From NCBI GenBank assembly GCA_018712425.1, contig DVHA01000161.1:1-25131 (forward strand): a stretch of 25,131 bases of DNA, read 5' to 3'. The notes beneath the pieces were generated by a model, which did no database searches, was not told the DNA's origin, and was given only the letters and a program-made list of their open reading frames with translations. Positions 1 through 25,131 of the stretch are shown in pieces; position 1 is the first letter of the stretch; each line of letters opens with the position of its first letter. The position numbers and the translations under genes were made by a program. The stretch is from Candidatus Faecivivens stercoravium (GTDB lineage: Bacteria > Bacillota > Clostridia > Oscillospirales > Ruminococcaceae).

Positions 1-165
1 AAGCTCACCCACGACCAGATCGCCCGGTATATGGGTTCCGCCCGGGAGGTCGTCTCCCGGATGCTGCGGTACTTTACCTCAGAAGGGATTGTGCGGGTCA
101 GCCGCGGGACGGTCGAGGTTATCGACAAAAAGAAACTGCGCTCGCTGGCGGGAAGGGAAAAATAA
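1..165 (+). CDS. Crp/Fnr family transcriptional regulator, C-terminal HTH only (5' part outside the window)
   Basis: Frame 1 reads KLTHDQIARYMGSAREVVSRMLRYFTSEGIVRVSRGTVEVIDKKKLRSLAGREK*. The T-H-x-x-I-A...G-S-x-R-E-V-V-S-R pattern is the Crp-type HTH. Confidence 0.9.
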   Translation, partial: KLTHDQIARYMGSAREVVSRMLRYFTSEGIVRVSRGTVEVIDKKKLRSLAGREK

Positions 166-193
166 AATCTTTCCCCCTTCATTCCATAACAAA

Positions 194-213
194 AAGCCCC
201 GGTTTCCCGGGGC
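194..213. terminator. GC hairpin between convergent crp/fnr and trxA, left copy of a 20-bp direct repeat
   Basis: aagccccggtttcccggggc (7-bp stem, 4-nt loop), preceded by an A run that gives a U tail on the minus strand. Identical copy at 401-420. Confidence 0.8.
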
Positions 214-400
214 GCAGCTCGTCGAAAAAGTCCCATTGACAGAGGAAAGATAACTTTTCGATGCGCTGTAAAATTTAAATCACATTTTTTCCGGCGGCAT
301 GTACGGCGGAAAAAATACCTTGATCCGGCGGGGTGTCGACCGCAGGGAGGCATGCAGTCCGGATGTTATCCTGTCGAAAAACTCGTTTTTCGACAGTCTC
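214..400. mobile_element. MITE-like non-autonomous element (IS1182-like ends) flanked by a duplicated terminator
   Basis: Left end cagctcgtcgaaaaagtc and right end gtttttcgacagtctc form imperfect TIRs with a gtcgaaaaa core. The flanks are an exact 20-bp direct repeat (194-213 and 401-420). The same end motifs recur at 1513-1760 and 22081-22100. Confidence 0.7.
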
Positions 401-432
401 AAGCCCCGGTTTCCCGGGGCCTGTGATGAAAC

Positions 433-741
433 TTACGAGATCAGCGCGAGGATATCCGCCTTCGGGCGGGCGCCAACCGCCTGCTCCACGACCTTGCCGC
501 CTTCAACGACGGCCAGTGTCGGGATGCTCATGACGCCGAACGCCTGGGCCAGTTCCGGCTGTTCGTCGACGTTGACCTTGCAGATCTTGACGGCGTCCTG
601 TTCACCGGCGATTTCGTCGATGATCGGGGAGACCATCCGGCAGGGGCCGCACCAGCTGGCCCAGAAATCGATGAGGACTTTTTTATCCGACTGAAGGACC
701 TCGGTTTCGAAGTTTTCTTTGGTAACGTGGATAACTGCCAT
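433..741 (-). CDS. trxA: Thioredoxin (102 aa)
   Basis: MAVIHVTKENFETEVLQSDKKVLIDFWASWCGPC with the WCGPC active site. ATG at 741 follows an AAAGGA RBS; the ORF-track extension to 894 is not supported. Confidence 0.95.
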   Translation of the reverse strand: MAVIHVTKENFETEVLQSDKKVLIDFWASWCGPCRMVSPIIDEIAGEQDAVKICKVNVDEQPELAQAFGVMSIPTLAVVEGGKVVEQAVGARPKADILALIS

Positions 742-810
742 GGAAAACCATCCTTTCTCACTGATAATCCGGTGAATCCCGGATATAGAATCTGTTTTTC
801 TGATGGTTAT

Positions 811-851
811 AGTATACCGCACAGCCGCCCCTTTTTCCGTGACAAAGTCAC
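811..851 (-). promoter_or_regulatory. Putative activator-dependent trxA promoter: -10 TATACT plus GTGAC-N3-GTCAC dyad centred near -41
   Basis: agtata at 811-816 reads TATACT on the minus strand. There is no consensus -35. The perfect dyad gtgac-aaa-gtcac lies at 839-851. Confidence 0.45.
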
Positions 852-923
852 CGATGGAGAGGAAAAATTGTGGTAGACTATAGACATAAATCAAATTCCC
901 TATATCAAAGGAGGTACATCCAA

Positions 924-1463
924 ATGAAAGAATTAAAAGGCACCAAAACCGAACAGAACCTGATGGAAGCGTTCGCCGGCGAATGCCAGGCCCGCACCAA
1001 GTACACCTACTACGCCTCCCAGGCGAAGAAGGACGGCTATGTCCAGATCGCCTCCCTCTTTGAAGAGACCGCCAACAACGAGAAGGAGCACGCGAAAATC
1101 TGGTTCAAGCTGCTCCACGACGGGATGCCTTCCACCCCCGAAAACCTCGTCGACGCCGCCAACGGCGAAAACTACGAATGGACCGATATGTACGACCGGA
1201 TGGCGAAGGAAGCGGAGGAAGAAGGCTTCACCAAAATCGCCGCCCTCTTCAAGATGGTCGGCGCGATCGAAAAGGAACATGAAGAGCGCTACCGCAAGCT
1301 GCTCGCCAACATCGAGGGCGGGCTAGTCTTCTCCCGCGACGGGGATATGATCTGGCAGTGCGCCAACTGCGGCCACATTGTCGTCGGCAAAAAGGCCCCC
1401 GAAATCTGCCCGGTCTGCTCGCATCCGCAGTCCTATTTCCAGATTAAGGCGGAAAATTACTAA
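924..1463 (+). CDS. rbr: Rubrerythrin (179 aa)
   Basis: [24 protein letters not shown] start, diiron ExxH motifs (EKEH twice) and C-terminal rubredoxin-like CANC...CPVC. AAGGAGG RBS precedes ATG 924; an extended -10 (tgtgg-tagact) lies at 869-879. Confidence 0.95.
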
Positions 1464-1479
1464 TACCTTGTAAGTCAAA

Positions 1480-1512
1480 AAGGCCGTCCCGATGGTAAAT
1501 CGGGGCGGCCTT
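1480..1512. terminator. Hairpin between convergent rbr and the metallophosphoesterase gene, left copy of a 33-bp direct repeat
   Basis: aaggccgtcccgat-ggtaa-atcggggcggcctt (14-bp stem with one wobble). Identical copy at 1761-1793. Confidence 0.8.
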
Positions 1513-1760
1513 CAGTTTGTCTAAAAGTCTTTTTTGAGTATTTTTTGAGTGCTGCGCACCCTTCGTTATCAGTGCCAAAGCTGTGGTCAGCTTCGGAAGT
1601 ACGGAAAGTGGGCGCCTGGGAAGGGGCTCTGCCCCTTCCATTCCCGCAAACCCTTTAAAAAGGGTTTGATCCTAAACTTCTGATCGTCACCCGTTTCTTT
1701 GTCACTTTAACGTCAGCACCGATTCTTATGTTTCCGAAAAACTTGTTTTTCGACAGTCAG
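1513..1760. mobile_element. 248-bp MITE-like element flanked by a 33-bp duplication of the terminator
   Basis: Left end cagtttgtctaaaagtc, right end aaacttgtttttcgacagtcag, exact 33-bp flanking direct repeat. The interior is highly similar to 21876-22100. Confidence 0.8.
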
Positions 1761-1861
1761 AAGGCCGTCCCGATGGTAAATCGGGGCGGCCTTTTCGCAT
1801 TGGCACGCTTTTTGCCGGGCGCAGCCCGGGAAAATGCCTGCAAGATAAATATTAACGAATA

Positions 1862-2584
1862 TTAGTCCTGGAGGGCGGGGTCTTCCGCCGTGGAGAGGTA
1901 GTACTGCCAGCCGGTATTGAGGCAGACTGCGGCGAGGTTCTCGCCGTACCCGGCCCCCGCGTCCATACAGATATGGTCGCCCTTCACACTTGTAACAATC
2001 TTCCCGCGGTACTGTTCGCCGATCAGGAAGGTCGGGGTATGACCGGTGACGAGGATTTTGCCGGGGAAGGGGTTTTCCTCCGGGAGGGAATGGCTAAAGA
2101 GGAAGTCTTCCGGATGGTAGGCGGAAGGCTCCCAGCCCCCTTCGTCCGGGGCGGCATGCATCAGGAGGTAATCCTTCCCGCCGGCGCGGACCTCCTCGTA
2201 GAGGGAAAATTCGGCGAGGTATTCCAGCACCTGCGCCCGCTCCGCGGAGGTGAGGCGCCGGTAGGCGTCGATGGTGACGGCGCCGGAGTCGGAGACCCAC
2301 TTGGCGAGCCGACGCTTTAAGGCGGGGCTGGGCGGGGTCTCGGGGGCCTTGGCGGCATCGGCCAGCGAGGCCAGCGAAATCGCTGCCATATACTCGTGGT
2401 TGCCGAGCAGGGGGATGACGTTCGGGCGCATCATCATGTCCATCAGCACTTTGATGCCGTCCTTCCCCCGGTCGATGACGTCGCCGAGGATATAGAGGGT
2501 ATCGGACTCCCGCAGCCCGATCTTCTCAAGCATCTTCAGGTAGGTTTGATAGCAGCCGTGGATATCGGACATGACGTAGATCAT
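1862..2584 (-). CDS. Calcineurin-like metallophosphoesterase (bacterial Ser/Thr phosphatase-like)
   Basis: Motifs SDIHG, LGDVIDRG, GNHE, H and GHTP appear in the canonical order. Confidence 0.9.
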   Translation of the reverse strand: MIYVMSDIHGCYQTYLKMLEKIGLRESDTLYILGDVIDRGKDGIKVLMDMMMRPNVIPLLGNHEYMAAISLASLADAAKAPETPPSPALKRRLAKWVSDSGAVTIDAYRRLTSAERAQVLEYLAEFSLYEEVRAGGKDYLLMHAAPDEGGWEPSAYHPEDFLFSHSLPEENPFPGKILVTGHTPTFLIGEQYRGKIVTSVKGDHICMDAGAGYGENLAAVCLNTGWQYYLSTAEDPALQD

Positions 2585-2631
2585 CGGTAAACTCCCTTTC
2601 CCGCGCCGGTGCGCGTCGTTCTGTTAAGTTT

Positions 2632-2660
2632 ATTGTAGCATATTCAGCGGGAAGTCTCAA
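2632..2660 (-). promoter_or_regulatory. SigA-type promoter of the metallophosphoesterase gene
   Basis: Minus strand reads TTGAGA-17 bp-TACAAT with TG upstream of the -10. Confidence 0.55.
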
Positions 2661-2733
2661 GATGGGAAACAGAAAAATCTCTAAAAATATTTTTAAGCGG
2701 AGGAAAAAGATGGGCAGAGTGTGGAAAACCGCA

Positions 2734-2762
2734 TTGACCCGGCCCGAAAACTCTGATAAAAT
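2734..2762 (+). promoter_or_regulatory. SigA-type promoter of the lipoprotein pair
   Basis: TTGACC (2734-2739), 17-bp spacer, TAAAAT (2757-2762), with a TG extension. Confidence 0.6.
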
Positions 2763-2785
2763 AAAGATAGAAAGGCGGTGGTGGG

Positions 2786-3586
2786 ATGAAAAAATGGCGG
2801 ATGATATGGGGCGCTGTTATTTTGGCGGGGATGCTTGGCGGATGCCAGGCGAAAGAACTGCCGGAAGACCCTTTGGATATGGTTGAAAAGTGGTTTGGAA
2901 AGTCTGAAAGCCGGGTTGTCCATACTTTCGGGCTGGATGAGGAAGGGTGGACTACGAAAGAAGGGGGACAAAAGCAGGGGTTTTCCGACCGCATAGAAGA
3001 ATATTCGTTCAGGGTCTATCAGCGGACGGCTGAACTGGAAGGCGGCGGAACAGTGGAGGCTTCCATCCGTTTTGTTGAAGACAGAGGGATGGATCTTATA
3101 ATTTACGACGGCCGGGATATCCCCACCAGCCGGGAAAGTTTTTATACCGACGTCATGGCGTTTTATGAACGGAGCGTCGATCTATTCGGGGAACCGGCAA
3201 TTTCAACCGAGGAAAAAGAAGAATCCCGTCAGCAGTATGATTCTGTATTCCCGTATGCCATAACAATGGTCCTTCCGATGCAGACCGAAGGGCTTGACTG
3301 GACGGATTACGGGGATATTGATTCTTTTTATCAGATAACTTCGTCTCAATATCAAAAAAACGACGGCCAACCGGCCGCTTACCAGCTCAGGAGCTTCTGG
3401 TGGGATGCATCGGACGAGATGCCTTTTACCGAAGTCGGCATTCGGATTGATTACCACAATCCGGACAGTGAGAATATGACCTTCGATTATTACTTCACCT
3501 GCTGCTCCAGCATCATCTACTGGGACGTGTATCAGGATAAAATGCGCATCAGGGAGGAAGCCGGTCATGAAACAAATGCGGAATAG
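2786..3586 (+). CDS. Lipoprotein of unknown function
   Basis: Basic N-terminus, hydrophobic stretch and LGGC lipobox. Shares EGLDWTxYG and other blocks with the next gene. Confidence 0.8.
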   Translation: MKKWRMIWGAVILAGMLGGCQAKELPEDPLDMVEKWFGKSESRVVHTFGLDEEGWTTKEGGQKQGFSDRIEEYSFRVYQRTAELEGGGTVEASIRFVEDRGMDLIIYDGRDIPTSRESFYTDVMAFYERSVDLFGEPAISTEEKEESRQQYDSVFPYAITMVLPMQTEGLDWTDYGDIDSFYQITSSQYQKNDGQPAAYQLRSFWWDASDEMPFTEVGIRIDYHNPDSENMTFDYYFTCCSSIIYWDVYQDKMRIREEAGHETNAE

Positions 3587-4325
3587 GAAACTTTGGATTC
3601 TCCCCTGCCTTGCGGGGGTTCTGCTGCTCGGCGGGTGCAGTTCTTCTGGCATACCGATGGCGGGCCTGGAACTGTACGACCGCTATTTTGGACAGCCGGA
3701 AGAAAAAGTCGCGGAAGAGTATAATCTCGGCTGGGACTGGACACGGGAGGAATCGGCCGGCAGAGACTTTCAAGACAACGACTATCAGGCCGTCACTTAC
3801 ACCTGGACGGTAAACCCCGACGGCGGCGGAAGTGTGACGATTGAACTGGTTTTTGTCGAGGAGTTCGGCCTTGTCGGAATCCACTACCAGGCGGGCGCTG
3901 TTCCGACCGACCGGGAAACTTTTTTTGAAAACGCAATGGCGCTCTACAATTGGTGTGAAGACCGCTTTGGGGAACCGGGGCTGGCGACGGAACAGGATAA
4001 GGCAGAATTCGAACGGTATCTGGCCGCCATTTGGAGCCCGAACGGGATGTATGGCATGCCGCAGAGTGAAGGGCTGGACTGGACGGCCTATGGGGAGGAT
4101 GTAGAAAGCTTTTTTGAAAATACTTATGAGGATACTTTCTTCGGCTGCTTAAACGAATACGGGAAATCTTCGCTAACCACCATCTGGTGGGGAACAGAAG
4201 AAAAATTTCCGGGGACAAACGTCGAACTAAAGGCCGAATGTATCAACCCTTATAACAACGACACCAACGCCAACTATGAAATCACCTTCAGGCGGGACGT
4301 GACCGACTGGCCAGAAAAAGACTAA
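3567..4325 (+). CDS. Lipoprotein of unknown function, paralog of 2786-3586
   Basis: LLLGGC lipobox, GGAGG RBS before ATG 3567, 20-bp overlap with the upstream gene. MPQSEGLDWTAYGED aligns with LPMQTEGLDWTDYGD. Confidence 0.8.
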   Translation: MKQMRNRKLWILPCLAGVLLLGGCSSSGIPMAGLELYDRYFGQPEEKVAEEYNLGWDWTREESAGRDFQDNDYQAVTYTWTVNPDGGGSVTIELVFVEEFGLVGIHYQAGAVPTDRETFFENAMALYNWCEDRFGEPGLATEQDKAEFERYLAAIWSPNGMYGMPQSEGLDWTAYGEDVESFFENTYEDTFFGCLNEYGKSSLTTIWWGTEEKFPGTNVELKAECINPYNNDTNANYEITFRRDVTDWPEKD

Positions 4326-4378
4326 CCCCACCTCCCCCGCCCTCATCCCCTTTACCCCCTTAAAAAGTCAATGCGCAG

Positions 4379-4414
4379 TTTCCACAAAGGGACCACGCTC
4401 CCCTTTGTGGGAAA
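4379..4414 (+). terminator. Hairpin downstream of the lipoprotein pair
   Basis: tttccacaaaggg ... ccctttgtgggaaa inverted repeat. Confidence 0.55.
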
Positions 4415-4456
4415 GGCTGAAAAGCTGTTTATTTATACCTTATCTATAATAAGCTA

Positions 4457-4526
4457 TTGAATTCCGGCGGGAAATCGTGTAAAATGAAAACATACGGCAA
4501 TGGAAGAAACTTCCGAAACCGCCCGT
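4457..4526 (+). promoter_or_regulatory. SigA promoter of the GH3 gene followed by a motif shared with the pgmB leader
   Basis: TTGAAT-17-TAAAAT (4457-4485), then GGAAGaaacTTCCgAAACCGCCcGT (4502-4526). Confidence 0.6.
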
Positions 4527-4557
4527 ATCCATCAACCGTGAATGGAGGATCAGCAAA

Positions 4558-6258
4558 ATGTTTGATTACAGAGCAAAACCCTTTAACCTGGATGACGAGG
4601 ACGTCGCCTGGGTGGAAAAGACCTTCTCCGAAATGACCGAGGACGAGAAGATCCAATCCCTCTTCTTCCCCTGCATGCGCAACTACGACGAAGCGTCGAT
4701 CGACGAGCTGCTGGATACCCTGCACCCCTGCGGCGTCATGTACCGGCCCTGCTCCGCTGAGGAAGCGGTCAACGCCACCAATATGTTCCGCAAAAAGTGC
4801 AAGATCCCGATGCTGATCGCCGCGAACCTCGAAAAGGGCGGCAACGGCATCGTCAACGAGGGCACCCTCATCGGCGCGCCGCTCCAGATCGCCGCGACCG
4901 ACAATGTCGAAAACGCCAGACGCCTCGGCATCCTCTGCGCCCGCGAGGGCAAAGCGGTCGGCGCGAACTACGCTTTCGCCCCGATCATCGACATCGACTA
5001 TAACTTTAGAAACCCCATCACCAACACCCGTACCTTCGGTTCCGACCCCGCCCGGGTCGCCGCCTTCGGCGCCGCTTACACCGAAGAGTGCCAGAAGCTG
5101 GGGGTTTGCGTCTCGATCAAGCACTTCCCCGGCGACGGCCGCGACGAGCGCGACCAGCACCTGGTCACCTCGATCAACGATATGTCCTGCGAAGACTGGA
5201 TGGCCACCTACGGCAACAACTACAAGGCTTCGATCGACAAAGGGGCCCTCACCGTCATGGTCGGCCATATCATGCAGCCCGCCTGGCAGAAACGGATTAA
5301 CCCCGACCTGAAGGACGAGGATATCATGCCCGCGACCCTGTCGCCCGAACTGATCGGGCCGGAAGGGCTCCTGCGGAAATACCTCGGCTTCAACGGCGTT
5401 ATCTGCACCGACGCCACCACAATGGCCGGCTTCACCATCCCGATGGACAGAAGCAAATCCGTCCCCTACTCGATCGCCTGCGGCGCCGATATCTTCCTGT
5501 TCAACAAGAACATGGAAGAAGACCTCGAGTATATGCGCAAGGGCGTTGCCGACGGCGTCATCACCAAAGAGCGCCTCGACGAAGCGGTTAAGCGCGTCCT
5601 CGCCCTCAAGGCTGCCCTCAAGCTCTATAAGCAGACCGAAGACCTGAAGGTGGAAGATGCCCTCGCGGTCCTGGGCTGTGAAGAACACCAGCAGTGGGCG
5701 AAGGAAGTCGCCGACCAGGCGGTCACCCTCGTCAAAGAGGAAAAGGGCGTCCTCCCGCTCGACCCAGTCCACAAGAAGAGAGTCCTCTACTGCCCGATCG
5801 AATCCGAACAGGGTGTTTCTTACTCGGTCAAGGCTGGCGTCTGCGACCACTTCAAACAGCTGCTGGAGAAGGAAGGCTTTGAAGTCACAACCTTTGTCCC
5901 CGCACCGATGTTTGAAGGCAAGACCCCCCGTCAGGACGAGGTCACCAAGGGCTATGACTACATCATCTACCTGGCCAATATGTCCACCAAGTCCAACCAG
6001 ACCACCGTCCGCATCGAGTGGCAGCAGCCGATGGGCGCCAACTGCCCCCATTATGTCAACTCGGTCCCGACCATCTTCATCTCGGTCGAGAACCCCTACC
6101 ACCTGCTGGACGTGCCGCGTGTCAAGACCTTCATCAACGCCTACAACTCCAACGACTATGTCCTGGATGCGATTATCGACAAGATCATGGGCAGAAGCGA
6201 GTTCAAGGGCAAAAACCCGGTCGACCCCTTCTGCGGCAAGTGGGACACCAGACTCTAA
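4558..6258 (+). CDS. GH3 glycoside hydrolase of the Nag3/BglP type, probable beta-glucoside / beta-N-acetylglucosaminide phosphorylase
   Basis: GH3 motifs ANLEKG, DIDYNFRNPITNTRTFG, KHFPGDGRDERDQH, MVGH and nucleophile TDATTM. The N-terminus (KPFNLD) and C-terminus (PVDPFCGKWDTRL) match, from recall, Cellulomonas fimi Nag3. GGAGG RBS present. Confidence 0.9.
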   Translation: MFDYRAKPFNLDDEDVAWVEKTFSEMTEDEKIQSLFFPCMRNYDEASIDELLDTLHPCGVMYRPCSAEEAVNATNMFRKKCKIPMLIAANLEKGGNGIVNEGTLIGAPLQIAATDNVENARRLGILCAREGKAVGANYAFAPIIDIDYNFRNPITNTRTFGSDPARVAAFGAAYTEECQKLGVCVSIKHFPGDGRDERDQHLVTSINDMSCEDWMATYGNNYKASIDKGALTVMVGHIMQPAWQKRINPDLKDEDIMPATLSPELIGPEGLLRKYLGFNGVICTDATTMAGFTIPMDRSKSVPYSIACGADIFLFNKNMEEDLEYMRKGVADGVITKERLDEAVKRVLALKAALKLYKQTEDLKVEDALAVLGCEEHQQWAKEVADQAVTLVKEEKGVLPLDPVHKKRVLYCPIESEQGVSYSVKAGVCDHFKQLLEKEGFEVTTFVPAPMFEGKTPRQDEVTKGYDYIIYLANMSTKSNQTTVRIEWQQPMGANCPHYVNSVPTIFISVENPYHLLDVPRVKTFINAYNSNDYVLDAIIDKIMGRSEFKGKNPVDPFCGKWDTRL

Positions 6259-6303
6259 TCGGCGAACCGCGCCGCTGATGCGCCGCATTTCGCCGGGATA
6301 AGA

Positions 6304-6336
6304 GTTTGTTTGCCGGGCTGCGCCCGGCAAACAAAC
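6304..6336. repeat. Perfect 15-bp-stem palindrome with a REP-like GGGCTGCGCCC core
   Basis: gtttgtttgccgggc-tgc-gcccggcaaacaaac. Nineteen nt of it (6313-6331) recur inverted at 1811-1829. Confidence 0.65.
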
Positions 6337-6371
6337 GATAACGAATCGCACCGGGTTTTACCCGGTAAAGG

Positions 6372-6400
6372 GAAAGGCTCGCGGAAACGCGGGCCTTTTC
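6372..6400 (+). terminator. Probable intrinsic terminator after the GH3 gene
   Basis: gaaaggctcgcg-gaaa-cgcgggccttttc stem-loop with a T tail. Confidence 0.6.
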
Positions 6401-6500
6401 TGGTGATTTTTCAAAGCTCTTTGTTGCTGCGCACATTTCATTTTGTCTGTAATTTTAGCGTCAACGTCGACTGCTACGTTTGTAGAGGAGGTACAACTGA

Positions 6501-6695
6501 ATGGACAAGAATAAAGTGTACTCCGTGTCTCAAGAATGCGAAACCCACGTCTGGAGGAAATCGCCCCCTTCAATCTTTCTCATTTTCCTTTCCGCCTTTA
6601 CTGTCCTGTTCCTGCTAGGCTGTGGGCTTCTGGCCTGTATAAACTATCTACGGACTTTTTTGACGAACAGTAGAGTCCAGTCTGACAAAAAATAA
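6501..6695 (+). CDS. Small (64 aa) single-pass membrane protein of unknown function
   Basis: Strong AGAGGAGG RBS upstream of the ATG and one hydrophobic segment (SIFLIFLSAFTVLFLLGCGLLACI). Confidence 0.55.
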   Translation: MDKNKVYSVSQECETHVWRKSPPSIFLIFLSAFTVLFLLGCGLLACINYLRTFLTNSRVQSDKK

Positions 6696-6725
6696 ACATT
6701 TTTCCCTATCTTTACTGAAAACCCC

Positions 6726-6789
6726 TTGCCTTTTTCTGTAAAAACCGGTATAATTATCTTATACGGAAGCGGTTTCCAAAACCGCCTGT
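6726..6789 (+). promoter_or_regulatory. SigA promoter of pgmB followed by a LacI-like operator and the shared motif
   Basis: TTGCCT-17-TATAAT (6726-6754), then GGAAGcggtTTCCaAAACCGCCtGT (6765-6789). Confidence 0.6.
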
Positions 6790-6826
6790 CTGCGTATTAA
6801 AAATTTAGCGTAAAGGAATGGTTCCC

Positions 6827-7462
6827 ATGAAACAGAAAGCAGTTATCTTCGACCTCGACGGTGTCATCTGCTTCACCGACAAATACCACTACCAGGCCTG
6901 GAAGGCGCTGGCGGACGAGCTGGGCATCTACTTCGACGAAACGATCAACAACCGCCTCCGCGGCGTCTCGAGGATGGCCTCCTTCGAGATCATCCTCGAG
7001 CGCTACAACGGCGAACCGATGACCCAGGAACAGAAGGAAGCCTGCTGCGAAAAGAAGAACACCCTCTACCGCGAACTGCTCAAAAACATGTCCCCCGCCG
7101 ACCTGTCGGACGAAGTCAAATCGACGCTCGACGAGCTGCGGGCGAGAGGGATTAAGCTGGCGATCGGCTCCTCCTCCAAGAACACCCCCTTCATCCTCGG
7201 GCAGCTGGGGCTGGGCGACTACTTTGACGCGGTCTCCGACGGCAACAACATCACCCACTCCAAACCCCATCCGGAAGTCTTCCTGAAGGCTGCCGAGTTC
7301 CTCGGGATCGATCCCAAAGACTGCCTGGTCGTCGAAGACGCCGAGGCGGGCCTCGACGCGGCAATTGCCGGCGGGATGGAATGCGCGGCGATTGGCGACG
7401 CGGTCAAGTGCGGCAAGGGGACTTACAACCTCTCGACCTTCTCTGACCTGCTGAAAATCTAA
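6827..7462 (+). CDS. pgmB: Beta-phosphoglucomutase (HAD superfamily)
   Basis: IFDLDGVI, HYQAWKALA, NRLRGVSRMAS, SSSKN, SKPHPEVF and VEDAEAG motifs typical of beta-PGM. AAGGA RBS before ATG 6827. Confidence 0.9.
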   Translation: MKQKAVIFDLDGVICFTDKYHYQAWKALADELGIYFDETINNRLRGVSRMASFEIILERYNGEPMTQEQKEACCEKKNTLYRELLKNMSPADLSDEVKSTLDELRARGIKLAIGSSSKNTPFILGQLGLGDYFDAVSDGNNITHSKPHPEVFLKAAEFLGIDPKDCLVVEDAEAGLDAAIAGGMECAAIGDAVKCGKGTYNLSTFSDLLKI

Positions 7463-7472
7463 ATCTTATAAT

Positions 7473-7508
7473 AAAACGCGCCCTTCCCCTGATGGGAGGG
7501 GCGTTTTT
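7473..7508 (+). terminator. Intrinsic terminator after pgmB
   Basis: aaaacgcgcccttccc-ctgat-gggaggggcgtttttt stem-loop with a T tail. Confidence 0.7.
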
Positions 7509-7558
7509 TGCCCGGGGGGCCTGTGCCCCCGAAAAAATCCCATTAAGGAGATGAACCG

Positions 7559-8494
7559 ATGTTTACAAAAAAACTCCTGCTCGATATGGACACCGGCGTC
7601 GACGACGCGCTGGCCATCGCCTACGCCGTCGGCTGCGGCGCGGAAATCGCGGGGATAACCTGCGGATTCGGGAACGTAGAGACCGCCGAAGCGGTGCGGA
7701 ATACCCTCGACCTCCTCTCCCTCCTCGGGCGGCCGGAGGTACCCGTCTTTGCGGGGGACGCGGGGCCGGACGGGCAGCCTTTCCGGGTGTCGGAAGCCTG
7801 CCGGAAAATCCACGGGGAGAACGGCATCGGGAACGTCTCCCTCCCCCACCATGGCAAGCCCTCCCTCCTCCCCGCCCACCGGTTTATCCTCGACGCCGCC
7901 CGGAAAGAGGGGGATGCCCTCGTCATCGTCTGCACCGGGACGCTTCACAACCTCGCCCGGGCCATCCTCGAAGACCGGGAGGCGGTGGCAAAAGCCCATT
8001 CGATCGTCTTTATGGGCGGGGCGCTGACCGTCGCGGGGAACGTCACCCCCTACGCCGAAGCGAATATCGCAAACGACCCGGAAGCGGCGAAGATTGTCCT
8101 CGAAAGCGGGCTGCCGATGACGATGGTGGGGTTGGACGTCACCCTCAAGCACCGGCTGACCCGGGAGACCGCCGGCCGCTGGGCGGACTGCGGCCATGTG
8201 GGGGGAATCTTCTCGGAAATCGCCGGATACTATATCGACAACGAGTCCGACCGGGGGAGCTGCGCCCTCCACGACCCGCTGGCGGTCGCGGCGGCGATTG
8301 AGCCGGGGCTGCTCGTTACCCATCCCTTTGCAATGACCGCCATCACCGATGGCGAAGCCGCCGGGCGGACGGTTGCCCGCTCTTACCCGGAGGAATGCCG
8401 GGTCAAAAACGTCCGGGCGGCGCTGGAAAGCGACCCCGGGTTTTCCGGCAGGCTGGACCAGGTGCTGCGGGGGCTGTTTAAAACCCTCGGCTGA
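7559..8494 (+). CDS. Nucleoside hydrolase (IU-NH / Rih family)
   Basis: N-terminal DMDTGVDD Ca-binding motif, GNV, HGENG, MGG, AEANIANDPEAA and the catalytic HDP. Confidence 0.92.
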   Translation: MFTKKLLLDMDTGVDDALAIAYAVGCGAEIAGITCGFGNVETAEAVRNTLDLLSLLGRPEVPVFAGDAGPDGQPFRVSEACRKIHGENGIGNVSLPHHGKPSLLPAHRFILDAARKEGDALVIVCTGTLHNLARAILEDREAVAKAHSIVFMGGALTVAGNVTPYAEANIANDPEAAKIVLESGLPMTMVGLDVTLKHRLTRETAGRWADCGHVGGIFSEIAGYYIDNESDRGSCALHDPLAVAAAIEPGLLVTHPFAMTAITDGEAAGRTVARSYPEECRVKNVRAALESDPGFSGRLDQVLRGLFKTLG

Positions 8495-8510
8495 CAGGAA
8501 AGTGAGGAAG

Positions 8511-10199
8511 ATGAAGATGGACAAGAAACCCCAGTCCTACCGCCCGACCCACAACGTCGTGGTCATCGGACACCGTAACCCCGATACCGACTCGATCTGC
8601 TCGGCAATCGCCTATTCCTATCTGAAAAACCATTCCTCCGACCTTGACACCGAAGCCCGCCGGGCGGGGGAGTTAAACCAGGAAACTGCCTTTGTCCTCA
8701 AATACTTCGGGGTGCCGGTGCCGCGGCTCTGCACCGACGTAAGCCCCCAGGTGCAGGATCTGGAATTCCGGCAGATCCCCGGCATCTCCGAGACGACCAG
8801 CGTCCATAAGACCTGGGAGCTGATGCGGAAGGACAACATTGACACCCTCCCGGTCGTCTCGAAAAACGGCCAGCTGATGAGCATCGTCACCCTGACCGAC
8901 GTCTCCGACGCCTGCATGGACGTCCTTGACACCCGTATCCTCGCCGACAGCCGCACCCCCTACCGCAACATCCTCGAGGTGCTGGACGGGGAGATGCTGG
9001 TGGGCGACCCGGACGGCTGCGTCGAAAAGGGGAAGCTCGGCCTCGCCGCCGGCAACCCTGAGGCGATGGAGAGCTTTCTGGAGCCGGGGGATATGGTCAT
9101 CCTCTCCAGCCGGTACGAGTTCCAATTCTGCGCGCTGGAAATGGGGGCGGGCTGCCTGATCGTCTGCTCGGACGCCGAGATGAAGGTCCCAAAAACCATT
9201 ATGAAGCTGGCGGAGGAGCGGGGCTGCACCGTCATCGTCACCCCGAAGGACTTTTACACCACCGCCCGCCTGCTGTCGCTGGCCTCCCCCGTCTCCCACT
9301 ACATGCGGCTCAAAGACAACATCATCACCTTTACCCTCAACACCCTTCTGGACGACGCCCAGAAGGTGATGGCGAGGGTCCGGTACCACTACTTCCCGGT
9401 CATCACAAGAGGCGGGAAGTACGTCGGGCTGCTCTCCCGCCGGAACCTCTTAAACCTCAAGCGGCGGCAGGTGATCCTCGTCGACCATAACGAAAAGACC
9501 CAGGCTGTCGAAGGGTATGAAAACGCCGAAATCCTTGAGATCATCGACCACCACCGGATCGGGTCGATGGAGACCCCGGCGCCGGTCTACTTCCGCAACG
9601 TCCCGGTCGGCTGCACCGCGACAATCGTCACCCAGATGTTCCACGAGAACATGGTCGAAATCCCCCGGGAGATCGCCGGGCTGCTTTTAAGCGCCATCCT
9701 CTCGGACACGCTGATGTTCCGCTCCCCCACCTCGACGCCGGTGGACGAGAAGGCGGCCGGGGAACTGGCAAAAATCGCCGGGGTGGAAATCGAGGAATAT
9801 GCCTCTAAAATGTTCGAAGCCGGCGGCAACGTCAAGGGGAAGACCCCCCAGGAAATCTTCCTCCAGGACTTCAAGGTCTTTAAGGCGGGGGACACCCGCT
9901 ATGGCATCGGCCAGGGGAGCTATATGAGCATGCGGAACCTGGATGCCGCCAAGGAGCTCCTCCTCCCCTACCTCCCCGAGGCGGCCCGCAGCCAGGGGCT
10001 GTCGGACGTCTTTTATATGCTGACCAGCGTCCGGGACGAGACCACCTACATGATCTATGACGGCGAGCACGCCGAAGCGGTCCTCCGCACCGCCTTCCCC
10101 GGCTGCAAGCTGGAAGGGGACGCCGCCGTCCTCCCCGGTGTCGTCAGCCGGAAAAAGCAGGTTTTGCCGGCGATTTCGGGGGCATTTTCGCAGATTTGA
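8511..10199 (+). CDS. ppaC: Family II Mn-dependent inorganic pyrophosphatase with a CBS-DRTGG-CBS insert
   Basis: GHRNPDTDSICS, VDHNE, IDHHR, AILSDTLMFRSPT and C-terminal PGVVSRKKQ, with a long CBS/DRTGG insertion between the DHH parts. Start is 8511 or 8517, not 8349. Confidence 0.92.
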   Translation: MKMDKKPQSYRPTHNVVVIGHRNPDTDSICSAIAYSYLKNHSSDLDTEARRAGELNQETAFVLKYFGVPVPRLCTDVSPQVQDLEFRQIPGISETTSVHKTWELMRKDNIDTLPVVSKNGQLMSIVTLTDVSDACMDVLDTRILADSRTPYRNILEVLDGEMLVGDPDGCVEKGKLGLAAGNPEAMESFLEPGDMVILSSRYEFQFCALEMGAGCLIVCSDAEMKVPKTIMKLAEERGCTVIVTPKDFYTTARLLSLASPVSHYMRLKDNIITFTLNTLLDDAQKVMARVRYHYFPVITRGGKYVGLLSRRNLLNLKRRQVILVDHNEKTQAVEGYENAEILEIIDHHRIGSMETPAPVYFRNVPVGCTATIVTQMFHENMVEIPREIAGLLLSAILSDTLMFRSPTSTPVDEKAAGELAKIAGVEIEEYASKMFEAGGNVKGKTPQEIFLQDFKVFKAGDTRYGIGQGSYMSMRNLDAAKELLLPYLPEAARSQGLSDVFYMLTSVRDETTYMIYDGEHAEAVLRTAFPGCKLEGDAAVLPGVVSRKKQVLPAISGAFSQI

Positions 10200-10214
10200 T
10201 TCCATTATACGCAA

Positions 10215-10256
10215 AAAGTTCCCCCTGCCTGGTTCCGACCAGACAGGGGGAGCTTT
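10215..10256. terminator. Bidirectional terminator between ppaC and the sensor kinase
   Basis: aaagttccccctg ... cagggggagcttt inverted repeat between convergent genes. Confidence 0.7.
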
Positions 10257-10260
10257 CGTT

Positions 10261-12564
10261 TTATTTCTTCTTTCCGGTGCCGAACAGCCGCTTGACCTTC
10301 CCGGCGGCCTCGCCGATCCGGACGAGCGGGTCCTTGCCGGGTTCGCGGGGCTGGGGTGCGGGCCGCACCGGCGTCCGCCAGGGCGCGTCGGTGTTCCCGC
10401 TGTAAACGGGGGCCTGGGGCTGCTGGAAGGGGTTCCCGTCCGGCTGGGGGGACGGGATGGACGGCTGGACCGTCAGGGTGGGGACGGGGATCTCGCCGGT
10501 ACCGCCGGACAGGCCGGGGGTATAGCCGATATCGGGTTCCGCCGCCGGTTCGAAAACCGGCTCAGCCCCCGGGGCGGCCTGCAAAAGCGGCATCCGCACC
10601 GTCGCCTTAAAGAGGTCGCCGTCAATCGAGAGTTCGAGCCGCCCGTGCTGCAATTCCATCAGGCTCTTGGCAATCGAAAGCCCAAGCCCCGACCCTTCGG
10701 TCGAACGGGAGGCGTCCCCGCGGACAAACCGCTCCATCAGCTCGTCGGGGGAGACTTTCAGCCGGTCGCGGGAGATGTTCCGGAGGGTCAGCATTGCCTC
10801 CCCCTCCCTCTTTTCCAGGTCGACATAGACCCGGGTGCCGGAAAGGGCGTACTTTGTGATGTTGCCGAGAAGGTTATCCAGCACCCGCCAGATTCTTCTC
10901 GAATCGGCCAGCACCATGACCGGCTCTTCCGGCGCGGAGGTGACCAGTTCAAGCCCCTTCTGCTCCATCCGCTCCTGGTATTCCCCGGCGGCCTGTTCCA
11001 GCAGCACCCCCAGTTCGCAGGGCTGGAGGTCGACCGAGAGGTTGCCGGTGGAGGCCTTGGACGCTTCGACCAGGTCCTCAATCAGCTTGCGGAGGCGGGA
11101 GGACTGCCGCTGGAGCGCCTCGATATAGCTCTTCATCCGCTCATTTTCCGGCTTTTCCTTGCTTAAGAGGTCGACGTAGTTGACGATCGAGGTGAGGGGG
11201 GTCTTGATGTCGTGGGAGACGTTGGTGATAAGCTCGGTCTTCATCCGCTCCGAGCGCATCTTCTGGTCGAGGGCGTGGCTCAAGCCGTCCCGGATGGCAT
11301 TCAGGTCCTCGGCGTGGCCCTTAAAGGGGCCCAGCATCCCGGCGGTGTCCACCTGGTAGTCAAGCTCGCCCTTCGCCATCCGCCCGGCGGCGTCCTGAAG
11401 GCGGCGCATCTGGGCGACGACGACGATTGCCGCCAACACCACCGCGATGTTGTAGACGAGCCAAAAGACAAAGGATAAAAAGGAACCGTTTCCATACACA
11501 AGGATCGTGAAAAAGAACTCGCCGAACAGGATGCCCACCGTAATGGCAAGCCCCTGCCAGGTCAGCGGCAGCGAACCGACCATCCGGCCGGCGCTGCGGA
11601 AGGTACCGGAGAAAAACCGGCTGATAAACCGCCCGCACCAGGCGCAGAACTTCCAGATGAGGGAATTCCGCCACCATTTGCGGGTCTTAAAGCGCACTGC
11701 GCAGCTGCAAAGGATCATTTCACTCACCAGTACCAATCCGAGGATCGAGAGCAGTTCAAGGAACATACAGAAAAGGACGTCTCCGGTCGCGTACCCGCTG
11801 ACCAGGCCCGCCATCTCCAACGCCATCCCCAGGAGAAGCAGCCAGACAAACCCGAAGAGCAGGATATAGAGGTCGAAGGGGATCCGCTCCTGCCAGCCGG
11901 GGAAGACCTCCTCGCTGCCCGGCTTCCGGCCGCAGCCGGCAAACAGCGCCGCGTGGACAAAAACGGTCAGGATGACCCCGGCAATCGAGATGAAAATCAG
12001 CGGGAACCGGAGCCGGTAGAGGAAATAATAGAGTTCCCCGGCAAAATAGAGGACGTCGCGGGCCTCCATCGGCGAAGCGACCCCCAGTTCCATCACGGCC
12101 GAATGGGAGGTGTACATCCGCATGTCAAACCCCGACCAGTCGGCTTCCCAGGGGAAGTCGTAGATGGTGGACGCGACCCGCACGCCGGTTTCGTTGTCGG
12201 TGAGGTAGTAGTAATACCGCGGTTCCATCCCCGCCGGGGTTTCTTCCTCGGGGTCGTAATTGGTATAGACGTTCCCTTCCTCGTCGGTGATCCGGACCCG
12301 GAGGTTGGTGTACTGGGGGTTATAGGTCTGCCGGAGTTTCATCTCCCCGCCGGCGATATAGATATCCCCCACCGTATAGTCGGAGGCGCTGACGATCATC
12401 TGGGCCATCTCCGACTCGCCGAAGTTGGGGTTCCCGGCCACATAAAAGGACTGGGTCGAGCAGAAGGCAAAGCCGATGATGCCGAGGATGGTGATGATCG
12501 TCAAGACCACCGACAGGAAAAAGCAGGACGCCTTGACAAAGGGCCTGCGGATAAACGCCGTCAT
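10261..12564 (-). CDS. Membrane-bound sensor histidine kinase with a Pro-rich C-terminal extension
   Basis: Several TM segments, H-box ELITNVSHDIKTPLTSI, N-box LDNLLGNITKY and G-boxes RGDASRSTEGSGLGLSIAK. Confidence 0.93.
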   Translation of the reverse strand: MTAFIRRPFVKASCFFLSVVLTIITILGIIGFAFCSTQSFYVAGNPNFGESEMAQMIVSASDYTVGDIYIAGGEMKLRQTYNPQYTNLRVRITDEEGNVYTNYDPEEETPAGMEPRYYYYLTDNETGVRVASTIYDFPWEADWSGFDMRMYTSHSAVMELGVASPMEARDVLYFAGELYYFLYRLRFPLIFISIAGVILTVFVHAALFAGCGRKPGSEEVFPGWQERIPFDLYILLFGFVWLLLLGMALEMAGLVSGYATGDVLFCMFLELLSILGLVLVSEMILCSCAVRFKTRKWWRNSLIWKFCAWCGRFISRFFSGTFRSAGRMVGSLPLTWQGLAITVGILFGEFFFTILVYGNGSFLSFVFWLVYNIAVVLAAIVVVAQMRRLQDAAGRMAKGELDYQVDTAGMLGPFKGHAEDLNAIRDGLSHALDQKMRSERMKTELITNVSHDIKTPLTSIVNYVDLLSKEKPENERMKSYIEALQRQSSRLRKLIEDLVEASKASTGNLSVDLQPCELGVLLEQAAGEYQERMEQKGLELVTSAPEEPVMVLADSRRIWRVLDNLLGNITKYALSGTRVYVDLEKREGEAMLTLRNISRDRLKVSPDELMERFVRGDASRSTEGSGLGLSIAKSLMELQHGRLELSIDGDLFKATVRMPLLQAAPGAEPVFEPAAEPDIGYTPGLSGGTGEIPVPTLTVQPSIPSPQPDGNPFQQPQAPVYSGNTDAPWRTPVRPAPQPREPGKDPLVRIGEAAGKVKRLFGTGKKK

Positions 12565-12578
12565 AAAAAAGACCCTCC

Positions 12579-13274
12579 TTACGAGTCGACGAGCTTATAC
12601 CCCTGGGCCCAGACGACCTTGAGGTAGCGGGGCTCGGCAGGGTTGATTTCCAGTTTCTCCCGCAGGTGCCGGATGTGGACGGCGACGGTCGAGTCGGCCC
12701 CGTAGGGTTCGTCCTTCCAGACCTGGCGGTAGATCTCCTTGGGAGAGAGGACCTCCCCCGGGCGTTCCATAAACAGCTTCATAATCTTGTACTCGGTGGG
12801 GGTCAGGGCGACCGGTTCCCCGTCCTGGGTCAGCGTCTTGGTCCTATCGTCCAGCTCAAAGGGGCCGACCCGCATTGTCCCCGCCGCTTCGGCCGTCCGG
12901 CTGCCGCCCAGCTTCATATACCGCCGCAGCTGGGAGCGCACTCTGGCCAGCAGCTCGACCGGGTTGAAGGGTTTCGTGACATAGTCGTCGGCCCCGATGT
13001 TGAGGCCCATGATCTTGTCGCTGTCCTCGCTCTTGGCGGTGAGGAGGATGACCGGGACGTTATACTCCTCCCGCAGGACCGACAGGGCGGAAATCCCGTC
13101 CATCTCCGGCATCATCACGTCCATCAGCACCAGATGGACCGTCTCCCGGCGGAGGATTTCCAGCGCCTCCTTGCCGGTATAGGCTTCAAAGGTATTGTAC
13201 TGTTCGGCTGCCAGGTAGATTTTTAAAGCGGCGACAATGTCTTTTTCGTCGTCAACGATGAGGATATTGTACAT
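12579..13274 (-). CDS. OmpR/PhoB-family response regulator
   Basis: ILIVDDE, LMDVMMPEMDG, LLTAK, GADDYVTKPF and the winged helix TVAVHIRHLREKLE. Confidence 0.95.
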   Translation of the reverse strand: MYNILIVDDEKDIVAALKIYLAAEQYNTFEAYTGKEALEILRRETVHLVLMDVMMPEMDGISALSVLREEYNVPVILLTAKSEDSDKIMGLNIGADDYVTKPFNPVELLARVRSQLRRYMKLGGSRTAEAAGTMRVGPFELDDRTKTLTQDGEPVALTPTEYKIMKLFMERPGEVLSPKEIYRQVWKDEPYGADSTVAVHIRHLREKLEINPAEPRYLKVVWAQGYKLVDS

Positions 13275-13369
13275 CGGTGGACACTCCTTTTGTCTATCTT
13301 CATTTTAGCCCTTTTCCCTTTAAAAATAAAGGCGGGAAAGTTTTAAGATTTTCTTATGCCGGGCAGGAT

Positions 13370-13807
13370 TTACCTCAAATCCTTCTCCATCGGGAAATGG
13401 GGGATGCCGATTTCGGTAAAGCCTTCGCCGGTGATCCGGTACCCCAGCTTCAGGTAAAACCCGGCGGCAGACTGGCGGGCGTGGAGGGTAATTTTGCAGC
13501 CGCCGTTCTCTTTTAACAGGGCTTCGGAGGCTTCCACTAGCTTCCGGCCGTATCCCCTCCCCTGCATCTCCGGGGTGACGCAGACCTGGCGCATCTGGTA
13601 GACCCCGTCCCCCAGCGGGTGGAGGAGCAGGAGGGCAATCAGATGCCCGTCTAAAAAGCCGCCAAGGTGGATGTCCTCCCGGTCGCGGGAGAGGTCCTCG
13701 TCTTTCAGGTCCAGGCCCAGCGGATGGCGGAGTACCCGGTTGCGGAGGTCATATTCTTCTTTATAAGCGGGGTCTTCGGGACGGAAGGTTTTAAACTGGA
13801 TATCCAT
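13370..13807 (-). CDS. GNAT family N-acetyltransferase (YjcF/ElaA-like)
   Basis: LRNRVL, MRQVCVTPEMQGRGYGRKL (acetyl-CoA motif A), LHARQSAAGFYLKLGY and FTEIGIPHFPM. Confidence 0.9.
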   Translation of the reverse strand: MDIQFKTFRPEDPAYKEEYDLRNRVLRHPLGLDLKDEDLSRDREDIHLGGFLDGHLIALLLLHPLGDGVYQMRQVCVTPEMQGRGYGRKLVEASEALLKENGGCKITLHARQSAAGFYLKLGYRITGEGFTEIGIPHFPMEKDLR

Positions 13808-13846
13808 GGTGCAGTCTCCTTTGTGATTGATGTTCTTCTCTTAGTT

Positions 13847-13875
13847 ATTGTACCTTAAATTTAGCCGGCTGTAAA
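13847..13875 (-). promoter_or_regulatory. SigA promoter of the GNAT gene
   Basis: Minus strand reads TTTACA-17-TACAAT. Confidence 0.55.
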
Positions 13876-13921
13876 GCGGAGGCGGCTTCTACGGAAATCA
13901 GTTTTTTATGTAAAAACAAAT

Positions 13922-13967
13922 AAACCGGCCCCTGCCGCCTGAAAACGAGACGGCAAAGGCCGGTTTT
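13922..13967 (-). terminator. Terminator after the ABC permease
   Basis: aaaccggcc...tgccg...cggca...ggccggtttt inverted repeat just downstream of the stop codon. Confidence 0.6.
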
Positions 13968-13977
13968 ACATTGGACA

Positions 13978-16515
13978 TCATTCGGCTGTCCGCAGCCGTT
14001 CCTGGAGCGTCCCGCGGGTCACCCGGTTTAAACAGGCAAGCGGCACCGCCACCGACAGAATCAGGATCACCGGCAGGAGGACCCACAGCGGCAGCAGGGT
14101 AAACTCATACACCGAGATCCAGGAGAGCTCGGCGATGACCCCCGGCATGACAAAAACTGCCGCCGCCACCGAAACCGGCACCAGCACCGCCGCCATGATG
14201 AGGGCATAAAGCACCCCTTCCAGCAGGATCAGCTGCCGCAGCTGGGCGATGGTCATCCCGAGGCTCTGGAAGACCGCGAAGGCCCGCTTCCGGCTGACCG
14301 AGCGGGTGATCAGGAGGTTTACAAACCCCAAAAGCGCAATCCCCGCCAGCACCAGCCCGATAATCAGCGGCACCAGGACGGTGTTGAGGCTGGCGTCGCG
14401 GAAGTTCCGCTGGTAGTCGCTTCGGAGGGTGACGCCGATGCCGCGGTTTAAGCCGCTTTCAAAGTCGGAGAGGAAGGCTTCAAAGCTCCCCTGCCCCGCC
14501 GGGTCGATGTTGATGGCCATCTGCCGGACCGGGGAATCGGGGTAGAGGACGTCGAAAGCAGGGAGCGGCAGGATGTAGTAGAAGGTAAAGGAAGCTTCCC
14601 GGCTGTTCTGGCCGCTTAAATAGGCGTTATCGTGCATCAGCGAGCCCATAACGGTGAAGGTTTGCCCCTCAAGCTCGACCGTCTCCCCGGCCGCCGGGCA
14701 GGAGACCCCTTCGTTGTAGGCGCCGCCCGCAAGGATGTAATTGCCGGATAAAAAGGCCGCTTCGTCAAAAGAGCCGCTGGTGAAGGGGCAGTTGTCGAGG
14801 ATATACTGGAGGTAATCCCCCTCCAGCCCAATGACGACGGCGGTGTATTCCCCCGTCCCGGTCAGTCGGTCCAGCCCCGCTATCCAGTCGGGGAAGGCGG
14901 CCTGGGACTCTTTGAGGGTCATCGAATCGTCGTAGGGCTGGTTGTAGTAGTCCACTACCCGTTTCCGGAGCGTCTCCGGGGCGGTCATCTCCACCTCCCG
15001 GCTCTTGAGGGCTGAAAGGCTTGTCACCTCCGGCCGGGCGCGGAAGGTTTCGGCCGTTTCGTCGGTGATCGACCGGCTGGCCTCGTTGTACCGCTGGGAA
15101 GAGGTCTGGGCCGAGCCATCGGTGACCGAATAGTCCCAGGGGGAGAGGGCCGCGAGGTAGATATCCTCCTGGAAGCTCGCGTACTCCATCCAGACGGTAT
15201 TTAACAGCAGCGCCGCCAGCAGCATCACCCCGACCGACAGGCAGAGCTGCCCCTTCCCCCGGCTGATGGTCCGGCGGGCCAGCCGCGGGAGGGTCATCAG
15301 CCCGCCGGCGCTGCCGCGTCCGGCCTTGGCGGGGGCGGATGCCCGCATCGTCTCGGCAGGGGTCTGCCGGGTGAGGGGGATGAGCGGCAGCAGGTAGGAG
15401 AGGAGGACGGTTAAGAGGGTGCAGAACGCCGCCGCGAGGAAGGGCGGCCAGTCGAGGAAGTAGAGGCCGGGGTTTATTTCGGTGCCGGTCACCACCCGGC
15501 CGGTGACAAAGAGGTTGATGAGAAACCCGGCGAGGAACCCGGGCAGGAGCCCCATCGCCGTCACCATACACCCCTTTTCCAGCAGCATCCGCCGTATCTG
15601 CCGCGGGGTCATCCCCTGGGCCTTGAGGACCGCGAAGAAAGCGCGGTCAGAGTCGGATGAGACGTGAATAATCCCGTAGATCATCAGAAACCCGCAGACC
15701 ACCACGAGGATCGCCGGGGCATAGAACCGTGCCGCCTGGGAAACGGCCTGTTCCCGGCGGGCTTCGTTGTAGGCAAGGTTGGTGGTGTAGGGGATGCTGT
15801 CGGGGAGGCCCTGGTCCCGGAGGATTTCCGCCGCCTGGGCTTCCAGCTCCCGGGGCTGGTGGAGGGTGAGGCCCAGGGTGACGTTTTTCGCCGTCTCCCC
15901 GTCGTAGCCGGGGAAGAGGGCTGAGGCCGTGTCCGCCGTAATCCAGGCGCAGGCCTCGGTAAAGTTGGCGGCGCTCATCCACCAGCCGCAGAGGGTGAAG
16001 GTATCGGTGTGGGTCTCCCCGGCGGCGTCGGTCCACTGGAGGGGGAAGGCCGTCCCCAGCTCATAGGGCAGCCCCAGGGAGCCCATCGTATACTCATCCA
16101 GCGCGATTTCATAGGGCTCTTCCGGCAGCCGCCCCTCAGCCGGCAGCGAGAGGACCGTCTCGGCGTAGTCCCGGTCGGTGACCGCCAGCTGGACCGTCCG
16201 CTGGCCGAGCACCGGGTCGGAGAGGGTGCCGATGGTGCTGAGGGTGACGGCGGATTTGACGTTGACATGCTGGCTGAGGAGGGCGGCCTGGGATTCGGTC
16301 AGGCCGGTGTAGAGGATGTGGCTGGTGGAGCCGTAGAGGTACTGGTAGCTGAGCAGGAACCCCGACTGCACGGCGTTCCCGAGCAGGAAGACGAAGGTGT
16401 ACAGGGCGGTGACCAGCGCCGCCGCGAGGACCAGGAGGGCGTTTTTGGCCCGGTGGAACCGGAAGTCCCGGCGGACAAGGGCCCAGGAGACCTTAAGGTT
16501 GTTGTTATACAGCAT
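13978..16515 (-). CDS. ABC transporter permease, FtsX/MacB-like, with two FtsX repeats
   Basis: N-terminal TM, large extracellular loop, FAVLKAQGMTPRQIRRMLLEKG and FAVFQSLGMTIAQLRQLILLEG FtsX signatures, terminal TM bundles. Confidence 0.88.
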   Translation of the reverse strand: MLYNNNLKVSWALVRRDFRFHRAKNALLVLAAALVTALYTFVFLLGNAVQSGFLLSYQYLYGSTSHILYTGLTESQAALLSQHVNVKSAVTLSTIGTLSDPVLGQRTVQLAVTDRDYAETVLSLPAEGRLPEEPYEIALDEYTMGSLGLPYELGTAFPLQWTDAAGETHTDTFTLCGWWMSAANFTEACAWITADTASALFPGYDGETAKNVTLGLTLHQPRELEAQAAEILRDQGLPDSIPYTTNLAYNEARREQAVSQAARFYAPAILVVVCGFLMIYGIIHVSSDSDRAFFAVLKAQGMTPRQIRRMLLEKGCMVTAMGLLPGFLAGFLINLFVTGRVVTGTEINPGLYFLDWPPFLAAAFCTLLTVLLSYLLPLIPLTRQTPAETMRASAPAKAGRGSAGGLMTLPRLARRTISRGKGQLCLSVGVMLLAALLLNTVWMEYASFQEDIYLAALSPWDYSVTDGSAQTSSQRYNEASRSITDETAETFRARPEVTSLSALKSREVEMTAPETLRKRVVDYYNQPYDDSMTLKESQAAFPDWIAGLDRLTGTGEYTAVVIGLEGDYLQYILDNCPFTSGSFDEAAFLSGNYILAGGAYNEGVSCPAAGETVELEGQTFTVMGSLMHDNAYLSGQNSREASFTFYYILPLPAFDVLYPDSPVRQMAINIDPAGQGSFEAFLSDFESGLNRGIGVTLRSDYQRNFRDASLNTVLVPLIIGLVLAGIALLGFVNLLITRSVSRKRAFAVFQSLGMTIAQLRQLILLEGVLYALIMAAVLVPVSVAAAVFVMPGVIAELSWISVYEFTLLPLWVLLPVILILSVAVPLACLNRVTRGTLQERLRTAE

Positions 16516-16527
16516 CGGCGGGCCTCC

Positions 16528-17190
16528 TCAGACGATCTTCCCGTCTTCAATCCGGACGACCCGCCCGGCCATCTGGGCGATTTCCAGGTTGTGGGTGATC
16601 ATGATGAGGGTCTGCCGGTAGGTTTCGGCCGACAGCTTTAAAAGCCCCAGGACATTCTGGCCGGTTTTGGAGTCGAGGCTGCCGGTCGGCTCGTCGGCGA
16701 GGAGGATCGAGGGCTTCGCGATCAGCGCCCGGGCGATCGCCGCCCGCTGCTGGCCGCCGCCCGAGAGCTCGTGGGGGTAGCGGTCCAGCCGGTCTTTCAG
16801 CCGCAGGAGGGAGGTGACCTCGTCAAAAAAGGCGGTATCGGGGGCAGAACCCGCAAGGCTCAAGGGGAAGAGGATGTTTTCCCGGACGGTCAGCGTCGGG
16901 ACGAGGTTGAAGTTCTGGTAGACAAAGCCCACCTTGCTCCGGCGGAAGACCGCCAGCTCCCGTTCCTTCAGCCCCGAGAGCCGCACCCCGTCGACGGTGA
17001 CCTCCCCTTCGTCGGGGACGTCCATCCCGCCGATCATGTTGAGCAGGGTCGTCTTGCCGGAGCCGGAGGCGCCGATGATGGCGGTGAAGCTGCCTTTTTC
17101 GACGCTCAGGTCGATGCCCCGCAGGGCTTCCACTTTGTTCGCCCCTTTGCCAAAGGTCTTTTTCAGGTTTTGCACGGTTACAATGTCCAT
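16528..17190 (-). CDS. ABC transporter ATP-binding subunit (LolD/MacB-type)
   Basis: Walker A GASGSGKT, GFVYQNFNL, LSGGGQQR signature, Walker B LLADEPTGSLD and the ITH switch. ATG 17190 follows an AAAGGA RBS. Confidence 0.95.
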   Translation of the reverse strand: MDIVTVQNLKKTFGKGANKVEALRGIDLSVEKGSFTAIIGASGSGKTTLLNMIGGMDVPDEGEVTVDGVRLSGLKERELAVFRRSKVGFVYQNFNLVPTLTVRENILFPLSLAGSAPDTAFFDEVTSLLRLKDRLDRYPHELSGGGQQRAAIARALIAKPSILLADEPTGSLDSKTGQNVLGLLKLSAETYRQTLIMITHNLEIAQMAGRVVRIEDGKIV

Positions 17191-17283
17191 GGGAGGAGTC
17201 CTTTCTTTTTGTCTTTCATCCGAACCATACATATTCGGTTCGTTCGTTATATATCCCGCCGTTCTTTGGCTGACAGCGACAAC

Positions 17284-17313
17284 AAATCCCCTCTCCATCC
17301 GGAAAGGGGATTT
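17284..17313 (-). terminator. Hairpin after the PNPOx-like gene
   Basis: aaatcccct ... aggggattt inverted repeat with a T-rich tail on the minus strand. Confidence 0.6.
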
Positions 17314-17331
17314 CATTCTGCGTAATGCCTC

Positions 17332-17742
17332 TTACAGCTTAACCGTCTCGGCCGGCGCGGTAAACGAGCAGAAGTCCGCCGTCCCTTCCTCGATATAGAA
17401 GACCGCGGTCTTGTCGTCGTCCGCCGAATACATCCGTTTCAGGCCGGGGTTTGCATCCAGCATCGCGACCTTGGCGTCCCTGGAGGTATCCTCAACCGCC
17501 TTGCCGGACAGCCGCATCCATTTGCCCCCGTCTATAAAGGCGCAGATCTCAAACCGGGGTTCGGCCTTCAGCTGGGCGTAGACCTTCTTCTTATTGCTGG
17601 TCTGGATGTAGAGCCTGCCGTTGTAGACGACCTGGGCGCCAAAGGGGCGCACCCGCGGCTGGCCATCCTCGACGGTCGCCAGATACCAGGCGCCCTTGGC
17701 TTGCTTCAAGTATTCCATCACTTTATCCATTGCGTTTTCCAT
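17332..17742 (-). CDS. Pyridoxamine 5'-phosphate oxidase-like FMN-binding split-barrel protein
   Basis: WYLATVEDGQPRVRPFG, LYIQTSNKKKVYAQLKAEPRFEIC and WMRLSGKA. AAAGGAAGG RBS precedes ATG 17742. Confidence 0.85.
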   Translation of the reverse strand: MENAMDKVMEYLKQAKGAWYLATVEDGQPRVRPFGAQVVYNGRLYIQTSNKKKVYAQLKAEPRFEICAFIDGGKWMRLSGKAVEDTSRDAKVAMLDANPGLKRMYSADDDKTAVFYIEEGTADFCSFTAPAETVKL

Positions 17743-17795
17743 AAAATTCCTTCCTTTCGGGTCGAAGGTGGAGGCCATCAGACGGGCCTGATTCA

Positions 17796-17824
17796 ATTAT
17801 AACCGAATTGGTAGGATTTTGCAA
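17796..17824 (-). promoter_or_regulatory. SigA promoter of the PNPOx-like gene
   Basis: Minus strand reads TTGCAA-17-TATAAT. Confidence 0.7.
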
Positions 17825-17840
17825 GGGAAATGGAGAATTT

Positions 17841-18893
17841 TCAGGCATTTTGACTGTAAGGCACCGCCCAGTCCTTCAGCAAAGCCGTCAGGGACGGACA
17901 GGAATCAAAGTACAGCTTAATCCCGTATTCTCCATCCTTCCCGATGGGAAACGCCAGCGTTATCCCGTCCTCATATATAGCCAGGCAATCCGGCAGGTTT
18001 TCCGGGGACAGTTCCCGCTCGGCTGCGTCCCGTCTATCCGCAAACGCCGTGTCCTGCTCCTGAATAATATCCAGCAATCGCCCGACCGCCTCTTCTACCG
18101 GGCAGCTGAACAGCTCAAGCAGGCTAATTGGTTCCCCTGTCTCCCGGTCGAAAGCGGCACAACGGGAAAAGCCATCGCCGTACGACGCATCCCCCGGCAC
18201 CTGCACCGAAGTATCGCAATAGACCACACGAGAAGCAACAGCGCTGATTTCACTCCGCTGGCTGACTGTCCGGGGGTGGAAAGAATACGTCTGTTCCCGC
18301 TGCCGGCCAGTGTATATGGAATAAGCTTTTTCCAATTCTTCCGCCAGGTCATACAACAGCCCCTGCTTATCACAGTAATCCAAAATTCTTTGTTGGACCA
18401 CTGGGTTAAGGTCGAAAAAAAGGCCCGCCACACCGTCCGGCAGGACTGGGTATTCCACCAGCAGCAGTTGCTGCCCGTCCGGCAGGAAATACTGTTCTCC
18501 CTCAGAATTTTTCCAGACCGACAGTTTCGTCCCATCGGATAAAACCGCCTTCCGGCCGGTGCAGTAGGACAACACCTGCACCGAATCAGCCTGATATCCG
18601 TAAACGGTTTCTCTATTCAAATGGATCCACTGTTCGCTGTACGGGGTATACTGAACCCGAAGAGTAATGGTTGTATCCAGCTGCAAAATTTCCCTTGCTT
18701 CCGGCTCATCGATCATCGTCCAGACCAGCGTCCCGTCCTCCAGCGTAAATCCAACCCTGCGCCCCTTTTCCGTCATCAGCAAAAGGGTACCCCCCTCCAC
18801 CTGAACCAGCGTCCCTTCCACTGCCTTCTGATCGCCGCACCAAATAAGCAGGCAGACGACCATTAGCATCACCGCGGCAAACGCTTTTTTCAT
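17841..18893 (-). CDS. Exported protein of unknown function with a possible DUF3298-like C-terminal part
   Basis: Signal-peptide-like N-terminus. C-terminal AFDRETGEPISLLELF and LAIYEDGITLAF resemble DUF3298/PdaC-N/RsiV-type motifs. Confidence 0.6.
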   Translation of the reverse strand: MKKAFAAVMLMVVCLLIWCGDQKAVEGTLVQVEGGTLLLMTEKGRRVGFTLEDGTLVWTMIDEPEAREILQLDTTITLRVQYTPYSEQWIHLNRETVYGYQADSVQVLSYCTGRKAVLSDGTKLSVWKNSEGEQYFLPDGQQLLLVEYPVLPDGVAGLFFDLNPVVQQRILDYCDKQGLLYDLAEELEKAYSIYTGRQREQTYSFHPRTVSQRSEISAVASRVVYCDTSVQVPGDASYGDGFSRCAAFDRETGEPISLLELFSCPVEEAVGRLLDIIQEQDTAFADRRDAAERELSPENLPDCLAIYEDGITLAFPIGKDGEYGIKLYFDSCPSLTALLKDWAVPYSQNA

Positions 18894-18896
18894 CGC

Positions 18897-21536
18897 CTAC
18901 TCCTTCCCAAGCCCCGTCACGTCCGAGAGCCGCGTCCGCCGGAGCCGCCCCTCCTGGGCGTTCTGCCCGATGATCGACCGGATCCTCTCGTTTACAAGCT
19001 GCACCTCTTCATAGAACATCGACGCCGACACCCGTTCGCACCCGTGCCCCAGGATAATCATCTGTTCCAGCCCATCGGAGGTGGCGACCCGGATCCGCTT
19101 TTTCTTCCCGAGGGCGTAGCTCACCTTTTCGATATACATGTCCGCCGTCTCCGCTTCTTCGGTGTAGACGACGTAGACCCCGTTCTGCCGCTCGACCGCC
19201 CCTTTGCCCCCGTGGACCTTATAGGCGTCGAAGACGGCGATCACCCCGCACTGCTTATAGCCCTGGTAGTTGGAAAGGATGTCGATCAGCGCGCTTCTCG
19301 CCGCGTCGAGATTCTCCCTCGCCTCCGCCCGCAGCTCGTCCCAGGCGAAGATGATGTTGTACCCGTCCACCAGCAGCACCTCCGCCGTCTCCTCAAACGC
19401 CTCCAACAGCTTCCCTTTGTCTATCTGCCGGACGGTGTTCTGCGGGAGGAAATCCCGCCGCTTCACCTCCCCGTAGGTGCGGGCAAAAATCCGTTCCAGT
19501 TCCCTGCCTTCCTCCCGGGTGCCGGCGTAGACCATCCGCCCGGTGGGCGGCGTGTACTTCGGGGGCGGTTCCGGCTCCTTGTCCCGTTCCAGCGGGTAGG
19601 GCGGCAGGTGCATATGCCCCTCCACCTCCCGCCAGCCGACCGTCACCCCGGCCCCGTGGGAGCAGAAGACCGAATCGGGGGTATTTTCGAGGTCGGCCTC
19701 GGGGCTGTAGCCGAAGGAAGCGATCACCTCTTCGGCGCCATGGCATTCCTCATACCCCCCGTACCGCAAACTCAGCCGCCCCTTCCCTCTTGAATAGGCG
19801 GCGACATCGGCGGCGTACCCCTGCATCGTCGCGACCGGGCAGCGCCCCTTAAAGGAAGCGGTCTGCCCGTCCATCTCCGGCGGCTCGAGGGTGCCCGCCA
19901 TCAGCGGGATGTCGTGCATTACCCGCCCGGCGTTCTCAGCCGGCACCGTCAACGTGAAGTCGTAGACCGGCTCCAATAAGACGCTCTCCGCCTTCATCAG
20001 CCCCTGCCGGACCGCCCGGTAGGTCGCCTGCCGGAAATCGCCCCCCTCGGTGTGCTTGAGGTGGGCCCGCCCAGCGACAAGGGTGATGGTCATATCGGTG
20101 ATCGGGCTGCCGGTCAGCACCCCTTTGTGCTCCTTTTCCAGCAGGTGGGTTAGGATCAGCCGCTGCCAGTTGCGGTCGAGGTCGTCTTCGCTGACCGCCG
20201 TTTTGAAGGTAAGGCCGCTCCCCCGTTCCGCCGGTTCCAGCAGCAGGTGCACCTCGGCGTAATGCCGCAGCGGCTCGAAGTGCCCGACCCCTTCGACCGG
20301 GGCCTTGATCGTCTCCTTGTAGACGACGCCCCCTTCCGAAAAGCCGATCGAGAGCCCGAACCGGTCTTTGGCCAGCCGTTCCAGCACCTCCAGCTGCACC
20401 GCCCCCATCGGCTGCAATGTAATCTCCTGCAAAGCGCCGTTCCAGCTGATGTGCAGCTGCGGGTCCTCTTCCGCCAGCTCCGAGAGCTTCTGCATTGCTG
20501 AAAAGGGCGACTCCCCCTCCGGCAGGATCACCTTGTACCGCAGCACCGGCTGCAGTTCCGGCGCCTTCCCCTCCGCCTCGAACCCGAGCCCTTCCCCGGC
20601 GCGGGTGTGGGTGAGGCCGGCCACCGCGACGACGCTCCCGGCGGGGGCGCTGTCGAGAAGGGTATATTTTGCCCCCGAATAGAGCCGCAGCTGGTCGGCC
20701 TTCTCCTTCCAGGGACCGTCCGGCCCCTCCCCTTCGACCGCCGCCTTGACCGGCAGCGACCCGCCGGTGATCTTCATGTGGGTGAGCCGGACGCCCCCTT
20801 CCCGGCTCACCTTAAAGACCCGCGCGCCGAAAGCATCGGGGTATTCCGGCCGCGGCATCAGCCGGGAGAGCGCCTCCAGAAATTCCGCGACGCCAATGAG
20901 TTTTAAGGCCGAGCCGAAAAAACAGGGGAACAGTTCCCGCTTCCCGACCGCCTCCCGCAGCATCGAGTCGGGCACCGTCCCGTTTTCGAGGTAATAGTCC
21001 AGCATCTTTTCGTCACAGACCGCCGCCTCCTCCATCCAGCCGTCCCCATCGGCCGACAGATCGGCAAACCCATCCCCCAGCTTACCTTTCAGTTCCCCCA
21101 TTACAAAATCACGCCCGTCATCCGGCCGGGCGTTTTCCAAAAGGTCCAGCTTGTTGATAAACAGAAAAGTGGGGACCCGGTACCGCCCCAGCAGCTCCCA
21201 CAGCGTCCGGGTATGCCCCTGTACCCCGTCCGGCCCGCCCACCACCAGGATGGCCGCGTCCAGCACCGGCAGCACCCGCTCCGCCTCGGCCGCGAAGTCG
21301 GCGTGGCCGGGGGTGTCGAGGAGGGTCACTTCGGTATCCCCGAGGGGGAAGACCGCCTGTTTCGAGAAGATGGTGATCCCCCGCTCCCGCTCCAGCGCGC
21401 CGGTGTCGAGGAAGGCGTCCTGATGGTCGACCCGCCCCAGCTTCCGCAGCTTGCCGCAGGTATATAAAATTCCCTCGGCCAGCGTCGTTTTCCCGGCGTC
21501 GACATGGGCAAGGATCCCGATTACACAACGATTCAT
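18897..21536 (-). CDS. EF-G/Tet-like translational GTPase fused to a C-terminal YacP/Rae1-type NYN domain
   Basis: AHVDAGKT, ERGITI, DTPGH and NKLD G-motifs, EF-G-like domains II-V (EEDPQL, VVYKETI, LLEPVY), then LLVDGYNIIFAW, IAVFDA, TADMYIEK and VATSDGLEQ. Start is 21536 or 21545. Confidence 0.88.
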   Translation of the reverse strand: MNRCVIGILAHVDAGKTTLAEGILYTCGKLRKLGRVDHQDAFLDTGALERERGITIFSKQAVFPLGDTEVTLLDTPGHADFAAEAERVLPVLDAAILVVGGPDGVQGHTRTLWELLGRYRVPTFLFINKLDLLENARPDDGRDFVMGELKGKLGDGFADLSADGDGWMEEAAVCDEKMLDYYLENGTVPDSMLREAVGKRELFPCFFGSALKLIGVAEFLEALSRLMPRPEYPDAFGARVFKVSREGGVRLTHMKITGGSLPVKAAVEGEGPDGPWKEKADQLRLYSGAKYTLLDSAPAGSVVAVAGLTHTRAGEGLGFEAEGKAPELQPVLRYKVILPEGESPFSAMQKLSELAEEDPQLHISWNGALQEITLQPMGAVQLEVLERLAKDRFGLSIGFSEGGVVYKETIKAPVEGVGHFEPLRHYAEVHLLLEPAERGSGLTFKTAVSEDDLDRNWQRLILTHLLEKEHKGVLTGSPITDMTITLVAGRAHLKHTEGGDFRQATYRAVRQGLMKAESVLLEPVYDFTLTVPAENAGRVMHDIPLMAGTLEPPEMDGQTASFKGRCPVATMQGYAADVAAYSRGKGRLSLRYGGYEECHGAEEVIASFGYSPEADLENTPDSVFCSHGAGVTVGWREVEGHMHLPPYPLERDKEPEPPPKYTPPTGRMVYAGTREEGRELERIFARTYGEVKRRDFLPQNTVRQIDKGKLLEAFEETAEVLLVDGYNIIFAWDELRAEARENLDAARSALIDILSNYQGYKQCGVIAVFDAYKVHGGKGAVERQNGVYVVYTEEAETADMYIEKVSYALGKKKRIRVATSDGLEQMIILGHGCERVSASMFYEEVQLVNERIRSIIGQNAQEGRLRRTRLSDVTGLGKE

Positions 21537-21690
21537 ATCATACACACACCACTTTAGATAAGATCTGATTTCCCTGCCCGCGCTCTCTTCCCGGCGGACA
21601 GATTTCCCATAATATTATACCACAGACCCCCAAGCGGCGTCTATACGTCTATAATTTTATAAGTATGGAATGTTTATTTCGCTGCCCTTA

Positions 21691-21851
21691 GGGTGTATCT
21701 GATCATTCAATATTGCTGGATAATTCGCTAAAAGTAGCCGGATGCAAGGAGGGAAGGCGAAAGAATACGCCCGTATTTCGAGACTCCCCGACGCAGCAGA
21801 CGACTGCTTTTAGTAGAATTAGACAGTATTAGAGAGTTTTCAGATACACCC
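21691..21851. mobile_element. 161-bp MITE with 12-bp perfect TIRs and a TA target duplication
   Basis: gggtgtatctga (21691-21702) and tcagatacaccc (21840-21851), TA on both sides, internal inverted repeat ctaaaagtagccg / cgactgcttttag. The flanks tcgctgcc / ggcagcga are themselves inverted. Confidence 0.75.
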
Positions 21852-21875
21852 TATGGCAGCGACCAGGGGTTCCCC

Positions 21876-22102
21876 TTTTGAGTATTTTTTGGGTGCTGCG
21901 CACCCTTCGTTATCAGTGGCAAAGCTGTGGTCAGCTTCGGAAGTACGGAAACTGAGCGCCTGGGAAGGGGCTCTGCCCCTTCCATTCCCGCGATTTTTTG
22001 AAAAAAATCGAGTAAAACTTTTAATTCTTCGCACGTTTCTTCGTCACTTTAACGCCAGCGCCGATTCTTGCGTTTCCACCAAACTTGTTTTTCGACAGTC
22101 AA
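21876..22102. mobile_element. Second copy of the 1513-1760 element, with a different left end
   Basis: Near-identical blocks, e.g. gctgcgcacccttcgttatcagtg, caaagctgtggtcagcttcggaagtacggaaa, gcgcctgggaaggggctctgccccttccattcccgc and aaacttgtttttcgacagtc. Confidence 0.8.
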
Positions 22103-22127
22103 AAGCGGAAGCTTTTGGCTCCCGCTT
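22103..22127 (-). terminator. Intrinsic terminator of the MATE gene
   Basis: aagcggaagc-ttttg-gctcccgctt hairpin 15 bp past the stop codon, with a T tail on the minus strand. Confidence 0.65.
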
Positions 22128-22142
22128 CTGCTTATCTATCTG

Positions 22143-23459
22143 TCAGGCGTGAACCCGGACGGCTGTCCGCCCGACGTCCTGCCGCTTCCAGAGGACGGCG
22201 CAGAGGACGAGCACCGCCACCTCGGTGATCGGGAAGGTGAGCCAGACAAAGGTCAGGCCGAAAAAGTGCAGCGCCCAGGCCACCGGCACCAGCAGGAAGA
22301 CCTGCCGGACGAGGGTTAAAAGCATACTCTGCGCGCCCTTGCCGACCCCCTGGAAGTAGACGGTCAGCATCATCCCGATGCCCGCCGGGACAAAGCTCGT
22401 CCCGATAATCCGCAGGGCGGTGACGCCGGCCGCCAGCACCCCTTCGCTCTGGGAGAAGATCCGCAGGAGGGCTTCCGGCGCCGCGAGGAAGACGGCTGTC
22501 CCGGCGCCCGCCACCGCCGCCGAGATGCCGACGGCCCACTTGACCGTCTCCCGCACCCGGCTTTCCAGCCCCGCCCCGTGGTTAAAGGAGATAACCGGCA
22601 GGATCACCTGCTGGAGGCCCATCAGCGGGATGAAGAAAAAGGCCTGGAGCTTGTAGTAGATGCCCAGCACCGTCACCGCGTCCTCGGTGAAGCCGGCGAG
22701 GATGAGGTTCAGGCCGATGATGTAGAGGGTGTAAAGCGACTGCATGAAGATGGAGGGGAGGCCGCAGCGGTAGATGCGCCCGATCGCCCGGAGGGAGGCT
22801 TTCCCGCTCCGCTTATGCCCCCGCAGCACCGCCGTAAGGGTGACCGCCATCGCCGCCCACTGCCCGGCCACCGTCGCGATCGCCGCCCCGGCGACCCCCA
22901 TCTCGGGGCAGCCGAAGAGGCCGAAGATCAGGACCGGGTCGAGGACGATGTTGAGAAGCGCCCCCAAAACCTGCGCCGCCATCGGCAGGAGGGTGTTCCC
23001 CCGGGCCTGCAAAATCTTCGAGCAGTTGGACTCGATGAAGCAGCCGGCCGAGAAGAGGATGACGATGCCCCCGTAGGATACCCCCATCTCCCGCACCAGC
23101 GGGTTGTCCGACGACACCGCGAAGTAGGGCCGCAGCACCAGCATCCCGGCGGCAGCAAAGAGGATGTAGTTGAGGACGCCGGTCAAGAGGCCGTTGCGGA
23201 TAAAAACCCCGGCCTCTTTCCCCTCCCCGTCCAGCCGGGAGACGAGGATCCCGATCCCGGCCCCCGTCCCGGTCGCCACCGAGGTGATCAGCAGCTGGAG
23301 CGGGTAGATGACCGACAGCGCCGTCAGCCCCTCCGCCGCGTACCGGCCGATAAAAAAGCTGTCGACGATGTTGTAGATTGACTGGATTAAAAGCGCCAGC
23401 ATCACCGGCGGCGAGAGCTTTAAAAGCAGTTTCCCCACCGGCATCTTTTCCATTTCCAT
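22143..23459 (-). CDS. MATE family efflux transporter
   Basis: PVMLALLIQSIYNIVDSFFIG, ALSVIYP, LNIVLDPVLIFG...MGVAGAAIAT, about 12 TM segments, two MatE halves. Confidence 0.93.
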   Translation of the reverse strand: MEMEKMPVGKLLLKLSPPVMLALLIQSIYNIVDSFFIGRYAAEGLTALSVIYPLQLLITSVATGTGAGIGILVSRLDGEGKEAGVFIRNGLLTGVLNYILFAAAGMLVLRPYFAVSSDNPLVREMGVSYGGIVILFSAGCFIESNCSKILQARGNTLLPMAAQVLGALLNIVLDPVLIFGLFGCPEMGVAGAAIATVAGQWAAMAVTLTAVLRGHKRSGKASLRAIGRIYRCGLPSIFMQSLYTLYIIGLNLILAGFTEDAVTVLGIYYKLQAFFFIPLMGLQQVILPVISFNHGAGLESRVRETVKWAVGISAAVAGAGTAVFLAAPEALLRIFSQSEGVLAAGVTALRIIGTSFVPAGIGMMLTVYFQGVGKGAQSMLLTLVRQVFLLVPVAWALHFFGLTFVWLTFPITEVAVLVLCAVLWKRQDVGRTAVRVHA

Positions 23460-23493
23460 CTTGCAATCTTCCTTTCTCGTATTACTATGGGAA

Positions 23494-23524
23494 AGTATAA
23501 AGGATGGAGCGGCTCCAATGTCAA
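23494..23524 (-). promoter_or_regulatory. MerR-type promoter of the MATE gene
   Basis: Minus strand reads TTGACA-19 bp-TATACT, with the dyad TGGAG-ccg-CTCCA inside the spacer. Confidence 0.7.
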
Positions 23525-23671
23525 GGGGTTTTGGAAATTTTTTTCAGAGATGACGCTGGATGCCTCCAGGGCTGAGCGGCGGGGGGAGGCCTCCTGATGT
23601 GTCTGGGGATGCGGTTTATACCTGTTTAGAGGCTATTTTTGCTGTTATTTTGGGCAATCTGTCTGTATATA

Positions 23672-23700
23672 TTGCCTTTTTGCCTAAAATATGCTATGCT
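23672..23700 (+). promoter_or_regulatory. SigA promoter of the lipoprotein array
   Basis: TTGCCT-17-TATGCT with a TG extension. Confidence 0.5.
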
Positions 23701-23739
23701 GTTTATGAAAGATGCAGCATCTTGAAAGGGGCGATGGGG

Positions 23740-24843
23740 ATGAAACGGATGTTTGCTGGTTTGGCGGCGGTTTTGCTTCTGTTGGGGGGATGTTCGGGCG
23801 GGAACCCTGATGTACAGGTCTATTATACGCCGGAATCCCAATCTTTTGAAAGCGAGTTTTATCCGGCGGCGGTTCCGGCGGAAGGGGGCGTCCTCCTGCG
23901 GACGCTGGACCGGGTGGAATATAACGATGAGGGTACCCATCCCAACAATCTCTACCTCTGGCGGAGGGATTCGGTGGCCAAATACGAGCCGGACGAGCGG
24001 CTGGCCGGTTTAATCGAATTGGACGGGGGCTATTATTACTGGCAGGACTGGCAGGATAGCGGCGTCTACCGGTATACGCCGGAAACCGGGGCGTCGGAGC
24101 CGCTCTTCCCGCTGGAAGAGGGGGAGAAGGTCCAGTGCTTCTGGGGGCATGACGGGATGCTCTACGCCGTCACGGGTTATACCTTTTCGGGGTACGATTT
24201 TTATCGGTACGATTTGGAAACCGGGGAACTGTACCGGGAGGACTGGCTTTCGGATACCGGTTCTTTTGTGGTTCCATATGCTGCCGTCGGGGATGAACTG
24301 CTCCTCCGGTCGGCGGAAGGGTGTTTCTGGCTGGACATGCGGGACGGCAGCCGCCGGGACTGCGGGTTTAAGGCCCAGGTATGCGGATACCGGGACGGCG
24401 CGGTCGCCCTTTATCAGCCGGGGTGGGAGGAAATCATCCTGCACGACGTGGAAACTTGCGAGGAAACCGCCCTGCCGGTACCGGAAGAAATCCTCTCGAA
24501 TGAAGAACCGGAGGACTGCACCCTGCTGGGGGTCGGGGAGGAGGCGGCCTACTGGCTGGTGGACCACATCCTCTACGTCCAGTCCGGGGAAGGGACGGAG
24601 CCGGTCTTCGCCTGGTACGGCCCCCGCTCCCCCGCGGCCTGGAAGTCCTGCCAGGTAACCGGCGGGAACTGCTATTTCGCCTTTGTGGGACGGCCGGCGG
24701 AGGGGTACGAAGTAACCGACCTCGCGCCCTACGACCCGGAACAGGAGGCGGGCAAGCTGATGCAGTTCGCGGCGGTGACGCCGGAGGGGGAGGTGTATCT
24801 CCTTGCGAAGGAGTACTATGACGCGATTTGGGATGTGGGATAA
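23740..24843 (+). CDS. Lipoprotein, possibly a beta-propeller
   Basis: MKRMFAGLAAVLLLLGGC lipobox and repeated short aromatic strands (GVYRYTPETG, FYRYDLETG, FWLDMRDG). The extension to 23560 is unsupported. Confidence 0.75.
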   Translation: MKRMFAGLAAVLLLLGGCSGGNPDVQVYYTPESQSFESEFYPAAVPAEGGVLLRTLDRVEYNDEGTHPNNLYLWRRDSVAKYEPDERLAGLIELDGGYYYWQDWQDSGVYRYTPETGASEPLFPLEEGEKVQCFWGHDGMLYAVTGYTFSGYDFYRYDLETGELYREDWLSDTGSFVVPYAAVGDELLLRSAEGCFWLDMRDGSRRDCGFKAQVCGYRDGAVALYQPGWEEIILHDVETCEETALPVPEEILSNEEPEDCTLLGVGEEAAYWLVDHILYVQSGEGTEPVFAWYGPRSPAAWKSCQVTGGNCYFAFVGRPAEGYEVTDLAPYDPEQEAGKLMQFAAVTPEGEVYLLAKEYYDAIWDVG

Positions 24844-24849
24844 GGGGGA

Positions 24850-25068
24850 ATGAAGATGAAACGGATGCTGGTTCTGGCGGCGGCTTTGCTGCTCCTTTTG
24901 ACCGGGTGCGCGGCTTCCGGCGGGGAACCGGAGCCCTTCACCCTCTTCTACACCGCCCCCTTCTACGCGGACGATGACACGATCCCCTTCTATCCAGTTG
25001 CCACCCCCGCTGTCGGCGGCGGCACCCTCCTGCGCACCGATGCGGGGGACCGGGATGGGGCGGCGTAG
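24850..25068 (+). pseudogene. Truncated paralog (72 aa) of the upstream lipoprotein
   Basis: LTGC lipobox. FYT...FYPVATPAVGGGTLLRT aligns with YYT...FYPAAVPAEGGVLLRT of 23740-24843, then a stop follows shortly. Confidence 0.6.
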
Positions 25069-25083
25069 GCGCGGAAAGGAGAG

Positions 25084-25131
25084 ATGAAGATGAAACGGAC
25101 GGTTTACGGGCATCTGATTGGGGGGCTCTGC
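25084..25131 (+). CDS. 5' end of another probable exported protein or lipoprotein (runs off the window)
   Basis: AAAGGAGAG RBS, then MKMKRTVYGHLIGGLC. The first 16 nt are identical to the start of 24850. Confidence 0.55.
   Translation, partial: MKMKRTVYGHLIGGLC

Follow-up and report, generated by a model that had tools for sequence, protein, structure and literature searches.

Results

A translational GTPase fused to a YacP/Rae1-type nuclease

The window, that is, the whole 25,131-nt stretch of a Candidatus Faecivivens stercoravium contig that was analysed, carries at positions 18,897–21,536 of the reverse strand a single gene for an 879-aa fusion protein, in which an EF-G/Tet-like GTPase with a C-terminal extension is followed by a tether and a YacP/Rae1 NYN domain. 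The predicted start codon is the ATG at 21,536, the position at which homologues begin, and the stop codon occupies 18,897–18,899; the uninterrupted reading frame (18,897–21,545, reverse strand) would give 882 aa if an in-frame GTG at 21,545, which adds 3 aa, were used. The GTPase part comprises five domains (aa 1–601) and a family-specific extension of 44 aa (aa 602–645), and a tether of ~75 aa, mostly disordered in the AF2 model, separates it from the NYN domain. The GTPase motifs and the four catalytic Asp residues of the NYN domain are all intact. The AF2 model (pLDDT, 84.6; pTM, 0.66) is confident for the five-domain factor and for the NYN domain but of low confidence in the linker between them, with no confident packing of the two modules against each other.

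A query composed of the tether and NYN domain matched at least 7,999 clusters of proteins (90% identity; 483–1,539 aa), and among the 120 matches listed all but three fragments possess the full domain set. An independent contig from chicken-gut DNA also covers the junction from domain V to the NYN domain (19,244–20,028). On these two grounds, the fusion is real and not an assembly artefact. The anatomy proposed in an earlier sequence-only reading (an intact NYN domain joined by a linker to a complete translational GTPase) was borne out by the reading frame, the Pfam matches, and the motifs, and of the profiles searched GTP_EFTU, EFG_IV, EFG_C, and NYN_YacP were all matched, with EFG_III falling below its gathering score.

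All features described here lie on the reverse strand. The G domain (aa 5–228; 20,853–21,524; Pfam GTP_EFTU, E = 4e-45) contains the motifs G1 (AHVDAGKT), G2 (RGIT), G3 (DTPGH, with the catalytic His78), G4 (NKLD), and G5 (GSAL); D13, G15, K16, D74, K129, and D131 are invariant in the fused family members and H78 is kept in 119 of 120. Domain II, a β-barrel (~aa 237–337; 20,526–20,828), was delimited from AF2 strands at residues 237–337 (pLDDT >90) and Foldseek matches to EF-G, and domain III (~aa 344–400; 20,337–20,507) from the AF2 model and a Pfam EFG_III match to residues 349–397 (21.9 bits; gathering score, 27). Domain IV (aa 403–517; 19,986–20,330; Pfam EFG_IV, E = 1.2e-17), which has family-specific tip loops, and domain V (aa 519–601; 19,734–19,982; Pfam EFG_C, E = 1.9e-15) complete the factor. 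With G1–G5, a His following DxxG, and domains II–V, the protein belongs to the translational GTPase superfamily (EF2 family). In a Foldseek search of the PDB, the AF2 model matched EF-G/EF-2 structures (E = 1e-52; TMt, 0.51–0.68), a result that confirmed the EF-G fold and did not tell Tet and EF-G apart.

The two tip loops of domain IV, loop I (GHFEPLRHYAEVH, aa 418–430) and loop III (AHLKHTEGGDFR, aa 491–502; 20,031–20,066), are nearly invariant in the 120 fused proteins, are common to the unfused orthologues, and are unlike those of the tetracycline RPPs and EF-G. Aligned with natural Tet(M/O/S/W), TetB(P), and the EF-G of the same genome, loop III matches neither YYSPVSTPADFR nor SYHEVDS, in agreement with the sequence-only reading, which had described the domain IV loop as neither Tet-like nor EF-G-like. 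The C-terminal extension of the GTPase module (aa 602–645; 19,602–19,733) was modelled by AF2 as a helix and a β-hairpin (strands 622–626 and 629–633; pLDDT means of 83–92 for 10-residue blocks over aa 601–650). Its motif (Y610, D615, S622, F624, C625, G628, G630, V633, W635, H643) is kept in fused and unfused orthologues alike, and the extension is absent from the Tet RPPs and EF-G.

The flexible tether (aa 646–718; 19,383–19,601) is rich in Pro/Glu/Arg/Lys, mostly disordered in the AF2 model (pLDDT <50 at aa 652–674 and 690–705), and 64–144 aa long in the 120 family members (median, 81). It holds one conserved helix (aa 674–688; 19,473–19,517), in which E679 and I683 are part of the motif LERIFxRTYG. 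The YacP/Rae1 NYN endonuclease domain follows at aa 719–872 (Pfam NYN_YacP at residues 721–872; PF05991, E = 1.5e-46; score, 158.8 bits, or 163.5 in the genome search; cut-off, 24.6); it had been recognised from the sequence at about 18,950–19,383, and its mapped extent is 18,921–19,382. The acidic motifs named at that time were all found (LLVDGYN, VFDA, ETAD, and ATSD), contributing residues D724 (DGYN), D770 (VFDA), D799 (ETAD), and D821 (TSD), each present in 120 of 120 fused proteins, and a long C-terminal helix spans aa 838–871. The domain aligns with residues 2–145 of Bacillus subtilis YacP (PDB 5MQ8/5MQ9; E = 4e-23), with D724 and D799 as the counterparts of Rae1 D7 and D81, where D7 and the Asp of TSD were counted on the printed alignment and D81 was assigned via the conserved ETAD motif. 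D7N D81N is the published catalytic mutant of Rae1, and GYN after the first Asp is the distinguishing motif of the NYN_YacP family. The profile match, the four acidic residues, and GYN are those of the Rae1 family, whose form as a free ~170-aa protein in a yacP cluster is not found here. Both modules look active from their conserved residues, since the GTPase motifs and His78 vary little or not at all and the four Asp residues occur in 120 of 120 fused proteins, even though these proteins are only 41–84% identical to the one in the window.

Genomic context of the fusion gene

A promoter-like site (21,614–21,643, reverse strand; TAGACG-18 nt-TATAAT, in which TG precedes the -10 hexamer) is situated ~70 nt upstream of the start codon, as identified by a consensus scan that returned 2 sites compared to 1.2 expected in shuffles. 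Rfam matched no RNA family anywhere within the window, and no leader or riboswitch was evident upstream of the gene. The neighbours in the window are a MATE pump (upstream), a lipoprotein-like ORF, and a PNPOx-like gene, and a BceAB-like ABC transporter with a two-component system is also near. No conserved neighbour was found for the fused gene across 10 genera or for the unfused GTPase across 7 loci, so no operon partner can be named, and the MATE pump and BceAB-like transporter were rejected as support for a role in drug resistance because the neighbours are not conserved. A phage-defence reading was dropped, as no PADLOC defence-system model matched either the fusion protein or that of the next gene downstream. 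No rRNA-processing genes are adjacent to the fused gene, and the rlmB of this genome is not followed by yacP. Elsewhere in the genome are genes for a canonical EF-G of 694 aa and for another EF-G-like protein. Pieces of the fusion gene are present in metatranscriptome contigs from two studies, a weak hint of expression given that the contigs cover the gene incompletely and that DNA carry-over is possible.

Placement of the GTPase relative to Tet proteins and EF-G

The best NCBIfam match of the GTPase is tet_protect (NF012153), at 360.1 bits against an equivalog cut-off of 775. The specific models all score below their cut-offs (Tet(M), 187.6 vs 1420; M/W/O/S, 234.4 vs 1100; Otr(A), 267.1 vs 900), as does the EF-G model TIGR00484 (242.9 vs 659.4 bits). 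Tet(O) is the top PDB match at 220 bits, with EF-G scoring nearly as high, and identity to Tet(M/O/S/W) and TetB(P) amounts to 28–30%; the unfused orthologues reach 378–439 bits against tet_protect (cut-off, 775). In loop III, KHTEGG, nearly invariant in the family, is aligned where the RPPs have YSPVST, and a His takes the position of Pro509, the residue of the YSPVST loop that occupies the tetracycline site on C1054 (PMC8161019). The tip loop reads AHLKHTEGG compared to SYHEVDS in the EF-G of the same genome, and is not of the H-x-V-D-S type. On a quick maximum-likelihood tree of the GTPases (SH-aLRT support only, rooted on EF-G), Tet M/O/S/W and TetB(P) group together as the RPP clade (support, 98), and this family falls in the sister clade (95 and 100).

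Judged by these scores, loops, and branches, the GTPase is a separate family, sister to the tetracycline RPPs, and is neither a Tet protein nor an EF-G. The description ‘EF-G/Tet-like GTPase’ in the sequence-only reading needs correcting to the extent that the GTPase is not a Tet protein (360 vs 775 bits, the KHTEGG loop, the sister clade). The suggested phylogeny against Tet proteins and EF-G places the fusion family outside the RPP clade, as its sister. The label ‘TetM/TetW/TetO/TetS family’ attached to some fusion members in public records is probably wrong on the same sequence comparisons, and such mislabelling would inflate resistance-gene counts in gut metagenomes.

Distribution of the fused and separate forms

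In a sample of 250 Clostridia genomes, the fused gene was present in 92, a stand-alone YacP (165–230 aa) in 73, and neither in 85, with no genome possessing both, compared to ~27 expected under independence. Two apparent double matches were resolved as one sub-threshold match and one gene split across two contigs. Four families hold both forms, never within one genome, and in a phylum-wide sample exactly one match occurred in each of the 113 genomes with a match. Within the Ruminococcaceae, the family of the window, the fused form was found in all 26 genera with a YacP (25 as frames of 842–1030 aa and one as a fragment cut at a contig end), and in the genome of the window (76% complete) the fused gene is the sole YacP copy. 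The fused gene stands in for stand-alone Rae1 in Clostridia, where it is the commoner form of YacP and not an occasional one; the statement in the sequence-only reading that the architecture occurs in other Clostridia was correct but understated its frequency (92 vs 73 of 250 genomes). Mutual exclusivity of this kind denotes redundancy or displacement and is not proof of the same mechanism, and genomes that are related cannot be counted as independent. Approximately one-third of the Clostridia genomes, one of them 98% complete and from the genus of the window, have no YacP, and the function of YacP is thus dispensable. Homologues are named Oscillibacter, Oscillospiraceae, and Monoglobus.

Nuclease-free orthologues of the GTPase exist and possess the same tip loops and C-terminal extension. 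The unfused GTPase accompanies a stand-alone YacP in four sampled genomes and occurs in seven with no YacP at all, and most genomes with a stand-alone YacP have no such GTPase; in one genome (G209), the unfused GTPase and the stand-alone YacP are 1.37 Mb apart, and a further orthologue is located on a megaplasmid of Ligilactobacillus salivarius. An obligatory two-gene partnership between the GTPase and stand-alone YacP is not supported, as this co-occurrence is inconsistent. On an unrooted tree of NYN domains, a branch with support of 97/99 separates the fused domains from all but one of the Clostridial stand-alone YacP, and on the GTPase tree the fused modules form one clade (99), with the unfused orthologues branching below. 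These two groupings point to a single fusion event followed by vertical retention.

Discussion

Rae1 has lately come to be seen as the nuclease through which stalled and collided ribosomes in Gram-positive bacteria become open to tmRNA rescue, and a structure of it bound to the ribosome is absent because binding is transient (PMC13622287). The substrates shown so far for the stand-alone enzyme are mRNAs, with cleavage dependent on translation and reading frame, and data from 2025–26 place the cut behind stalled or collided ribosomes; the picture of Rae1 acting in the ribosomal A site is outdated. In B. subtilis, stand-alone Rae1 works without any such GTPase.

The reading preferred here, to which a probability of about 55% is assigned, is that the fusion is a Rae1-type, ribosome-dependent mRNA endonuclease with its targeting built in as a translational GTPase; we infer ribosome binding, mRNA as the substrate, the position of the cut, and the role of GTP. 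The N-terminal 645 aa would act as an EF-G-shaped, GTP-hydrolysing factor that occupies the factor-binding site of a 70S ribosome and extends domain IV toward its decoding centre, and the NYN domain on its ~75-aa disordered tether would cut mRNA close to the bound ribosome. As domain IV would occupy the A site, the nuclease would have to work away from it, carried on a tether of at least 64 aa, and the most plausible target would be the mRNA that links a stalled ribosome to the collided one behind it. The cut would leave a truncated mRNA for tmRNA rescue, as with stand-alone Rae1 in B. subtilis, and GTP hydrolysis would time binding and release. A single chain that docks on the ribosome and brings a nuclease for stalled-ribosome quality control had already been suggested from the sequence, and that suggestion survives as the favoured interpretation, because the fused and stand-alone forms never co-occur and the catalytic residues of both modules are invariant. 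Gene neighbourhood lends no support to equivalence with Rae1, there being no conserved neighbour, and each module can act independently, as Rae1 works without the GTPase in B. subtilis and the GTPase occurs in YacP-free genomes.

More tentatively, the GTPase may be a sensor and not a mere anchor. Its domain IV loops, nearly invariant and rich in His/Lys/Arg, would then probe, together with the C-terminal extension, a decoding site that is vacant or blocked, and a single cut by the tethered NYN domain would be licensed or timed by GTP hydrolysis at the sarcin-ricin loop. A sensor of this kind would make the protein a single-chain bacterial counterpart of no-go decay delivered by a translational GTPase and, by Rosetta-stone logic, would make the unfused GTPase an unrecognised partner or parallel of Rae1 where the genes stay apart.

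It is unlikely that the nuclease instead cuts rRNA (for example, at the decoding centre or the 16S 3′ end) or a bound tRNA, as part of ribosome maturation, inactivation, or turnover under stress. Early gene-neighbourhood work tied YacP to the rRNA/tRNA-processing genes mrnC and rlmB, an association also seen in one stand-alone example, and the C-terminus of the GTPase module presumably sits beside 16S rRNA, by analogy with Tet(M)–ribosome structures. Against such targets, every substrate shown for the stand-alone enzyme is an mRNA cut in a translation- and frame-dependent manner, the length-conserved tether of at least 64 aa argues for a distant target and not one at the docking site, and the fused gene is not found beside genes for rRNA processing.

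Still more doubtful is an arrangement in which each module has its own task and their fusion only co-regulates or co-localises them, with the NYN domain an ordinary Rae1 at higher local concentration and the GTPase having its own role at the ribosome, such as rescue, splitting, or probing of an empty A site. The occurrence of the unfused GTPase with a distant YacP (G209), without YacP, or on the L. salivarius megaplasmid is consistent with separate jobs, as is an AF2 model with a disordered linker and no confident packing of the modules (pTM, 0.66). Many families have, however, retained the fusion, with no change in either catalytic centre, the conserved helix of the tether suggests an element of functional coupling, and a chance fusion should break often, whereas the genomes placed on the trees suggest only two such cases (G299 and L. 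salivarius).

A Tet(M)/Tet(O)-type RPP with an added nuclease, providing a new kind of tetracycline resistance, an idea raised by Atkinson 2015 and Matelska 2017 (PMC4342817, PMC5499597) and favoured by the tet_protect and Tet(O) matches (220 bits for the latter), by the annotation of some members, and by the MATE efflux gene upstream within the window, is very improbable given the score of 360 against 775 bits with EF-G scoring nearly as well, the 28–30% identity, the replacement of YSPVST by KHTEGG together with a different loop I, the position of the family as sister to the RPP clade and outside it, its single-copy genes with varied chromosomal neighbours in many genera and no mobile-element context at the loci examined, and the exclusion of stand-alone Rae1, which resistance leaves unexplained.

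The sole Rae1 homologue in a large share of gut Clostridia is tied covalently to a factor-site GTPase. If the fusion does the job of Rae1, it shows the ribosomal launch site of the nuclease, offers a handle for trapping the complex for cryo-EM (with a non-hydrolysable GTP analogue or a His78 mutant), and points to a role in ribosome quality control for an uncharacterised family of translational GTPases sister to the tetracycline protection proteins.

Comparison with known systems

TetM-like/NYN_YacP fusions of Clostridia were catalogued by Atkinson 2015 (PMC4342817) and Matelska et al. 2017 (PMC5499597), with a scope of ten species or ‘some Clostridia’ and a discussion of tetracycline resistance or rRNA processing, and both predate the action of Rae1 on stalled or collided ribosomes. 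The gene in the window has the same architecture, comes from the same bacterial class, and shows no structural difference; it is one more member of a family whose architecture was already in print, and no functional study of such a fusion was found in the literature. New here are the finding that the GTPase is not a Tet RPP, the existence of the GTPase without a nuclease, the apparent single origin, and the exclusivity of the fused and stand-alone forms.

Tet(M)/Tet(O) (NF012153) share with the fusion a five-domain EF-G-like GTPase of ~640 aa that can be aligned end to end in one stretch, and are its nearest characterised relatives on the tree; the fusion family differs in its own 44-aa C-terminal extension, its loops I and III, and a score below the cut-off, and its gene is a single chromosomal copy with no mobile element at the loci examined. 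The C-terminal 154 aa align with residues 2–145 of Rae1/YacP of B. subtilis (PF05991; PDB 5MQ8/5MQ9) and have in common with it DGYN, the four acidic residues (counterparts of D7 and D81 among them), and a long helix at the C-terminus, and the fused gene takes the place of stand-alone YacP as the one copy per genome. Rae1 itself is free and ~170 aa long, whereas the domain is here the C-terminus of an 879-aa GTPase; the one stand-alone Clostridial yacP examined sits in a cysS-mrnC-thyX-rlmB-yacP-sigH cluster, whereas the fusion locus is unrelated and unconserved; and the fusion, unlike Rae1, carries a putative factor-site binder already attached.

Beyond this family, the proposed mechanism would resemble that of SmrB (Escherichia coli) and Cue2/NONU-1 (eukaryotes), in which a nuclease at a stalled or collided ribosome cuts the mRNA upstream and rescue follows, and delivery by a translational GTPase would be paralleled in Hbs1-Dom34, a GTPase-delivered probe of the A site. 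SmrB, Cue2, and NONU-1 differ from the fusion in having an SMR domain as opposed to NYN, the two folds being unrelated, and in being recruited via the disome interface or ubiquitin, none of them being covalently fused to a translational GTPase.

Architecture and conservation of the fusion protein

A single unbroken open reading frame on the reverse strand (18897–21545) encodes 882 aa counted from a GTG, and the ATG at 21536, the start in homologues, gives a fusion protein of 879 aa. The profile searches suggested by an earlier sequence-only reading matched GTP_EFTU (aa 5–228), EFG_III (349–397; 21.9 bits, under the Pfam gathering score of 27), EFG_IV (403–517), EFG_C (519–601), and NYN_YacP (721–872; 158.8 bits against a cut-off of 24.6). 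The NYN motifs named in that reading (LLVDGYN, VFDA, ETAD, and ATSD) were each present, and its domain IV loop, AHLKHTEGGDFR, was found at window positions 20031–20066. An AlphaFold2 model based on an alignment of 120 family members (mean pLDDT 84.6, pTM 0.66) confidently rendered the GTPase body as a five-domain EF-G shape, followed after domain V by a confident additional helix and β-hairpin (602–645), a tether disordered at 652–674 and 690–705 on either side of a single helix (674–688), and a confident NYN domain (719–871) with a long helix at its end. The GTPase body matched EF-G and EF-2 structures by Foldseek, and the NYN part aligned with residues 2–145 of Bacillus subtilis YacP/Rae1 (PDB 5MQ8/5MQ9; E 4e-23). 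Among proteins of similar length, at least 7,999 clusters matched a tether-plus-NYN query, with the full domain set in nearly all of the 120 matches listed, and the fusion junction was spanned by an independent chicken-gut DNA contig; together, the clusters and the contig exclude an assembly artefact as the source of the fusion. The GTPase-linker-NYN arrangement first seen in the sequence was thus borne out by the reading frame, Pfam, AlphaFold2, and homologues. ‘TetM-NYN_YacP fusion proteins’ were noted by Matelska et al. 2017, their role being unclear (PMC5499597), and full-text literature searches found no functional study of a GTPase-NYN_YacP fusion; the gene in the window adds a member to an already catalogued, uncharacterised fusion family.

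Across 120 fused proteins (41–84% identity to the window's protein), the GTPase residues D13, G15, K16, D74, K129, and D131 were invariant, the catalytic His78 was kept in 119, and the NYN aspartates D724, D770, D799, and D821 occurred in all 120. The alignment to B. subtilis YacP pairs D724 with Rae1 D7 and D799 with D81, the two positions substituted in a published catalytic mutant, D7N D81N (PMC10351889). Judged from these residues, both modules look catalytically competent and under selection. The tether (H643 to L721) measured a minimum of 64, a median of 81, and a maximum of 144 aa in the same proteins, a length constraint that is newly described; it was rich in Glu, Arg, Ala, Pro, and Lys, and within it a single helix carrying E679 and I683 was conserved.

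Distribution relative to stand-alone YacP

Amongst 250 Clostridia genomes, the fused gene occurred in 92 (frames of about 845–930 aa), stand-alone YacP in 73 (165–230 aa), neither in 85, and both in none, compared to ~27 genomes with both expected under independence, though these counts are descriptive because the genomes are related and not independent. Of the only two apparent double hits, one was a match below threshold (21 bits) and the other a single gene divided between two contig ends. Four families (f12, f23, f26, and f27) held both forms, always in separate genomes. Of 201 genomes sampled across the phylum, 113 gave a match, never more than one apiece, and the fused form occurred in eight genomes outside the class. 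Within the Ruminococcaceae, YacP was found in 26 of 60 sampled genera, all 26 fused (25 frames of 842–1030 aa and one fragment at a contig end). The window's genome (76% complete) had this fused copy only, and another genome from its genus, 98% complete, had no YacP. A stand-alone example was located in the classical cysS-mrnC-thyX-rlmB-yacP-sigH cluster; no yacP was found after rlmB in the window's genome. The fused gene stands in for Rae1: in the Clostridia sampled, YacP is more often fused than free, and the two forms never share a genome, a result not previously reported. This exclusion is the pattern expected if both forms have the same job.

Directly downstream of rlmB in the window's genome, outside the window (locus L109, 2416–5157, contig G000:C16), lies a 913-aa open frame with no Pfam match, perhaps a genuine gene of unknown kind, perhaps only a frame left open by chance in GC-rich sequence.

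Unfused orthologues and a probable single origin

Unfused orthologues of the GTPase (627–698 aa; 44–50% identity over aa 1–638) were identified in 11 of the 250 genomes, sharing the loops and C-terminal extension of the fused GTPase and lacking the NYN domain. Stand-alone YacP was encoded elsewhere in four of these genomes (G235, G096, G209, where the genes are 1.37 Mb apart, and G299), and no YacP was found in the other seven. A further orthologue (644 aa, 46% identical) occurred on a Ligilactobacillus salivarius megaplasmid (NZ_CP027645.1, locus L032, 5530–7920), divergent to an rpsN (S14) paralogue and a ‘putative metal homeostasis protein’, with IS200/IS605 genes on the flanks. This neighbourhood hints at a connection with alternative ribosomal proteins, and the public annotation as a TetM/W/O/S family resistance protein is probably a mis-annotation.

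In a maximum-likelihood GTPase tree (EF-G root, quick search, SH-aLRT support only), fused GTPase modules formed a single clade (support 99), with unfused Clostridial copies branching below and the L. salivarius copy nested within, which suggests loss of the nuclease after transfer. An unrooted NYN-domain tree contained a branch (97/99) with all fused domains on the same side, where the G299 gene was the single stand-alone YacP. Most simply, an existing GTPase and a Clostridial YacP would have fused once and then been passed down vertically, with losses along the way; the unfused orthologues and this probable single origin are new.

In G299, from a family whose other members have the fused form, a 698-aa GTPase (basal in the tree) and a 172-aa YacP lie on different contigs (loci L043 and L073), either a fusion split apart or a pre-fusion relic. 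Separately, in another genome (G169:C2:126183–128758), the GTPase (588-aa frame) adjoins the NYN part (351-aa frame) in a frameshifted or naturally split fusion copy.

Genomic neighbourhood and expression

A promoter-like site (21643–21614, reverse strand) and a MATE pump gene (22143–23459, reverse strand) lie upstream of the fused gene. On the same strand, a 350-aa frame (17841–18893) starts 3 nt past the fused gene's stop codon, which makes co-transcription probable. Its signal peptide is lipoprotein-like, hydrophobic up to a final Cys, and neither Pfam nor PADLOC gave a match for the frame. A PNPOx-like gene is also a neighbour, and grouped reverse-strand genes at 10261–17316 (histidine kinase, response regulator, GNAT acetyltransferase, 845-aa FtsX/MacB-type permease, and ABC ATPase) resemble a module of the BceAB type for sensing and efflux of peptide antibiotics. 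In ten other genera none of these neighbours was conserved beside the fused gene, Rfam matched no family anywhere in the window, and PADLOC had no match for the fusion protein. The fused-gene stretch was present in chicken-gut and faecal metagenomes from several studies; pieces in two metatranscriptome assemblies are a weak hint of expression.

Proposed function

An early model placed Rae1 in the A site and has been revised by newer work. The Rae1 cut feeds tmRNA rescue, and the transience of its binding explains why there is no structure of Rae1 on the ribosome (PMC13622287); the window's genome has tmRNA. Domain IV of the fused GTPase would fill the A-site region, leaving no room there for the NYN domain at the same time, and a disordered tether of 64–144 aa fits a nuclease working away from the docking site. 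The GTPase would dock, at the factor site, on a ribosome unable to proceed, and the nuclease would then reach mRNA on the entry side of the docked ribosome. In a disome, this mRNA would be the stretch leaving the stalled ribosome ahead, which is where stand-alone Rae1 cuts. We favour, at a probability of about 55%, an mRNA endonuclease equivalent to Rae1 that serves stalled or collided ribosomes, to which its built-in factor-site GTPase delivers it. Direction of the nuclease at rRNA or tRNA is an unlikely alternative to a role on mRNA, and it is somewhat less likely still that the two parts act as independent modules. The architecture, already known, now gives experiments a direct way into how Rae1 recognises ribosomes.

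Comparison with Tet proteins and EF-G

The fusion protein scored 360 bits with NCBIfam tet_protect (cut-off 775) and 243–287 bits with EF-G models (cut-offs 583–659), was nearly tied between solved Tet(O) (220 bits) and EF-G (212 bits) structures, and shared 28–30% identity with natural Tet(W), TetB(P), Tet(M), Tet(O), and Tet(S). The unfused orthologues (378–439 bits) likewise fell under the Tet cut-off. The EF-G-rooted, quick-search tree described above, of the kind proposed in the sequence-only reading, recovered the tetracycline ribosomal protection proteins as one clade (support 98) and the fusion's GTPase family outside it, as a sister clade (95 and 100). That reading is partly supported: its idea of quality-control delivery by a fused chain is kept, with its Tet-like GTPase reassigned to a sister family. 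The quantitative separation from the Tet proteins is new. On sequence grounds, the GTPase is no curated tetracycline protection protein.

When the fusion protein was aligned with natural Tet sequences and the EF-G of the window's genome, loop I of domain IV read GHFEPLRHYAEVH, compared to EVPPNPFWAS in Tet and SGGKGQYGH in EF-G, and loop III read AHxKHTEGGDFR in the fusion family, compared to YYSPVSTPADFR in Tet and SYHEVDS in EF-G. The Tet proline located in the tetracycline site, on C1054 (PMC8161019), is replaced by a histidine in the fusion protein, for which tetracycline protection is a very improbable function. Further, a 44-aa C-terminal extension (with residues Y610, D615, S622, F624, C625, G628, G630, V633, W635, and H643) is private to the fusion's GTPase family and absent from both Tet and EF-G.
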